From Candidatus Omnitrophota bacterium (lineage in GTDB: Bacteria > Omnitrophota > Gorgyraeia > Gygaellales > Profunditerraquicolaceae): DNA of 64,000 nucleotides. Under the pieces are notes generated by a model. It saw nothing but the letters and a program-made list of their open reading frames with translations. It did not search any database and was not told the origin of the DNA. The translations under genes and the position numbers were made by a program. Every line of letters starts with the position of its first letter. Within the stretch, counting starts at the first letter, position 1. The stretch is from the NCBI GenBank assembly GCA_030650425.1, contig JAUSED010000008.1:196554-260553 (forward strand), written 5' to 3'. This document shows positions 1 through 64,000 of this stretch, piece after piece.

Positions 1-750
1 GGCCTTTACGACTTGATGAATGGAATCGGGGCGCACGAGATTATCGTCGAAACTAACCAACATATCGCCAATATGAGCGATCTAAGCAGTGACCAGATAG
101 CTAAGGTCTTAAGATGTTACTCAGACAGGATCATTGATTTGGAAAAAGATAAGCGTTTCAAGTACGCTTTGGTTTTTAAGAATTACGGTAAGAGCGCGGG
201 AGGAAGTTCGTTAAAGCATTCGCGCTCACAGTTGATTGCCACTCCGGTAAATCCCAAACGCGTAAAAGAAGAGCTTACCGGCGCAAAACAATATTTTGAT
301 TATCACGAAAGATGTATATTTTGCGATTTAATCAGGCAGGAAATAGAGCAGAAGGATCGGATCGTCCTGGATTTGGATGGTTTTATCGCGATTGCTCCTT
401 TTGCGGCGCGTTTTCCTTTTGAGACCTGGATATTACCTAAAAAGCACTGCGCTGATTTTACCTGCCAGGATTCTGAATCCCTAAGAAACCTGGCCAAAGT
501 AATGAAGATCGTCCTTTCTAAGCTTAAGAAAGGGCTAAGTGATCCGCCCTATAATTATATGATTCATACCGCGCCTTTTCGCAGGCAAAAGGCTGGTTAC
601 TGGAAAACTGTAGAGCAGGATTATCATTGGCATATTGAAATCATGCCGCGCTTAACGCGCGTCGCGGGTTTTGAGTGGGGAACAGGTTTTTATATTTGCC
701 CTTTACCTCCGGAAGATGCCGCCAGTTTTTTAAGAGGAGTGGAAGTCTAA
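1..750 (+). CDS. Galactose-1-phosphate uridylyltransferase (GalT/HIT class) paralog. The 5' end runs off the window; the frame is open from nt 1 (GLYDL...). The HPH catalytic motif reads H-S-R-S-Q, so the nucleophilic His is lost.
   Basis: Collinear alignment with the downstream GalT copy (GAHEvlvET, KRFKY, RCIFCD, HWHIE, FEWGTGFY). The region equivalent to E. coli His164-Pro-His166 reads LKHSRSQ. Confidence 0.7.
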   Translation, partial: GLYDLMNGIGAHEIIVETNQHIANMSDLSSDQIAKVLRCYSDRIIDLEKDKRFKYALVFKNYGKSAGGSSLKHSRSQLIATPVNPKRVKEELTGAKQYFDYHERCIFCDLIRQEIEQKDRIVLDLDGFIAIAPFAARFPFETWILPKKHCADFTCQDSESLRNLAKVMKIVLSKLKKGLSDPPYNYMIHTAPFRRQKAGYWKTVEQDYHWHIEIMPRLTRVAGFEWGTGFYICPLPPEDAASFLRGVEV

Positions 751-751
751 T

Positions 752-1753
752 ATGGCTGAATTAAGAAGAGACCCTATCGTAGGCAGGTGGGTAATCGTGG
801 ATACGGATCACCCGAGCGCTCCCAAAGATTTTCAATATGAACAGTATATTCAAAAAGGAGGGGCTTGTCCATTTTGTTACGGCAGTGAAACGTTGACCCC
901 TCCGGAGATAGATAGTTTTCGCGAGCCGGGGACCGCGGCTAATACTTCCGGTTGGCAGGTGCGCGTGGTCCCTAATAAATTTCCGGCGCTCCAAGTCGAA
1001 GGCGAATTGAACAGAAGGCCGCTTGGCCTTTATGATATGTCTAACGGCGTTGGCGCCCATGAGGTTCTTATCGAGACACCGTATCACGCCAAGGATATCT
1101 GCGATTTATTGCCGCTTGAAATTGAGAATTATTTGAAGATGTGTTGCCGCCGCGCGCAAGATCTGGCGAAAGACAAGCGTTTCAAATATCTTATGTTTTT
1201 CCGGAATTTTGGTTCGGCCGCGGGCGCGTCATTGGAACATCCGCATACTCAGATTGTCGCGCTTCCGATGGTTCCTAAGAACGCGTTGGAAGAAATACAT
1301 GGAGCCAAGAATTATTTTGATTACCGCGAGCGCTGCATCTTCTGCGACATCATTAGGCAGGAGACACAGGAGAAGGAAAGGATAATCTTAGAGAATAAAT
1401 ACTTTTTGTCATTTTGCCCTTTTGTTTCGCGTTTTCCGTTTGAGATTTGGATCATACCCAAAAAGCATAGCGGGCATTTTTGTCATATGCCGGCTGAAGA
1501 AATAACCGCCCTCTCCGAAGTCTTAAAAGAAACCATAGGTAAAATCAAGAAAGTATTCATTAATTTGTCTTATAACTATATCATTCATTCCGCGCCAATC
1601 AATGGTGATGGCGACGGTGAGTATTATCACTGGCATATCGAATTTATGCCCAAGCTTACCCAAGTGGCAGGTTTTGAATGGGGCACGGGTTTCTATATTG
1701 ACCCCACCTCTCCGGAATTAGCCGCGCAGTATTTAAAAGCAATAAAAGAATAA
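752..1753 (+). CDS. galT: Galactose-1-phosphate uridylyltransferase (class I GalT, HIT superfamily), apparently intact
   Basis: Zinc-site CPFCYGSE, intact catalytic LEHPHTQ, C-terminal HWHIEFMP and FEWGTGFY motifs; 333 aa. Starts 2 nt after the stop of the upstream paralog. Confidence 0.8.
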   Translation: MAELRRDPIVGRWVIVDTDHPSAPKDFQYEQYIQKGGACPFCYGSETLTPPEIDSFREPGTAANTSGWQVRVVPNKFPALQVEGELNRRPLGLYDMSNGVGAHEVLIETPYHAKDICDLLPLEIENYLKMCCRRAQDLAKDKRFKYLMFFRNFGSAAGASLEHPHTQIVALPMVPKNALEEIHGAKNYFDYRERCIFCDIIRQETQEKERIILENKYFLSFCPFVSRFPFEIWIIPKKHSGHFCHMPAEEITALSEVLKETIGKIKKVFINLSYNYIIHSAPINGDGDGEYYHWHIEFMPKLTQVAGFEWGTGFYIDPTSPELAAQYLKAIKE

Positions 1754-1789
1754 AACTCAAAAACATATTAATTAAAAGGAGGAAGTAAA

Positions 1790-2842
1790 ATGGCTGTGAA
1801 AGTTGGTATCAACGGATTTGGAAGAATAGGGCGCCTTGTTGCCCGAGCGATCCTCGAAAAAAATTCTAAAAATCTTGAATTAGTCGCGGTTAATGATTTA
1901 ACCGACGCCAAATCAAACGCCTTATTATTAAAGTATGATTCGGTGCATGGAAGGTTTTGCGGGGAGGTAAAGGCTGTTGGAGATAGCGTCATTTCGGTTA
2001 ACGGCAAAGAGATCAAGGTCTTAAGCAAAAGAGACCCTTCGGAATTACCCTGGAAAGATTTAGGGGTAGAGATTGTAGTTGAGTCAACCGGTTTATTCAC
2101 CGTTAAGAAAGATGGCGTGAATAAGAAAGGTAAAGAAGTCAAGGGCGCGGAAAACCATATTACCAAAGGCGGAGCGAAAAAAGTAGTTATTTCTGCTCCG
2201 GCTGAAGGTGAGGATATCACGGTGGTTATGGGCGTTAATGAGGAGAAGTATGACCCGAAAAGCCATTTTGTATTATCCAATGCTTCTTGCACCACGAATT
2301 GCCTGGCCCCCATAGCTAAGGTATTGAATGATCAGTGGGGGATTGTTAAAGGCCTGATGACCACCATTCATTCTTATACTAATGATCAAAGATTACAGGA
2401 TATGGCGCATTCTGATCCCCGCCGTTCCCGCGCAGCCGCTCTCTCGATGATTCCGACTTCCACCGGAGCAGCTAAAGCAATATCGCTGGTGATCCCCGAA
2501 TTAAAAGGAAAACTCGATGGTTTCGCCATACGTGTTCCTACGCCTAATGTTTCGGTCGTAGATTTGACTTGTTTATTAGCCAGGAAAACTAGCGTCCAAG
2601 AGGTCAATGCGGCAATGAAAGAGGCTTCCGAAGGAAAAATGCAAGGTATACTTGGGTATACTGAGGATCCGGTTGTTTCAGTTGATTTTAACCACTGCGT
2701 TTTAAGCTCTATTGTTGATGCGATGAGCACTAAAGTCATTCAGGACGATTTCGTGAAGGTGCTTTCATGGTATGACAATGAATGGGGTTATTCCAATAGA
2801 GTAGTGGATCTTTGCGAATATATCGTTAAAAAAGGGTTATAA
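1790..2842 (+). CDS. gap: Glyceraldehyde-3-phosphate dehydrogenase
   Basis: N-terminal VGINGFGRIGR Rossmann motif and active-site SNASCTTNCLAP; 350 aa; RBS AGGAGG upstream. Confidence 0.95.
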   Translation: MAVKVGINGFGRIGRLVARAILEKNSKNLELVAVNDLTDAKSNALLLKYDSVHGRFCGEVKAVGDSVISVNGKEIKVLSKRDPSELPWKDLGVEIVVESTGLFTVKKDGVNKKGKEVKGAENHITKGGAKKVVISAPAEGEDITVVMGVNEEKYDPKSHFVLSNASCTTNCLAPIAKVLNDQWGIVKGLMTTIHSYTNDQRLQDMAHSDPRRSRAAALSMIPTSTGAAKAISLVIPELKGKLDGFAIRVPTPNVSVVDLTCLLARKTSVQEVNAAMKEASEGKMQGILGYTEDPVVSVDFNHCVLSSIVDAMSTKVIQDDFVKVLSWYDNEWGYSNRVVDLCEYIVKKGL

Positions 2843-2874
2843 GGTATTTTGAGTTTTTATGATATAATAAATCC

Positions 2875-3501
2875 ATGACCGATCTGGATTTTGTCCAAAA
2901 ATGCGCCAACGGGGACAGCCAGTCATGGGATGAATTCTTAAAACGTTATTCCCGCCTGATATATAAATATATCCGCAGCGTATTAAGCTCAAAAAGCAGC
3001 CTTTCCTTTATTCAGGATCACGCGGATGACCTGTTTCAGGAACTCTTCACCTCTTTAATTCAAGACGATTATAGGAAATTAAGAAGTTTTAAAGGAAAAA
3101 ATAGCTGCAGCTTGGCTAGTTGGTTAAGGCAGGTTGCTGTAAACTTTACCTTGGATTATTTGCGTAAAAGCAGGCCGATGCTTTCGCTTGACGCGGAGAA
3201 CGAGGAAGGTTCAACCCTGAAAGACGTATTAACCGACGGTTCTTTCTCTATTCCTGAATTGCTCAATCAGGAAGAGATGCTTAAAAGTTTAGAGGAATGC
3301 GTTGGAGAATTAAATAATAAAAGTAAGCTGGTTATAGAATTGAATATCAATCAGGGTTTAAGGCTCGAATTCTTAAAAGACTTATTCAGGGTTTCGCGGC
3401 CTGCCATTGATATGCAAAAATCCAGAATTATGGATAAGCTAAGAGAGTGTTTTAGAAGTAAAGGATTTAAGTTAGATTTCCAGGGGGAATACGTCTATTA
3501 G
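2875..3501 (+). CDS. ECF-type (sigma-70 family group IV) RNA polymerase sigma factor
   Basis: About 200 aa with a region-2-like segment (DDLFQELFTSLIQ) and a C-terminal region-4 HTH (LNINQGLRLEFLKDLFRVSRPAIDMQKSRIMDKLRE). Confidence 0.7.
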   Translation: MTDLDFVQKCANGDSQSWDEFLKRYSRLIYKYIRSVLSSKSSLSFIQDHADDLFQELFTSLIQDDYRKLRSFKGKNSCSLASWLRQVAVNFTLDYLRKSRPMLSLDAENEEGSTLKDVLTDGSFSIPELLNQEEMLKSLEECVGELNNKSKLVIELNINQGLRLEFLKDLFRVSRPAIDMQKSRIMDKLRECFRSKGFKLDFQGEYVY

Positions 3502-3520
3502 ATTAGGAAGGGGTATTGAT

Positions 3521-4222
3521 ATGGATGATAAATTTGAGGGTTTGGTTAAGGTGGTTTACCAAAGGTGGCAGAAACATGCCATGCCCGAAGGTGATCATCT
3601 TAGTGAAGAGATTATGGCCTGTTTCGCTGATGGCCGTCTCTCCGCGGAAGAAAGCGAGCCGATAATGGCGCATTTAGCTGTTTGTGAAGCTTGCGCGGAA
3701 AACTTAGCCCTAAGTTTAAGCGCTGAATCAGCTGAATTAAAAGATCTGCCTGTGGAACTGCTTGATAAAGTGAGGGAAATATTAAGCTTAAAGGGAAAAT
3801 CCTTGAGCTTGGAAATATTTTTACGGTTAAAAGAAAATATATTGGAAATAATCAATGTTAGCGGAGATATCCTTTTGGGGCAGGAGTTGGTCCCGGCGTC
3901 GATATTACGCGGCCGTAATATTAAAGAGTTTAAGGATGAAGTCACCATACTCAAAGATTTTAAGGATATTAGGCTGGAAGTAAGGGTGGAGAATAAGCAG
4001 GAAAAATATTTTAATCTTACGCTCAAGGCAAAACAAAAAATAAGCTTGCGGCCGTTTAAAGATTTACGGATAACCCTGATTAAGGAAGGGGTAGAATTGG
4101 AATCCTATTTAAGCGATTTTGGATCAGTTATTTTCGAGCATGTTCTATTGGGTAAATACAGCCTGGAGGTTAGCGGCGTAAGTGGAAAACTTGCTTCGGT
4201 AGTTTTAGATATTAGGGCCTAA
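3521..4222 (+). CDS. Putative zinc-finger (ZAS-type) anti-sigma factor, soluble (no TM helix)
   Basis: Follows the ECF sigma gene 19 nt downstream. N-terminal HLAVCEACAENLA (H-x3-C-x2-C ZAS motif). No hydrophobic segment. The C-terminal 150 aa has no recognisable domain. Confidence 0.5.
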   Translation: MDDKFEGLVKVVYQRWQKHAMPEGDHLSEEIMACFADGRLSAEESEPIMAHLAVCEACAENLALSLSAESAELKDLPVELLDKVREILSLKGKSLSLEIFLRLKENILEIINVSGDILLGQELVPASILRGRNIKEFKDEVTILKDFKDIRLEVRVENKQEKYFNLTLKAKQKISLRPFKDLRITLIKEGVELESYLSDFGSVIFEHVLLGKYSLEVSGVSGKLASVVLDIRA

Positions 4223-4232
4223 TGCTAAATCA

Positions 4233-6431
4233 ATGCTGGAAGAAAAAACTTATGTTTTAGAGATTACCCGGCAGCCGGATTTACTGAAGATGAGTCTTTT
4301 CGAGCCAAAAGACGCTGCCTCGACTTTAAAGCAATATAGCCAGCACAGGGTTGATTTTAGAGAGATTGAAAAGCTGGCGCAAGAAATTACCATAAGTTTA
4401 AATAAATCTGCTTCTCAAGAACCCGCGTTGGTCAGGAACCTGCAAAAAACAGGGCAAGCGCTTTGGGATCACATCTTAAGCCGTCCGGTTAAGGAGAAAT
4501 TAAAGCTTGCGCAAGGCGCCAGGCTTATTTTGACAATTGACGAAGAGTTGATTAATATTCCCTGGGAGCTTCTTTACGACGGGGTTAATTTTTTGTGTCT
4601 GAAGTTTAGCCTGGGCAGGCTAGTCAGGACAAAAAGCCTTGGAGCCAGCGTGCAATACCGCGCCCATACACATAACTTCAAAATGTTGGTTTTGGCCAAT
4701 CCCACCAATGATTTGAAATACGCTTACCAAGAAGGAGTGAATATCAAAAACCAGTTTGACCGCAGGCATACCTCAATCCATGTTGATTTTAAATCTACCA
4801 GCATAGACAGGATATATGTAAAGAAAAATATCAGCGACTACGATATTATTCATTTTGCCGGTCACTGCGCCTATGACCAGCTTGACCAAAAAAATAGCGG
4901 GTGGGTCCTAAGCGACGGTAATTTTAGTATCCAGGATATCTTGAGCCTGGGGCAGGGAGCGGCTTTACCGGCATTGATTTTTTCGAACGCCTGCCATTCC
5001 GCCCAAAATAACTTAAGCGGATTTCTTGAAGCGGATTATCAGAAGAAGAATTATTCCCTGGCGCAGGCTTTTTTGTTCTCCGGGGTAAGGCATTATATCG
5101 GTTCTATCCGTAAAATAGAAGATTCCGCGAGTTTGGCCTTTGCCAAGGATTTCTATCATCATTTAATCTTTGGAAAATCCGTGGGTGAGGGCCTTCGTTT
5201 GAGCCGGGTTAAATTAGTTAAGGATTATGGAATTATCGCCTTGCATTGGACGAACTATCTGCTTTATGGCGATCCTAGCTTTGTCTTATTTAAGCCCAAA
5301 GATAAAATATCAAAACAAAAAAGCGGGATAAAGTTAAGGCCGAGAAAGGGATGGCTGGTTAGTTTTTTAGTTGCGGCAGCGCTTCTTGGTTTATTTTTAT
5401 ATCTGCGCGTATTTTTGCCTACGCTTAATCCGAGCGCCTATCATTTATTTTTAAGGTCCCAAAGATCGTTCGCTCAAGGTAATAATCAAGAGGTTATCCG
5501 CTTGAGCCGGGAGATTATCAAAAAAGACGCGAATTTTGTGGATAGCTACAAGTTACTCGCAGATGCTTATCGCAGGCTGGGAGATAAAGATAATGCCCTG
5601 AAATATTATTTTGACTATACGCTTCTGGCGGAGAAGAGGCGTGATTTTAAACGTTTGAGCGGCGCTTATAGTGAAATAGGCTGGTTTTATCAATCGGAAG
5701 GAGAATACCCTAAGTCATTGGAATTTTATCATAAGGCGCTTGGGCTGGCCCGCAAGCATAAAGATAAATTGAATGAAGCGATAGCCCTGCGCAGGCTGGC
5801 TGTCTGGCATATCGATAAAGAGGAATACGCTTTAGCGCTGGAGCTTTTGACCAAGAGCTCGGAGATTAACCGTGAGAGAAAATTTCTCTATGAGCACCGC
5901 TACAATCTGGCTTGCGATTATTTTGATATCGGCCTGCTTTTCAGTAACAAGGATGATTTTAGCACAGCAGAAGAGTTTTACCGGAAGAGCCTGATGATTT
6001 TTGAAAAGTTGAAAGTGAAGAATGAATTAAGCGATTATTATTTTAATTTGGGAGAATTGTATCTATTCGAAAAACAGTATCAGAAGGCGCTGGATTATTA
6101 CTCGCTTGGCCTTAAACTGGACCAGGCGCAGGGGAATAAGTTAAGCCTGGCTTCCGATTATAATATGCTTGGCGAACTGTATCTGGAGATGGAGAAGTTT
6201 CCGGAAGCCGAGCATGCCTTTGAACAGGCTGTCGGCCTGGCTAAAGAGATCCGCTCACAGCCGGAGCTGGCAGCGGCGTATCATAATTTAGGCTTGTTAT
6301 ACAAAAAACTGGGAAAGAAGAATAAAGCCAAAGAATATCTGCGCCTCGCGCAAGAAATCTACGGTTCCCTGGACCCCTTAGCTTATCAAGAGGTGAAGTC
6401 CGAGATTTTAGGGTTAAATAATCCGCCTTAG
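4233..6431 (+). CDS. CHAT-domain (caspase-like His/Cys protease) protein with one TM helix and a C-terminal TPR repeat domain
   Basis: HFAGHCAYD (His211) and FSNACHSAQ (Cys254) form a CHAT catalytic dyad. KLRPRKG followed by a 21-aa hydrophobic helix (aa 374-394) predicts an N-in topology. About 330 aa of TPR-like repeats follow (YYFDYTL, YHKALGLA, YYSLGLKL, AYHNLGLLY). Confidence 0.8.
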   Translation: MLEEKTYVLEITRQPDLLKMSLFEPKDAASTLKQYSQHRVDFREIEKLAQEITISLNKSASQEPALVRNLQKTGQALWDHILSRPVKEKLKLAQGARLILTIDEELINIPWELLYDGVNFLCLKFSLGRLVRTKSLGASVQYRAHTHNFKMLVLANPTNDLKYAYQEGVNIKNQFDRRHTSIHVDFKSTSIDRIYVKKNISDYDIIHFAGHCAYDQLDQKNSGWVLSDGNFSIQDILSLGQGAALPALIFSNACHSAQNNLSGFLEADYQKKNYSLAQAFLFSGVRHYIGSIRKIEDSASLAFAKDFYHHLIFGKSVGEGLRLSRVKLVKDYGIIALHWTNYLLYGDPSFVLFKPKDKISKQKSGIKLRPRKGWLVSFLVAAALLGLFLYLRVFLPTLNPSAYHLFLRSQRSFAQGNNQEVIRLSREIIKKDANFVDSYKLLADAYRRLGDKDNALKYYFDYTLLAEKRRDFKRLSGAYSEIGWFYQSEGEYPKSLEFYHKALGLARKHKDKLNEAIALRRLAVWHIDKEEYALALELLTKSSEINRERKFLYEHRYNLACDYFDIGLLFSNKDDFSTAEEFYRKSLMIFEKLKVKNELSDYYFNLGELYLFEKQYQKALDYYSLGLKLDQAQGNKLSLASDYNMLGELYLEMEKFPEAEHAFEQAVGLAKEIRSQPELAAAYHNLGLLYKKLGKKNKAKEYLRLAQEIYGSLDPLAYQEVKSEILGLNNPP

Positions 6432-6445
6432 CGGGCTCGAAAACA

Positions 6446-6540
6446 TGGGACCGCTTCCATTCCTCTAGGGGACACTTTCCAACAGCCAGTAAACGCGTGT
6501 AGGAAAGTGTCCCCTGAGCGAAAAGAATAGAAACGGTCCC
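6446..6540 (+). terminator. Nested long hairpin immediately after the CHAT-TPR gene (outer stem gggaccg/cggtccc, inner 13-bp stem ggggacactttcc/ggaaagtgtcccc). Probable transcript 3' structure or terminator.
   Basis: Inverted repeats at 6447-6453/6534-6540 and 6468-6480/6502-6514, followed by TTGATTTT. Confidence 0.4.
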
Positions 6541-6542
6541 TT

Positions 6543-6570
6543 GATTTTAATAAAAAATATGTTACACTTC
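6543..6570 (+). promoter_or_regulatory. Sigma70-like promoter P1 (TTGATT-16 nt-TACACT). Paralogous to the element at 6929-6956.
   Basis: Both copies share aaaaatatgttaYacttc; the downstream leaders share GGCAAACTAsCAG. Confidence 0.35.
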
Positions 6571-6726
6571 CCTTGTAAGTGATCTTTTGATAATTTTGGT
6601 TGTACCTAGTGAAAAGGCAAACTAGCAGTAATGCTGGGGCGCAAAGCTTCCGGCCCCACCCAGAACTTGGGTGTGGGGTAGCGGGGTTGCCAAAAGGATG
6701 AAACCCTAAAAAGCAAAAGCCCTGGC

Positions 6727-6828
6727 ATTAAGAAGAAGGAGGCTAAGATGAGACGGACACATCGTAAGGTAATGCGCAGGGCAAAGAGGCACCATAGAAA
6801 ACAACCGAGTTTTATCCAAGCGATTAGG
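6727..6828 (+). CDS. 33-aa highly basic mini-protein (MRRTHRKVMRRAKRHHRKQPSFIQAIRLYLGMPA), unknown function
   Basis: A strong SD (AAGGAGG) lies 7 nt upstream of the ATG. A ~150-nt structured leader precedes it and a strong hairpin terminator follows at 6863-6915. The ORF is below the 60-aa cutoff of the ORF track. Confidence 0.3.
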
Positions 6829-6862
6829 CTCTATTTAGGTATGCCCGCTTAGGGGATGAGGA

Positions 6863-6918
6863 AGAAAAGGTGACAGTCATGAAGCGCGTGACGGTCACCT
6901 TTTCTTCCCTTTTTTCCG
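6863..6918. terminator. 15-bp-stem hairpin (aaaaggtgacagtca ... tgacggtcacctttt) flanked by T/A runs on both sides; probable bidirectional intrinsic terminator
   Basis: Perfect inverted repeat with an 8-nt loop, followed by ttttcttcccttttttcc. Confidence 0.5.
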
Positions 6919-6956
6919 GACTAGGGCTTGAAGATTGTAAAAAATATGTTATACTT

Positions 6957-7077
6957 CAATTAGGCAAGGGGCAAACTACCAGCGGGCAGGCAATGCCCGG
7001 GAGAAAACAAACAAAAAATAAATTTCCCCTTGCCCGTTTTATTTTCCCCGCATAAAAATGCGGGGATTTTTTTTGTT
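6957..7077 (+). ncRNA. Candidate small RNA of ~120 nt, bounded by promoter P2 (TTGAAG-16-TATACT, 6929-6956) and an intrinsic terminator (ccccgcataaaaatgcgggg + T9, 7047-7077)
   Basis: No ORF with an RBS lies between the promoter and terminator. Internal 9-bp stem ggcaagggg (6962-6970)/ccccttgcc (7027-7035) and hairpin cgggcaggcaatgcccg. The leader motif is shared with the P1 transcript. Confidence 0.3.
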
Positions 7078-7121
7078 AGATTTTTACCACTCTTACGTCT
7101 ATTTAAGTAGGAGGTGGTAAA

Positions 7122-8666
7122 ATGAAAAAAGTTATAATGATCTTAGCGGGGTTTAGTTTACTGGCTGTGAAGTTGTGGGCGTTGGAACCTCAATGGCAGG
7201 AGATAAGCCGGGGCGCGGTTAATGTAAAAGCAGTTTTGATGAAACGGGGTAATTCTGAGGTTATCTACATGGGGACAGATAGAGGAATATTTAAGAGTGA
7301 AGATGGAGGAAGTGTCTGGAGAAGTATTTTTTCTTTAAGGGGAGATAGCCACGCTATAAATTATTTAACCTTTGCTTCGCAGGATAATAAAGTCATCTAT
7401 GCCGGGACAGGTAACGGGCTATTCTTTAGCGCTAATGAAGGCCAGAGATGGAATAGGCTCTTTAAAGGGAAGGATTCATTCGAAACTAATTGCACTGCTC
7501 TATCATACCTACCGCAAGTAATTTATCTCGGAACAAAATCCGGGTTATTTGTGAGTAAAGATAAAGGCCGTTCATGGCGTAAGCAATCGGGTAAGCTGGG
7601 TAATAGTCGTATATTAAATATTGCTTGCATTGAAAAAGAGCCAAATTTTCTTTATGTTGCTTGCGCGGACGGAGTCTTCAAGAGCGTCGATAGCGGCCTG
7701 AGCTGGGAGAGAATTTATCTAACACATCCAGTGGAAAATGGCGCGGAGTCAGAGGAAGAGAGCGAAGATCGCGATGAGGAGGCGCGTTATTCCGAAGTAA
7801 GATATATAGCCATAGACCCTAATCAGACGAGTAATCTATATCTGGCTACCAGCCGCGGAGTTTATCGAAGTAAAAATAGAGGAAGTGAGTGGGAGTTATT
7901 CTCTGAATACGGTTTACTTAGCCGCGATACCCACTTTTTATTATTTTCAGAAAAATCCGAACTTTACGCGGCGGCTAAGTCAGGGGTGTTTGTTTATAGG
8001 GGTGAGGCATGGAGGGAACTATCGTTTAATCTTAGCTGCCGTTACGTTAATTTTATGGGTTTAGATAAAGAAGGGAATTTATATGCCTGTACCGAAAAGG
8101 GGCTATTCAAATCCAATTTAAGGTATCGGGGTTTACCGGGGAGCGATATAATCAGCGATTATTTTAAAGGCGAACCTAAAATTGAAGAGGTGCAGAAAGA
8201 GGCGATTAAATACGCGGAGGTCGCGCCGGAAAAAATAGCCAACTGGAGGAAACAGGCGCGGAAGAAAGCCATACTTCCGCAGGTTAGTATCGGATTGGAT
8301 AGGAATTCAGGCGACCTCTGGCATTGGGAAGGCGGTTCGACTACCAAAAGCGATGATGATACTCTCAGGCGGGGCCGGGATACTCTGGATTGGGATGTCA
8401 GGTTGAGCTGGGATTTAAGCGAGCTGATTTGGAATAATGATCAGACTTCTATTGATACGCGCTCGCGGCTGATGGTTCAGCTTAGGGATGATTTATTGGA
8501 TGAAGTGAATAAAACATATTTTGAGCGGATCAGGGTTAAAATGGAGTTAGATAGCTTGCAGATTGAAGATAGGAAAAAGCGTTTTGAAAAAGAATTGCGG
8601 GTTAAAGAATTGACCGCTTCTCTGGATGCCCTCACCGGCGGCTATTTCTCAAGCCAAATTAGGTAA
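7122..8666 (+). CDS. Secreted BNR/Asp-box repeat beta-propeller protein (Ycf48/sialidase-like fold) with a charged C-terminal domain
   Basis: Signal peptide, then at least six repeats of the S-x-D-x-G-x-x-W type (KSEDGGSVWRS, SANEGQRWNRL, SKDKGRSWRKQ, SVDSGLSWERI, SKNRGSEWELF). The C-terminal ~170 aa is rich in D/R/K and W. Confidence 0.55.
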   Translation: MKKVIMILAGFSLLAVKLWALEPQWQEISRGAVNVKAVLMKRGNSEVIYMGTDRGIFKSEDGGSVWRSIFSLRGDSHAINYLTFASQDNKVIYAGTGNGLFFSANEGQRWNRLFKGKDSFETNCTALSYLPQVIYLGTKSGLFVSKDKGRSWRKQSGKLGNSRILNIACIEKEPNFLYVACADGVFKSVDSGLSWERIYLTHPVENGAESEEESEDRDEEARYSEVRYIAIDPNQTSNLYLATSRGVYRSKNRGSEWELFSEYGLLSRDTHFLLFSEKSELYAAAKSGVFVYRGEAWRELSFNLSCRYVNFMGLDKEGNLYACTEKGLFKSNLRYRGLPGSDIISDYFKGEPKIEEVQKEAIKYAEVAPEKIANWRKQARKKAILPQVSIGLDRNSGDLWHWEGGSTTKSDDDTLRRGRDTLDWDVRLSWDLSELIWNNDQTSIDTRSRLMVQLRDDLLDEVNKTYFERIRVKMELDSLQIEDRKKRFEKELRVKELTASLDALTGGYFSSQIR

Positions 8667-8803
8667 CTGGCCAGTTAACGGGGCGGGAATGATAAATTAC
8701 TAAAATCCACCTCTGGAAGCTTTTAATTATGGTATAATAACACATTATTGGGATAGAGTTACAAAACAAATATTTTTAACTAAATTAAGGTAGGATAGAC
8801 GCG

Positions 8804-9571
8804 ATGAAAACGCCGGGCCTCCAATCAGCTATTCCTGAGGTAGCTAGCGGTACGCTTACCACTATTGATCATCAAAAAATATCATTCCAGCATTTTAAGA
8901 ATGGCGGCCTCGCCGTTATTATTATCGCGCATGGCTATTATAATAGCAAGCAGTGCGTGGTTTTGCAGCAGTTGTCTCAGGCGCTTAGGGGGCAGTACGA
9001 TATTTTGATGTTTGATTTCCGCGGTCACGGCAAAAGCAGCGGCCTATTTACCTGGTCGAGCCGGGAAGGGAATGATTTACGGGCGGTATTAGATTTTATT
9101 GCGCCGCAATACTCTAAAATTGGGTTGGTTGCTTTTTCTACAGGAGCAAGCATTAGCATTAATGTCCTTGCTAATGATAAACGTGTGGATAGTTTTATCT
9201 GTGTTAGCGCTCCGTCGGATATGTCGAGAATTGATTACCGGTTCTGGGAGCTTGACTGGAAAGGCGACGCGGTATACACTTTATTGAGCCCTAAGGGAAG
9301 GATCGGTAAAGGAGTGCGGCCGGGGCCATTCTGGCTGGCCAAGGAAAGGCCCATTGATAACGTCGCTAAAATTACTGTTCCGATTATGTTTATACACGGC
9401 AGCCGGGACTGGGTAATCAGGCCGTGGCATTCCGAGGCCCTCTACCAAAAGGCAGGCGGGATGAAGAAAATAGTTTTTATCAAAAACGGTCCGCACGCGG
9501 AGTATTTAATGAGGGATTATCCCGGGCAATTCGTCGCCGAAGTAGAAAAGTGGTTCCTTGATACGCTATGA
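8804..9571 (+). CDS. Alpha/beta-hydrolase fold protein (putative esterase/lipase)
   Basis: HGYYNS...FDFRGHGKSSG oxyanion/lid region, nucleophile-elbow-like AFSTGAS, and a C-terminal His in GPHAEY. The stop overlaps the start of the next gene (ATGA). Confidence 0.65.
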   Translation: MKTPGLQSAIPEVASGTLTTIDHQKISFQHFKNGGLAVIIIAHGYYNSKQCVVLQQLSQALRGQYDILMFDFRGHGKSSGLFTWSSREGNDLRAVLDFIAPQYSKIGLVAFSTGASISINVLANDKRVDSFICVSAPSDMSRIDYRFWELDWKGDAVYTLLSPKGRIGKGVRPGPFWLAKERPIDNVAKITVPIMFIHGSRDWVIRPWHSEALYQKAGGMKKIVFIKNGPHAEYLMRDYPGQFVAEVEKWFLDTL

Positions 9572-12297
9572 CGAAGGAAGATTTAGTTATCCCTAAGATA
9601 TTTGCTCAAATTTCTTCACGATTTTCAGATAGGATATGCCTGCAGATAAAAAAGGGCTCGACCTGGGAGACTTGGACTTATGGGCAAATAGAATATTTCT
9701 CTCTAAGCATAGGCGCATTTCTCATTAAAGAGGGTTTTAAAAAAGGAGACTTCGTTGGCTTATGTTTAGAGAATTGTCCGGAATGGGCAATAATCTATTT
9801 AGGCATCGTGGCTTCAGGCCTGGCCTGTGTTCCTTTAGATCCACAGTTGACCGAACAGGAAATAGATAATCTCCTCAATGACTGCTCCGCAAAAATCATC
9901 TTTGTCTCCCACGCCGTTTTTCAGGCAAAAAACATCAATAAACTAAAAGCCGGGTTGAACAAAATCGTTATATTGGGCTTGGATATCGAAAAAGATAATC
10001 TTATTGGCTTGGCACAGGTAAAATCTACCTTGTCCGAAGGACTCACTTGGCCCGAGGTATTCCCCGAAGATACCGCTTCGCTTATCTATACATCAGGTAC
10101 CACCGGCTCGCCAAAAGGGGTAATGCTCACGCATAAAAATCTTTGCTCTAATTTCCAAAGTATTGACAAGCTGCAACTCTTTTCGGATAAGGATTCTTTC
10201 ATATCGATATTACCGCTGCATCACGCCTATCCTTTTATGATTACGTTGGTAACACCTCTTTTTTGCCGCGCGCGGGTCACTTATACTGCAAGCCTTAGGA
10301 GCGATGAATTGCTTAATTTGATGAGAGAGGCTGAGGTAACGGTATTAGTAGGTGTACCGCAACTTTTTTCTATATTTTATACGAATATATCAGAGAAGAT
10401 GAAGAAGGTGCCGTTTTTACTTAAGGCGCCTCTTTTTGGGTTGATAGAGATATTGTGGCAGCTAAGAAGGTTTAGCAAAATAAATTTAAGCAAGCTGGCC
10501 CTGCCGAAGATACACCAACCATTCGGTAAAGCTTTAAGATTTTTTGCCTGCGGGGGCGCAAAGTTAAATGAAGAAGCGGCGATATTTCTTATGAAAATCG
10601 GTTTTACTATACTCGAAGGATACGGGCTTACCGAAACATCTCCGGTGGTAACCTTTAATCCGTTAAATAAGCAGAAGATCGGTTCTGTCGGCAAAGTTAT
10701 CCCGGATGTAGAATTGAAGATCGATGATCCCGGCTCAAGCGCAACGGCTGAGGTGCTGATCAAAGGGCCCAATGTCACCAAGGGCTACTATAATCGGCAA
10801 GATGAGCCCGTAAGCGTTTTAAAGGACGGCTGGTTGCACTCTGGAGACCTGGGCTATATAGATAAGGACGGTTATCTTTATATCACAGGAAGGAAGAAAG
10901 AGCTGATTGTTTTAAGTTCCGGTAAAAACATCTATCCCGAAGAAGTCGAATCTCATTATGCCAAGAGCCCCTTTATTAAAGAGATCTGCGTCTTTGGTAT
11001 CGGCGAAGCCGGGGAAGAGAGGTTGGCTGCCGTGATAGTTACCGACGCTGACTATTGCCGCAAGGTTGGGCAGGTAGATATTAATAGCGTGATCAGATGG
11101 GAGTTAGAAAATTTATCTGAGGGGCTTGCTTCCTACAAACGCATCAAGGGTTATATTATTGTAAGGGAAGATTTGCCGCGCACACGGTTGGGCAAGATAA
11201 AAAGGTACGAAGTTAAGGACAAATATCTAGATGAGCTTAAAGGTATAAAGTTAAAAGGGGTTGAGGAGGAAATTTCCGTTACGGATGAGGATCTTATGCT
11301 GCTCACTAGCTGCGTTGGCGCTAAGATAATCGAGGCCCTGAATAAATACGTAAAGTTAGAAAGACAGATAACTCCTAGCGACCATATCGAATTGGATCTC
11401 GGTATCGATTCGTTGGGCCGCGTAGAGCTGATAACAGCATTAGAGCAGGCGCTTAATATTCGTATATCGGATGAGCTAATGACTAAAGTTTTTACTGTTA
11501 GAGAGCTTATTCTTGAGATAGGTAAATTGGTTCCGGGTGAAGGGGTTCAAAGAGGGTTCATTCCCCAAGCCAAGAGCCAGACTTTATGGAATGATATTTT
11601 AAATGAAGAGCCCGGAAAAGATATAATAAAAAAGGTAAATCTGGCGCCAAACCGGGTGACAATTTTAGGTATACTGTTATTCGCTGAAGTTTTACGCCTT
11701 GTGTTTAAAGCGGTCTGGCGGCTTAAGATTCTCGGAACAGAAAATATTCCGAAAGCTGGAAAGTGCATTTTGTGCGTTAATCACAGCAGTTATCTGGACG
11801 CGTTTGTTGTTGAGGCTTCCATGCCCAAGGGCTTACGAAAGGGCGTTTTTTTTGTTGGTTTTAAAGCCTATTTTGAGCAGTCCGTCATTAGAAATATCAT
11901 AAAATATATCAGGGTTATCCCCATTGATCCGGGTATGCACTTTGTGGAGGCTATGCAGGCATCTTCTTATGTTCTTAAGAATGACAAGATAGTCTGTATC
12001 TTCCCGGAGGGCCAAAGAACTATAGACGGAAATGTTAAAATATTCAAAAAGGGGGTGGGGATACTGGCGAAAGAGTTGAATGCTCCGTTGGTTCCCGTGT
12101 TGATAACGGGCTCATACGAATCTTGGCCGAGGACAAAGCCGTTTCCGAGGCCGTATCCGATCAGTATTACTTTTGGAAAAGCTTTTGATTTTGACGAACT
12201 AAAGAAAGAAGGGCTAAAATTAGGCGCCAAAGATGAATATGAGGCCATAGCTTTTGGCATAAGAGAAGAGGTAATAAAGCTCAAATCACCACTCTAG
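9568..12297 (+). CDS. Tri-domain fusion: acyl-AMP ligase (AMP-dependent synthetase) / acyl-carrier-protein-like domain / lysophospholipid acyltransferase (PlsC/LPLAT) domain
   Basis: Adenylation core IYTSGTTGSPKGVMLTHKN and A10-like LPRTRLGKIKRYEV; carrier motif LGIDSLGRVELITALEQ (DSL serine); acyltransferase motifs VNHSSYLDAFV (HX4D) and FPEGQRT. 909 aa. Confidence 0.8.
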   Translation: MTKEDLVIPKIFAQISSRFSDRICLQIKKGSTWETWTYGQIEYFSLSIGAFLIKEGFKKGDFVGLCLENCPEWAIIYLGIVASGLACVPLDPQLTEQEIDNLLNDCSAKIIFVSHAVFQAKNINKLKAGLNKIVILGLDIEKDNLIGLAQVKSTLSEGLTWPEVFPEDTASLIYTSGTTGSPKGVMLTHKNLCSNFQSIDKLQLFSDKDSFISILPLHHAYPFMITLVTPLFCRARVTYTASLRSDELLNLMREAEVTVLVGVPQLFSIFYTNISEKMKKVPFLLKAPLFGLIEILWQLRRFSKINLSKLALPKIHQPFGKALRFFACGGAKLNEEAAIFLMKIGFTILEGYGLTETSPVVTFNPLNKQKIGSVGKVIPDVELKIDDPGSSATAEVLIKGPNVTKGYYNRQDEPVSVLKDGWLHSGDLGYIDKDGYLYITGRKKELIVLSSGKNIYPEEVESHYAKSPFIKEICVFGIGEAGEERLAAVIVTDADYCRKVGQVDINSVIRWELENLSEGLASYKRIKGYIIVREDLPRTRLGKIKRYEVKDKYLDELKGIKLKGVEEEISVTDEDLMLLTSCVGAKIIEALNKYVKLERQITPSDHIELDLGIDSLGRVELITALEQALNIRISDELMTKVFTVRELILEIGKLVPGEGVQRGFIPQAKSQTLWNDILNEEPGKDIIKKVNLAPNRVTILGILLFAEVLRLVFKAVWRLKILGTENIPKAGKCILCVNHSSYLDAFVVEASMPKGLRKGVFFVGFKAYFEQSVIRNIIKYIRVIPIDPGMHFVEAMQASSYVLKNDKIVCIFPEGQRTIDGNVKIFKKGVGILAKELNAPLVPVLITGSYESWPRTKPFPRPYPISITFGKAFDFDELKKEGLKLGAKDEYEAIAFGIREEVIKLKSPL

Positions 12298-12358
12298 TAA
12301 TCCGCTATAAAATCCTTCCTAAAACCCAAAAGAAGCAATTTTATACCAAAAAAAATAT

Positions 12359-12387
12359 TTGACAATATGCTCTACAAGAAATAAAAT
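12359..12387 (+). promoter_or_regulatory. Sigma70 promoter TTGACA-17 nt-TAAAAT upstream of the PAS kinase gene
   Basis: Consensus -35 hexamer at 12359-12364 and -10 at 12382-12387. Confidence 0.45.
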
Positions 12388-12452
12388 ATATTGAAGGAAT
12401 TGGGCGTAAAAGATTATTTTACGGAGAAAAAGCCGATAAATAGCTATTCTAT

Positions 12453-13715
12453 ATGAAAATAACAAAGAAAAAGAGAACGAAAAAGCCCTTATTGAGAAAT
12501 AAAATCCGCAACGGTGAGCGCGTGCGGCTTGAGGGGGTAGTTAAGCAACAGGCCGCTGAACTGAAAGAAAAAAACGGGCAATTAAGGAATGGGGCAAGGA
12601 AGCAACTAAGGTCAGAAGAGCAGATTCATATCCGCACTAAAGCGATGGAATCGGCAGTTGACGGTATTTTTATTATCGATGTCAAGAAGCCGGATTTTCC
12701 TGTTATCTATGCCAACCAATCATTCCAGAAGATGACCGGTTACGCGAAAAACGAAATCCTGGGCCGAGGTTATTTTTTATCCTATGGGGCTGACGCCGAT
12801 CCTCATATTATTGAGGAAATAAAACACGCGATACATCAGGGTAAATTTTTCTATAGAGAGATGCTTAGCTTTCAAAAAAATGGCAAGAAATATTTGAATT
12901 TATTGCGCGTTACACCGGTGCGTGATACCCGCGGTGGCGTCACTCATTATGTAGGGATTCAGACAGATGTCACTCTGATGCGGGAGAAGGAGTTGGAGAT
13001 TGACGAACAGCGCGAGGAGCTTTTGCATGTTACCCGGGTAGGGAAACTCGCGGAATTTGTTTCTTCGCTTGCCCATGAAATCAGCCAGCCTCTTACGGCT
13101 ATTCTTTCTTATTCTCAGGCTGCCCAGCGCATACTCTTAGATAGAGAACCTGAACTACAGAAGATTCTTTCGTACATTATTAGCGATGACCAGCGCGCGG
13201 CCGAGGTTATCCAGCGGCTGCGTTCACTGTTAAAGAAGAGCGCGCCTGAGATGAGGCTGTTGGATATCAATGCCCTTATCAATGAGACTATTGTGATTAT
13301 TTCAACCGATGCCACCGTAAGGAACGCTGTCGTTAAAACCGAGTTTGATGCTAATCTTCCACTTGTCCGCGGCGACCGGATACAATTGCAGCAGGTCATC
13401 CTGAATCTTATCAGTAATAGTTTCGATGCCATGGAGAACAGCCAAGGGGAGCGTGAAATATTGATTCGCGCGTCGCGTAAAGATAGCGGTAGGATTGTCG
13501 TAGAGGTGAAGGATTCCGGATGCGGTATCCCCGCGAAAAATATACCTAAGCTTTTCACTCATTTTTTTACCAGTAAAGCGGATGGTTTGGGTATGGGTTT
13601 GTCGATCAGCCGTTCGATTATTGAGGCGCATGGCGGACAATTGGACGTAGAAAACAATCCTGAACGCGGAGCGACCTTTTATTTTACCATTCCTGTTGAT
13701 AAAAATGATGCTTAA
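12453..13715 (+). CDS. Cytoplasmic PAS-domain sensor histidine kinase
   Basis: PAS (FQKMTGYAKNEILGRGYF), H-box HEISQPLTAI, N-box LISNSFDAM, G-boxes DSGCGIP and GLGMGLSISRSIIEAHGG. No TM segments. Confidence 0.8.
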   Translation: MKITKKKRTKKPLLRNKIRNGERVRLEGVVKQQAAELKEKNGQLRNGARKQLRSEEQIHIRTKAMESAVDGIFIIDVKKPDFPVIYANQSFQKMTGYAKNEILGRGYFLSYGADADPHIIEEIKHAIHQGKFFYREMLSFQKNGKKYLNLLRVTPVRDTRGGVTHYVGIQTDVTLMREKELEIDEQREELLHVTRVGKLAEFVSSLAHEISQPLTAILSYSQAAQRILLDREPELQKILSYIISDDQRAAEVIQRLRSLLKKSAPEMRLLDINALINETIVIISTDATVRNAVVKTEFDANLPLVRGDRIQLQQVILNLISNSFDAMENSQGEREILIRASRKDSGRIVVEVKDSGCGIPAKNIPKLFTHFFTSKADGLGMGLSISRSIIEAHGGQLDVENNPERGATFYFTIPVDKNDA

Positions 13716-14342
13716 GTGAGTAATCCCGGGCCTACTATTTATATCGTTGATGATGATCTCTCTGTGTGCAGGGCCTTGTCCTTATTGTTAAAGTTACACG
13801 GATTCAAGCCGCAGACGTTTACGCGCTCCGCGGATTTTTTAGCGTGTTCGCATCCTAAGGTCCCATCGTGCCTGGTACTCGATATTCGCCTTCCGGATAT
13901 CAACGGGCTTGCCCTGCAGGATGCTATGGCAGAGCGGAAACTGATCATCCCGATTATCTTTATCACCGGGCATGGGGATATCCCGATGAGCGTGAAAGCT
14001 ATGAAGGCTGGAGCTGTTGATTTTCTTCCCAAGCCTTTTACTGAAAAGAAGCTGCTTAATGCTGTTACCGCCGCTATTTTAAAAAGCAAGGCTCAAAATA
14101 GAGAACAAGCCGAAATATCAAAAATTAAGCGCCGCGTTAAAACTTTGTCTCCGCGGGAACTAGAGGTTTTTCGGCTCGTAGCTAAGGGGATGTTGAGTAA
14201 GCAGATCGCCCGTAAACGGGGAACCAGCCTTCAGACGATCAAAGTCCACCGCGGCCGGGTTATGCAAAAGATGCAGGCTAAGACCGTCACTGAACTTATC
14301 CGCTTTGCCCAAAAATGCGGCATTACTCCTCCTGAGCGCTAA
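13716..14342 (+). CDS. FixJ/NarL-family response regulator (receiver + LuxR-type HTH)
   Basis: IYIVDDD...LDIRLPDINGL receiver; LSPRELEVFRLVAKGMLSKQIARKRGTSLQTIKVHR HTH. About 78% identical to the paralog at 22845..23471. Confidence 0.85.
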   Translation: MSNPGPTIYIVDDDLSVCRALSLLLKLHGFKPQTFTRSADFLACSHPKVPSCLVLDIRLPDINGLALQDAMAERKLIIPIIFITGHGDIPMSVKAMKAGAVDFLPKPFTEKKLLNAVTAAILKSKAQNREQAEISKIKRRVKTLSPRELEVFRLVAKGMLSKQIARKRGTSLQTIKVHRGRVMQKMQAKTVTELIRFAQKCGITPPER

Positions 14343-14400
14343 TTATACCTGAGTACAATTGATTTAATTCCGATATATTTCTATAATCACAGTATAAGAT
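14341..14400 (+). promoter_or_regulatory. Copy 1 of the conserved promoter/operator element (tacaaTTGATTtaattccgatatatttcTATAATca), upstream of the pilus-like cluster
   Basis: TTGATT at 14359-14364, 17-nt spacer, TATAAT at 14382-14387. Shares the upstream ATTATACCTgAGTACAATTG block with copies at 21545-21615, 23505-23570 and 25901-25955. Confidence 0.5.
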
Positions 14401-14468
14401 TATTCACAATTCACTGCCTTACTTATAGCCAGGCTTTAAAGTTTGCCTGAAGAAGATTGCGGGTGAAT

Positions 14469-15863
14469 ATGCGTAAAAATAAATATTTAACAGCGCTAAT
14501 TCTGATTTTATCATTTTTAGCCGTTTCTTTGCCTGTTTTAGCCGCGGATATTTTTGACCTTACTTATACGCTTACCGAAGGCGGATATCAGTTAGAATTA
14601 AATCCTGTTAATTTATATAAAGGCGTTAATTTAAGAGTGGATACCAATATCGGCAGGCGCTACGAAATTATTCAAAGAATTATTCAGCCGTTAACAAGCA
14701 AAGATAATCCCGGGGTAATGATTCAGGATAATTTTGTGGTGCGCGGTATAAGCGGTTCCAATAGATTCGGGAACCTGCGTTTCTCTACCGGCGGTATAGC
14801 CGTAAGGTCAGAAGATATTATCTACGTTTCTGATAGCGCGGGTGACGCGGATAATTTTTCTTTAGTCTATGGCCTGATTAACGCGGAAAATTTACAGCCT
14901 GGGTATTATTCAGGGCGTGTTAGTTTTACTTTGAATCCTATTTCGTCAAGCCAGCAGCAGATTACCAGGATTTTAGAGGTGTATGTATCGATAACGGCTC
15001 AAGGCCGGGAAAAGCCCCGCGTTGAGATAAGCGCTTCCAGCGGCTCAAAATCTATAACGCTTAACCCTAAAAAAGAAAAGAATCAAGCGAAAGAGGAAGT
15101 TTTTATAAAAATTAATTCGACTGAGAAAAAGCAATTCAGTATAGTCCAGTTTGTGCCCGAGCCCATGGAATCAGAATCCGGGGATATTCTGGATAATCAA
15201 GCGGTAAATTTTATAGTAAGAAACGCGGAAAAAGGCGTGTCAACAAATATGGTTAGCGCGTTAACTTCCAGTCCGCAGAAGATTTATACTTCCGGTATTG
15301 ACGGCAGCGCGGATAATTCTCTGGTGGTTACATATATCTTAGGGGACCTAACGGCTAAAAAATCAGGAAAATATAAATCTCGCGTACAGTATTTATGGGA
15401 AGAAGCAGGCGCGCAGACAAAAATAGACAGCTTAGAACTGTTGATTGATAACGAGCGGATATTTAATTTGATCGTCACTCCTGCGGATCAAAAATACGAA
15501 ATTGAATTCCGCGGCCTTAAGCCTTTGGGCCAGCCTAAGGCCAGCGAGGTAATCTTAGAGGTTACCAGCAATACCGGTAAACCTTATCAAATAAATCAGG
15601 AGATATCCAGCGGCTTGGTGAATAAGGAGGGGTTAGAGATTCCTGCTCAATATTTTACGCTGCGTACTGAAAATATTAATAGCAAGGGCAATTTTAAATT
15701 TCTTGAAAAGCAAGAAGTAAAAAAAGGCAATACTATTTTGTTTGTTTCGGATAGCGAAGGCGCGCCCGCCAAGATAAAAGTTATTTACGAATTGACTAGC
15801 CCTGTGGATTTAAAAGCGGGAGACTATCTGGCTAATGTTACCTATTCTTTGTTAGAGATGTAA
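14469..15863 (+). CDS. Secreted multi-domain protein with three SCPU/pilin-like repeats (candidate tip or minor pilus subunit)
   Basis: Signal peptide. Each ~150-aa module ends with a G-x-Y-x-x-x-V-x-(Y/F)-x-L strand (GYYSGRVSFTL, GKYKSRVQYLW, GDYLANVTYSLL), as in the C-terminus of the 197-aa subunits. A TTG start at 14457 is also possible. Confidence 0.45.
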   Translation: MRKNKYLTALILILSFLAVSLPVLAADIFDLTYTLTEGGYQLELNPVNLYKGVNLRVDTNIGRRYEIIQRIIQPLTSKDNPGVMIQDNFVVRGISGSNRFGNLRFSTGGIAVRSEDIIYVSDSAGDADNFSLVYGLINAENLQPGYYSGRVSFTLNPISSSQQQITRILEVYVSITAQGREKPRVEISASSGSKSITLNPKKEKNQAKEEVFIKINSTEKKQFSIVQFVPEPMESESGDILDNQAVNFIVRNAEKGVSTNMVSALTSSPQKIYTSGIDGSADNSLVVTYILGDLTAKKSGKYKSRVQYLWEEAGAQTKIDSLELLIDNERIFNLIVTPADQKYEIEFRGLKPLGQPKASEVILEVTSNTGKPYQINQEISSGLVNKEGLEIPAQYFTLRTENINSKGNFKFLEKQEVKKGNTILFVSDSEGAPAKIKVIYELTSPVDLKAGDYLANVTYSLLEM

Positions 15864-15952
15864 CTTGTTTAATTATCAGGAAGGGGGGCAAGGTATTTGT
15901 TGGTTAGGTTGAATTAAAAATCAGGATTTGTTTCATTAAAAGGAGGAAGGCT

Positions 15953-16546
15953 ATGAAAAAAAGAATTATTTTAGGAGCAGCGGGTTTGGTGCTTGGGTTG
16001 GCGTCACTGTGTTTTGCCGCCACAAGCATAAGGATAGCAGCTACCATCGGTGAGACGCATCAGATGAATGTAGCTTTAAGTAGAGTCGCAAGCCAAGGCG
16101 CGACCCCGACTCTGGTTGCTGATCTTACGGGTACAGGCATGGATTTTGGCACATTGACAGAAAATCCTACGGATCATAATTTCAGGTCGACTGTTTTTTT
16201 CTTTATAGACGCGCCTGTAGTTTCTAATAAAACAGGCTGGACTATAACTCACACCGCCACTGATTTTGCAAATTCCGCGGGTAATAATTTAAACGCCAAC
16301 ACGAATGTAACGTTTATGAAGGCAGTTCCCGGAGGGGAAACCGCGCTTACTGGTAATAGTTATGTCAGCTACTCGGCGGCTAAAACAAGAGCGGCAATCG
16401 CGCAAGCCGAGCTTACCGGCGGCTGGTTAAGAATTTATTACGGTATCGCCCAAGGCTCCCTCGACGCGCCCGGCGTTAATGTTATTACTACGGCTATGCC
16501 GACAGGCAGTTATGTGGGGACGGTAACTTTAACTCTTTCTCCGTAA
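15953..16546 (+). CDS. Secreted 197-aa pilin-like subunit (Spore-coat-U/Csu-type archaic chaperone-usher subunit-like), paralog A
   Basis: Signal peptide, a Thr/Ser/Asn/Gly-rich beta-rich body, C-terminal GSYVGTVTLTLSP. About 70% identical to 17554..18150. Confidence 0.5.
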   Translation: MKKRIILGAAGLVLGLASLCFAATSIRIAATIGETHQMNVALSRVASQGATPTLVADLTGTGMDFGTLTENPTDHNFRSTVFFFIDAPVVSNKTGWTITHTATDFANSAGNNLNANTNVTFMKAVPGGETALTGNSYVSYSAAKTRAAIAQAELTGGWLRIYYGIAQGSLDAPGVNVITTAMPTGSYVGTVTLTLSP

Positions 16547-16570
16547 GCGGGGTAACTTTATTAAAGCATC

Positions 16571-16617
16571 AATGCCGGAAGAACAGCCTTAAAAAAGCGT
16601 TTTGTCCTTCCGGCATT
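16571..16617 (+). promoter_or_regulatory. Intergenic hairpin (11-bp stem aatgccggaag/cttccggcatt, ~25-nt loop) between subunit A and the chaperone-like gene; candidate partial terminator or attenuator setting subunit stoichiometry
   Basis: Perfect inverted repeat followed by GTTGCTTTATCTT. Confidence 0.35.
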
Positions 16618-16645
16618 GTTGCTTTATCTTAGCTCAAGGAAAATA

Positions 16646-17533
16646 ATGAAAAAAACTATGTTTAAGCGAAGTATGATTATTTTATTTCTTTTATGCCTAG
16701 CGGGATTTTTAAGTTTAGCTGGCGCGGTAGACCTTCCCAATATCAATAAATCAAAGATAAGGTTTTCTATCGCTCCGGGAAAGGCTGAATATGGAGAAAT
16801 AATTGTGGAGAACCAGAGCGCTGAGCCGCGGAGCATGCGGGTATATTTGTCGGATTGGGATTATTTACCTCCGGCTGATGGCACCAAAGAATTTTTACCG
16901 ATTAGCTCAACACCTCTATCTTGCGCCGCGTGGATAAGTTTCTCTCCCGCGGAGTTTATTTTGCCCCCATTTAGTAAACAAAAAATAGATTATTCCGTTA
17001 AGGCGCCTGCCGGCGCCTCCGGCGGTTATTATGCCGCGTTATTTTTTGAAAGCATCTTCGCCAAAGCGCAAGCCCCCAAGGAAGGGATGCAGGTGGGGAT
17101 GAATCTGGTGATCAGGATTGCCACTCTTTTTTATGTCGACGTAGAAGGCACGGTTAAGAGGACAGCTTCAATCGATAACTTATTATTTAAGAAAGACGTT
17201 GGAAAGGTTCAGTATTCTATTGGGTTGGATTTTCGTAATACCGGAAATGTCGATATTAGCGCGGGGGGCACATTTCATATAATGGACGATAAGGGTATGG
17301 TCATTGCCAGAGGCGAGTTGAATGATGCCTATACTTTTCCCGCGGCTGGCGCTAAGCTGGCCGCGACACTTAAAGAGGGCCTTCCGAAAGGCAAGTATGA
17401 TTTAGTTTTCACCCTAGATTTAGGCAAAGCGCTTGAAGAAGCAAATATAGGCAGAGGGCCGATTATCACCAAAGAAGCCGAAATATCAATTGGCGAAAAC
17501 GGTAAGATTTTAAATATTGGCCAGTTAAAGTAA
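16646..17533 (+). CDS. Secreted Ig-fold protein, candidate periplasmic pilus chaperone (PapD/CsuC-like)
   Basis: Signal peptide. The N-terminal segment KIRFSIAPGKAEYGEIIVENQSAEPRSMRVYLSDWDY fits the chaperone F1-G1 pattern (R-V-I-Y ... V-x-N ... S-W). Size and position (between two subunit genes) match a chaperone. Similarity is weak. Confidence 0.35.
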   Translation: MKKTMFKRSMIILFLLCLAGFLSLAGAVDLPNINKSKIRFSIAPGKAEYGEIIVENQSAEPRSMRVYLSDWDYLPPADGTKEFLPISSTPLSCAAWISFSPAEFILPPFSKQKIDYSVKAPAGASGGYYAALFFESIFAKAQAPKEGMQVGMNLVIRIATLFYVDVEGTVKRTASIDNLLFKKDVGKVQYSIGLDFRNTGNVDISAGGTFHIMDDKGMVIARGELNDAYTFPAAGAKLAATLKEGLPKGKYDLVFTLDLGKALEEANIGRGPIITKEAEISIGENGKILNIGQLK

Positions 17534-17553
17534 GATGAAAAAGGAGAAAGAAG

Positions 17554-18150
17554 ATGAAGAAAATAATATTTTTAGGAGCAGCGGGTTTGGCGCTGGGGTT
17601 GGCTTCATTGTGTTTTGCTGGCACAAGCATAAGAGTAGCAGCTACCATCGGTGAAACGCATCAGATTAATGTGGTCCTCAATAGAGTCGCAAGCCAGGGC
17701 GCGACCCCGACCCTGGTTAGCGATCTTACAGGCACAGGCATGGATTTTGGCACATTGGTAAAAGGCGCGGATAATAATTTCAGGTCGCCTGTTTATTTCT
17801 TTATAGACGCGCCTGTGGTTTCTAACAAAACAGGCTGGACCATAACTCACACCGCCACTGATTTTGCCAATTCAGCGGGTAATAATTTAAACGCTAACAC
17901 GAATGTGGTATTTGAGAAGGTGGATAACTTAACTAATTCGGAACTCGCGCTTGGGAATAATTACTTTACCAGCTACGCGGCAGCTAAAACAAAATCAGCA
18001 ATTACGCAAGCTGAACTTGCGAACGCCCGCTTAAGAATTTACTACAGTTTAGCCAGCGGCGCCGGAGACGCGGCAGGGGTATCGGTTATCACCGCGGCTC
18101 AGCCGACAGGCAATTATGTGGGGACGGTGACTTTGACTCTTTCTCCGTAA
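17554..18150 (+). CDS. Secreted 198-aa pilin-like subunit, paralog B
   Basis: Signal peptide, C-terminal GNYVGTVTLTLSP; paralog of 15953..16546. Confidence 0.5.
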   Translation: MKKIIFLGAAGLALGLASLCFAGTSIRVAATIGETHQINVVLNRVASQGATPTLVSDLTGTGMDFGTLVKGADNNFRSPVYFFIDAPVVSNKTGWTITHTATDFANSAGNNLNANTNVVFEKVDNLTNSELALGNNYFTSYAAAKTKSAITQAELANARLRIYYSLASGAGDAAGVSVITAAQPTGNYVGTVTLTLSP

Positions 18151-18151
18151 G

Positions 18152-20947
18152 ATGAAAAAGTTTAGCGTCATTTTATTAATTTTGATTTTTTTTTCCTCCT
18201 TCGTTTTGCCTTCCCATAGTTACGCTCTTGTGCCGGAATACCTTTGTGAAACCGGGATTAAGTTTTACCAGCAAGGCAGGTATAGCGAAGCCCTGCAGGA
18301 ATTTAATAAAGCCCTGTTAATCGCGGCTAATTATGAGCCTGCCTTAAAATATATCCATAAGATTCAGGCATTAGAATTCCAAGAGCCGCCGGAAGAGAAA
18401 AGCATTGAAATAAATTTAGAGCCCTCCCGCAAAAACCCTATTCTAGAACGAGAAATCGCCATGGAAAGGGCGCTAAAAGTTATTAGCCGCAAAAATCCTA
18501 TCCTAGAACGGGAAGCCGTAATGGAAAGAGTACTCAGGTTAGAAGAAAAGAAAAGGCGAAAAGCCCTCTTGTCCCAGCCAAAAGTTCTTACCCTTGATGA
18601 ATTATTAGCTAAGCTAACCGGTGCTTTAGAAATTGAGCAGGGTAAGAGTTTAAGCCTGCATAGCTCAGGTATGCGGCGATTTTTGGTCACCCAGCCGGAT
18701 ATTATCAGGGTGGAAAGAAATACCTCTGAGCAAATATTAGTCACGGGTATTAATCTTGGCTATACCTATTTACATGTTTGGGATGCTAACGGACGCCATA
18801 CTTTGGAAATTCTTACGGTTCCTGCTAAGCCAGAAGGAGAATCATTAGAAGATATATCGCGCCGGGAAGAAGAAAAAGCGAGAAATTTTAAACTGACTTA
18901 TTCTATGGATTGGTCCACTTATGCTACCGGCGCAAGATGGGCTGCTTTAAAACGTTCGAATTATTATTACATCCATAATTTAGGGTTGGCCGGAGAGACG
19001 CCATACGGAAACCTTGATTCATCGCTGGCGGTAAACCGCTATAATAGCCTTACGGAGCTTACGCATTATACTTTGGGCTTAACTAACGGTAAATTTGGCG
19101 ATTTTAAGGATTTTACCCTGCGCGCTTTTGATTTTTTTGACATCCCTCCGGATTTTTCTAACCTCGCTTTCCCCGGGATACCCTTAAGGGGGGCTATGCT
19201 TGCTTCTCCGGCATTCAATAATAAGCTTAATTACACTGTGTTTTCCGGTAAAGAAAATTGGTCCGGATTTGCCGGTCTCTCTCCCGCGTTAAACCAGGAA
19301 AGGAAGGCCTATTTAGAAGGATTGAATATCGGCTTTACTCCCACGAAAAAGCAAAATTATAAATTTACCTTAATTCACGGCTGGGGCAAGGATCGAGGCC
19401 CGGCGCTTAAATCTTTAGGCTATGATTTAATGGGTGATTGGCTTTTAGATAAGTGGAAATTGGGGTACGAGTCGGCCAGCGATACAAAAAATTTTGCCAA
19501 TCTTTTAAAAATAGATTATCTCCGGCCAAATTTAAGTTTTAACGCGCAATTAAGGGATATTGATAAGGGTTTTGAGAGCATAACCGGGAGCGGATGGAGC
19601 CAGGGGCAGTTAGGCGGGCTGTTTAATTTTAATTACAGGCCTTGGGAAAAATTAGAAATATATAGCAGTTTGGATCTTTTTAAAGACAGGTTATATCCGG
19701 CTCCGGGAAACAATAATCGTTGGAATGAGGATTTTAACTGGAATAGCGTTTATAGGGTTGACCCCCTAACTTCATTATCTCTAAACTACACTTTGCAGAA
19801 TGAATTAGGCAGGATTTCACAATATCGTTATCAAAGCATAGACGCGGGCATCAACCGGACTTTTAAGTTTTTTAAAGATGTAAATTTATTCCTCAAATAT
19901 TATGATCAGCAGAATACAAATTTTTCTTCCCCTGTTTCTAGTTACAGTAACCAACGCGTCTATGCGGGAGCCAAAATTAATCTTACGCGCGATTTATACT
20001 ATTACGCGAACAAAGAGATTAATTGGTTAACTGAAAGATCTAGCGGTAACAAGACTCAGCCTCAAGCTTTTGAAACAGGGCTGGATTGGAGCGGGCAGAT
20101 TGGTAAATCGCCTTTGTTTGGGGCTTGTCGTTTCACCTACAGGGATGAACAAGATACGACGTCAAATTTAAGTTTTCTTTCGGGTGAGGATTATATCGAA
20201 GGTTATTCTGAATTATCTTATCGGCCGACTACAGATACTCAAGTTTACGGTTCTTGCCGGGTGCGCAATGTTTGGGCGGATAATCCTAATGTGAATAAGC
20301 GCCTGGAAGCAAGTTTTAACGCGGGTATACGTTTTCTTTGGGATACGGGTATAAATTGGCAGGCAGTTGGCGATATTGATGGATATGTGTTTAAGGACCT
20401 GAATTATGATGGGATAATGGAAAGGGATGAGCCTCCGGTAGAGGGAATAAAGGTGCGGTTGGGCAGGAATAGGACTGCCGTGACAGATATCTTTGGTTAT
20501 TATCAATTTAAAAATGTCCGGGGTAATAAAGTTTATGTTAATTTAGACACTGCTACGATACCAAATGGTTTCGTGCTGACTGTTCCGGCAACTCAAGGCG
20601 TCTCTATCAGTCAGTATCAGACCGCGCGGGTGGATTTCGGCATAATCTCCCGTTCTGAAATATTCGGCTATGTCTTTGAAGATTTAGACGGTGATAATCA
20701 GCTTGATAAGAAGGATAAAGGAATCCGCAATGTTGTTATTATATTAGAAGATGGCGCCAAAAGGACTACGGATAGCGGCGGTAAATATTCATTCTCGAGT
20801 GTTTCCTCTGGCGAGCATGAGATAACCTTAGATTTAAATACTCTGCCGGTTTATTATCTGCCCAAGACAGTTTTGACAAAAAAAATCACCCTTTTTGAGG
20901 GTGTAGCCTATAATTATAATATTCCTCTGAAAAGAACTAAAGAATAG
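18152..20947 (+). CDS. Large outer-membrane protein (931 aa): signal peptide, N-terminal TPR, pilus-formation pil_N/BON-like domain, central beta-barrel-like region, two C-terminal Cna-B/SdrD-like beta-sandwich domains. Candidate usher or secretin-like pilus export component.
   Basis: Starts 2 nt after subunit B. The pil_N-like segment is VTQPDIIRVERNTSEQILVTGINLGYTYLHVWDANGRHTLEILTV. The middle has alternating aromatic/polar stretches. The two C-terminal repeats are DIDGYVFKDLNYDG...YYQFKNV and IFGYVFEDLDGDNQLD...KYSFSSV. Confidence 0.45.
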   Translation: MKKFSVILLILIFFSSFVLPSHSYALVPEYLCETGIKFYQQGRYSEALQEFNKALLIAANYEPALKYIHKIQALEFQEPPEEKSIEINLEPSRKNPILEREIAMERALKVISRKNPILEREAVMERVLRLEEKKRRKALLSQPKVLTLDELLAKLTGALEIEQGKSLSLHSSGMRRFLVTQPDIIRVERNTSEQILVTGINLGYTYLHVWDANGRHTLEILTVPAKPEGESLEDISRREEEKARNFKLTYSMDWSTYATGARWAALKRSNYYYIHNLGLAGETPYGNLDSSLAVNRYNSLTELTHYTLGLTNGKFGDFKDFTLRAFDFFDIPPDFSNLAFPGIPLRGAMLASPAFNNKLNYTVFSGKENWSGFAGLSPALNQERKAYLEGLNIGFTPTKKQNYKFTLIHGWGKDRGPALKSLGYDLMGDWLLDKWKLGYESASDTKNFANLLKIDYLRPNLSFNAQLRDIDKGFESITGSGWSQGQLGGLFNFNYRPWEKLEIYSSLDLFKDRLYPAPGNNNRWNEDFNWNSVYRVDPLTSLSLNYTLQNELGRISQYRYQSIDAGINRTFKFFKDVNLFLKYYDQQNTNFSSPVSSYSNQRVYAGAKINLTRDLYYYANKEINWLTERSSGNKTQPQAFETGLDWSGQIGKSPLFGACRFTYRDEQDTTSNLSFLSGEDYIEGYSELSYRPTTDTQVYGSCRVRNVWADNPNVNKRLEASFNAGIRFLWDTGINWQAVGDIDGYVFKDLNYDGIMERDEPPVEGIKVRLGRNRTAVTDIFGYYQFKNVRGNKVYVNLDTATIPNGFVLTVPATQGVSISQYQTARVDFGIISRSEIFGYVFEDLDGDNQLDKKDKGIRNVVIILEDGAKRTTDSGGKYSFSSVSSGEHEITLDLNTLPVYYLPKTVLTKKITLFEGVAYNYNIPLKRTKE
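18425..18544 (+). repeat. Tandem 60-nt direct repeat inside the OMP gene, encoding SRKNPILEREIAMERALKVI / SRKNPILEREAVMERVLRLE
   Basis: cgcaaaaaccctattctagaacgagaaatcgccatggaaag versus cgcaaaaatcctatcctagaacgggaagccgtaatggaaag, 60 nt apart. Confidence 0.8.
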
Positions 20948-20948
20948 C

Positions 20949-21236
20949 TTAGCGGCTATAAAGCGTTTCTAAATCAAGTAAAAGTTTTTCTCCCGCGATA
21001 ACCCTTATTTCTTGGGTGTCTTTCTGGAAGATTGCCGGAGAGTTAGCCTGTTCTTTTGTGTTTGTAACCCTAGGCTCCTGAAGAATAGGCATATTTTTTC
21101 CGGGTATAGCAGGGATAATGCAGGATATTCTTACGGAATAACTATTGTCAGCTGCCATTACCGGATATAATAATGCCAAGGTGAATACCGCGGATATAAT
21201 CAGCCTAAGCGTTATTTTTGTAAGTTTCAGCTCCAT
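20949..21236 (-). CDS. Small secreted protein (95 aa), the only minus-strand gene in the window
   Basis: ATG at 21236 with a GGAG RBS on the minus strand; signal peptide LRLIISAVFTLALLYPVMAA. Convergent with the OMP gene. Confidence 0.35.
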   Translation of the reverse strand: MELKLTKITLRLIISAVFTLALLYPVMAADNSYSVRISCIIPAIPGKNMPILQEPRVTNTKEQANSPAIFQKDTQEIRVIAGEKLLLDLETLYSR

Positions 21237-21263
21237 TTTATCCCCCACTCCTTAAATCCCTCA

Positions 21264-21296
21264 ATAAAAAAGCCCTAAGGCAAACCCTTAGGGCTT
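21264..21296 (-). terminator. Minus-strand intrinsic terminator hairpin (agccctaagggtttgccttagggct followed by TTTTTTATT on the minus strand). It lies upstream of the minus-strand gene start, so it may be a leader or attenuator element.
   Basis: 10-bp perfect stem. The T-run is on the minus strand only. Confidence 0.4.
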
Positions 21297-21544
21297 ATAG
21301 AACAAAAAACCTTGAGGCAGGCTCAAGGTCTAAGATCACCCTTTGGCAGCCAGGCTGTCCTTATCTTTTAAGGATCCTTAGCTTTGCGTCCTACCCTTAC
21401 GGATAGTTTGCCTTTATCAGTAGCTTAAATACTCAAATTGTCAAATGCGCGATTTTACCTTATTCCTATAGTAAATATAACATATTTTTGGCGAATTTAC
21501 CAATTTTTTCCCCAATCACTTCCAAGACAAAATTTTCCCGCTCC

Positions 21545-21615
21545 GGTACCGTAAAATCTTACGATTATACTTAGGTACAATTGATTTAATTTCTGTCACT
21601 CCTATAATAAAATTG
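21545..21615 (+). promoter_or_regulatory. Copy 2 of the conserved promoter/operator element (gtaaaatcttacGATTATACtTAGGTACAATTGATTtaatttctgtcactccTATAAT)
   Basis: TTGATT 21581-21586, 16-nt spacer, TATAAT 21603-21608; about 65 nt conserved with copy 4 and partially with copies 1 and 3. Confidence 0.55.
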
Positions 21616-21682
21616 TGAAGCTAGAAGGGTTCCGTAAAAAACTGGCCGGCCGGATCCAGCCCGCGGGCGAAGGGAGTGAATC

Positions 21683-22678
21683 ATGACCATTCTTATTGTG
21701 GACGATAACGAGCCAAATCTCTGTCTACTCCAGGTTCTCCTGAATGGAAACGGGCATCAGGTTGTCAGTGCCGCCAATGGCGCCGAGGCGTTAGCCAAGG
21801 CGCGGCAGAATCCGCCGGATATTGTCGTCAGCGACATCCTGATGCCGGTGATGGACGGGTTCGCCTTGTGTCGTGAATGGAAGAAGGACGAACGCCTGCG
21901 GCAAATCCCGTTTGTTTTCTACACCGCGACCTACACCGATGAGCGCGATCGAGAGTTCGCGCTCAGTCTTGGCGCGGAGCAATTTCTCGTCAAACCGGTG
22001 GAGCCGAAGGCCTTCATGCGAACGATTCTGGAAGTCATCCAGCAAGTCCAGCGTCCGTCCGCAGCGCCGACCCGCGTGCCGATCGAAGCGCCGCGGCAAG
22101 AGGAAATCGGCTATCTGAAACAATACAACGAGGTACTTATCCGTAAGCTAGAAGCGAAGATGGAGCAGTTGGAGCAGGTCAACCGCGAACTGGAACGCGA
22201 CATCACCGAGCGCAAGAAGACGGAAGCGGAATTGAAAAAGTCTGAACAGGAATTGCGCGAAGATAAATTGCTTTTGGAACAGAAGAACTTAGCCCTGGCG
22301 GAATTATTAGAGCATATGGAAAGGGCTAAGAATAAGACAAAAGAAGATATAGCGATAAATGTGGAAGAATTCATAACGCCGATTTTAAAGAAACTAAAAA
22401 TAAAAGGCGCCTCACCTAAATATATTAAACTGCTCGAGCATCATTTGAAGGAATTAATCTCGTCTTTCGGCCGTAAGATAACACAAAGAAGCACGAGGTT
22501 ATCATCTCGAGAAATTGAAATTTGTGACATGATAAAAGGCGGCCTTTCCAGCAAAGAAATTTCTGAACTTTTAAATGTATCCTACCAGACAATAGACAAG
22601 CACCGCAGAAATATCAGAAAAAAGCTAGCCATAGCTAAGAAAAAAGTTAATTTAACCTCTTTTCTGCAAAAACTCTAA
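21683..22678 (+). CDS. Response regulator: CheY-like receiver, coiled-coil linker, C-terminal LuxR/GerE-type HTH. Chimeric composition, with the 5' ~570 nt GC-rich and the 3' part AT-rich.
   Basis: ILIVDDNEPN...VVSDILMPVMDG receiver; LSSREIEICDMIKGGLSSKEISELLNVSYQTIDKHRRNIRKKL HTH. A sharp GC shift occurs near nt 22250. Confidence 0.7.
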   Translation: MTILIVDDNEPNLCLLQVLLNGNGHQVVSAANGAEALAKARQNPPDIVVSDILMPVMDGFALCREWKKDERLRQIPFVFYTATYTDERDREFALSLGAEQFLVKPVEPKAFMRTILEVIQQVQRPSAAPTRVPIEAPRQEEIGYLKQYNEVLIRKLEAKMEQLEQVNRELERDITERKKTEAELKKSEQELREDKLLLEQKNLALAELLEHMERAKNKTKEDIAINVEEFITPILKKLKIKGASPKYIKLLEHHLKELISSFGRKITQRSTRLSSREIEICDMIKGGLSSKEISELLNVSYQTIDKHRRNIRKKLAIAKKKVNLTSFLQKL

Positions 22679-22717
22679 TCCGCAAAAATTTAAGCGCTGT
22701 ACCCCCCCCATAATGTG

Positions 22718-22740
22718 ATTGGGTATATTATATACCCAAT
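22718..22740. promoter_or_regulatory. Perfect 11-1-11 palindrome ATTGGGTATAT-t-ATATACCCAAT upstream of the second FixJ-like regulator gene; candidate dimeric HTH operator
   Basis: Seen directly in the sequence, 105 nt upstream of the ATG at 22845. Confidence 0.45.
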
Positions 22741-22844
22741 ATCTACCCATTAAACCCACGTTGCAAAAAATCCTTATATAAGATACTTTAGATATCGCGA
22801 ATAAAGAACAGTACTCTTACCTTTATACTCATAAGGACGCTTAA

Positions 22845-23471
22845 ATGAACAACCGCAGGTCTATTATCTATATCGTTGATGACGATGTCTCTGTGTGCAG
22901 GGCTCTATCTTTATTGTTAAAATCACACGGGTTTAAGGTTGAGACGTTTACGCTCGCGGCAGACTTCCTGGCATTTAAGCGCCTTAAATTGCCATCGTGC
23001 TTGATCTTGGACATCCAGCTGCCGGATATCAATGGGCTTGTCCTTCAGGAAACAATGGCCGCACGACAACTTACGATTCCCATTGTTTTTATCACCGGAC
23101 ATGGCGATATCCCAATGAGCGTTAAAGGCATGAAGGCAGGGGCTATTGATTTTCTTCCTAAACCCTTTACTAAGAATAAACTACTTGATGCCGTAACCTT
23201 GGCCATCTCAAAAAACAAAATCCAAATTAAAGAACAAGCCGAAATAGCAAAAATTAAGCGCCGCATCAAGACCTTGTCTCCGCGAGAACTAGAAGTTTTT
23301 CGACTCGTAGCCAAAGGGATGCTGAGTAAGCAGATTGCTCGAAAGCGGGGAATTTCTCTCCAGACGATAAAGATTCACCGTAGCCGGGCGATGCGGAAGA
23401 TGCAGGCTAAAACCGTGACTGAGTTCATCCGCTTTGCCCAAAAAGCAGGTGTTACTTCCCCCCAGCGTTAA
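22845..23471 (+). CDS. FixJ/NarL-family response regulator, paralog of 13716..14342
   Basis: IYIVDDDVSVCRALSLLLK ... LSPRELEVFRLVAKGMLSKQIARKRGISLQTIKIHR; 208 aa. Confidence 0.85.
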   Translation: MNNRRSIIYIVDDDVSVCRALSLLLKSHGFKVETFTLAADFLAFKRLKLPSCLILDIQLPDINGLVLQETMAARQLTIPIVFITGHGDIPMSVKGMKAGAIDFLPKPFTKNKLLDAVTLAISKNKIQIKEQAEIAKIKRRIKTLSPRELEVFRLVAKGMLSKQIARKRGISLQTIKIHRSRAMRKMQAKTVTEFIRFAQKAGVTSPQR

Positions 23472-23504
23472 GTAAACTTTAATACTTCAAAGATACAATT
23501 TTCC

Positions 23505-23570
23505 TGCGAGGCAATAGTAAAATCCTACGATAATACCTAAGTATAATTGATTATATTTTTATTTTTTGTA
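23505..23570 (+). promoter_or_regulatory. Copy 3 (degenerate) of the conserved element (gtaaaatcctacGATAATACCTAAGTATAATTGATTatattttt) upstream of the autotransporter gene
   Basis: Shares the gtaaaatcYtacGAT(t/a)ATAC block and TTGATT with copy 2. The -10 is less clear. Confidence 0.4.
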
Positions 23571-23648
23571 AAGTACCTCTAGTTATAAGAAAATGAAAAT
23601 ATTACCAATTTCAGTTATTGAGCGCAAACTCAAAAAGGGGGTAATGCT

Positions 23649-25838
23649 ATGAAGCGAATACTTTTTCTCCTGTTTTTCGTTGCTGCTATGGTGGTTTGGT
23701 GTACGCCGAGTTTTGCTGTGCAAACAGTTAACCCTGCCGGTGATACTTTGAGCGCCACCGGTGTTTCTGAGGGAGTCTTTATGAACGATGGGGGACTTGC
23801 GGATCTCTTGACTGTTGGGGCGCAGGATATCTTTACAAACAACAAAGCTAGCGAGGGTGTTGCTACGGACAAAACTCTATCTGCTGTTTACACCACCAAC
23901 TCCGCTAAATCCAGTATAACCATTACCGGTAACTCGACTGTGTATGGAAGAATCAGCGGTATAGATCCCGCAGGTGAAAAAACATTTGTCCTCATCACCG
24001 CAGGCGCTAGCGGCAATACGGTAAATTTTCTTGGAAGGGTCAATGCGACGGAAGTGGATATCGGAACCGGTACAGTAAATTTCAAAAGCGGAAACTCGAG
24101 TGACGCGAAAACGGTTATTACTGGTGTCGGCGGCACGCTCGGTCTTGATGTGAATACGACAGTCGTAGGCGCTCTCACGACTACGGCGGGAGACAATACG
24201 GGTACGTTGTCGCTTGCTAGTGGTAGTCAATTGACTGGCGCCGTTGGAGCAGGTGCTGCTAAGGTTCATACTATCAATGTTGTTGGGGGGAGTAATACTG
24301 CCGGGGTGAGAGCAGACATCGTTGGCGCGGTCTACACCCATGAATTTTCACTCTTGACGAATCATTTGGCTATTGACGGCGCTTTCACAATCGCTGCTGC
24401 CGGGACATTTAATACGACCCTGGCCGGCACGGCCTTGACGCAATACGGCCACATCACTGCGACCGGAGCCGCAAACATTGGAACAGGGATCGGGGTTCAA
24501 GTGACTGTTCCCGCGGGGACGTACATTCCGCTGGGGACCCTGTTTGATGTCGTCAACGCTACCGGCGCCATCACTGCTGATATTATTCCCACGATAACAA
24601 CCGTAGGTGATACCAATCCTCTTTATACGTTTGACGTCGAGCCTATCACTGGTACCGCAGCGGGTAAGTTAACAATAAAGACTACCGGTACACCGATACA
24701 GCCAGCGGATCCTGTTCCGGATCCTGTAGCCAATGCAGCAGCGCCTGCTTTAGGAGCTCTTCCAGCGACTGCCCCTGTTATAATTGCAATTAATGCTCTT
24801 ACTACTCCAGGCGCGGTCGCTAGCGCAGAAGCACAGCTTGCTCCGTCAACCGCGTCTTTAGCATCGCCTTTATTGACATTTCAAGGAGTTAGAGAGTTTC
24901 AGACTCTTTGGTTGAATCGTCTGGACGCGTGTGGTCAGGTTAGCTGGCCCAGCGAAAATAAAGAGAACTGTAAAGGCAGCACTGCTGATAACGGCTGGTG
25001 GCTGAAAGGCTTTGGATATTTTGGTCATCAAGATAGCAGAAGCGGTTTTACGTCGTATGATGCCAGCATTCTCGGCTCTATGATCGCTTACGACAGGTCT
25101 CTTGGCCTTAATACGCGCGCGGGCGTAGGACTTGGTTATGCTCGAACTAATATACAAGGAAAGGTGTACGACGCCAACACGCAAACCGATACCTATCGAG
25201 CAGTAGCTTACATTGGTCATGAGTTTTGGTCTTGGTTCGTTGATGCTAGTGGGTCATTTGGTTGGAATGAATACCGGGATAGGCGCCACGTTGAATTTCC
25301 CGGTATGGATACTACGGCGAAAGCCAAGTATGACGGACAGGATTACACTGCTTTTGGAAGGGTCGGGTATCATCTCCCCGCTTTTCATGAATTTATTGCC
25401 ACGCCGATGGCCTCACTTCAATATACTCGTATAAATATAAGTGGCCGCACGGAAAAGGGCTCTTCTGATGATATCAATATGAAGGTGAGATCTCAGCGTT
25501 ACGATTATCTGGAGTCTGGCTTAGGAGCTAAGGTAGAGCGCCCCTTCAACTATAATAGTAAATTCACGTTTGTTCCTGAGGCGCACTTTGAGTGGCTGCA
25601 TAAGCTTTCTAATCCAAGGATAAAACAGACTACTACGTACGTCGCAGGCTCGGATTCGTTTACAACTCCAAGTTTAAGGACGGTTGCTGATTCTTACCGT
25701 GCCGGAGTAGGCCTCAATCTTCTTTCGTGTGCCTGTAGCGCGACAATATGGTCGGTTGAAGCCGGTTACGACTATTATTGGAGAACTGACGGTTACGCCG
25801 CTAATCAGGTGTCAATGAGAGTCAGCAGGCGTTTCTAA
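23649..25838 (+). CDS. Autotransporter (type Va secretion): signal peptide, Gly/Thr/Ala/Val-rich beta-helical passenger, C-terminal 12-strand beta-barrel translocator
   Basis: Signal peptide MKRILFLLFFVAAMVVWCTPSFA; passenger rich in GT/NT/AG dipeptide repeats. The C-terminal ~280 aa has alternating hydrophobic strands (WLKGFGYFGHQDS..., GVGLGYARTN...) and ends in RRF (terminal aromatic). Confidence 0.8.
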   Translation: MKRILFLLFFVAAMVVWCTPSFAVQTVNPAGDTLSATGVSEGVFMNDGGLADLLTVGAQDIFTNNKASEGVATDKTLSAVYTTNSAKSSITITGNSTVYGRISGIDPAGEKTFVLITAGASGNTVNFLGRVNATEVDIGTGTVNFKSGNSSDAKTVITGVGGTLGLDVNTTVVGALTTTAGDNTGTLSLASGSQLTGAVGAGAAKVHTINVVGGSNTAGVRADIVGAVYTHEFSLLTNHLAIDGAFTIAAAGTFNTTLAGTALTQYGHITATGAANIGTGIGVQVTVPAGTYIPLGTLFDVVNATGAITADIIPTITTVGDTNPLYTFDVEPITGTAAGKLTIKTTGTPIQPADPVPDPVANAAAPALGALPATAPVIIAINALTTPGAVASAEAQLAPSTASLASPLLTFQGVREFQTLWLNRLDACGQVSWPSENKENCKGSTADNGWWLKGFGYFGHQDSRSGFTSYDASILGSMIAYDRSLGLNTRAGVGLGYARTNIQGKVYDANTQTDTYRAVAYIGHEFWSWFVDASGSFGWNEYRDRRHVEFPGMDTTAKAKYDGQDYTAFGRVGYHLPAFHEFIATPMASLQYTRINISGRTEKGSSDDINMKVRSQRYDYLESGLGAKVERPFNYNSKFTFVPEAHFEWLHKLSNPRIKQTTTYVAGSDSFTTPSLRTVADSYRAGVGLNLLSCACSATIWSVEAGYDYYWRTDGYAANQVSMRVSRRF

Positions 25839-25865
25839 GTTGTTGGTTGGTAATTATTGATTTTA

Positions 25866-25900
25866 AAATAGGGGACGTTTCTGAAACGTCCCCTATTTTA
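25866..25900 (+). terminator. Intrinsic terminator after the autotransporter gene: ggggacgtttc-tgaa-acgtcccc followed by TATTTTAT
   Basis: Perfect 11-bp stem with a 3-4-nt loop and a T-rich tail. Confidence 0.7.
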
Positions 25901-25955
25901 TGATTATACCTAGGTACAATTGATTTAATTTCTGTCGTTTCTATAATAACACTAT
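25901..25955 (+). promoter_or_regulatory. Copy 4 of the conserved promoter/operator element (tGATTATACCTAGGTACAATTGATTtaatttctgtcgtttcTATAAT)
   Basis: TTGATT 25920-25925, 16-nt spacer, TATAAT 25942-25947. Nearly identical to copy 2. Confidence 0.55.
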
Positions 25956-26017
25956 GAAGTCAGAAAAGTTGTAGATTAATTAAAGGAAGGCGGCGGTTAA
26001 AAAACAGGAGGTGGGTT

Positions 26018-27190
26018 ATGAAGAAGCTAGCATTAGTACTAGTAGTGGTATTGAGTGTGGCAATCTTGGGTAGAGCGTATGCTGAGACGGTAGGGGCAAC
26101 GGCGCCTATTACCGCGCAGGCGCACAAAGTTTTTGAGGTATATGTGGACAGGAGTTCCCCTGAGAATCACTACATTCTTTCCGGATGGATGGGTGACTAC
26201 GGTGATATTAAACTGAACGATCAGTTTGCGCAGGATTCACATTCAGGTTCTTCCTGCATCGAGTTTGTGTATAGCGCGAAGCAGTCACAAGGGCAGGGAT
26301 GGGCAGGGGTGTATTGGCAGAATCCTACGAATAATTGGGGTTCGAAAAAAGGCGGATTTGATTTAGCCGGTATGAACAAACTTACCTTTTGGGCGCGCGG
26401 CGCAAAGGGCACAGAGAAAATCCAGAAATTCATCGTGGGTGGGATAAAAGGCGTGTATTCAGATTCCGCTGTGGTGGAAATAGGCCCTATAGAGCTTACG
26501 GATCAATGGAAAGAATATAGTATAAACCTTACGGGAAAAGATCTTACCTATATTAGTGGAGGGTTCGGTTGGACAATTACCGCGGATCTTAATCCTCAAG
26601 GGGCTATTTTTTATGTCGATGACATCAGATTCCAGGCAGATCCCGCTATGAAACCCGCGATCAGGGTTCAGGAAGCAATGCCGTTTTATGTCTATCAGGA
26701 TAAAGCTTCCATGAAGAACCATTTTATTCCTTCCGGATGGATGGGGGATTCTGATGATCTAAAACTGGATACCGGCTCAACAGAAATGCCGTATCTGGGT
26801 GATAGCTGTATAAAGATTATCTATAGCGGCAAGGGTGCTCAAGGTGGGCGCTGGGCCGGAATTTACTGGCAGCAGCCTGCGAACAACTGGGGAACGGTGG
26901 ATGCAGGGGTTAATCTTTCTAAGGCTAGCAAGCTTACCTTTTGGGCGCGCGGAGCAAAGGGGGGTGAGCGGATTGAGGAATTTAAGATCGGTGAGATTAA
27001 GGGCGTGTATGGTGATTCTGGCGACGCGGGTATTTACAACATTATTTTGAACAAAGAATGGACTAAGCATACCATCGATTTGAAGGGCAAGGATCTCTCC
27101 TATATCATTGGCGGTTTTTGCTGGGCAATGAGTGCGGATTTTAACGCAGGGGGCGCGACGTTTTATCTGGATGAGATAAGATATGAATAA
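26018..27190 (+). CDS. Secreted protein of two tandem ~170-aa beta-sandwich (CBM/galactose-binding-like) domains
   Basis: Signal peptide. An internal duplication gives H(Y/F)I(L/P)SGWMGD...(C/S)CI(E/K)(F/I)(V/I)YS...W(Q/Q)(N/Q)P(T/A)NNWG...KLTFWARGAKG...(F/F)(I/K)(V/I)G(G/E)IKGVY(S/G)DS twice. Confidence 0.55.
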   Translation: MKKLALVLVVVLSVAILGRAYAETVGATAPITAQAHKVFEVYVDRSSPENHYILSGWMGDYGDIKLNDQFAQDSHSGSSCIEFVYSAKQSQGQGWAGVYWQNPTNNWGSKKGGFDLAGMNKLTFWARGAKGTEKIQKFIVGGIKGVYSDSAVVEIGPIELTDQWKEYSINLTGKDLTYISGGFGWTITADLNPQGAIFYVDDIRFQADPAMKPAIRVQEAMPFYVYQDKASMKNHFIPSGWMGDSDDLKLDTGSTEMPYLGDSCIKIIYSGKGAQGGRWAGIYWQQPANNWGTVDAGVNLSKASKLTFWARGAKGGERIEEFKIGEIKGVYGDSGDAGIYNIILNKEWTKHTIDLKGKDLSYIIGGFCWAMSADFNAGGATFYLDEIRYE

Positions 27191-27239
27191 AACAGCATCG
27201 CGGCAGTTTATAGGGCGGCGAAAAACAAAGGAGCTACAA

Positions 27240-27779
27240 ATGAAAAAAAGGTATTTTCTGTTTTTAACGGCAATTCTTACCTATCTGGCCTTATCTGTGA
27301 GCGTCGTATTGGCTGAAGATGTTCTAGTGCAGTTGAGGCTTGACAAAACAACCACTAAAGGTTTAGGCAGTAATGGAACACAGAGCTTTGAACCGGTCAG
27401 GTTCTCTTTAGTGATCCAGAATCTTTCTGATAAGCAGCAATTAGTCAGCCCAAGAATGGTTTATAACTTCAGCTTACAGAAACTTGAACCATGGGTAACC
27501 GGATTGGATCCCCGGCGCGCGTCCTACTATCCGATTGTAGCCACCGGCCAGATGAAAGCGATTGGCCAGCGCTATGGGCCTTACCTGACAATTGAGCCGC
27601 ATACAGAACTAGTGATAGGTTACGGGACGCTTCCTGATGATATAAAGCAGTATGCTGATAATTATAAGGGGCATTTGATACCGGGCGTCTACAATTTGTG
27701 GGTAAGTTTTCCTACCGGGCTTACCGGTACATCTGATAGTACTTCGGTTAGCACGCTTTTATTTGTGGCGAAAGAATAA
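27240..27779 (+). CDS. Secreted hypothetical protein (179 aa)
   Basis: ATG at 27240 preceded by an AAAGGAG RBS; signal peptide FLFLTAILTYLALSVSVVLA. The ORF-track start at 27183 lacks an RBS. Confidence 0.45.
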   Translation: MKKRYFLFLTAILTYLALSVSVVLAEDVLVQLRLDKTTTKGLGSNGTQSFEPVRFSLVIQNLSDKQQLVSPRMVYNFSLQKLEPWVTGLDPRRASYYPIVATGQMKAIGQRYGPYLTIEPHTELVIGYGTLPDDIKQYADNYKGHLIPGVYNLWVSFPTGLTGTSDSTSVSTLLFVAKE

Positions 27780-27817
27780 GGGTGAGGGCAAAAGAATAAC
27801 CTAAGGAGGCCGGCGAA

Positions 27818-28189
27818 ATGCCATCAGAGAATAATCAAGTTTTTATTGTGGATGACGATGTTTCAGTATGCCGGGCGCTGAGCGTGCTGCTGGTTACGTA
27901 TGGGTTTATTGTGGATACTTTTACTTCCACAGAGGATTTTTTTCGCGTTGTGCCTAATAGCGCTCCCGGTTGTTTACTCTTGGATATCCATATGCCGACA
28001 CTAGACGGATGGGAAACGCTGCGGCAGCTTCTTGAGTCAGGTTCCAGCCGTCCGGTTATTATTATGTCCGCGGATAAAAACGGAGGGCTTAACGAGAAGG
28101 CTTTAAAAGCAGGGGCTGTGGGATTTTTACAAAAACCTTTTAATGATCAGGCATTGGTTGATTTTATAAATATTGCATTTAAAAAGTAA
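27818..28189 (+). CDS. Stand-alone CheY-like receiver domain protein. Its N-terminus is paralogous to the FixJ-like regulators (VFIVDDDVSVCRALSVLL).
   Basis: 123 aa; contains the conserved Asp pocket (DDD ... LLDIHMPTLDG) and a Lys (LQKP). Confidence 0.75.
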   Translation: MPSENNQVFIVDDDVSVCRALSVLLVTYGFIVDTFTSTEDFFRVVPNSAPGCLLLDIHMPTLDGWETLRQLLESGSSRPVIIMSADKNGGLNEKALKAGAVGFLQKPFNDQALVDFINIAFKK

Positions 28190-28320
28190 AGACAGGTTTT
28201 TGTCCATCTCGTTAGTAGAAAAAAGGCAGGAAAAAGTAGAATTAGTCCATCCCGGCCATCCACATATTTTCTATATAGTTATAATAACTTGTGTTATAAT
28301 TACCTGTAAAGGAGGGAAAT

Positions 28321-28485
28321 ATGTTACGTTGGACAGTTACATTCTTTGTTATCGCGATTGTCGCGGCGCTGTTTGGATTCACGCAAATCGCGGGTTCGGC
28401 TATGGATATCGCTAAAATTTTGTTCTTTATTTTCTTAGTTTTGGCGATTATCATTTTTATTTTTGGAAGGAAACGGTTCGTATAG
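28321..28485 (+). CDS. UPF0391/YtjA-family small membrane protein (54 aa)
   Basis: [54 protein letters not shown] matches the family pattern (MxRW ... ALFGF ... IAG ... [11 protein letters not shown]). An AAAGGAGGG RBS lies 5 nt upstream. Not in the ORF track (<60 aa). Confidence 0.6.
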
Positions 28486-28717
28486 CTGTTAGGAAACAAA
28501 TAAAGAAGAATTGGCTATTTTAACATTAATTTTTCCTGTCGCCGGTATGGCGATTTATTTTAACCGGCAGGAAGAGATATCTTAAAAGGAGGGCGATATC
28601 AGGCAAAAGAAGTTAGATTATTTACTTATAGCAATAACCTGTTTTTTAGCATCAGGGTGCGTCCATGCGCGGCATGCTGTACCGGAAAATCTTGTCGGCA
28701 CGGCCGTCGTTGTCGGT

Positions 28718-29776
28718 ATGCCGGATATACGCTACTATACTGGTAAGTCCGTTTCTTCCTTTATGCGGCAGAGTTTGGCAGATTCGTTTAAAGATGAGGG
28801 TAAATCAGGCTATCTAGCCGATGGCATAAAGACTTATGCCGCGCTCATTATCGGAGGCGGAGTATCGAACAGCGCCTACGGTATAGGGCTATTAAAAGGG
28901 TGGTTAAAGGAAGGCTCTCGGCCAGTATTTAAGATGGTTACAGGATACTCTAGCGGGTCGATCCTTGCTGTTGCCGTGTTTTCAGGTAAAGATTATGAAG
29001 AGCGGCTTGCGGACCTGTTTACCTCGATATCGACCAAAGATGTCGTGAAACAAAGGAGCAGTTTTGCCCTTTTGTTCGGAGATTCTGTAGTGAGCTCAGC
29101 CCCGTTAGCTAAAAAAATTGATGATATTGTGGATGAGGATTTAATGGCGAGGATCGCGCAAGAATACAGGAAGGGACGCAGGCTATATGTGGGAACCACG
29201 GATTTTGACGCCCAGGGGTTTGTTATATGGGACATGGGAGCGCTTGCTTCCATTGGAGGCCATGATTCGGTGAAGATGTTTCGCAAAATAATTCTGGCTT
29301 CATGCTCGTTTCCAGCTATGCTTCCTCCGGTCTATTTTCAAGTTGAAGCCGGCAACAGGCGTTATGACGAGATGCATGTTGATGGCGGGGTGATGGGCGG
29401 AGTTTTTTATATTCATCAGTTAATGGAAGGTGCAGGGCCCAAAGGATTCAGAACACGTCTATATATCCTAAATCTGTGCTATATGTCGCCGCATTCCAAA
29501 CAGGTAGAAGACAATCTGGTAGCGATAACCTCGCGTCTGATCGAAACCAATGGAGCTTCAAAAATGATCGGGGATACTTACAGGCTTTACGCTTTCGCTA
29601 ATGAAAAAGGATGGGATTATAATCTAGCGTATATTCCAGAAGATTTCAAACCCTATCAAAAAGAGATGTTTGACAGGCAGGAAATGCAAAGGCTCTTTAA
29701 GCGCGGATATGACGACGCGGTAAGAGGGTATAAGTGGCACAAGGCTCCACCAGGGCTTGTATCAGAGGGTAAATAA
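28718..29776 (+). CDS. Patatin-like phospholipase. The in-frame upstream region encodes a lipoprotein signal (LLIAITCFLASGC) but has no canonical start codon.
   Basis: Glycine-rich loop IIGGGVSNSAYG, nucleophile elbow GYSSGS, catalytic DGG in HVDGGVMGG. The frame is open from 28586 with an AAAGGAGGG RBS at 28585-28593 and an ATC codon at 28598. Confidence 0.75.
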   Translation: MPDIRYYTGKSVSSFMRQSLADSFKDEGKSGYLADGIKTYAALIIGGGVSNSAYGIGLLKGWLKEGSRPVFKMVTGYSSGSILAVAVFSGKDYEERLADLFTSISTKDVVKQRSSFALLFGDSVVSSAPLAKKIDDIVDEDLMARIAQEYRKGRRLYVGTTDFDAQGFVIWDMGALASIGGHDSVKMFRKIILASCSFPAMLPPVYFQVEAGNRRYDEMHVDGGVMGGVFYIHQLMEGAGPKGFRTRLYILNLCYMSPHSKQVEDNLVAITSRLIETNGASKMIGDTYRLYAFANEKGWDYNLAYIPEDFKPYQKEMFDRQEMQRLFKRGYDDAVRGYKWHKAPPGLVSEGK

Positions 29777-29832
29777 GACTACAGCCGAACCTATCGGATG
29801 ATTCGGTGTTCATTAACTATGAAGGAGGATAT

Positions 29833-30027
29833 ATGAATAAGGGAATGTCAGTTGGGCTTTTGGTTGCAGGAGTTATTTTGTTAGTTTTTGGGTTAAATGC
29901 CTATCATTCGGCTAGCTCAGATGTTCAGCGTTTTTTCACCGGTGCACCTACAGACAAGGCGCTCTGGCTTATAATTCTTGGAGTGGTCGTTAGCATAGTC
30001 GGTGTATTTGGTTTAGCTAAAAAGTAA
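29833..30027 (+). CDS. Small two-TM membrane protein (64 aa, DUF3185-like)
   Basis: ATG at 29833 lies 6 nt after a GAAGGAGG RBS; two hydrophobic helices. Confidence 0.45.
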   Translation: MNKGMSVGLLVAGVILLVFGLNAYHSASSDVQRFFTGAPTDKALWLIILGVVVSIVGVFGLAKK

Positions 30028-30087
30028 GAAAGATTCTATCTGAGAGAGAATGAGCGGAATTGACTAATATTTTGTAAGGAGAAATTT

Positions 30088-32784
30088 TTGAAAACTGATT
30101 CGCACGGCAGAAAAGAGATTTTTCGGTTTTTAATTTCGGGGTCTATTGTCAATGCGATAGACTTTAGTGTTTATTATATTCTATTTCATTTTCTCCCCTT
30201 TAGTGTATCTAAAGGCATCTCTTTTACGTGTGCGGGGATTGTGGGGTATTTCCTTATTAAGTTTTTTACGTTTAAACAGAATAAACCACTATCGTATGTT
30301 GAAGTTGGCCAGTATGCACTAATTAATTCTTTAGCCTTAGGTATTAATGTTTTAACAAATCAAAGTATCCTTAAGCTTTGGCACGGAAATATTATTTTAG
30401 CTTTAATAATCGCGACAATATTAACAGGTTTGTTTACCTATACTTGTTTTAAATGGTGGGTTTTTAGAACATTAAAAAAAGAGATTTATTTTGGGTCATG
30501 GAAATGGTTTATTCTGAAATTTATAGTAAGGGTTGTTGCGCACAAACAGGGATTTCTGGATCCTTTTAAACTCATTTCGCAGTTGCAGAATTTTGAGCAG
30601 CCTTCGGAGGTGATAGCTCCGAAGGAACTGTTGCGTTCAGGCGTTGTCTTACACGCTCGCGGCTTGATCAATAGCTTAGCCATACAGTATAACCTTGATT
30701 GGATCTGGCCATATTGGGTGGAATGTCAATATAACCCACGAAGCGAGGCGTTTATCCCACGGGCATTTTCTTTAACTCAAATTAATCTTACTCATAGAAA
30801 TTGGACAGCTTTAGGAGTTCCCGACGGCACTGAATTTCCTCTTGTAGATCCTCGCGGTCTCGTTACTCCCTTTTATGATGGCTGGTCTATTGATGTTTGG
30901 ATAATTCCAGAAGTTGGAGAACCATTAATCCCGTCGCGCCTGCCTGCCGGACAGGCAGGCAGTCCAAACGTTTCGCAAAAGTTGGATTTTGATGATAATC
31001 TTTGCGTGATTACAGAATCAAGCCTTGGTAAATTAAAGCTTAAATCGGAAGCGCGAGTCATAGGTTCAGCTCAAACGCCTCTTTGTCAGGTTGAAATCAC
31101 AGGAACTGCAGGCGTCAAGGCGCGGCTAATCGTTTCTCTCAGGCCTTATAACCCCGAAGGCGTGAACTTCATAAATAGCATTACTCTCCTTGGAGATTCG
31201 TTGGGCTGGAAAGTAAATCAAAAAGATCTTGTCTATTTTGATAAATCTCCGGAATATTACGTATTTTCAGACTATCGTCGAGGAGATGTGTATAGCCGAT
31301 TGTCTTTGAAGGAAAATGAAAGCGAAGTTTCGTCTAAAGTCGGTATGGCCAGTGCAGCAGCCGTTTTTATATTGGAAGCAGAAATTCCGCAAGAAATTAC
31401 CATTTCAGTACCTTTAACGAAAAATAAGATTGAAAAAGAATCATTTTTGGGCTATCAAGAAACTGCAAAAGTTGCGTGGAAGAAAAGCCTTCAAGGTACC
31501 TGTTCCTTACAAATTCCAGATGAAAGTTTTAAGTTTCTTTACGATACCGCAATTCGAACCATGGTTTTGCATTCTCCTAAGGAAGTTTACCCCGGTCCTT
31601 ATATTTACCGAAGGTTTTGGTTTCGTGATGGTGCTTTTATATTGAATGCCATGCTGTGTGTCGGGTTAAAGGAACGTGTTCGACGAGCCTTGGATTGTTT
31701 CCGCTTGCGTCAGACAGCTCAGGGTTATTTTCTTTCCCAGGAAGGGGAATGGGATTCTAACGGCGAGGCCTTGTGGATTATGCGTCAGTATTGCCAGATG
31801 ACGGGAAATGTCCCGCCCGAAGAGTGGGGAAAATCAATCAAAAAAGCGGGAAAGTGGATTTATAAGAAGCTCTTGCCTAGTAATTTGCAATCTCCCCATG
31901 CAGGCTTGTTACCTTCGGGATTTAGCGCCGAGCATTTGGGGCCGAATGATTTTTATTATTGGGATGACTTTTGGGCTGTTGCGGGATTGAAAGCAGCGGC
32001 GTTTTTGTGTACTGCTTATAAGGAGCATGACGAGGTTATTACTTTTGAAAGGGAATCACATGTTTTATTGGAGAGTATTAATCAAAGTTTAAAAATAGCG
32101 GAAGAACGTTTAGAAAGGCTTGCGATACCAGCCTCTCCATATCGGCGCATGGATTCAGGAGCGATCGGCTCTTTGGCTGCCAGTTATCCTCTTCGTATTT
32201 TTGAACAGAATGATCAAAGAATTTTGGGCACAGCAGATTTTTTAATGAAAAATTGTTTAGTTAATGGAGGTTTTTTCCATGATATGACCCATTCAGGGAT
32301 TAATCCTTATCTTACGTTGCACTTAGCTCAAGTGTTTTTACGCGCGGGGGACCCCAGGTATTTTGGTTTGATGACAGCAGTGGCTAAATTGGCAACACCT
32401 ACAGGACAATGGCCGGAGTCGGTGCACCCGCGTACAGGGGGCGGATGCATGGGTGACGGACAGCATGCCTGGGCCGCAGCGGAATGGGTAATGATTATCA
32501 GAAATTGTTTCGTGCGGGAAGAAGAGAACCGCTTAATTTTATGTTCGGGAATCCCGCGAGCCTGGCTTGATAAAAATGAAACTATTGCCTTTGGGCCTGC
32601 GCCGACAAGTTTTGGGGATATTCAAATTTACCTAAAACCACGAGGGGAAAATATCCTTATAGAATGGCGAGGAACTTGGTTTGCACAAGAACCGCCTATT
32701 GATATCCAATTACCCGGTTTTAAGAGCGCGAGAATTACGCCCGCGACAAATTCTCTTGAATTAAAAATTGAGGCGGATAAATGA
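30088..32784 (+). CDS. Fusion of an N-terminal GtrA-like four-TM domain with a large (alpha/alpha)6-barrel-type glycoside-hydrolase-like domain
   Basis: N-terminal FLISGSIVNAIDFSVYYILFHF... is GtrA-like. The remaining ~750 aa has GH63/GH15/GH116-like features (YWDDFWAVAGL, GGFFHDMTHSG, GQHAWAAAEW). TTG start with a GGAG RBS. Confidence 0.5.
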   Translation: MKTDSHGRKEIFRFLISGSIVNAIDFSVYYILFHFLPFSVSKGISFTCAGIVGYFLIKFFTFKQNKPLSYVEVGQYALINSLALGINVLTNQSILKLWHGNIILALIIATILTGLFTYTCFKWWVFRTLKKEIYFGSWKWFILKFIVRVVAHKQGFLDPFKLISQLQNFEQPSEVIAPKELLRSGVVLHARGLINSLAIQYNLDWIWPYWVECQYNPRSEAFIPRAFSLTQINLTHRNWTALGVPDGTEFPLVDPRGLVTPFYDGWSIDVWIIPEVGEPLIPSRLPAGQAGSPNVSQKLDFDDNLCVITESSLGKLKLKSEARVIGSAQTPLCQVEITGTAGVKARLIVSLRPYNPEGVNFINSITLLGDSLGWKVNQKDLVYFDKSPEYYVFSDYRRGDVYSRLSLKENESEVSSKVGMASAAAVFILEAEIPQEITISVPLTKNKIEKESFLGYQETAKVAWKKSLQGTCSLQIPDESFKFLYDTAIRTMVLHSPKEVYPGPYIYRRFWFRDGAFILNAMLCVGLKERVRRALDCFRLRQTAQGYFLSQEGEWDSNGEALWIMRQYCQMTGNVPPEEWGKSIKKAGKWIYKKLLPSNLQSPHAGLLPSGFSAEHLGPNDFYYWDDFWAVAGLKAAAFLCTAYKEHDEVITFERESHVLLESINQSLKIAEERLERLAIPASPYRRMDSGAIGSLAASYPLRIFEQNDQRILGTADFLMKNCLVNGGFFHDMTHSGINPYLTLHLAQVFLRAGDPRYFGLMTAVAKLATPTGQWPESVHPRTGGGCMGDGQHAWAAAEWVMIIRNCFVREEENRLILCSGIPRAWLDKNETIAFGPAPTSFGDIQIYLKPRGENILIEWRGTWFAQEPPIDIQLPGFKSARITPATNSLELKIEADK

Positions 32785-34235
32785 TAAAAGACTTTAGGGT
32801 TAGATTAAAAGATTTTATCGTAGTTAATTTGGAGAAGAAAATTTACCCGGAAGAGATCGAGGAATTCTATACAAAGGCCGGGCCTGTAAAAGAGATGTGT
32901 GTCTTCACAGTTTCCGGGATGGCCGGCGCAAAGGGATCGAAAGTTCTTTGGGCCGTTATTCAGCCGGATCTTGACGAATTCAGAAAATTCGCCTCAGTGA
33001 ACCTGCATTTAGCCGTTAAAGAGAGGTTTGATAATGCCTCGCCGTCGCTTCCTATTCATAAAAGGCTTAAAGGTTTTACTGTTACACTTGATGATCTACC
33101 GCATAACCTGTTCGGTAAGTTAGATAGATACGCGGTCAAAAAAATATATGAACCCAGGGTGAGGGCAGGGATAGAAGGCGCTCTCCCGGTGTCAGGAAAG
33201 CTTTCGGTTGATGACCGCTTGTTGATAGAAGGCGCAACCGGCATAAATATTTTGAAATGTTTAAAGGAGATATCCGGAATTAAAAGGCCGATAATACTTG
33301 AAGATTCTTTAGAGCTGGATTTGGGGATAGATTCATTAGGCAGGATAGAATTGGCTTCGTGCCTTGAGTTAGCTTTTAAGGTAAATATAAAAGACGAAGC
33401 GATCTCGCAGGCCTTTAGCGTAAAGGATCTTATTTTGGGAATAACGGATGCGCTCAAAGGCGCTAAAGAAATTACTTCGGAGATTCAAGCGGTGCCTTTA
33501 GAGCCGGGCTACTGGAAAAAACATTTACAAGTTTTGCCGAAAGAAGAACATTTGGGGGCGCTTGAATTCGGCACCGGTTTCTTTGGCTGGCTGCTTCGGT
33601 TTAGTGTCGCGGCGTTAGATTATTTTATTTTTAAATTGTTTTTCAGGATTAAGGTTGAAGGGGCCCAGAACGTGCCAAAAGACGGGGCCTATATTTTATA
33701 TCCAAACCACTCCAGCGATCTTGATGGGCCGGCTATTACCGCTTGCCTACCGCGCAGGCCGGTGTTTCAGCTTTTTTACTTCTTATTCATACCGTATTTT
33801 TTTAGGCCGTATGTCAAATCTCTCGCGTTAAGGAACATCATTAAAATGGTAAGGTTTATTCCTTTTGATTATTCAACACATTTTCTAGAGGCGCTGCGCA
33901 GCGCTTATTTAGTATTACAGCGGGGTAAGGGTTTGTGTTTTTTTCCGGAAGGGTTGCGCAGCACTACTGGAGAAATCGGAAAATTCAAGAGAGGGTTTGG
34001 TATTCTGGCTAAAGAGGCAGGAGCAAAGCTTGTGCCTGTGGCTATAGAAGGGGCTTATGAGGCCTGGCCCAGCACGGCAAAGTATCCCAATCTCCATCCG
34101 ATTATGGTCAGATTCGGTAAGCCGTTGCTTCCGGAAGATTTAGAAAAAGAAGGGTTGGCCATGGGCGCCAAGGATTCTTACGAAGCAATATGCGTGGCAG
34201 CGAGAAAAGCGCTTATAGAACTAAAGGATAAATAA
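32781..34235 (+). CDS. Truncated paralog of the 9568 tri-domain protein: remnant A-domain C-terminal subdomain, ACP-like domain, lysophospholipid acyltransferase domain
   Basis: The N-terminus KKIYPEEIEEFYTKAGPVKEMCVF...LPHNLFGKLDRYAV aligns to aa ~450-540 of the 9568 product (KNIYPEEVESHY...LPRTRLGKIKRYEV). Carrier motif LGIDSLGRIELASCLE. Acyltransferase motifs YPNHSSDLDG and FPEGLRST. Confidence 0.7.
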   Translation: MIKDFRVRLKDFIVVNLEKKIYPEEIEEFYTKAGPVKEMCVFTVSGMAGAKGSKVLWAVIQPDLDEFRKFASVNLHLAVKERFDNASPSLPIHKRLKGFTVTLDDLPHNLFGKLDRYAVKKIYEPRVRAGIEGALPVSGKLSVDDRLLIEGATGINILKCLKEISGIKRPIILEDSLELDLGIDSLGRIELASCLELAFKVNIKDEAISQAFSVKDLILGITDALKGAKEITSEIQAVPLEPGYWKKHLQVLPKEEHLGALEFGTGFFGWLLRFSVAALDYFIFKLFFRIKVEGAQNVPKDGAYILYPNHSSDLDGPAITACLPRRPVFQLFYFLFIPYFFRPYVKSLALRNIIKMVRFIPFDYSTHFLEALRSAYLVLQRGKGLCFFPEGLRSTTGEIGKFKRGFGILAKEAGAKLVPVAIEGAYEAWPSTAKYPNLHPIMVRFGKPLLPEDLEKEGLAMGAKDSYEAICVAARKALIELKDK

Positions 34236-35596
34236 TGAATATTCTTATGATGACAAATACCTATTTTCCGATGGTAGGGGGGCTAGAGCAATCGGTTTAT
34301 TCTTTTAGCGAGGCATTTAGAAGTTTAGGTCATGAGGTTTTGATTGTTACTCCGGCCTTTGGGGGCGCCCCACTTGAGGAGCCGGGCGTTATTCGAATAC
34401 CGGCTTTTCAAAAATTTGGCGGCACTGTTTTTTCCGTTAACTTTCCGATTTCCAGGCTTCTAAAGCAGTACATGAAAGAATTCGTTCCGGATATGGTGCA
34501 CAGCCACGGCCCGTTTTTCATGGGAGATTTCGCGTTACGCCTTAGCCGTCAGCACGCCATACCGCTTGTATTTACTTATCACTGTATGTTTGAGCAGTAC
34601 GTGCATGATTGGCCGGTTCAAAATGAGGGAGTGAAAAGGTTTATGGTCAAGCTTGCTGCGGGATATTCAAATTTAGTAGACCAGGTAATCGTGCCTAGCG
34701 AAAGCGTGCAGGATATCTTACTTAAAAGAGGTGTCAAGACTTCCATGGAGGTTATCCCGACAGGGATAGATGCCCAACGTTTTTCAAAAGGCGACGGAAT
34801 TGCTTTTCGAAAGCTTAACCAGATTCCTCTCGACGCCTTAGTGGTTGGCCATGCCGGCCGGCTGTCTCCGGAAAAGAATTTGGGATTCTTGACAAATTGT
34901 CTGGTTGAATTATTAAAAAAAGATCCAAGGGTTCATGCCCTGATCGTGGGCCTTGGCCCATCGCAAAATTTGATTAAGGATGCCTTTAGAACAGCCGGCC
35001 TTGAAAAAAGATTGCATTTAACCGGGGTTTTACGTTATCAGGATTTAGTTGATGCTTATTTTGCCATGGATGTTTTCGTATTTGCTTCCTTAAGCGAAAC
35101 GCAAGGAATTGTTCTCATTGAAGCCATGGCAGCAGGGGTTCCGGTTGTGGCATTGGATGCCCCGGGAGCGCGGGAGGTTGTAAAAGATTATCATAACGGC
35201 CGCCTGCTGGGCCAAATGGATACTCAAAGTTTCGTTGATGCTCTTACCTGGGCTTTATCTCGAACTCCTGAAGAGTTGCAAACCATAAAGCAGATCGTAA
35301 GAATGTCGGTACAGAAATATCCGATTAAGTCCGCTGCCACACATATGTTAGATATTTATGACAAAATTAGATCAAGAAGATCTGTTTCTCTGGGCAAGAA
35401 GAATAGTTCGCGCTATCTCATTCTGTGGCGCATGAAAGCGGAGTGGGATATTTGTAGCAATTATATTAAATCTGTAGTTCAATCAGTGTTTGAAGGAGGC
35501 TTTCAGAAAACAGAACCCGTAAAAATTAAAGATACAACGGTAAAAAGTGGAGTTTCCCAATCTTTGAAGGAGGGAAGTCATGAAAGAAAAAAATAG
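34235..35596 (+). CDS. Family 4 (GT4) glycosyltransferase
   Basis: GT-B C-terminal domain with EAMAAGVPVVALD and the upstream E-x7-E-like region; 453 aa. Confidence 0.8.
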   Translation: MNILMMTNTYFPMVGGLEQSVYSFSEAFRSLGHEVLIVTPAFGGAPLEEPGVIRIPAFQKFGGTVFSVNFPISRLLKQYMKEFVPDMVHSHGPFFMGDFALRLSRQHAIPLVFTYHCMFEQYVHDWPVQNEGVKRFMVKLAAGYSNLVDQVIVPSESVQDILLKRGVKTSMEVIPTGIDAQRFSKGDGIAFRKLNQIPLDALVVGHAGRLSPEKNLGFLTNCLVELLKKDPRVHALIVGLGPSQNLIKDAFRTAGLEKRLHLTGVLRYQDLVDAYFAMDVFVFASLSETQGIVLIEAMAAGVPVVALDAPGAREVVKDYHNGRLLGQMDTQSFVDALTWALSRTPEELQTIKQIVRMSVQKYPIKSAATHMLDIYDKIRSRRSVSLGKKNSSRYLILWRMKAEWDICSNYIKSVVQSVFEGGFQKTEPVKIKDTTVKSGVSQSLKEGSHERKK

Positions 35597-37274
35597 AGAG
35601 AAAGAGTTACTTAAAAATAAGGTAGCAACTTGTGCCACCACAGAAGGAATTATCGTTAAGCAGCTTCACCATGAAATCGAACACCGCAAGAAAACTGAGC
35701 AGGTTACTCAGGATGCCCGTAACTATGCCGAGAGTATTATCGATACTGTGCGTGAACCTTTGCTTGTTTTGGATGCAGATTTAATGGTAATTTCAGCCAG
35801 TCGTTCCTTCTATCAAGTCTTTAAGGTAAAACCCGAGGATACCGAGAAGCAGTATATCTATGATTTAGGTAATCGTCAATGGGATATACCGAAACTACGA
35901 GAATTGTTGGAGAAAATTTTACCTAAGGTTACAAGTTTTGATAATTTTGAAGTGGAACATAATTTTCTTGATATCGGCAAGCGAATAATGCTTTTGAATG
36001 CGCGTAAAATCTTTCGAGAGACTAACCACACGCATTCTATTCTTTTAGCTATCGAGGACATCACCGAGCGTAAGGGGATAGAAAAAGGCTTGGAAAACAC
36101 ACGTAAAGAACTGGAGGTTATTAAAAAAACTGCAGATGAAGTTAGTGAATTTGCTGAGAGTGTCATCAACACTGTGCGTGAACCCTTGATTTCTTTGGAT
36201 CAAGATCTCAGAGTGGTTTCTGTCAGCCGCTCCTTCTATGAATTCTTTAAGGTAAATCCTGAAGAGACCATTGGGCAGCTTATTTATGACTTGGGTAATA
36301 AGCAGTGGGATATTCCCAAGCTACGGGAATTACTGGAAACCATCCTTCCCCAAAAGGCAACCTTTGATAACTATGAGGTTGAACACGATTTTTCGACCAT
36401 TGGCAGGCGCATAATGCTTTTGAATGCCCGGCAAATTGAACGAGTGCTGGGTAAAGAGCGGATTATTCTTCTGGCTATCGAGGACATCACCGAGCGCAGG
36501 GAGATAGAAAAAGGCCTGGAAAAGACTCATGAAGAATTACAGAAGTTAGCCGCCGAGTTAAAACGTACCGCCCGGGCAAAATCCGAGTTTCTGGCCAACA
36601 TGTCGCATGAGCTTAGGACTCCACTTAACTCCATTAACGGTTTTTCTGAGATATTATCCGACGAAACTTTCGGCCCGCTTAACGAGAAGCAGAAAAAATA
36701 CGTTAATAATATTTTAGCCAGCGGAAAGCACCTTCTCTTACTGATAAATCAGATACTTGATATGGCAAAAGTTGAGTCCGGAAAGATGAAGCTGGTATTA
36801 TCCAGCTTACCCATGAAAAGCCTGTTAAATGAGATTTCACTGCTGGTAGCGGATATGGTCAGCAAAAAGAAGATCGATATGTCGCTGGAAATAGCCGAGG
36901 ATCTGCCGAATATTGAGGCAGATGACCTCAAGGTAAAAGAGATAATTTACAATCTGCTTTCAAACGCAGTTAAGTTTACTCCCGAGGGTGGTAAGATCGG
37001 CATGCGGGCGAAGAAAGCCGGTTCCGAGATAGCAGTAGAGGTCTGGGATACGGGGGCCGGTATCGCGTCTGAAAACATGGCGAAAATATTTGAAGGGTTT
37101 TTCCGGGTTGATACTCCCTATTCTCGGTTAACTGAAGGGACGGGTCTAGGTTTACCGCTCTCTAAAAAGCTGGTTGAGTTACATGGCGGAAAATTTTCTG
37201 TAGAATCAGGGGGGCTAAATAAAGGGACCGGAGTCAAGTTTACTCTGCCCATTGTATCCAAGAAGGAGGTTTGA
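35580..37274 (+). CDS. Cytoplasmic sensor histidine kinase with two tandemly duplicated PAS domains
   Basis: Two ~140-aa PAS repeats about 75% identical (SIIDTVREPLLVLD.../SVINTVREPLISLD...). HisKA MSHELRTPLNSINGFSE, N-box NLLSNAVKF, G-boxes DTGAGI and GTGLGLPLSKKLVELHGG. Confidence 0.85.
   Translation: MKEKNREKELLKNKVATCATTEGIIVKQLHHEIEHRKKTEQVTQDARNYAESIIDTVREPLLVLDADLMVISASRSFYQVFKVKPEDTEKQYIYDLGNRQWDIPKLRELLEKILPKVTSFDNFEVEHNFLDIGKRIMLLNARKIFRETNHTHSILLAIEDITERKGIEKGLENTRKELEVIKKTADEVSEFAESVINTVREPLISLDQDLRVVSVSRSFYEFFKVNPEETIGQLIYDLGNKQWDIPKLRELLETILPQKATFDNYEVEHDFSTIGRRIMLLNARQIERVLGKERIILLAIEDITERREIEKGLEKTHEELQKLAAELKRTARAKSEFLANMSHELRTPLNSINGFSEILSDETFGPLNEKQKKYVNNILASGKHLLLLINQILDMAKVESGKMKLVLSSLPMKSLLNEISLLVADMVSKKKIDMSLEIAEDLPNIEADDLKVKEIIYNLLSNAVKFTPEGGKIGMRAKKAGSEIAVEVWDTGAGIASENMAKIFEGFFRVDTPYSRLTEGTGLGLPLSKKLVELHGGKFSVESGGLNKGTGVKFTLPIVSKKEV
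35727..36530 (+). repeat. Tandem ~425-nt duplication encoding the two PAS domains of the kinase
   Basis: gagagtattatcgatactgtgcgtgaacc at ~35728 and gagagtgtcatcaacactgtgcgtgaacc at ~36153; the ends ctatcgaggacatcaccgagcg are repeated. Confidence 0.75.
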
Positions 37275-37641
37275 GATGAAAAAGAAAGCATTAGTTGTCG
37301 ATGATGATGTAAAAAATCTTATGCTCGAAAAAGATCTTTTGGAGGTCGCTGGCTTTGAAGTATTTGAAGCTGAAAATGCTGCCGGTGGGATTGCCATCAC
37401 CAGGAAAGAAAAGCCGGATATCATCATTATGGATGTGCGGCTTCCAGATATGCGCGGTAGCGCAGCCGCCAAGATATTGCGCCAAGACAAAGAGACAAGC
37501 GATATCCCAATAATTTTTGTGACTGCTTCAGTTATGGCAGGGGAAAGAGAAGAGATAAACGACATAACTAACAGCGGATTCATAGGCAAGCCGATAAATA
37601 CGCGCACCTTTGCGAAAGAAATTAGCCAGTTTGTTAAGTGA
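37252..37641 (+). CDS. Single-domain CheY-like response regulator
   Basis: ALVVDDDVKN ... IIIMDVRLPDMRG ... IGKP; overlaps the kinase stop. Confidence 0.8.
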   Translation: MYPRRRFEMKKKALVVDDDVKNLMLEKDLLEVAGFEVFEAENAAGGIAITRKEKPDIIIMDVRLPDMRGSAAAKILRQDKETSDIPIIFVTASVMAGEREEINDITNSGFIGKPINTRTFAKEISQFVK

Positions 37642-37684
37642 TTTTTCTAATATCTTGAAAAGTCAAACTCAAAAGAGGTAGAGG

Positions 37685-38671
37685 ATGAAAGACAAATCAG
37701 TCATTTTAGTTGTTGATGACCAGTTCCAAAACATCGAACTTCTCGAGGCATATCTTGTTCCGCAGGGTTATGAAATAGTTAAGGCCTCAAGCGGTGAAGA
37801 AGCGCTGGAAAAAATAGTCAATAATCAAATCGATCTGGTTCTACTGGACGTAATGATGCTCAAGATGTCCGGCATAGACGTGTTGAAGAAATTGCGTGCC
37901 GATGAAAAAACTAAGGCGATCCCTGTGGTGATGGTAACCGTACTTAAGGAGACTGAAGACAAGGTAAAAGCCCTTGAGGCAGGTTGCGATGATTTTATTT
38001 CCAAGCCTGTTGATAAGGTTGAGTTATTAGCAAGGGTTAAGTCTATACTCAAGATAAGTCATTACCGTCGACAGTTAGAAGAAAAGGATAAATTTAAGGC
38101 AGTGGTTGATAAAGTAAGCGATGGCATTGCCATCTGTAGACCGGATTATTTAATTAAAGATTGCAATGCGGCGGTTTTAAAATACTTAAATATTAGTGAT
38201 ACTAAGGATATTAATTTAGTTGAAACGTTATTTAAGAATTATTCTGTTTCTATAAAAAAAGAAGCTCTTGTGGATTTAACGATTACGCATAAAACATTTG
38301 ATATAGTACGCCAAAAATCAGAAACGTCAGAGGCATTATATTTAGAGGTAAATTTGAATATGATAAAGAATTCAGCCGGAGAGCTATTAAGCATAGTTTT
38401 TATTTTACGTGATGTTACCGCAGCACGCGTGGAAGAATTTCAAAAACAGGATACCCTAACTCTTATTTCGCATAAACTGCGTACACCGTTGGGGGCGATT
38501 AGTGGAAACATATCGTTACTTCAGAATGGATCGTATGGAGCTCTAAATGAGGAGCAAAAGAAAGCAATTGGTAGCATATCTAAACAATCTTCTTCGCTTA
38601 TTTCAATGGTAGAGGAACTGCTTGGGTTCTCAATAGTATGTAGCCACTCTTTAGAGTATGAAGATAAATAA
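37685..38671 (+). CDS. Hybrid protein: receiver, PAS-like and HisKA-like dimerisation/phosphoacceptor domains, with no HATPase domain
   Basis: ILVVDDQFQN...LLDVMMLKMSG receiver; ISHKLRTPLGAISGNISLL H-box. No N/G boxes before the stop. Confidence 0.65.
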   Translation: MKDKSVILVVDDQFQNIELLEAYLVPQGYEIVKASSGEEALEKIVNNQIDLVLLDVMMLKMSGIDVLKKLRADEKTKAIPVVMVTVLKETEDKVKALEAGCDDFISKPVDKVELLARVKSILKISHYRRQLEEKDKFKAVVDKVSDGIAICRPDYLIKDCNAAVLKYLNISDTKDINLVETLFKNYSVSIKKEALVDLTITHKTFDIVRQKSETSEALYLEVNLNMIKNSAGELLSIVFILRDVTAARVEEFQKQDTLTLISHKLRTPLGAISGNISLLQNGSYGALNEEQKKAIGSISKQSSSLISMVEELLGFSIVCSHSLEYEDK

Positions 38672-39377
38672 AATATTTATTGGATTAGCAATAGTTTTAA
38701 CTGTTTTTGTCAGTAATGATTTATTGAAAGCAGAAACTGTCAATTATGATTTTACCGGTGAAAGTATTCAGTACGGCGTGCAGCCTGTCGGAAAATCAGA
38801 ATATAAAAATCTTGGATCGGTGGATTTAAAAGGAGCGAAGGCAGGCTTGGTAACAATTAAGAGCAAAATTTTATTTGTCGAGGTCGCGGAAAGGGTTTTT
38901 TACGATCCGGAAACTTCGTTGCCATATAAAACAGAGCGTATCAATTCAGGCCTTTGGATTAAAGAATACAGAACAGAAGAATACGATCAGAATAAATTTA
39001 CAGTTGTAATAAAAAAGTTTAAAAGGGGAAAGTTAATAAAGGTAATGGAGAAGACGATCAAAACGGACGGCCCGATTCAAAATATGAACACACTTCTTCT
39101 GTATCTGCGTAAGCAACCCGACCTTAAAATAGGCTGGCATCTTGCTACGAAGGTCCCTAATGAGCTTGAACTCACGGAATTTGATTTAAAATTAATTTCA
39201 ATAGATGAAATAATCGTTCCTGGCGGTAAATTCCAGGCTTACCATTTTAAAAGTGTTCCCGATACGTTTGAAATCTGGATTGATAAAAGCGGCCCGCGAA
39301 TCCCGCTTAAAATAAGAATTAAAGGCATTGTTAGTTGCACTATTCTTATGAAAGGATACAGTCTCCACAATAATTGA
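38658..39377 (+). CDS. Secreted hypothetical protein (239 aa)
   Basis: Signal peptide IFIGLAIVLTVFVSNDLLKA; no recognisable motifs. Confidence 0.45.
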   Translation: MKINKIFIGLAIVLTVFVSNDLLKAETVNYDFTGESIQYGVQPVGKSEYKNLGSVDLKGAKAGLVTIKSKILFVEVAERVFYDPETSLPYKTERINSGLWIKEYRTEEYDQNKFTVVIKKFKRGKLIKVMEKTIKTDGPIQNMNTLLLYLRKQPDLKIGWHLATKVPNELELTEFDLKLISIDEIIVPGGKFQAYHFKSVPDTFEIWIDKSGPRIPLKIRIKGIVSCTILMKGYSLHNN

Positions 39378-39392
39378 TAGAAGGAGGTAAAG

Positions 39393-39758
39393 ATGATGAT
39401 TAAATGTACGCGAGGATTTGGGTTCTTGGTTTTGGTATGTATCGTTATTTCATTGAGCGGCTGCGCTTCATGCGGAACGCCATATCGCAGAGAACTGACT
39501 AATAATTCAGACTTAAGAGAGGCGAATGAGAGCTATAAAAAAGCCATAGATTGGTTGGATAAGGCAGAATGTTCTTCGATACCCGCCGAAGCAGAAAAAG
39601 ATTCTATTACTGGAGAGTCTTATCTTTCAGACGCTATTTTCAAGTTAAAAGAGGTGGGAAGCAATAAACACATTGATGTATCCGAAGATGTCTATTATTG
39701 CGAAAAGATAAAAAGAGAAACAGACGTTAAGATAGGCCAGGCTGATAGAGCGAAGTAA
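39393..39758 (+). CDS. Lipoprotein (121 aa)
   Basis: AGGAGG RBS; lipobox LSGCASC. Confidence 0.5.
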   Translation: MMIKCTRGFGFLVLVCIVISLSGCASCGTPYRRELTNNSDLREANESYKKAIDWLDKAECSSIPAEAEKDSITGESYLSDAIFKLKEVGSNKHIDVSEDVYYCEKIKRETDVKIGQADRAK

Positions 39759-39837
39759 TTACCTTAAAATCTTAAGGCAACCGGTGCAAAATATAACCGG
39801 TTTATAAATAGTATAAAACAAAAACTAGAGAATGAAA

Positions 39838-39963
39838 ATGGCAGTTGAGAAAGTAGGAGAAAAATACAGATGCAATGTCTGTGGTAACGAGGTTACGGTA
39901 ACTAAAGTAGGTGGCGGAGAACTTGTCTGTTGTAAACAACCAATGGAAAAATTAGAAGCATAG
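39838..39963 (+). CDS. Desulforedoxin-like rubredoxin-type mini-protein (41 aa, Cys4 iron site)
   Basis: MAVEKVGEKYRCNVCGNEVTVTKVGGGELVCCKQPMEKLEA carries C-x2-C ... C-C spacing and the GGG turn typical of desulforedoxin and the desulfoferrodoxin N-domain. Not in the ORF track. Confidence 0.55.
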   Translation: MAVEKVGEKYRCNVCGNEVTVTKVGGGELVCCKQPMEKLEA

Positions 39964-40027
39964 AAGGGGAGGGCAATTTATGAAAGGATTTAAAACGGAT
40001 ATCGAAAAAGACACTTTAAAAAAGCAA

Positions 40028-40113
40028 TTGATAGCGTTTCTAAACAATCTTCTTTGCTTATTTCAATAGTAGAGGAACTGCTTGGGTTTTCAATAGTATG
40101 TAGCCACTCTTCA
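40028..40113 (+). pseudogene. Approximately 86-bp remnant copy of the 3' end of gene 37685..38671 (about 88% identical to 38568-38653), out of frame
   Basis: attgatagcgtttctaaacaatcttctttgcttatttcaatagtagaggaactgcttgggttttcaatagtatgtagccactctt versus aattggtagcatatctaaacaatcttcttcgcttatttcaatggtagaggaactgcttgggttctcaatagtatgtagccactctt. Confidence 0.6.
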
Positions 40114-40327
40114 TGACAGATATAAGTATATAATCTTAAGATATACCAGAGAAATAGAGATTTCTAGAGAAACTGTATCTACAGGCTCTATGCCTTTGCG
40201 CAGAAAAGGGGTTGAGGATAAAAACCCCTAAAACTTCTTGCAATTCTTTTCCACTTGTGATAATTTATTACAGCCTACCGCAATAGTGAGCCATCAATAA
40301 ATCATTTTAATTAGAGGACAAGAAAAT

Positions 40328-40648
40328 ATGAGCTTACATCATTTTACCGACAGCAATTTCAAGAAAGAAGTATTGGAGTCCAAGGTTCCGGTGGTCGTTG
40401 ATTTCTGGGCTAATTGGTGCGGCCCCTGTAAGATGATTGCCCCGATTGTGGAAGAGTTAGCTAAGGAATATGACGGAAAGGTAAAAATAGGCAAAGTCGA
40501 TGTCGATACTAACCCTCAAAGCGCCTCAACCTACGGGATTATGTCTATACCGAGCCTGATATTCTTCAAGGATGGTAAGGTTATGGATCAGGTTACCGGC
40601 GCCTTAAACAGAGCGAGCCTTAAGCAAAAGATAGAAGAAAACATTTAA
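40328..40648 (+). CDS. trxA: Thioredoxin
   Basis: WANWCGPCK active site; 106 aa. Confidence 0.9.
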   Translation: MSLHHFTDSNFKKEVLESKVPVVVDFWANWCGPCKMIAPIVEELAKEYDGKVKIGKVDVDTNPQSASTYGIMSIPSLIFFKDGKVMDQVTGALNRASLKQKIEENI

Positions 40649-41736
40649 TGAAAAAGATATTCATCGCTGCAACCAAGCAGAATGATGGGAAGACCACTGT
40701 TTCGTTAGGGCTAATCCGTAATCTTCAGAATATCTTTAAAAAGGTTGGTTTTATCAAGCCTATAGGCCAGCGTTACCTTGAAGAAGAAGGCTTGAAAATC
40801 GACGAGGATTCTGTTTTAATTGAAGAAGTCTGCGGTATAAAATGCGGGCTGAAAGATATGAGCCCGATAGCCGTGGAAAAAGGTTTCACGGAAAAGTATA
40901 TCGTTAAGCCGGACAAAGAATCCATTACTAAGCAGATTAAAGATTCGTTTCGCAGGGTTTCCAGGGGGCAGAATTTAGTTATTGTTGAAGGCACGGGCCA
41001 TGCCGGAGTAGGTTCGGTCTTTGACCATTCCAATGCTGCTGTCGCGAAGCTGCTCGGGTCAAAGGCAATATTAATTTCATCAGGCGGAGTAGGCCGTCCG
41101 ATAGATGAAATCATTCTGAATAAAGCGCTCTTTGAGCGCGAAGGGGTTAAGCTTCTAGGCGTAATCATTAATAAGGTTCTTCCGGAGAAATTTGATAAAA
41201 TCAATAATTTAGTCAGAAAGGGATTAAAGAGGAAGGGCGTAGATGTCTTAGGGGTGGTTCCTTATAACCCTATGCTTAGCCGGCCGACCATAGAGCAGAT
41301 TTTGGAGGAGACTGACTTCGAGCTTTTATGCGGGAGGGAATATTTGGAATCTTCGGTTTCGCAGGTGATTGTCGGGGCGATGGAGCCGCATGACGCGGTA
41401 AAATATATCGTCGAAGACAGCCTGATGATTACTCCCGGTGACAGGGAGGATATGGTAATGACCGCTTTAAGTTGTTTTCGCGAGCATGATGAGAAAAGGC
41501 TCAAGGTAAGCGGAATTATCTTATCCGGAGGAATTACTCCGGAACAACCGATAATGAATTTATTGTATAAAGCCCAGGTACCTGTTTTGTTAGCTAAGTC
41601 CGATACCTATGACGTGGCTACTTCTATTCACGATTTGACGGTTAAGACACGGCCGCGCGATAAAGAAAAGATCGACGCGGTGGTTAAGTTAATTAAAGAT
41701 AACGTGGATGTAGATAGAATATTGAAAGGTATGTAA
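40648..41736 (+). CDS. Phosphotransacetylase N-terminal regulatory domain (P-loop/DRTGG-type) encoded as a separate ORF
   Basis: Corresponds to the ~350-aa N-terminal domain of long-form Pta enzymes (CobQ/MinD-like nucleotide-binding fold + DRTGG). It immediately precedes the catalytic pta gene with a 2-nt gap. Confidence 0.65.
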   Translation: MKKIFIAATKQNDGKTTVSLGLIRNLQNIFKKVGFIKPIGQRYLEEEGLKIDEDSVLIEEVCGIKCGLKDMSPIAVEKGFTEKYIVKPDKESITKQIKDSFRRVSRGQNLVIVEGTGHAGVGSVFDHSNAAVAKLLGSKAILISSGGVGRPIDEIILNKALFEREGVKLLGVIINKVLPEKFDKINNLVRKGLKRKGVDVLGVVPYNPMLSRPTIEQILEETDFELLCGREYLESSVSQVIVGAMEPHDAVKYIVEDSLMITPGDREDMVMTALSCFREHDEKRLKVSGIILSGGITPEQPIMNLLYKAQVPVLLAKSDTYDVATSIHDLTVKTRPRDKEKIDAVVKLIKDNVDVDRILKGM

Positions 41737-41738
41737 AA

Positions 41739-42668
41739 ATGGATGTGATTGCCAAGATTCGCTCGCAGGCAAAAAAAAAGATAAAATCAATCGTTCTGCC
41801 GGAATATGATGATAAACGCGTGGTAGAAGCAGCGCGGATTATCGAAGCGGAAGGCTTGGCTAAGGCCACGCTTTTCACTAAGGAGATGATTGATAAAAAG
41901 GAGAAAGAGCGCTACATTCAGGAATACCATGAGATATATAAATCTAAAGATATAGATATGGCCGCAGCGGCGGAACTCTTTGAGGATGTTCTTTATTATG
42001 CCGCGATGATGACTAAGGAAGGAAAGTTTGATGGTTTGGTGGCCGGGGCATCGCACACTACCCCGGATATGGTCAGGGCCTGTATGCGCTGCATTGGTAT
42101 AGATGAACGGATTACTATTATTTCGAGTTGTTTTATTATGGATGTCCCGAATTGTCCCTATGGCGAAAACGGAACACTTGTTTTTGCCGATTGCGGGGTT
42201 ATCCCGGAGCCTAATTCCCGGCAGTTATCCTGTATTGCCTTTTCAGCCGCGGAATTAGCTAAAAAAGTCTTAGATTTTAAGCCGCGCATTGCTTTTCTAA
42301 GCTATTCTACTAAGGGCTCGGCTAAAGCCAAATCCGCGGGAAAAATCGCCGAGGCCTTAAGTTTGCTTAAAGAATTGGCTCCGGATTTAGCCGCGGATGG
42401 AGAGATGCAAGTGGACGCGGCGATTGTCCCGGAAGTGGCCAAAATTAAATACCCGGACAGCCCGGTAGGCGGCAACGCCAATGTTTTAATCTTTCCTAAT
42501 TTAGAGGCTGGGAATATCGGTTATAAGCTTACTCAGCGTTTAGCCAACGCGCGCGCGGTAGGGCCGCTTCTTTTAGGTTTGAATAAACCGGCCAGCGACC
42601 TATCCCGCGGCTGCCTGGTAGAAGATATAGTTGATTGTGTGGCGGTAACAGCAATAAGGGCGCAATAA
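41739..42668 (+). CDS. pta: Phosphate acetyltransferase, catalytic domain (short form)
   Basis: PTA_PTB family motifs (FADCGVIPEPN, SYSTKGS, ANVLIFPNLEAGNIGYK); 309 aa. Confidence 0.85.
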   Translation: MDVIAKIRSQAKKKIKSIVLPEYDDKRVVEAARIIEAEGLAKATLFTKEMIDKKEKERYIQEYHEIYKSKDIDMAAAAELFEDVLYYAAMMTKEGKFDGLVAGASHTTPDMVRACMRCIGIDERITIISSCFIMDVPNCPYGENGTLVFADCGVIPEPNSRQLSCIAFSAAELAKKVLDFKPRIAFLSYSTKGSAKAKSAGKIAEALSLLKELAPDLAADGEMQVDAAIVPEVAKIKYPDSPVGGNANVLIFPNLEAGNIGYKLTQRLANARAVGPLLLGLNKPASDLSRGCLVEDIVDCVAVTAIRAQ

Positions 42669-43790
42669 ATGAATATACTGGTTATTAACAGCGGGAGTTC
42701 ATCTATAAAATATAAATTTTTCCAGATGCCGAAAAAAAAGCTTCTGGCTGAAGGAAAAATCGAGCATATCGGAGAAACAGGCTCGGATATTCAAGATCAT
42801 AAGGCCGGCTTAAAATTAATCTTAAATAAGATTAATTCCGTAGATGCTGTGGGCCATAGGGTGGTGCATGGGGCAGAGAGATTTAAGAAGCCGGTTTTGA
42901 TTGACCAACCGGTAATCAAAAAAATAAGAGAATGTTGTAGTATCGCACCCCTGCATAATCCGGCTAATCTGGCAGGCATACTTGCCTGTAGTAAATTATT
43001 AAAAGGGGTCAGGCAAGCAGCAGTCTTTGATACTGCTTTTCATCAGAGCATTCCTGATTATGCCTATATTTACGGCCTCCCTTATGAATATTACACGAAA
43101 TTCTGCATCCGTAAATACGGTTTTCACGGGACTAGCCATGAATATGTGGCTCATGAAGCAGCGCACGCGCTAAAGCAGCATATTAATGAGTTAAAGATGA
43201 TTACCTGTCATTTAGGTAATGGCTGCAGCATAACCGCCGTAGATCAAGGTAAATCTATAGACACAAGCATGGGTTTTACCCCCTTAGAAGGCTTAGTGAT
43301 GGGAACGCGCTGCGGAGATATCGATCCGGCCTTAATCACTCACATTATGAAAAAGAAAAGGCTGGATATTATCTCGATGGATAATTTATTGAATAAAGAA
43401 AGCGGGCTTAAAGGTATTTCCGGTTTAAGTAATGATATGCGCGTCCTGGAAGAGAATTCCAGAAAAGGGAATAAGCGGGCAAGGCTTGCTCTCGATATAT
43501 TTGTTTACCGGGTCAAGAAATATATCGGCGCTTATACCGCGATTATGGGCGGTTGTGATATCTTAGTTTTTACCGGAGGTATAGGAGAGAACCAGAGAGG
43601 AATACGCGGAAGGATTACTAAAAATATTTTTAAGCATTTAAATAAAAAACCTAAAATAATTGTTATTCCTACTAATGAAGAACTAATGATTGCCAAACAG
43701 ACGTATCAATTAATGAATGGCAGGGAATTAAGGAGAGATCCCGCGCATAGCGCAGGATTAATTAACGCTAAACGCCGGAGGCAGCGTTAA
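42669..43790 (+). CDS. ackA: Acetate kinase
   Basis: N-terminal ILVINSGSSSIKY and HLGNGCS motifs; forms an operon with pta. Confidence 0.9.
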   Translation: MNILVINSGSSSIKYKFFQMPKKKLLAEGKIEHIGETGSDIQDHKAGLKLILNKINSVDAVGHRVVHGAERFKKPVLIDQPVIKKIRECCSIAPLHNPANLAGILACSKLLKGVRQAAVFDTAFHQSIPDYAYIYGLPYEYYTKFCIRKYGFHGTSHEYVAHEAAHALKQHINELKMITCHLGNGCSITAVDQGKSIDTSMGFTPLEGLVMGTRCGDIDPALITHIMKKKRLDIISMDNLLNKESGLKGISGLSNDMRVLEENSRKGNKRARLALDIFVYRVKKYIGAYTAIMGGCDILVFTGGIGENQRGIRGRITKNIFKHLNKKPKIIVIPTNEELMIAKQTYQLMNGRELRRDPAHSAGLINAKRRRQR

Positions 43791-43804
43791 TTAAGGAGAA
43801 AAAA

Positions 43805-44155
43805 ATGTTCAGGACAATCTTAAAATCTAAAATTCATAGAGCTATTGTTACCGAAGCAAACCTTTATTATGAAGGCAGTATCACTATTGATGCCAAATTG
43901 ATGACGGCCGCGGATATTTTTGAGCATGAAAAAGTCGAGGTATTGAACCTGAATAACGGACACCGCTTGGAGACTTATGCTATTCGAGGTAAACCCGGGA
44001 GCGGGGTCATCTGTTTGAACGGCCCGGCGGCCAGAGGGGCATGTAGAGGGGACACAGTAGTGATCCTTACTTACGTCCATGCCGATGGCCAAGAGGCAAA
44101 AACTATAAAACCAAAAATAATCAAAGTAGATGGAAAAAACCGGATTCAAAATTAG
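43805..44155 (+). CDS. panD: Aspartate 1-decarboxylase (pyruvoyl-dependent)
   Basis: MFRTILKSKIHRAIVTEANLYYEGSITID with the Gly-Ser self-cleavage site; 116 aa. Confidence 0.9.
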   Translation: MFRTILKSKIHRAIVTEANLYYEGSITIDAKLMTAADIFEHEKVEVLNLNNGHRLETYAIRGKPGSGVICLNGPAARGACRGDTVVILTYVHADGQEAKTIKPKIIKVDGKNRIQN

Positions 44156-44687
44156 GACATTAGGTGATCCTGTTTTAAGGAAAAAGTCAACCCAGCTTAA
44201 AAAAGTAACCCTTGAAGATAAAGAACTTTTAAGCAAGATGGCCCGGCTTATGTATGATAATGAAGGCGTGGGGCTAGCCGCGCCTCAGCTGGGAATAAAC
44301 GCGGCGATGATCGTGGCCGATATAGGCAAAGGCCTTTATAAATTAGTTAATCCCAAGATTGTAAAAGCTCAAGGCAGCCAGATTAATAAGGAAGGCTGCC
44401 TTAGTGTCCCGGGAATATGTATTAAAGTCAGGCGTGCCAATAAAGTAAAAATAGAGGCGCTCGATGAAAACGGAGAACCGGTTGCTATCGAAGCCGAAGG
44501 GTTATTGGCTTGTGTCTTTCAGCATGAAATCGATCATTTGAATGGTAAACTCATCGTGGACTACGCGCCACTTTTAGAGAAAATTAAGATCGCTAAAATC
44601 ATCAAAGAATTAAAAAAGAAGGCAAAAGATGAAAAATTGGCCGAATCAGAAAAAAAATCTTGTAAATTGTCCTGCCAGTCTCTCTGA
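44130..44687 (+). CDS. def: Peptide deformylase with a Lys-rich C-terminal extension
   Basis: GVGLAAPQLG, EGCLSVPG, QHEIDHLNG metal-site motifs. Confidence 0.85.
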   Translation: MEKTGFKIRTLGDPVLRKKSTQLKKVTLEDKELLSKMARLMYDNEGVGLAAPQLGINAAMIVADIGKGLYKLVNPKIVKAQGSQINKEGCLSVPGICIKVRRANKVKIEALDENGEPVAIEAEGLLACVFQHEIDHLNGKLIVDYAPLLEKIKIAKIIKELKKKAKDEKLAESEKKSCKLSCQSL

Positions 44688-44754
44688 TAGCAGGCAGGAT
44701 CCCGCCCTCGCTGAAATAGCTTGGCAGGGTAACTGTAGTTATACCCACCCATAA

Positions 44755-45645
44755 ATGAACCGACTTCCCAGTTGGTTCAGGCAAGATCTTCCCAATGCCG
44801 ATACACTACGCACAAAGCTGGCTATTCTGGAATTAGGGTTAAATACTGTTTGTCAGGAAGCAATCTGTCCGAACATAAACGCCTGTTTCGCTAAAAAACA
44901 GGCTGCTTTTATTATCTTAGGTGAATTCTGCACGAGGAAGTGCAGGTTTTGTAATGCAGGGATGGTTGGGATTGCTTCGCCCCGCCAAGGCGGGGCTCGC
45001 AATGACGAAGAGGATGATGAAGCGGAGCGGATTGTTGAAGCAGTAAAAACCTTGGGCTTAAGCTATGTAGTGATTACCTCGGTTACCCGCGATGATTTGG
45101 AGGACGGGGGCGCCAGCCAATTCGTCAAGGTGATAGAGTTGCTTCGCAATACCGATAAAGATATCAAAGTTGAAGTTTTAATTCCTGATTTTCAAGGCAA
45201 TCTTCAGAGTTTAGAAGAAGTGGTTAAGGCGTGTCCTTTTGTTTTAGCGCATAATCTCGAAACAGTTAAACGGCTATATAGCGAGGTTCGGCCTGAGGCG
45301 GATTATCAGCGTTCGCTTGACTTGTTGAAAAAGGCAAAAGAATTATCCGGAGGCCTGATCACCAAGTCTTCGCTTATGCTGGGGTTAGGTGAAAATGAGG
45401 AGGAAGTAATTACGGCTTTAGAGGATTTACGCGCTTCCGGTTGCGCTATGGTGACTTTAGGCCAGTATCTTGCGCCTTCCTCAGCGCATTACCCGGTAAA
45501 AGAATTTATTTCCCCCGAACGTTTTAAGAGATATTACAATATCGGGATAGAGTTGGGTTTCAAAAAAGTTCTATCCGAACCAAAGGCGAGAAGTTCTTAT
45601 TGCGCTGAAGAGCTGGCAGGAGACTCAGTACTATGCATGATTTAA
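44755..45645 (+). CDS. lipA: Lipoyl synthase
   Basis: Auxiliary cluster CQEAICPNINAC and radical-SAM CTRKCRFCN; contains an acidic insertion (NDEEDDEAER). Confidence 0.85.
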   Translation: MNRLPSWFRQDLPNADTLRTKLAILELGLNTVCQEAICPNINACFAKKQAAFIILGEFCTRKCRFCNAGMVGIASPRQGGARNDEEDDEAERIVEAVKTLGLSYVVITSVTRDDLEDGGASQFVKVIELLRNTDKDIKVEVLIPDFQGNLQSLEEVVKACPFVLAHNLETVKRLYSEVRPEADYQRSLDLLKKAKELSGGLITKSSLMLGLGENEEEVITALEDLRASGCAMVTLGQYLAPSSAHYPVKEFISPERFKRYYNIGIELGFKKVLSEPKARSSYCAEELAGDSVLCMI

Positions 45646-46544
45646 TTATTATTGGAGCAGGTCCGGCGGGCTTAACCGCGGCTATATACGCTGGAAGATT
45701 TAAACTGGATACGCTAATTTTTGAAAAGATGTCCGTTGGCGGCCAGATATTGCTTTCTCCTTCAGTAGAAAATTATCCCGGATTTCCGGAAGGGGTAGCT
45801 ACTTTTGAATTGATTGATAAGTTTAAGCAACAGGTGATGGGTTTAGGCCTGCGGATAGAGGAGCAAGAGATATTAGAGATTATCCCTGGCGAAAAATCTT
45901 ATCAAGTCAAAACCAAAACCGCAAGCTTTCAGACTAAAGCGGTGATTATTTCAAGCGGCGCCAAGTCTAAGAGGTTGGGAGTAGAGGGTGAAGATAAATT
46001 CATCGGCCGCGGCGTTTCTTATTGCGGTACCTGCGATGGCCCGCTCTTTAAAGATAAGGATATTGTGGTGGTAGGCGGGGGGGACCGGGCAATTGAAGAC
46101 GCCATATTCCTTGCCAATTACGCCAAGTCCATTCATTTAGCGCATCGCCGGAATGAATTTCGCGCTGCTAAGATTCTGGTTGATAAGCTTAAAAGTAACC
46201 CCAAAGTAAAATTTGTTTTAGATAGTGTAATCGAAGAGGTAATAGGAGAGAATAAAGTAAACGCTGTTAAAGTTAGGCAAGTCAAGACGCTTAAGGAGTC
46301 GGTAATTAACTGTGAAGGTGTTTTTATCTTTGTGGGGATAATCCCGGATACCTGTTTCATAAAAAATCTATTGGAAACGGATGAGTTTGGGTTTATAATT
46401 ACTGACCAAAGCATGCGTGCTTCCAGAAACGGAATATTCGCCTGCGGAGATTGCGTAAGAAAAAGCCTCTATCAAGTGATTAATGCCTGCGGAGAAGGGG
46501 CGGTCGCGGCGGATTCAGCGCATAAATTCCTTTTAAATTTATGA
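45633..46544 (+). CDS. trxB: Thioredoxin-disulfide reductase
   Basis: FAD motif IIGAGPAGLTAAIYAGR, redox CGTCDG, NADPH motif VVGGGDRAIEDA. Confidence 0.8.
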   Translation: MHDLIIIGAGPAGLTAAIYAGRFKLDTLIFEKMSVGGQILLSPSVENYPGFPEGVATFELIDKFKQQVMGLGLRIEEQEILEIIPGEKSYQVKTKTASFQTKAVIISSGAKSKRLGVEGEDKFIGRGVSYCGTCDGPLFKDKDIVVVGGGDRAIEDAIFLANYAKSIHLAHRRNEFRAAKILVDKLKSNPKVKFVLDSVIEEVIGENKVNAVKVRQVKTLKESVINCEGVFIFVGIIPDTCFIKNLLETDEFGFIITDQSMRASRNGIFACGDCVRKSLYQVINACGEGAVAADSAHKFLLNL

Positions 46545-48334
46545 AAAAAAATCCCACGTATAATAAAAAATTAAGAGACTGGGTGGCTAAAATGGCCAAG
46601 CTTTGCCGGCCTGACGCGATCGTCTGGATAGACGGCTCAGAGGCCCAGAAATCCATTCTGGAAAAAGAAGCTATTGAAACAGGAGAGTTGATCCAGCTGA
46701 ATAAAGAGAAGCATCCCGGTTCCTTCTTACATCGCACAGCCATTGATGATGTTGCCCGCACAGAACATCTCACCTTTATCTGCACCAAGAAAAAACATGA
46801 TGCCGGGCCGAATAATAACTGGATGGCTCCGTCTGCCGCCTATCGAAAAGCCAAAGCCATATTTAGAGGGGCGATGCGGGGGAGGACGATGTATGTAATT
46901 CCTTTTTCTATGGGCCCGGTGGGTTCGAAATTTAGTAAAATTGGAGTGGAGCTAACGGATTCGCGTTACGTGGTCTTAAATATGCTGATTATGACCCGCG
47001 CGGGAGAAGCAGTTTTAAGACAATTGGAAAAAGAAGATCATTTTACCAAATGCCTGCATTCTAAGGCGCAATTGGATATCAAAAAGAGGATGATCCTGCA
47101 TTTCCCGGAAGATAATACTGTTTGGAGCGTGGGTTCGGGATATGGCGGCAATGTCCTGCTCGGGAAAAAATGCCTCTCTTTACGGATTGCCAGTTTTCTT
47201 GCCCGGCGCGAGCGTTGGCTGGCCGAACATATGTTGATTATGGGAATTGAAGAGCCGAATGGCCACATCGAATATATTGCCGCGGCTTTTCCCAGCGCCT
47301 GCGGAAAAACGAATTTAGCTATGTTAGTCCCTCCTGAGGGCTTAAAGGTAAAAGGTTACCGTATCTGGACAGTGGGAGATGATATTGCCTGGATGCGCGT
47401 GGATTCTGATGGAGCCCTCTGGGCGATTAATCCTGAGACGGGTTTTTTTGGCGTGGCGCCCGGAACAAACTCACAGACTAACCCGAATATGGTCGAAACA
47501 ATCAAAAAGAATACGATTTTTACCAATGTTTTACTTAAACCGGATAAGACAGTTTGGTGGGAAGGCGCGGACGGTGAAATTCCGGCTAATGGCATTGATT
47601 GGCAGGGCCGGCCTTGGAAGCCGGGATTAAAAGATAGCGCGGGCTCGCCTATTGTAGGCGCGCATCCTAACAGCAGGTTTACTACGCCGATTGTAAATTG
47701 CCCTTCTGTTTCTTTTAGGGTGGAACAGCATCATGGTGTTCCTATCTCCGCGATTATTTTTGGCGGCCGCAGGCAATATCTGGCCCCCTTGGTTTATGAA
47801 ACATTCAATTGGCAGCACGGAGTATTTGTGGGAGCGGCTATGGCCTCTGAACGTACAGCAGCTCAGGTTGGAGCATTAGGAGAGGTGCGCCGGGATCCGA
47901 TGGCCATGCTTCCGTTCTGCGGTTACAATATGTCCTATTATTTCAGGCATTGGCTGGATATGGGCAAACGTATGGCCAAGGCTCCTAAGATTTTTCATGT
48001 TAATTGGTTCAGGACCGATGCCCAAGGAGAATTTTTGTGGCCGGGTTTTAAGGAGAACTTAAGGGTCCTGGAATGGATTCTTGACCGCTGCAATAATAAG
48101 GTAGAGGCGTTTAAAACCCCCATAGGATATGTCCCTTATCCGGCGGATATTGATCGTACCGGCCTTAATTTTTCCGAGGGGTTGCTTGAAAAATTACTGG
48201 AGGCGCGTAATGCCGACTGGCTTGATGAGTTGAAAGGAATTAACAAATTCTTTAGCCAGTTTAAGAAAGATCTACCCGTTGAATTATGGCAGGAATATGA
48301 CGCGCTTTCCCGCCGGCTAAAAGCCCATGAATGA
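46541..48334 (+). CDS. pckG: Phosphoenolpyruvate carboxykinase (GTP)
   Basis: Kinase-1a [12 protein letters not shown] and GTP-PEPCK-specific regions ([20 protein letters not shown]); 597 aa. Confidence 0.9.
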
Positions 48335-49220
48335 AGAAGTTATCTTAAACACTGATTTCAAGGATTTGAAATTATTTCGCAGGGGTAAAGTAAGGGATGT
48401 TTATGATTTAGGCGATAAACTGTTGATTGTTTCGACTGACAGAATATCTTGTTTCGATCTGGTTTTACCCGCCGCTATACCTTATAAAGGAAAAGTTTTA
48501 ACCGCGTTATCCTGCTTTTGGTTCGATTTTCTAAAAGATATAATCCCCAATCATTTTATTACTGCCGATGTTGGTGAATACCCCCGGGAGTTAAAAAAAT
48601 ATAAACACGAATTAGCAGGCCGTTCAATGCTGGTTGTAAAGAGTAAGCCGTTTGCGGTTGAAGCAATCGTCAGGGGGTATCTATCGGGGTCAGGATGGAA
48701 AGAATATCAAAAGCAGCAGTCTGTTTGCGGGATAAAATTACCGGCAGGGCTTAAGCAATCCGCCAAGCTTCCTGAAATAATCTTTACGCCTTCGACCAAG
48801 GCGGATGCCGGCCACGACCAGAACGTTAGTCAGGGCCATGTCGAGAAATTAATCGGAAAAGAAGCGGCTGACAAAATATCCAAGGCTAGCCTGAGTATTT
48901 ATAAAAAGGCGGGCGAATACGCTTTAAGCCGGGGAATAATTATTGCCGACACGAAATTCGAATTTGGCTTGTATAATGGCGCGGTTATTTTGATCGATGA
49001 AGTATTAACTCCGGATTCAAGCCGCTTCTGGCCGCTGGATCAGTACGCTCCCGGTAAAAGCGTCCCGAGTTTCGATAAGCAATTTGTGCGAGACTACCTT
49101 GAGGCCAAGGACTGGAATAAGCTGGCTCCGGCTCCGGATTTACCGGGTGAAATTGTCGTAAAAACAACCCAAAAATACCTCGAGGCGTATCATAAGCTAA
49201 CCGGAAAAGAGTTGGGATAA
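48327..49220 (+). CDS. purC: Phosphoribosylaminoimidazole-succinocarboxamide (SAICAR) synthase
   Basis: [25 protein letters not shown] and IADTKFEFG motifs; 297 aa. Confidence 0.85.
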
Positions 49221-49221
49221 G

Positions 49222-50223
49222 ATGGTAACTTTTAGAAAAATAGCAATCTTATTATTAAGGATTACTATAAGCGCGGCTTTATTGGTTTTCTTGTTTAAAG
49301 TCAATAAAATTGATATCCATGCTTTAGGGGCAGATATAAAGAGCGCGGATAAGGCGCTTTTATTGACTGGTTTTATAATTTTTTTTCTGGTGTATATTTT
49401 GGGATTCTTACGCTGGCGGATGCTGCTAGAGGCCGCCCGGATTGATATTCCCATAAAGAGGCTGATTACTTCTTTCTCGGGAGGAATATTCTTTAGCATC
49501 GTTTTACCTTCGACTATCGGAGGAGACGTGGTTAAGACTGCTGACTTGGCGGAGCACACCCGTAAAGCCAAAGAAGTTATTGCTACTGTTTTTTTGGACA
49601 GGTTAAGCGGTTATATCGGCCTTGTGCTGGTAATCTTACCGACTCTTTTATGGAACAGGGATTTAATGCGGGATAAAGTTGTTTTTTCATCGATAAGCGC
49701 CATTGTTATCATCTTGGTTATTATCCTGCTGGTTCTGTTTAATAAATTTATTTATTCAAAGATTACAAGTTTTTTGGCTGCGCCCGGAGCCGGAAGGATA
49801 AAAGAGGCAATTAAAGATTTACACTATGAGATTCATATTTTCCAGCACCGCAAGAAACTGATTGCTTATAACCTGGCGCTTTCTTTCATCATCCAGCTGA
49901 TTATGCCGGTAAGCGTTTATTTTATCGCGCTCTCTTTGGGAATCAAGGCTAATTTTATTGCTTTCCTGATTTTCCTGCCGATAATCGGGGCGATTACCTT
50001 GCTTCCTATCGCGATAGGGGGTTTGGGGTTGCGGGAGAGTTTATTTGTGGTTTATTTCGCTAAGGTAGGAATAGCTAAGCAGCTGGCTTTGGCAATGTCC
50101 TTGCTATCATTTTCTTTTGTCCTGTTTTATGGAGCAGTGGGAGGCTTAATCTATGTCCTTACAGTACATAATCGACGGTTACAACATCACCAACCACCCC
50201 AAATTCAGCAGACTAGTCCCTAA
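49222..50223 (+). CDS. UPF0104/lysylphosphatidylglycerol-synthase-TM-region family integral membrane protein
   Basis: About 8 TM helices, N-terminal basic-hydrophobic start, and a conserved GGxG-like region (IAIGGLGLRESLF). Confidence 0.55.
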   Translation: MVTFRKIAILLLRITISAALLVFLFKVNKIDIHALGADIKSADKALLLTGFIIFFLVYILGFLRWRMLLEAARIDIPIKRLITSFSGGIFFSIVLPSTIGGDVVKTADLAEHTRKAKEVIATVFLDRLSGYIGLVLVILPTLLWNRDLMRDKVVFSSISAIVIILVIILLVLFNKFIYSKITSFLAAPGAGRIKEAIKDLHYEIHIFQHRKKLIAYNLALSFIIQLIMPVSVYFIALSLGIKANFIAFLIFLPIIGAITLLPIAIGGLGLRESLFVVYFAKVGIAKQLALAMSLLSFSFVLFYGAVGGLIYVLTVHNRRLQHHQPPQIQQTSP

Positions 50224-50635
50224 GCGGCCTGCTGATTCCCGTCTTGCCCTTATCCAGTTGATCAGAATGAAAAAAACATCTTGGAGCCCGCATAATAAAT
50301 TTTGGATTGTCTTTGACGGATACCCGGATGCCTCTTTCGATAATCAGGATAAAGGGAATATAATGGTTATATTCTCAAGAGGAGAGAGCGCGGATGAGCG
50401 GATCAAGAAGCTGCTGGAGTTGATTACTAACCCTAAGAATGTGGTGGTTGTTTCGGATGACAAAGAGATAAAGTTCTATGCCTTGGCCTGCCGGGCTAAG
50501 GCCCAGAGTGTGGAAGATTTTCTCTCTCTTCAGGATAAATTACCGCGTAAAGGAGCTCAGATGCCGGCAGCCGAAATTAGCTGCACGCAGATGCACAAGA
50601 TAAATGAAGAGCTGAGGAAGATATGGCTTTCTTAA
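50153..50635 (+). CDS. NYN-domain (YacP/Rae1-like) putative ribonuclease
   Basis: N-terminal YIIDGYNI and a later VVVSDD motif; overlaps the preceding gene by 71 nt in another frame. Confidence 0.45.
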   Translation: MSLQYIIDGYNITNHPKFSRLVPKRPADSRLALIQLIRMKKTSWSPHNKFWIVFDGYPDASFDNQDKGNIMVIFSRGESADERIKKLLELITNPKNVVVVSDDKEIKFYALACRAKAQSVEDFLSLQDKLPRKGAQMPAAEISCTQMHKINEELRKIWLS

Positions 50636-51390
50636 AATTCTTGGGGACGGCAGGCGCGCGTTTTGTGATGATCGAGCAGCTCAGGTCTTCAGGAGGGGTT
50701 TGGGTTTCTTTTAAAGATACCAATGTTTTGATTGATCCCGGGCCGGGAAGCATTGTGCGCTGTGCGGCCAGCCGGCCAAAATTAAACCCCACAAAGTTAG
50801 ACGGCATTATCCTTACCCATAAGCACCTCGACCACTCCAACGATATAAACGTGATGATTGAGGCGATGACTGAGGGAGGTTTTAAAAAAAGAGGGGTTGT
50901 CTTTTGTCCAACTGACGCGCTGGGAGAAGATTCGATAATCCTAAAATACGCGGCTAATTTTCCAGAAAGAATAGAGGCCTTAAAACCTAATAGTAATTAC
51001 GCGGTGAAAGATTTTTCTTTTCAGACCTCTATGCGGCATATCCATCCGGCTGAAACTTACGGTCTAAAATTTAATTTAGGGGATACCAGCGTGGGATTGC
51101 TTTCGGATACAAAATTTTTTAAAGAGTTGGGAAGTTTTTATAAAACAGATATATTGATTATCTCCGTAGTTTTTTTTGAGCCTCGGCAGGGCATAGATCA
51201 TCTTTGTTTAGCTGACGCCGAAGAAATCATCCGGCTAACTCAACCTAAAAAAGCAATCCTGACCCATTTTGGCAGGACGATGCTTAGGGCTAAGCCGCAT
51301 ATTCAGGCAGAGGCTTTAACTAAGCGTTTGGGTATTGAGGTTGTGGCGGCTAATGATGGTATGAGCCTGAGAAACTTTCGCTTGACATAA
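50623..51390 (+). CDS. Metallo-beta-lactamase-fold hydrolase
   Basis: ILTHKHLDHSND (HxHxDH); 255 aa. Confidence 0.7.
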   Translation: MAFLKFLGTAGARFVMIEQLRSSGGVWVSFKDTNVLIDPGPGSIVRCAASRPKLNPTKLDGIILTHKHLDHSNDINVMIEAMTEGGFKKRGVVFCPTDALGEDSIILKYAANFPERIEALKPNSNYAVKDFSFQTSMRHIHPAETYGLKFNLGDTSVGLLSDTKFFKELGSFYKTDILIISVVFFEPRQGIDHLCLADAEEIIRLTQPKKAILTHFGRTMLRAKPHIQAEALTKRLGIEVVAANDGMSLRNFRLT

Positions 51391-51448
51391 CTCTATACTT
51401 ATGATAGAGTTAAACGAATTGTGAAACACTAACCTAAGGAGGTGGAGG

Positions 51449-52126
51449 ATGAGTAGTTGGCAAATCGTTTTGCTGGAACCGGCAAGGACAGTTTTATCTC
51501 AAATCGGCCAGTTTGTGGTGAACATTTTGTTGGTGCTCATTATACTCATTATCGGTTGGTTAATCTCGAAAGTAATCAGGACGATTGTCACCAAGGGTCT
51601 AAGGGCAGTCAAACTGGATGAGCTTTCTGACCGGATCGAATTGGAAGCATTGTTGGAAAAAGGGGGTATAGGATATTCTTTTTCTGAGCTGATCGGGATA
51701 ATCTGCTATTGGCTGGCACTATTGGTTACTTTTATGGTAGCGATTAATTCCATAGGCCTGACCATTGCCGCGGATTTATTAAATAAAGTGGTTCTTTATA
51801 TACCTAATGTCATCGCGGCTATATTCATTTTGATCTTAGGTATGTTCGCCGCTACCATTTTAAAAAATATCGTTTTAACCGCGGCTAACAACGCAGGAAT
51901 TAGCCAGGGAAAGCTTTTAGCTAAGACCGTGGAAGTGATTATTGCGTTATTTGCCATTTTTGTGGCTTTGGAGCAGTTGAATATCGGTATCCGCATAACT
52001 GAGCTGACCTTAGCGATTGCGCTGGGCACTATAGGCTTGGGTTTATCCTTAGCTTTTGGTCTCGGCTGCAGAGAAATCGCAGGTAAGTTTGTAGCTGATT
52101 TTGTTGAGAAATTGAAGAAGAAATAG
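51449..52126 (+). CDS. Integral membrane protein (conserved TM-helix repeat type)
   Basis: Five to six hydrophobic helices; AGGAGG RBS. Confidence 0.45.
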   Translation: MSSWQIVLLEPARTVLSQIGQFVVNILLVLIILIIGWLISKVIRTIVTKGLRAVKLDELSDRIELEALLEKGGIGYSFSELIGIICYWLALLVTFMVAINSIGLTIAADLLNKVVLYIPNVIAAIFILILGMFAATILKNIVLTAANNAGISQGKLLAKTVEVIIALFAIFVALEQLNIGIRITELTLAIALGTIGLGLSLAFGLGCREIAGKFVADFVEKLKKK

Positions 52127-52152
52127 GAATATATGCTTTAGTAGCAAGTATA

Positions 52153-52192
52153 AAACCCCGCGCTTTGATATTAAAGCGCGGGGTTTTTTATA
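52153..52192 (+). terminator. Intrinsic terminator aaaaccccgcgctttgatattaaagcgcggggtttttta
   Basis: 11-bp G/C-rich perfect stem plus a T6 tail, directly after the membrane protein gene. Confidence 0.8.
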
Positions 52193-52197
52193 GGATA

Positions 52198-52659
52198 ATG
52201 ATAATCAGGAAAAGAAACCTCTTATTTATAATTTTTCCCCTTGCCATTCTCTCATTAGGCATGAGCTGCGTTCCACGCAGAAGCATAAATCCTGAAACGC
52301 AGAGGATGGTGCTGCAATCAATCGTTGAAGAAGCCCTTGGAGATATTGAAGCTGCTTATGCGGCTAAAGATTTAGAAGGTTTGATGAGTTTCTTGGATAA
52401 AGATTTTGAAGCGCGCTCCAGATTCCAATCGGTTTTAGAGAGCTATTTTGTTTCCGTAAACAGGCCGCACCTTCATTTTGTGATTGATATGATTATTGCC
52501 GATAAAAACGGGGTAAATGTAAGATTACATTGGTTTAGAAAGTCGTTAACCCTTTTAAATGTCACCATTAAGCCGCGGGGTTCATCGCAACTTTTATTTA
52601 AGAGATATCCGGAAGGCTTAAAGCTTAAACGTATTGATAAGCAGAACCCGTTTTTTTAA
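52198..52659 (+). CDS. Lipoprotein, hypothetical (153 aa)
   Basis: ATG at 52198 lies just after the terminator; lipobox LSLGMSC. The longer ORF-track start falls inside the terminator hairpin. Confidence 0.4.
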
Positions 52660-52688
52660 TAACCGACCAGGAGGATAAATACAGAATT

Positions 52689-53717
52689 ATGAAAGGGTTG
52701 GCATTTCTAGATAGGTTTTTGACTCTTTGGATTTTTATAGCCATGGGCCTAGGAGTCTGCTCAGGGTATTTTTATCCGGGGATAGCCGGCTTTTGGAACA
52801 GGTTTCAGGTTGGTTCGACTAATATCCCGATTGCCATCGGCCTGATATTGATGATGTATCCGCCGCTGGCTAAGGTGAAATACGAGGAGATGGGGAGCGT
52901 TTTTAAGGATACCAAAATTCTAGCGCTTTCTTTAGTTCAAAATTGGATCATCGGCCCGGTTTTGATGTTTTTACTAGCGGTATTATTTTTAAGGGGGTAT
53001 CCGGAGTATATGATCGGGTTGATTATGATCGGCTTAGCCCGTTGTATCGCGATGGTTATTGTATGGAATGATTTGGCAAAAGGCGATACTGAATATTGCG
53101 CCGGACTCGTCGCCTTCAATTCACTGTTTCAGGTTATCTTCTATGCGGTTTACGCGTGGTTCTTTATTACCATTCTTCCGCCGTATTTTGGATTAAAAGG
53201 CGTTCAGGTAAATGTTACGATAGGGCAAATTGCCAATAGTGTTTTTATCTATTTAGGCATACCGTTTCTTGCCGGTATCATTACCAGGATTACTCTGTTG
53301 AAGTTAAAAAGCAGAAAATGGTACGAGGAAGAGTTTATCCCCAGAATAAGCCCGGTGACTCTGGCAGCTTTATTATTTACAATAGTCGTAATGTTCTCGC
53401 TCAAGGGCGAATATATCGTTAAGATTCCTTTAAATGCCGTAAAGATAGCCTTACCGCTTTTAATTTACTTCGTATTGATGTTTTTGGTTTCTTTTTATAT
53501 GGGGAGGAGATTCAATGCCGGCTACGCGAAAACAGCAACATTGTCTTTTACCGCGGCAAGTAATAATTTCGAATTAGCGATAGCGGTTGCTGTAGCAGTT
53601 TTTGGGATTAATTCGGGGGCTGCCTTTGCCGCGGTAATAGGGCCGTTGGTAGAAGTGCCTGTATTGATTAGTTTAGTCAATGTGGCGCTTTATTTTAAAA
53701 GGAAACATTTCGCGTAA
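52689..53717 (+). CDS. arsB: ACR3-family arsenite efflux transporter
   Basis: The N-terminus [20 protein letters not shown] is typical of ACR3. About 10 TM helices; 342 aa. Confidence 0.75.
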
Positions 53718-53775
53718 GTAAGCTTTTATTAAGGCTTTCAGCCGGTAGATATAGACAAAGGAGCTGTAATCGATT

Positions 53776-54468
53776 ATGAAAGAAAAAATATTGATCATAG
53801 AAGATGAAAAAGATATAGTCAAAATGCTGGATTATAACCTGAAGAAAGAAGGGTTTAGGACTCTGTCTGTCGATGATGGGGGAGATGCCTTGGATTTAGT
53901 AAACAGAGAGCGCCCTGAACTCATTATTTTGGATTTAATGCTGCCCGGAATGGATGGTTTAGAGGTTTGTAAGGCGCTCAAGAAAGAGGGTAAAACCGCC
54001 TCTATTCCGATTATTATGCTTACGGCCAAGAGCCAGGAAGCGGACAAGGTGGTCGGGCTTGAATTAGGGGCTGATGATTATGTGACTAAACCATTTAGCC
54101 CGCGGGAATTGATCGCTAGAATAAAAGCGGTGTTACGCCGCGTGCAAGAAAAAGATAAATTGCCCGAGGCGGCCAAAATCGGCGAACTAAGCATAGATTT
54201 TTCCAGGATTGCGGTAACGGTTAAAAATAAAGTAGTTGAGCTTACGGCAAAAGAGTTTGAGCTGCTAAAGGCGCTGATCAGGGCAAAGGGGAGGGTTCTC
54301 TCGAGGGATTATCTTCTTGATAACATCTGGGGCTTTGATCATGCTGAGGAAATCCAGACCCGTACCGTAGATGTGCACATCAGGACATTACGTAAAAAGT
54401 TAAAAAGTGAAGCAAGGCGTATCATTACCGTAAAGAATTATGGGTATAGATTAGACTATGAAGTTTAG
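53776..54468 (+). CDS. phoB: OmpR/PhoB-family response regulator
   Basis: Receiver ILIIEDEKDI ... LDLMLPGMDG plus a winged-helix output domain (RTVDVHIRTLRKKL). Adjacent to the kinase and pst operon. Confidence 0.85.
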   Translation: MKEKILIIEDEKDIVKMLDYNLKKEGFRTLSVDDGGDALDLVNRERPELIILDLMLPGMDGLEVCKALKKEGKTASIPIIMLTAKSQEADKVVGLELGADDYVTKPFSPRELIARIKAVLRRVQEKDKLPEAAKIGELSIDFSRIAVTVKNKVVELTAKEFELLKALIRAKGRVLSRDYLLDNIWGFDHAEEIQTRTVDVHIRTLRKKLKSEARRIITVKNYGYRLDYEV

Positions 54469-55798
54469 GGGCTTTAAGCTAAAACTGATTTTTTCGTATG
54501 TTTTCCTTATTTTAGTATCCTTTGGATTTATTGCCTTCTTTCATTCTCTCATTCTGGGATTATTTTTTGCTTTAGGGGTTGCTTTTATTTTAGGTTCGCT
54601 GGTAGCTGCTCGGACGATCAAGCCTATTAACAGGATGATTCAGGTTTCGCGAAAATTCTCCGAAGGAGATTTTAGCCGCAGGATAATTCAGTCTTCTAAG
54701 GATGAAGTGGGAGAACTGGCTGTGGCCTTAAATGAGATGGCCCAGGATATAGAAAATAAGATCAGGAAAATTAAAGCGCAGAATCAGGAGCTCGCCGCGA
54801 TTTTCAACAGTATGATCGAAGGGGTTATGCTTATCGATAAGTCCGGACGCATCGTTTCTGTGAATCCAACGATTGAAAAAATATTCGGTTCTCCGAAAAG
54901 AGATCTAGAAGGTAAAATATTCTTAGAGACAATACGTAATAACGATATCGCGGAGGTTATCGATACGGTTTTAGCCAAAGGTAAACCCGTATCTACAGAG
55001 ATAACGCTTATTTATCCTCTGCGCAAGGTTTTTGAAGTTAACGCCACTCCTATATTTGAAAATGAAGTGATAAGCGGATGTTTAGTGGTGATCCACGATA
55101 TAACCGAAATTCGCAGGCTGGAAACTGTGCGCCGTGATTTTGTGGCTAATGTTTCTCATGAATTGAAGACTCCGCTTACTTCCATCAAAGGTTTTGTAGA
55201 GACGCTCCTTGAGGGGGCTTTGGATGATAAAAAAAATAACCGCGATTTCTTAAAAATTATTCAGGATCACGCTGAACGTCTGAATAGTTTAGTTAATGAT
55301 CTGCTTGCTTTATCGCAGCTTGAGTCAAAAGAGGCGCCGCTGGAGATAAAAGATGTTAATTTACAGCGTGAGGCCGAGGAAGTCATTTTAGGTTTTGATT
55401 CTCAGTTAAAAAAGAAAAACGTTGAAATAGAAAATACACTTGCACATGATATTTCGGTGAAAGCAGACAAAGAAAGGATAAAGCAGGTTTTTACCAATCT
55501 TATTGATAATGCCATAAAGTTTAACAAAAAAGACGGAAGAGTTAAGATTTATGCTGAAGAAATAAACGGAAAGCTTAAGATAAGCGTAGAAGATTTTGGC
55601 ATTGGTATTCCGGAAAAGGATATTCCGCGTATTTTTGAGCGGTTTTACCGGGTGGATAAGGCGCGCTCGCGCCAACTCGGAGGAACCGGTTTGGGGCTCT
55701 CCATTGTTAAACATATCATCGAGCTGCACGGCGGAAACGTCGGTGTGGAAAGTGCCGAAGGCCTTGGTTCAAAACTTTGGTTTTTACTTCCTAAATAA
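54458..55798 (+). CDS. phoR: PhoR-type sensor histidine kinase (two TM, HAMP, PAS, HisKA, HATPase)
   Basis: VSHELKTPLTSIKGF H-box, NLIDNAIKF, DFGIGIP, GGTGLGLSIVKHIIELHGG. Confidence 0.85.
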   Translation: MKFRGFKLKLIFSYVFLILVSFGFIAFFHSLILGLFFALGVAFILGSLVAARTIKPINRMIQVSRKFSEGDFSRRIIQSSKDEVGELAVALNEMAQDIENKIRKIKAQNQELAAIFNSMIEGVMLIDKSGRIVSVNPTIEKIFGSPKRDLEGKIFLETIRNNDIAEVIDTVLAKGKPVSTEITLIYPLRKVFEVNATPIFENEVISGCLVVIHDITEIRRLETVRRDFVANVSHELKTPLTSIKGFVETLLEGALDDKKNNRDFLKIIQDHAERLNSLVNDLLALSQLESKEAPLEIKDVNLQREAEEVILGFDSQLKKKNVEIENTLAHDISVKADKERIKQVFTNLIDNAIKFNKKDGRVKIYAEEINGKLKISVEDFGIGIPEKDIPRIFERFYRVDKARSRQLGGTGLGLSIVKHIIELHGGNVGVESAEGLGSKLWFLLPK

Positions 55799-55821
55799 CC
55801 CCTGAAGCCAGCTAAAATAAC

Positions 55822-55875
55822 TTTACCTGTATTTTACCTCTCCTTGAAGCAGATTTAATGCCTTCATTCTATAAT
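55822..55875 (+). promoter_or_regulatory. Pho-box-like direct repeat TTTACCTgtatTTTACCT (11-bp period) positioned ~30 nt upstream of a TATAAT -10 box
   Basis: Repeats at 55822-55828 and 55833-55839; TATAAT at 55870-55875. The repeats lie where PhoB boxes replace the -35. Confidence 0.35.
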
Positions 55876-55885
55876 TATTTTTAGA

Positions 55886-56566
55886 ATGAGAAGAAAGGAG
55901 GTGAGGAGAAAAATGAAAAAGATTTTTTTAGTAATCGGTTTAGCTGTATTTTTAACAGCGAGGGCCTATGCTTATGATAGCGGAGATTTTCAGGTTTGGA
56001 ACACCGACGTAGAAGAGCTTAAGGTTAATCATAAAACCAAGATCGCGTTAGAAGAAGAATTTCGCTGGGGCGACAACGCGAGTGAATTTTTCTACCAGCA
56101 TTACGATTTCGGATTATTCTATGATCTGAATAAGTACTTGAATATTGGAGGAGGGTATAGGCAGATATATGAATTAAAATCAGGAAATTTTAAACCCGAA
56201 GAAGCGCCTTATCTAACCGCGACCTTATTCGGCGATTGGAAAGGATTTAAGTTTGATGACCGCAGCCGGCTGGAATACAGGCATTTTAGCTATCAGGCTG
56301 ATGGCTGGAGATACCGTAACAAGTTTACGCTAAAATTCCCCTGGAAATTTACCAAGCTGGGGCTCCAGCCTTATCTGTCAGATGAAATGCTCATTGTTTT
56401 TGGAGTGATTAACCAGTTTAACGAAAACAGGTTCAGTTCCGGCCTTAGTGTTAATCTAACCAAGAATATTAAAGCAGAACTTTATTATATGTTGCGTACT
56501 GTTAAAGGTACGGATACCTGGATAGATGGTAATGTGCTTGGAGCAAAGTTAAAAGTAGCTTTTTAG
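55886..56566 (+). CDS. Secreted beta-barrel outer-membrane protein (DUF2490/porin-like); candidate Pho-regulated porin
   Basis: Signal peptide, alternating aromatic strands, and a C-terminal KVAF (terminal Phe). Confidence 0.45.
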   Translation: MRRKEVRRKMKKIFLVIGLAVFLTARAYAYDSGDFQVWNTDVEELKVNHKTKIALEEEFRWGDNASEFFYQHYDFGLFYDLNKYLNIGGGYRQIYELKSGNFKPEEAPYLTATLFGDWKGFKFDDRSRLEYRHFSYQADGWRYRNKFTLKFPWKFTKLGLQPYLSDEMLIVFGVINQFNENRFSSGLSVNLTKNIKAELYYMLRTVKGTDTWIDGNVLGAKLKVAF

Positions 56567-56606
56567 ATTTTACTTAGATTTTACATTCATATAACACAGG
56601 TATAAT
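56564..56606 (+). promoter_or_regulatory. Pho-box-like direct repeat TAGATTTTAC x2 (11-bp period) upstream of a TATAAT box in front of pstS
   Basis: Repeats at 56564-56573 and 56575-56584; TATAAT at 56601-56606. Confidence 0.35.
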
Positions 56607-56640
56607 ATAGATTCGCTATATTATGAAAAAGGAGAGAGAT

Positions 56641-57495
56641 ATGTTAAAGAAAGGATTACTTGTTGCAATAACGCTTTTATGCGCAGCCACTGCCTTTGCC
56701 GCCAAGGATAAGGATTCAATACAAGTCAAAGGCTCGGATACGATGGTTAATCTTTCCCAATCTTGGGCTGAGAAGTATACGGAGGAAAATCCGGGCAATT
56801 TTGTGGCGGTTACCGGGGGTGGTTCAGGGACCGGAATTTCGGCTTTAATCAGTGGTACGTGCGATATAGCCAACGCTTCAAGGACGATTAAAGAAAAAGA
56901 GATTGCTTTGGCCAAACAAAGAGGTACAGATCCCTATGAGATAAAGGTTGGTTTAGACGGTCTGGCAGTGGTAGTGAATCCGCATAACCCGGTAAGTAAG
57001 CTTACTACGCAACAGCTGGCAGATATCTTTACCGGCAGGGTTACTAATTGGAAAGAATTAGGCGGAGAAGATAGAAAGATCGTCGTTCTTTCCCGCGAAG
57101 TTAATTCCGGTACCCATGTCTATTTCAAAGAGCATGTATTAAGAAAAAGCGATCCCAATGGAAAGGAAGAGTTTAGCTCAGGCGCTTTATTACTCTCATC
57201 TTCTCAGGCAATTGCCGATGAGGTAGCCGGAAATTCCGATGCCATTGGTTATTACGGGATGGGTTATACTTCAGCTAAGCAAAAATCCATTGCCGTGGCC
57301 AAGGATGAGAGATCCGAGTATGTGATACCGGCAATTGAAAATGTTCTCAACGGTAAATATCCTATCTCAAGGCCGTTATTCGTGTATACCAACGGATCGC
57401 CAACCGGTTCAGTCAAGAAGTTTGTTGATTTTATCCTATCCAAAGAAGGGCAGGATATTGTTACGGCAACTGATTTTGTGCCGGTCAAAAAATAA
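56641..57495 (+). CDS. pstS: Phosphate ABC transporter substrate-binding protein
   Basis: AAAGGAGAGAG RBS, then ATG 56641. Signal peptide; GSDTM, TGGGSGTG and SREVNSGT PstS motifs. Confidence 0.85.
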   Translation: MLKKGLLVAITLLCAATAFAAKDKDSIQVKGSDTMVNLSQSWAEKYTEENPGNFVAVTGGGSGTGISALISGTCDIANASRTIKEKEIALAKQRGTDPYEIKVGLDGLAVVVNPHNPVSKLTTQQLADIFTGRVTNWKELGGEDRKIVVLSREVNSGTHVYFKEHVLRKSDPNGKEEFSSGALLLSSSQAIADEVAGNSDAIGYYGMGYTSAKQKSIAVAKDERSEYVIPAIENVLNGKYPISRPLFVYTNGSPTGSVKKFVDFILSKEGQDIVTATDFVPVKK

Positions 57496-57499
57496 ACCA

Positions 57500-58363
57500 A
57501 TGCGTAAGTTTAAAGAATTTATCATTGAAAAACTGGTATTACTCTGCGGTTTTGCTTCCATAATTTTTGTCGGGTTAATTTTTCTCTTTCTACTTAGAGA
57601 AGGGCTCGCGCTATTTAAAACCGCGGGCCCTTTTAATTTTCTTTTTGGGAAAAACTGGTATCCGATCTCCGAACCCGCGCAACTAGGGATACTTCCTTTA
57701 ATCCTCGGTTCATTATTAGTCACCGTTGGGGCAGCAGTGATTTCTATTCCTATCGGCGTAGGATGCGCGATTTATATTGCCGAGATCGCGCCGATTAAAA
57801 TTAAAGAAATGCTTAAAGCGGGAATTGAGTTGTTGGCAGCAATCCCGAGCGTAGTTTTAGGTTTTATTGGAATGGTAACGCTGGTGCCTTTGGTAAAGAA
57901 TATCTTTCATTTACCTACGGGTTTAACCGCCTTATCCGGATCAATTATGCTGGCGTTTATGGCTATGCCGACAATAGTTTCTGTAGCGGAGGACGCGCTC
58001 TATTCCGTGCCGAAGAATTATAAAGAGGGCGCTTTTGCCCTAGGGGCGACCCATTGGCAGACAATCTGGCGGGTCGAGCTCCCGGCAGCCTCAAGCGGCA
58101 TATTGGCCGCGATTATGCTGGGGATCGGCAGGGTAATCGGCGAAACGATGGCAGTAATGATGATTACCGGGAATGCCGCGGTGATACCGCATAGTATTCT
58201 TGCTCCCGTGCGCACTTTAACTGCCACCATAGCGGCAGAAATGGGAGAAGCAGTGGTAGGGAGCGAGCATTACTTCGCGTTATTTGCGATAGGCATAGCT
58301 TTGTTTGTGATAAGTTTCGCGATAAACGTAACGGCTGACTTATTTTTACACAGGGACGAATAA
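57500..58363 (+). CDS. pstC: Phosphate ABC transporter permease
   Basis: ATG at 57500, in frame with the longer ORF-track call. EAA-like loop in ALGATHWQTIWRVELPAA; six TM helices. Confidence 0.85.
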   Translation: MRKFKEFIIEKLVLLCGFASIIFVGLIFLFLLREGLALFKTAGPFNFLFGKNWYPISEPAQLGILPLILGSLLVTVGAAVISIPIGVGCAIYIAEIAPIKIKEMLKAGIELLAAIPSVVLGFIGMVTLVPLVKNIFHLPTGLTALSGSIMLAFMAMPTIVSVAEDALYSVPKNYKEGAFALGATHWQTIWRVELPAASSGILAAIMLGIGRVIGETMAVMMITGNAAVIPHSILAPVRTLTATIAAEMGEAVVGSEHYFALFAIGIALFVISFAINVTADLFLHRDE

Positions 58364-59211
58364 TGAAAAATCCACACAGGACGCAGCGAATCGCGTTTTT
58401 CTTTTTATTGCTGACTACTCTTCTAATAGTGATTCCGGTCGGGCTGATTGTCGTAATCATCATCCAAAAGGGCCTGCCCGCGATAAATTGGCAGTTTCTT
58501 TCAGCTATGCCGCGGCAGGGTATGCGCGCGGGAGGAATATTACCCGCGATTGTCGGGACGTTCTATCTGGTGTCCGGCGCGGTTACCTTTGCTTTACCAA
58601 TAGGATTACTTGCGGCGATATATCTAAGCGAGTATTCAAAAGGTAATAAACTTACCCGCCTGATTAAACTGGCGATTGTTAATTTGGCAGGTGTGCCTTC
58701 GGTAGTTTACGGGCTTTTTGGGTTGGCCCTTTTCGTGGTATTTTTTAAATTCGGGGCTTCCATTCTTTCAGGTTCGCTAACTTTGGGGATTATGATCCTG
58801 CCGATAATTATTACTACTTCGCGCGAAGCACTGGAAAGCGTGCCTCAGTCTTTTCGCGAGGTAAGTTTATCTTTGGGAGCGAGCAAATGGCAGACGATCA
58901 GGCATATCGTGCTGCCGAATGCTGTTCCGGGAATCTTAACCGGCACTATTCTTGGCCTGGGAAGGGCAGCCGGAGAAACAGCCCCGATTCTTTTTACGGT
59001 CGCGGCTTTTTATCTTCCGCGGCTTCCGCATTCTATTTTCGATCAGGTAATGGCCCTGCCGTATCATCTTTATATTATTTCAACTCAGGTGCCTAACGTT
59101 GATGAAAAAGTCAGGTATGGGACGGCATTTGTCTTGTTGGCGCTGGTTTTAATGATGAATTTGGTGGCGATCATTATCCGTTACAAATTCAGGAAGAATA
59201 AAAAATGGTGA
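58363..59211 (+). CDS. pstA: Phosphate ABC transporter permease
   Basis: LGASKWQTIRHIVLPNAVPGI EAA loop; 282 aa. Confidence 0.85.
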   Translation: MKNPHRTQRIAFFFLLLTTLLIVIPVGLIVVIIIQKGLPAINWQFLSAMPRQGMRAGGILPAIVGTFYLVSGAVTFALPIGLLAAIYLSEYSKGNKLTRLIKLAIVNLAGVPSVVYGLFGLALFVVFFKFGASILSGSLTLGIMILPIIITTSREALESVPQSFREVSLSLGASKWQTIRHIVLPNAVPGILTGTILGLGRAAGETAPILFTVAAFYLPRLPHSIFDQVMALPYHLYIISTQVPNVDEKVRYGTAFVLLALVLMMNLVAIIIRYKFRKNKKW

Positions 59212-59951
59212 AATTTGAGATACACGATTTGAATATATGGTTTGGTTCTCTTCATGCTATAAAACAGGTGACTATGGAGATTCAATCTAACGAGATTCTG
59301 AGCATCATCGGCCCGTCTAATAGCGGGAAGACAACTTTTTTACGCACGCTCAACCGTTTGAATGAGCTCAATCCGCGTTATAAAATATCCGGAGCAGTGG
59401 AATTGGAAAGAGAAGATATTCGGAGGCTTAATATAGAACTTTTACGGCAGAAGGTAGGAATGGTATTCGCGCTCCCTTTGCCATTACCGCTTTCTATTTT
59501 TGATAATGTGGCCTATGGAATGAGAATGCATGGTGAAAAAAATAGGAAGATACTGGAAGAAAAAGTGCGAGAAACACTGGAAAAAGCTTATCTTTGGGAA
59601 GAGGTCAAGGATAGGTTGGCCGAATCAGCTTTTAAATTATCCGGAGGACAACAACAGCGTTTATGTATTGCCCGGGCCCTTGCCGTTCGTCCGGAAGTAA
59701 TTTTATTTGATGAACCCTGTTCAGGGCTTGATCCTATTTCCACGGCTAAGGTGGAAGACGCGCTGGTTAAGCTAAAGGAGAATTACACCATTGTTTTGGT
59801 AACGAATAACGTAAAGCAGGCTTCCCGGGTAGGCGATCGAACGGCTTTTTTCTTGAGCGGTGAACTCATTGAGATAGACAGGACGGATAAAATCTTTACC
59901 GCTCCGCGAGACACGCGCACAGATGGTTATATTAGAGGTAAATTCGGATAA
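59205..59951 (+). CDS. pstB: Phosphate ABC transporter ATP-binding protein, copy 1. Intact Walker A/B and LSGGQ signature, but Q-loop Gln replaced by Ala and H-loop His replaced by Asn.
   Basis: GPSNSGKTT; [12 protein letters not shown] (consensus MVFQkPnPFP); [15 protein letters not shown]; [12 protein letters not shown]; LVTNNVKQA (consensus VTHN). Confidence 0.85.
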
Positions 59952-60706
59952 TGGCAAAAATAATCACTAAAAATCTAAACCTTTGGTATTTTGGTTTTCA
60001 CGCCCTAAAGAAGATAAATTCATCTTTTGAAGCGAATAGGATTACCGCCATCATCGGGCCGTCGGGCTGCGGGAAATCAACCCTGCTTCGGGTTTTTAAC
60101 CGGATGAATGATTTAATTGAAGGGGTGCGCACGGAAGGAGAAGTGTTGGCTGATGGGGAGAATATTCTTGGCCAGAAGACGGATTTAGTTGCTTTGCGTA
60201 AGAAAATAGGGATGGTCTTTCAGCGGCCAAATCCATTCCCTTTATCTATTTATGAGAATATTGTTTTTGGGGAGAAGATACACGCTGATGGTATCACCAG
60301 AGATAAATTGGATGAAATCGTCAAGAGAAGCCTGGAGGATGTTCTTTTATGGGACGAATTAAAGGACAGGCTCAATCAGCCGGCTTTGAGGTTATCCTTG
60401 GAACAGAAACAGAGGCTCTGTATCGCCCGGCTTATCGCGGTTAAGCCGGATGTATTATTAATGGATGAGCCTTGTTCTACCTTGGATCCGCAGGGCACGC
60501 AAAGAGTGGAAGAATTAATGCGTGAATTGAAGAATAAATATACTATAATCATAGTTACGCATAATATGCAGCAGGCAGCCCGCGTTTCTGACGATACGGG
60601 TTTTATGCTTTTAGGCGAGCTGATAGAATTCGGAAAAACGCAGGAAATCTTTACTGCCCCTCGTGATAAACGTACGGAAGATTACATCACCGGAAGGTAT
60701 GGATAA
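59951..60706 (+). CDS. pstB: Phosphate ABC transporter ATP-binding protein, copy 2. Intact Walker A/B, Q-loop and H-loop, but a degenerate signature motif (LSLEQKQR in place of LSGGQQQR).
   Basis: GPSGCGKST; [10 protein letters not shown]; [15 protein letters not shown]; [12 protein letters not shown]; [10 protein letters not shown]. Confidence 0.85.
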
Positions 60707-60717
60707 GGAGGTTTACA

Positions 60718-61386
60718 ATGGAAAGGCTGATTGATCAAGAGCTGGAAGAATTGAATAAAGATATTCTCAAGATGGGCGCTTTAGCCGAAGAGGCGATCTA
60801 TAAATCCATTGAAGCGCTGAAGAATCGGGAGAAGGATATAGCCAAAAGCGTCATTGATAATGATATGAATATCGATAAGTTGGAATTAGAGATCGATGAA
60901 AAGTGTATTGATTTGATCGCCCGTTATCAACCTGTGGCTGGCGACCTGCGTTTTATCACTACCGGTATGAAGATCAACGCGGAGTTGGAAAGAATAGCGG
61001 ATATCGCGGTAGATATAGCTCAACGGACGCTGGAGATAGCGGATAAGCCTCTTTTAAAACCATTAATTGACATACCTAAGCTGGCGGCGGTTGCGCAAAA
61101 TATGGTCAAGACTTCCATAGATGCATTTGTGAAAGGAGATATTGCTTTAGCTAAAAAAGTTATGTTATCCGATTCTGAAGCGGATCAACTGCGTAATACA
61201 ATACAAAGAGAGCTTATTGAGGATTACATGGTTAAAGATAGCGCTACTGCTCCAAGAGCGGTTCAGCTGCTATTGATCGCCCGGTTTCTGGAAAGGATCT
61301 GCGATCATACTACCAATATCGCGGAAGATGTGATTTATATGGTGCAGGCGGAAGTGGTAAGGCATCATCCTGAGAAATTAAAATAA
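60718..61386 (+). CDS. phoU: Phosphate transport system regulator PhoU
   Basis: Two PhoU repeats (DLRFITTGMKINAELERIADIA; ARFLERICDHTTNIAEDV); 222 aa. Confidence 0.9.
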   Translation: MERLIDQELEELNKDILKMGALAEEAIYKSIEALKNREKDIAKSVIDNDMNIDKLELEIDEKCIDLIARYQPVAGDLRFITTGMKINAELERIADIAVDIAQRTLEIADKPLLKPLIDIPKLAAVAQNMVKTSIDAFVKGDIALAKKVMLSDSEADQLRNTIQRELIEDYMVKDSATAPRAVQLLLIARFLERICDHTTNIAEDVIYMVQAEVVRHHPEKLK

Positions 61387-61411
61387 ATCTTGCCTAAAAA
61401 GAGTGAGGAAA

Positions 61412-64000
61412 ATGGATAACTGGTGGCATTTAGATATTCAGGAGGTGGTTAAGAAACAAAGGACGGATCTCAATCAGGGCCTTTCTCTTCAGGAAGCCGG
61501 GATCAGGCTGGAGCAATACGGCCCAAATCAATTAAAAGAAGAGAAGGGGCGAACGCCAATAAGTATTTTCTTCGAGCAATTTCAGGATTTTATTGTCTGG
61601 GTTCTGATTGGCGCGGCATTGGTTTCGGGTTTCCTCAAAGAATGGATCGATGCTCTGGCGATTATCGCGATTGTCATTATCAATTCCATCCTGGGGTTTA
61701 TTCAGGAGTACCGCGCTGAGAAGTCATTAGCTGCTTTAAAAAAATTATCCTCTCCTAATTCCAAGGCCATCCGTGCCGGCCAGCTCAGCATCATTTCTTC
61801 AGTCGAATTAGTACCGGGTGATATCATTGAATTAGAATCCGGAGATAATATTCCGGCTGACTGCCGGCTCGTCTGGCTTACCTCCAATTTTTCGGTTCAG
61901 GAAGCAAGCCTTACCGGAGAATCCACCCCTGTTTTAAAAACAACACTTGCCTTGGAAGAAAAAGAAATCCCGCTTGCCGAGCGGGCAAATATAGCCTATT
62001 TGGGAACTTCGGTCGCTTCAGGTAAGGCCAAGGCATTAGTTGTGCAAACCGGCATGCAGACGGAGCTGGGAAAAATCGCCGGGATGGTGCAGGCAATCGA
62101 ACATGAGCCTACGCCTTTACAGAAAAAATTGGAAGAATTCGGCAAATGGATTGTATATTTATGTTTTGCTCTGGTAAGCTTGGTATTCCTCTTGGGATGG
62201 CTGCGCGGAGGCAAAATCGTAGATATGTTTTTAACCGCGGTGAGTTTAGCGGTCGCCGCTATCCCGGAAGGCCTGCCTGCCGTGGTCACCATTGCTTTAG
62301 CCTTAGGCGTACACCGGATGGTCAAGCGCCACGCGCTCATCCGCAAGCTGCCTTCTGTTGAGACCTTAGGCTGCGCGACGGTCATCTGTTCGGATAAAAC
62401 AGGCACGCTCACTAAAAATGAAATGACCGTGCAGAAATTATTTAGCGGAGGGAAGATCTTTGAGGTAACCGGTATCGGTTACGCGCCCAAGGGAGAGTTT
62501 TTATTGGAGAAAGAGCGCGTTAATATCGCTGATTATCCTGACGCGGGGAATCTGCTGCGTTACGGGGTGCTCTGTAATGGAGCCCAGTTGGTTGAAGATG
62601 CCGGCGGGGCTTATAAAATAGTCGGCGACCCTACAGAGGGGGCTCTTTTGACCGTTGCCGCTAAGGCCGGAATAACCAAAGAAATAGCCGAAAAAGAATT
62701 TTCTTTTGTGGACGAAATCCCTTTTGATGCTGAACGTAAAAAGATGACCGTAATCCGTAAGCACGCTGGCAGGATAATCGCGTTGGTCAAAGGCGCGCCG
62801 GATATGCTCTTAGGCGATTGCAGCAGGATTGAGGAGAACGGCGCTATGAGAAAATTAACCAGTCAGGATAAGGAGGGCATCCAAAAGATAAATAATGAAC
62901 TTGCGGGCGAGGCCTTGCGGGTGTTGGCTGTCGCTTATCGGGAGCTTGAAGAAGGCCCCCAGAGATATACCGCGGAGTTTGCCGAAAGAGATCTTATCTT
63001 CGCGGGTTTGGCCGCGATGATCGACCCGCCACGCGAAGAAGTAAAAAAGGCTATTGAGGAATGCAAGTCCGCCGGTATAAAAACGGTAATGATCACCGGA
63101 GACCATAAGAATACGGCAGTCGCGATAGCGCGGGCGTTAGGTTTTTTCAATGATCATTCTTTAGCGTTAAGCGGTGAAGAGCTGGATAAATTTAGCGATG
63201 AGGAGTTTTATCAGAAAGTAAAAACTATCTCGGTGTACGCGCGGGTTTCTCCCGAACATAAGTTAAGGGTGGTGCGCGCCTGGCGCAGGCATGGAGAAAT
63301 TGTGGCGATGACCGGTGACGGCGTGAATGACGCTCCGGCGGTGAAAGAGGCGGATATTGGCGTGGCCATGGGCATTACCGGTACGGACGTTACCAAAGAG
63401 GTATCGGATATGGTGGTCACCGACGATAACTTTGCCTCTATCGTTTCAGCTGTCGAAGAAGGCAGGGGAATCTATGACAATATAAGAAAATTCATTCATT
63501 ATCTTCTATCGTGCAATACCGGTGAAATACTGGTTATGTTTATTTCTTCTTTAATCGGGCTGCCGCTGCCGCTGCTTCCCATACATATCTTATGGGTTAA
63601 TTTAGTCACCGACGGCCTGCCCGCGCTGGCTTTGGGGGTAGATCCTGTTGACCCGCATATCATGCGGAGGCCGCCGCGCAAGTCCACTGAAGCAGTGATT
63701 ACTAAAGAGAGGGCATTTTTAATGCTCGCCCAAGGTTTCTTTATCGCCTTCTGTAGTTTACTGGCGTTTGTTTTTGTCCTCTTCATAGAAAAAGAAGGGA
63801 TTACCCGCGCCAGGACCGCGGCATTCATCGTGCTTGCCTGCGCGCAGTTATTTCATTCCTTTAACTGCAGAAGTATGACCGAATCTTTATTTAAATTAGG
63901 GGTCTTGACCAATAAGAAACTGGTTCTGGCGGTTTGCCTCTCCTTTCTTTTACAGATGCTGGTAGTATATGCGCCATTCCTGCAGAAAGTGTTTAAGACC
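61412..64000 (+). CDS. P-type cation-transporting ATPase (type IIA, Ca2+/Mg2+-ATPase-like); the 3' end runs off the window
   Basis: GAGTGAGGAA RBS, then ATG 61412. TGES (LTGESTPV), phosphorylation site CSDKTGTLT, KGAPD, TGDHKNTA and MTGDGVNDAPA motifs. No stop before nt 64000. Confidence 0.85.
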   Translation, partial: MDNWWHLDIQEVVKKQRTDLNQGLSLQEAGIRLEQYGPNQLKEEKGRTPISIFFEQFQDFIVWVLIGAALVSGFLKEWIDALAIIAIVIINSILGFIQEYRAEKSLAALKKLSSPNSKAIRAGQLSIISSVELVPGDIIELESGDNIPADCRLVWLTSNFSVQEASLTGESTPVLKTTLALEEKEIPLAERANIAYLGTSVASGKAKALVVQTGMQTELGKIAGMVQAIEHEPTPLQKKLEEFGKWIVYLCFALVSLVFLLGWLRGGKIVDMFLTAVSLAVAAIPEGLPAVVTIALALGVHRMVKRHALIRKLPSVETLGCATVICSDKTGTLTKNEMTVQKLFSGGKIFEVTGIGYAPKGEFLLEKERVNIADYPDAGNLLRYGVLCNGAQLVEDAGGAYKIVGDPTEGALLTVAAKAGITKEIAEKEFSFVDEIPFDAERKKMTVIRKHAGRIIALVKGAPDMLLGDCSRIEENGAMRKLTSQDKEGIQKINNELAGEALRVLAVAYRELEEGPQRYTAEFAERDLIFAGLAAMIDPPREEVKKAIEECKSAGIKTVMITGDHKNTAVAIARALGFFNDHSLALSGEELDKFSDEEFYQKVKTISVYARVSPEHKLRVVRAWRRHGEIVAMTGDGVNDAPAVKEADIGVAMGITGTDVTKEVSDMVVTDDNFASIVSAVEEGRGIYDNIRKFIHYLLSCNTGEILVMFISSLIGLPLPLLPIHILWVNLVTDGLPALALGVDPVDPHIMRRPPRKSTEAVITKERAFLMLAQGFFIAFCSLLAFVFVLFIEKEGITRARTAAFIVLACAQLFHSFNCRSMTESLFKLGVLTNKKLVLAVCLSFLLQMLVVYAPFLQKVFKT

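Follow-up and report, generated by a model that had tools for sequence, protein, structure and literature searches.

Tandem pstB genes with complementary motif changes point to an asymmetric PstB1:PstB2 pair in a phosphate importer of uncultured bacteria

Two adjacent pstB genes in a Candidatus Omnitrophota MAG encode paralogues whose ATP-site motifs are altered in a complementary manner: PstB1 has changed on its catalytic side and keeps its signature, and PstB2 has a changed signature and keeps its catalytic side. This pattern is strictly conserved, recurs in distant lineages and is accompanied by co-variation between the two subunits. Judging from the sequences, PstB1 and PstB2 probably form a heterodimer within a single Pst importer, one of its ATP sites being consensus and the other impaired, and such complementary pairs are conserved among many uncultured bacteria. 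The layout with one intact and one crippled site is familiar from drug exporters; we found no description of it for a phosphate importer, and a literature search for degenerate PstB pairs returned no description of such a variant.

The window, a stretch of 64,000 nucleotides from this MAG, carries the gene order phoB-phoR-DUF2490-pstS-pstC-pstA-pstB1-pstB2-phoU, and all features given below are on its forward strand. By Pfam, the first two genes encode a phoB-like response regulator (53776..54468, Response_reg and Trans_reg_C domains), also present upstream of the pst genes at the related loci L001-L008, and a phoR-like histidine kinase (54458..55798, HAMP-PAS-HisKA-HATPase_c), conserved at the same loci. 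Between phoR and pstS lies a gene for a DUF2490 protein with a signal-peptide-like N-terminus (55886..56566; Pfam PF10677, E=1.3e-32), which occupies the same gap in L001-L008. The phosphate-binding protein gene pstS (56623..57495; TIGR02136, 273 bits, cutoff 206.6), the permease genes pstC (57500..58363; TIGR02138, 290 bits, cutoff 196; start taken as the ATG at 57500, internal to a longer listed ORF) and pstA (58363..59211; TIGR00974, 297 bits, cutoff 193), and phoU (60718..61386; TIGR02135, 202.5 bits, cutoff 130) all score above their own NCBIfam cutoffs, and the pst gene order is kept across 13 genomes. The two pstB genes, pstB1 (59205..59951, 248 aa, a catalytically degenerate paralogue of the B1n type) and pstB2 (59951..60706, 251 aa, of the B2e type, canonical on its catalytic side and degenerate in its signature), lie exactly where a sequence-only reading of this DNA had placed them. 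The stop codon of pstA overlaps the start of pstB1 (ATGGTGA), and that of pstB1 overlaps the start of pstB2 (TAATG); TAATG or TGATG overlaps are present in most loci compared, which points to translational coupling.

PstB1 aligns with E. coli PstB (PDB 9k3x, whose numbering is used here) without gaps across the motif regions. Its Walker A, GPSNSGKT (59310..59333), keeps the Lys and fits GxxxxGK[ST], with three departures from the PstB consensus GPSGCGKS (G46N, C47S and S50T). The Q-loop reads MVFALP (59460..59477), with Q98A, and the H-loop region VTNNVK (59799..59816), with H210N and Q213K. The signature LSGGQQQR (59637..59660) is canonical, and the stretch from 59700 to 59732 holds a Walker B, ILFDEP, with both acidic residues retained, followed by a D-loop, SGLD, with A183G. 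The catalytic Glu is thus retained; neither the Walker A Lys nor the Walker B D-E varies in PstB1, and every PstB1-type sequence has the D-E-P motif. PstB1 scores 339.3 bits against TIGR00972, 3.9 bits short of the cutoff of 343.2, yet this family matches it far better than any other does (E=1e-101); its NCBI product name is 'phosphate ABC transporter ATP-binding protein' and does not include 'PstB'. Since PstB1 falls under the PstB equivalog cutoff, splitting the family into PstB1-type and PstB2-type models seems justified.

PstB2, 47% identical to PstB1, passes the same cutoff with 368.4 bits. Its motif set is canonical in Walker A (GPSGCGKS, 60056..60079), Q-loop (MVFQRP, 60212..60229, Gln present) and H-loop (VTHNMQ, 60554..60571, His present), and the signature, LSLEQKQR (60392..60415; G156L and G157E), is its sole non-canonical motif. 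The ABC_tran domain (PF00005) is recognized in both proteins, with scores of 93 and 99 bits for a cutoff of 25, with Lys, Asp and Glu in both. A search for a compensating Gln, His or Gly-Gly found none within 1-2 residues of the altered positions of either protein. The motif assignments of the sequence-only reading were therefore confirmed: PstB1 had been said to keep Walker A/B and LSGGQQQR and to have lost the Q-loop Gln and H-loop His, and PstB2 to be changed in its signature while keeping the other motifs, a description with which the homologue clusters of PstB2 also agree.

The altered motifs are conserved among relatives. GMVFA together with VTNN is found in 120/120 of the closest PstB1 clusters and LSGGQQQR in 119/120, and among the 120 nearest PstB2 clusters, 119 combine an LSLE-type signature with a canonical Q-loop and a canonical H-loop. 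The top match, P0391 (457 aa), was set aside as a probably chimeric fusion of two canonical PstB halves. All 13 Omnitrophota species genomes carry the identical tandem pair, with the same two-gene order and the same substitutions that the earlier reading had asked to be looked for, and no consensus copies were seen among them. Over these genomes PstB1 has a mean identity of 77.5% (range 67-84%), compared with 76.9% for PhoU and 71% for PstS, as expected under purifying selection. More than 200 sequences share the fixed PstB1 substitutions, and distant lineages have them too.

Pairing of the two types was then considered at 22 loci with readable downstream sequence (the window, L001-L013, L061, L083, L085, L088, L133, L143, L151 and L169), whose GC content spans 0.32-0.70. 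At every one of them (22/22), a PstB1-type gene with the His to Asn change is followed by a PstB2-type gene with Glu or Asp at the second signature Gly, so that PstB1 N210 and K/R213 co-vary with PstB2 E/D157 across the subunits. The pair is present at the high-GC loci L083, L085, L088, L151 and L169. A second type of pair associates PstB1 H210 and Q213 with PstB2 L/I156-G157, that is LS[LI]GQ (L170, L075, L154), and canonical tandem pairs, found at L040, L064, L149 and L163, have His, Gln and Gly-Gly at positions 210, 213 and 156-157. A metagenome scan was queried with generic PstB peptides and most of its 80 loci are ordinary single pstB genes, so no frequencies can be drawn from it.

Lineage-specific changes are T39L, C47S, S50T, Q98A, F103L, A183G, I207L, H210N and Q213K in PstB1, and G157E, A137V and A223G in PstB2. 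They fall almost entirely within one composite site, made of the PstB1 catalytic side and the PstB2 signature, while the site combining the PstB2 catalytic side with the PstB1 signature is 100% canonical and its elements are invariant. The complementary layout proposed by the sequence-only reading is thereby upheld, and it recurs in distant high-GC lineages. The Walker A deviations, A183G, F103L and Q213K of PstB1, which that reading had not listed, are also lineage-specific.

In a neighbour-joining (NJ) tree built with the motif columns masked, all PstB1-type sequences group together, as do all PstB2(E/D)-type sequences. Bootstrap values are 28% and 21% respectively under a strict count, and 67% and 88% when up to 2 rogue taxa are allowed. 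Because support is weak, the 22 loci should not be read as 22 independent events, and because a sister relationship of the two types is unsupported and bootstraps are low, we do not claim a single duplication. Firmicutes pstB copies are placed apart from both types, in a tree whose deep nodes are poorly supported. To assign each NBD to its docking partner, a matching asymmetry was also sought in the coupling helices of PstC and PstA, and no lineage-specific change was found in either EAA loop. PstA T98, located outside these loops, was the sole hit.

We propose that a single phosphate importer, PstSCA(B1)(B2), takes its two nucleotide-binding subunits, which differ from each other, from pstB1 and pstB2; these subunits would be translated from overlapping stop and start codons and would sit as a head-to-tail heterodimer on PstC/PstA. 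In the ATP-bound PstB dimer, each ATP lies between the Walker A/B of one monomer and the LSGGQ of the other (PMC12976172); residue-level ATP contacts were sought in the text of the PstSCAB paper, which names none. The consensus site of the heterodimer would combine Walker A, Q-loop, Walker B and H-loop of PstB2 with LSGGQQQR of PstB1 and, with all canonical elements present, would hydrolyse the ATP driving transport. The degenerate site would combine Walker A/B of PstB1, with Ala for the Q-loop Gln and Asn for the H-loop His, with LSLEQ of PstB2; given the invariant Walker A Lys and Walker B Asp, nucleotide binding is probably retained there, and hydrolysis is probably slow or lost. Either homodimer would have two defective sites, so homodimers look unfit. 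The pump might then cost about 1 ATP per cycle, and the second site would serve as a latch or for regulation; in the histidine importer, one active site was sufficient (Nikaido & Ames 1999, cited in PMC3971661). The assembly of a heterodimer, the occupancy of its sites by nucleotide and the failure of the degenerate one to hydrolyse ATP are what we infer from these motifs, and the words 'obligate' and 'single catalytic site' used in the sequence-only reading have the same conditional standing.

Both sites could be catalytic, if Asn were tolerated for His and the Q-loop Ala offset by, for example, K213, with two ATP used per cycle as in the classical PstB dimer. The invariant Walker A Lys and Walker B D-E of PstB1 would fit this. 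So would MRP1, in which the H-to-N mutant of the NBD2 H-loop keeps wild-type-like transport and H-to-N/Q mutants are transport-active (PMC7756269), so that Asn in PstB1 may not abolish catalysis. In L020 and L121 the operon has a single pstB, a relative of PstB1 carrying Asp in the Q-loop, which indicates that a Q-loop replacement alone is compatible with function. However, three contacts to the gamma-phosphate or the Mg-water are changed in the same composite site: Gln of the Q-loop, His of the H-loop and, replaced by an acidic residue, the second Gly of the signature. We take this last change to be of the CFTR G551D type, which cripples the site where it occurs. A strictly canonical partner site would moreover be needless if motifs were freely replaceable, and we regard two catalytic sites as unlikely. 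We also judge improbable that PstB1 is mainly a signalling protein, non-catalytic, docking PhoU/PhoR and reporting the state of the transporter, with energy provided by PstB2 in the heterodimer or, in an extreme form, in a PstB2 homodimer. The idea draws on the E. coli system, where PstB conformations signal via PhoU/PhoR (PMC5775613; Gardner 2014, as cited in PMC12976172), on the phoB, phoR and phoU genes flanking the operon, and on a PstB1-related orphan gene outside any pst operon (L167). Nevertheless, both sites of a PstB2 homodimer would carry LSLEQ, so that PstB2 would depend on the signature of PstB1; phoU does not directly follow the pair in L085 and L151; and the heterodimeric form fits our preferred explanation rather than being a true alternative to it.

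The tandem genes might instead supply two alternative homodimeric ATPases, redundant or condition-specific, as proposed for the E. faecalis PstB1/PstB2, whose genes have partly separable roles (PMC12096839), and canonical tandem pairs do exist among the loci listed above. Yet the known pairs are canonical in both copies, whereas either homodimer of the present pair would be defective at both sites; the complementary pattern, the inter-subunit co-variation and the stop/start overlap point to co-assembly; and the Firmicutes copies group with neither type in the tree. We consider such homodimers very improbable. As for a decaying PstB1 duplicate on its way to a pseudogene, its score just under the TIGR00972 cutoff is what one might invoke, but the ORF is intact, identity across the 13 species genomes is on par with that of PhoU, and the same substitutions are fixed in distant lineages as well. 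Conservation effectively refutes this possibility, and the persistence of the pattern throughout the 240 close homologue clusters and in 13/13 genomes argues against a recent decay of the pair.

Within the heterodimer proposal, a bolder and rather doubtful version is that the degenerate site is re-engineered instead of dead. The carboxylate of PstB2 Glu/Asp157 would take the place of the ATP gamma-phosphate, paired with the co-evolved Asn210 and Lys/Arg213 of PstB1, and a permanently latched or ADP-occupied interface would enforce heterodimer specificity, at one ATP per phosphate. If so, the pair would represent an ancient, energy-saving, high-affinity phosphate importer in several, mostly anaerobic, uncultured phyla, and it might also be a conformational sensor for PhoU/PhoR.

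Work on degenerate ATP sites has dealt almost exclusively with exporters, and what such sites are for is a matter of continuing debate. If the heterodimer is real, it would provide a naturally occurring and widely conserved case of a type I importer whose NBDs are separate soluble proteins, with one consensus site and one degenerate site, and a tractable system to ask whether one ATP per cycle suffices for import that depends on a binding protein and what the second site adds. It would bear on what phosphate uptake costs energy-limited lineages, Omnitrophota among them, and on Pho signalling, which in E. coli reads PstB conformations.

Among known systems, the exporters TM287/288, TAP1/2, BmrCD, PatAB, CFTR and MRP1 likewise have two non-identical NBDs (PMC7756269, PMC3971661), with catalytic-side changes in one and a signature change in the partner, giving one consensus and one degenerate site. 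PstB1 and PstB2 resemble them in being distinct, co-encoded NBDs with complementary substitutions that leave the other site fully consensus. They differ in the Walker B Glu, whose replacement in the degenerate NBD is the usual exporter loss: PstB1 keeps it and has lost the Q-loop Gln and H-loop His instead. This retention counts against the proposed asymmetry, as the Glu is lost from most degenerate exporter sites (PMC7756269). The exporters are also of the type IV fold, with NBDs fused to TMDs, whereas in Pst, a type I importer dependent on a binding protein, the NBDs are free subunits. RbsA and NupO (CUT2-type) are importers with one degenerate ATP site, as proposed here for Pst, but they are single fused polypeptides of another importer class, and the Walker A Lys is among the residues missing from their degenerate site (PMC11466899). 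A pst operon with two neighbouring pstB genes also occurs in B. subtilis (PstBA/PstBB), where the complex has been modelled as PstBA-PstBB-PstC-PstA-PstS (PMC11466899), and in E. faecalis (PstB1/PstB2), where PstB2 is able to replace PstB1 (PMC12096839). In these Firmicutes tandems, Walker A, signature and H-loop are canonical in both copies (PMC12096839; L040, L064), in contrast to the pair of the window. The view of the sequence-only reading that PstB is a homodimer encoded by one gene thus holds for E. coli and is not universal, given the tandem pstB genes of Firmicutes and cyanobacteria, whose motifs are canonical (PMC12096839; L040, L064). The E. coli PstSCAB (PDB 9k3x/9k3s) shares with our pair the family TIGR00972, the pstSCAB-phoU context, about 50% identity and a full-length NBD; there, however, two copies of one product form two identical consensus sites, whereas here two paralogues bear complementary defects.

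PstB1 was aligned with E. coli PstB (PDB 9k3x) over residues 3-248, and all motif regions were free of gaps. In E. coli numbering, its Walker A (GPSNSGKT) retains the Lys and carries G46N, C47S and S50T, the Q-loop carries Q98A, the D-loop A183G, and the H-loop region both H210N and Q213K; the signature LSGGQQQR and the Walker B residues D178-E179 are unaltered. In PstB2, which shares 47% identity with PstB1, the sole non-canonical motif is the signature, LSLEQKQR (G156L, G157E, Q159K). No compensating Gln, His or Gly-Gly was present close to the altered positions of either protein. A previous sequence-only reading had described the motif changes of the two copies as complementary. Since the alignment is gap-free at the motifs and no compensating residue lies nearby, this observation is correct and misalignment does not account for it; the real pattern is slightly wider than noted then. 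PstB1 scores 3.9 bits under the NCBIfam PstB equivalog cutoff, and NCBI gives the PstB name to PstB2 and not to PstB1: the PstB1 subfamily is outside the coverage of the family model.

The two genes, pstB1 (59205-59951) and pstB2 (59951-60706), belong to a compact Pho cluster on the + strand of the window, where they are preceded by genes for a phoB-like regulator (53776-54468) and a phoR-like kinase (54458-55798), a DUF2490 gene (55886-56566), pstS (56623-57495), pstC (57500-58363) and pstA (58363-59211), and followed by phoU (60718-61386). No further PstB-like ORF was found within the 64-kb window, and, in the public collection, identical proteins are encoded on a 288-kb contig belonging to a Candidatus Omnitrophota MAG. 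The pstA and pstB1 genes of the window share 7 nt, and in most loci the stop of pstB1 overlaps the start of pstB2 (TAATG or TGATG), which suggests translational coupling. The DUF2490 product, 226 aa long with a signal-peptide-like N-terminus, could belong to the Pho cluster as an outer-membrane component; its gene lies between phoR and pstS in eight other Omnitrophota genomes (L001-L008) as well. Directly upstream of phoB is an SBF/ACR3-type transporter gene (PF01758; 52689-53717, +), a notable location beside a phosphate regulon if it encodes an arsenite carrier. Directly after phoU, a long ORF (61388-64000, +), continuing past the window end, encodes a cation-transporting P-type ATPase (E1-E2_ATPase, Cation_ATPase_N, Cation_ATPase_C).

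Recent decay of the motifs would be betrayed by consensus motifs in relatives. GMVFA and VTNN were found in 120/120 of the closest PstB1 clusters (80-100% identity), and LSGGQQQR in 119. Among the 120 closest PstB2 clusters, 119 had an LSLE-type signature and all had GPSGCGKST; a Q-loop Gln could be read in 119 of them, an H-loop His in 117. A scan with one genome per species found 13 Omnitrophota genomes (L001-L013, 67-84% identity), all with the tandem pair in identical motif states. The order pstS-pstC-pstA-pstB1-pstB2-phoU was conserved in the 10 sufficiently long loci, and the three shorter ones were consistent with it. With substitutions identical in 13/13 genomes and in the closest clusters, the pattern is not one of recent decay. 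Mean identity to the window was 77.5% for PstB1 and 81.4% for PstB2, as compared to 83.6% for PstC, 84.8% for PstA, 76.9% for PhoU and 71.0% for PstS; this similar level in PstB1 and neighbouring proteins indicates that PstB1 is under ordinary purifying selection.

In a library-wide HMMER search, several 50%-identity cluster representatives matched the PstB1 pattern (Q-loop A, S or V; VTNN; LSGGQQQR), and others carried signatures resembling that of PstB2, for instance LSAEQQQR and LTEEQQQR. PstB1-type copies with MVFAVP/VTNN and LVFATP/VTNN had partners with LSAEQQQR (L083) and LPLEQQQR (L085), respectively; two B1n-type copies, bearing H210N, had partners with LPMDQQQR (L088) and LSGEQQQR (L151); and two VTNN copies whose sequence starts past the N-terminus had partners with LSAEQQQR (L169) and LSLEQQQR (L061, labelled Planctomycetia). 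In the 22 loci with a readable neighbourhood (the window, L001-L013, L133, L143 and these six), the pairing held without exception: PstB1 N210 and K/R213 always occurred with PstB2 E/D157. Five more loci end before the partner signature and are outside this count. The GC content of the loci ranges from 0.32 to 0.70, so that the host lineages are very different. Tandem pairs with both copies canonical (Bacillus L040, Furfurilactobacillus L064, L149 and L163) are placed elsewhere in the tree, whose support for a single origin of the PstB1 type and of the PstB2 type is weak.

Positions were compared among thinned sets of 28 PstB1-type, 14 PstB2-type and 157 canonical sequences. Changes specific to PstB1 (T39L, C47S, S50T, Q98A, F103L, A183G, I207L, H210N, Q213K) all lie in or beside its own catalytic half-site, and those specific to PstB2 are G157E, A137V and A223G. 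A 100% canonical state was seen in the signature of PstB1 and in Walker A, Q98 and H210 of PstB2. Both monomers of the ATP-bound PstB dimer contribute to the binding of each ATP, one with LSGGQ and the other with Walker A/B (PMC12976172). Given these positions and this geometry, one composite site has remained intact, and the other took all the change. Only if PstB1 and PstB2 form a heterodimer would the co-varying residues share one gamma-phosphate pocket; basic 213 and acidic 157' of the partner subunit suggest a charge pair there. The coupling helices of PstC and PstA showed no asymmetry. In a second type of pair, the PstB1-like copy has lost Q98 and retained H210 and Q213 (motif VPH[NS]), and the partner signature, LS[LI]GQQQR, is changed at the first Gly only; the genes are in tandem (L170), divergent (L075) or nearby (L154). 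Additional pstB copies lie on the opposite strand in three Anaerolineales-like loci (L154 1393-6898, L075 2418-6747, L044 2737-5663): L154 has a Q-loop-less, an LSIGEQQR and a canonical copy around one pstSCA, and in L044 an LSLGQQQR copy is paired with a canonical one.

We propose that the NBD pair on PstC/PstA would be a PstB1:PstB2 heterodimer, hydrolysing ATP at the site made of PstB2 catalytic residues and PstB1 signature. At the reverse site hydrolysis would be impaired; given the invariance of the Walker A Lys and Walker B Asp-Glu, nucleotide is probably still bound there. Homodimers of PstB1 or PstB2 would have two defective sites each. A type I importer can run on a single active site, as in HisP2MQJ, cited in PMC3971661. 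Comparative evidence thus far supports the predicted asymmetric heterodimer, with one consensus and one degenerate site.

Some caveats apply to this proposal. The catalytic Glu is retained in PstB1, whereas degenerate sites of exporters are mostly without it, and activity of MRP1 NBD2 survives an H-to-N change (PMC7756269). Moreover, PstB1 relatives with an Asp in the Q-loop (MVFDLP, VPHN H-loop, canonical signature) were found in L020 (1833-2627), L121 (239-1060) and L135 (1769-2536). In L020 and L121 this copy is the sole pstB between pstA and phoU, and therefore a Q-loop-less PstB is apparently functional there without a tandem partner. P0402, an orphan PstB1-like paralogue (Q to A, VPHN, SGLD; L167 6001-6762, L168 310-1071), has unrelated gene neighbours (LarA-like, VTT/DedA, AIM24) and no pstSCA nearby. 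P0391 (457 aa), in which two canonical PstB halves are fused mid-domain, is more probably a chimera of assembly or gene calling than a genuine fused PstB.

Degenerate ATP sites are reported to be frequent in exporters (PMC3971661; PMC7756269), and among importers the fused NBDs of RbsA and NupO have been noted as degenerate (PMC11466899). PstB pairs with complementary degeneration were not described in the literature searched, the coverage of which is incomplete, so that an earlier mention elsewhere is possible. Tandem pstB genes of Firmicutes have been termed 'unstudied', with the exception of 2025 work on E. faecalis, in which PstB1 is replaceable by PstB2 and the motifs of both are identical and canonical (PMC12096839). 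The E. faecalis pair thus consists of two canonical copies, whereas the pair in the window has complementary altered motifs; the comparison of sequences supports the latter as a case of the asymmetric ABC heterodimer principle in a Pst importer, conserved in Omnitrophota and several other lineages.
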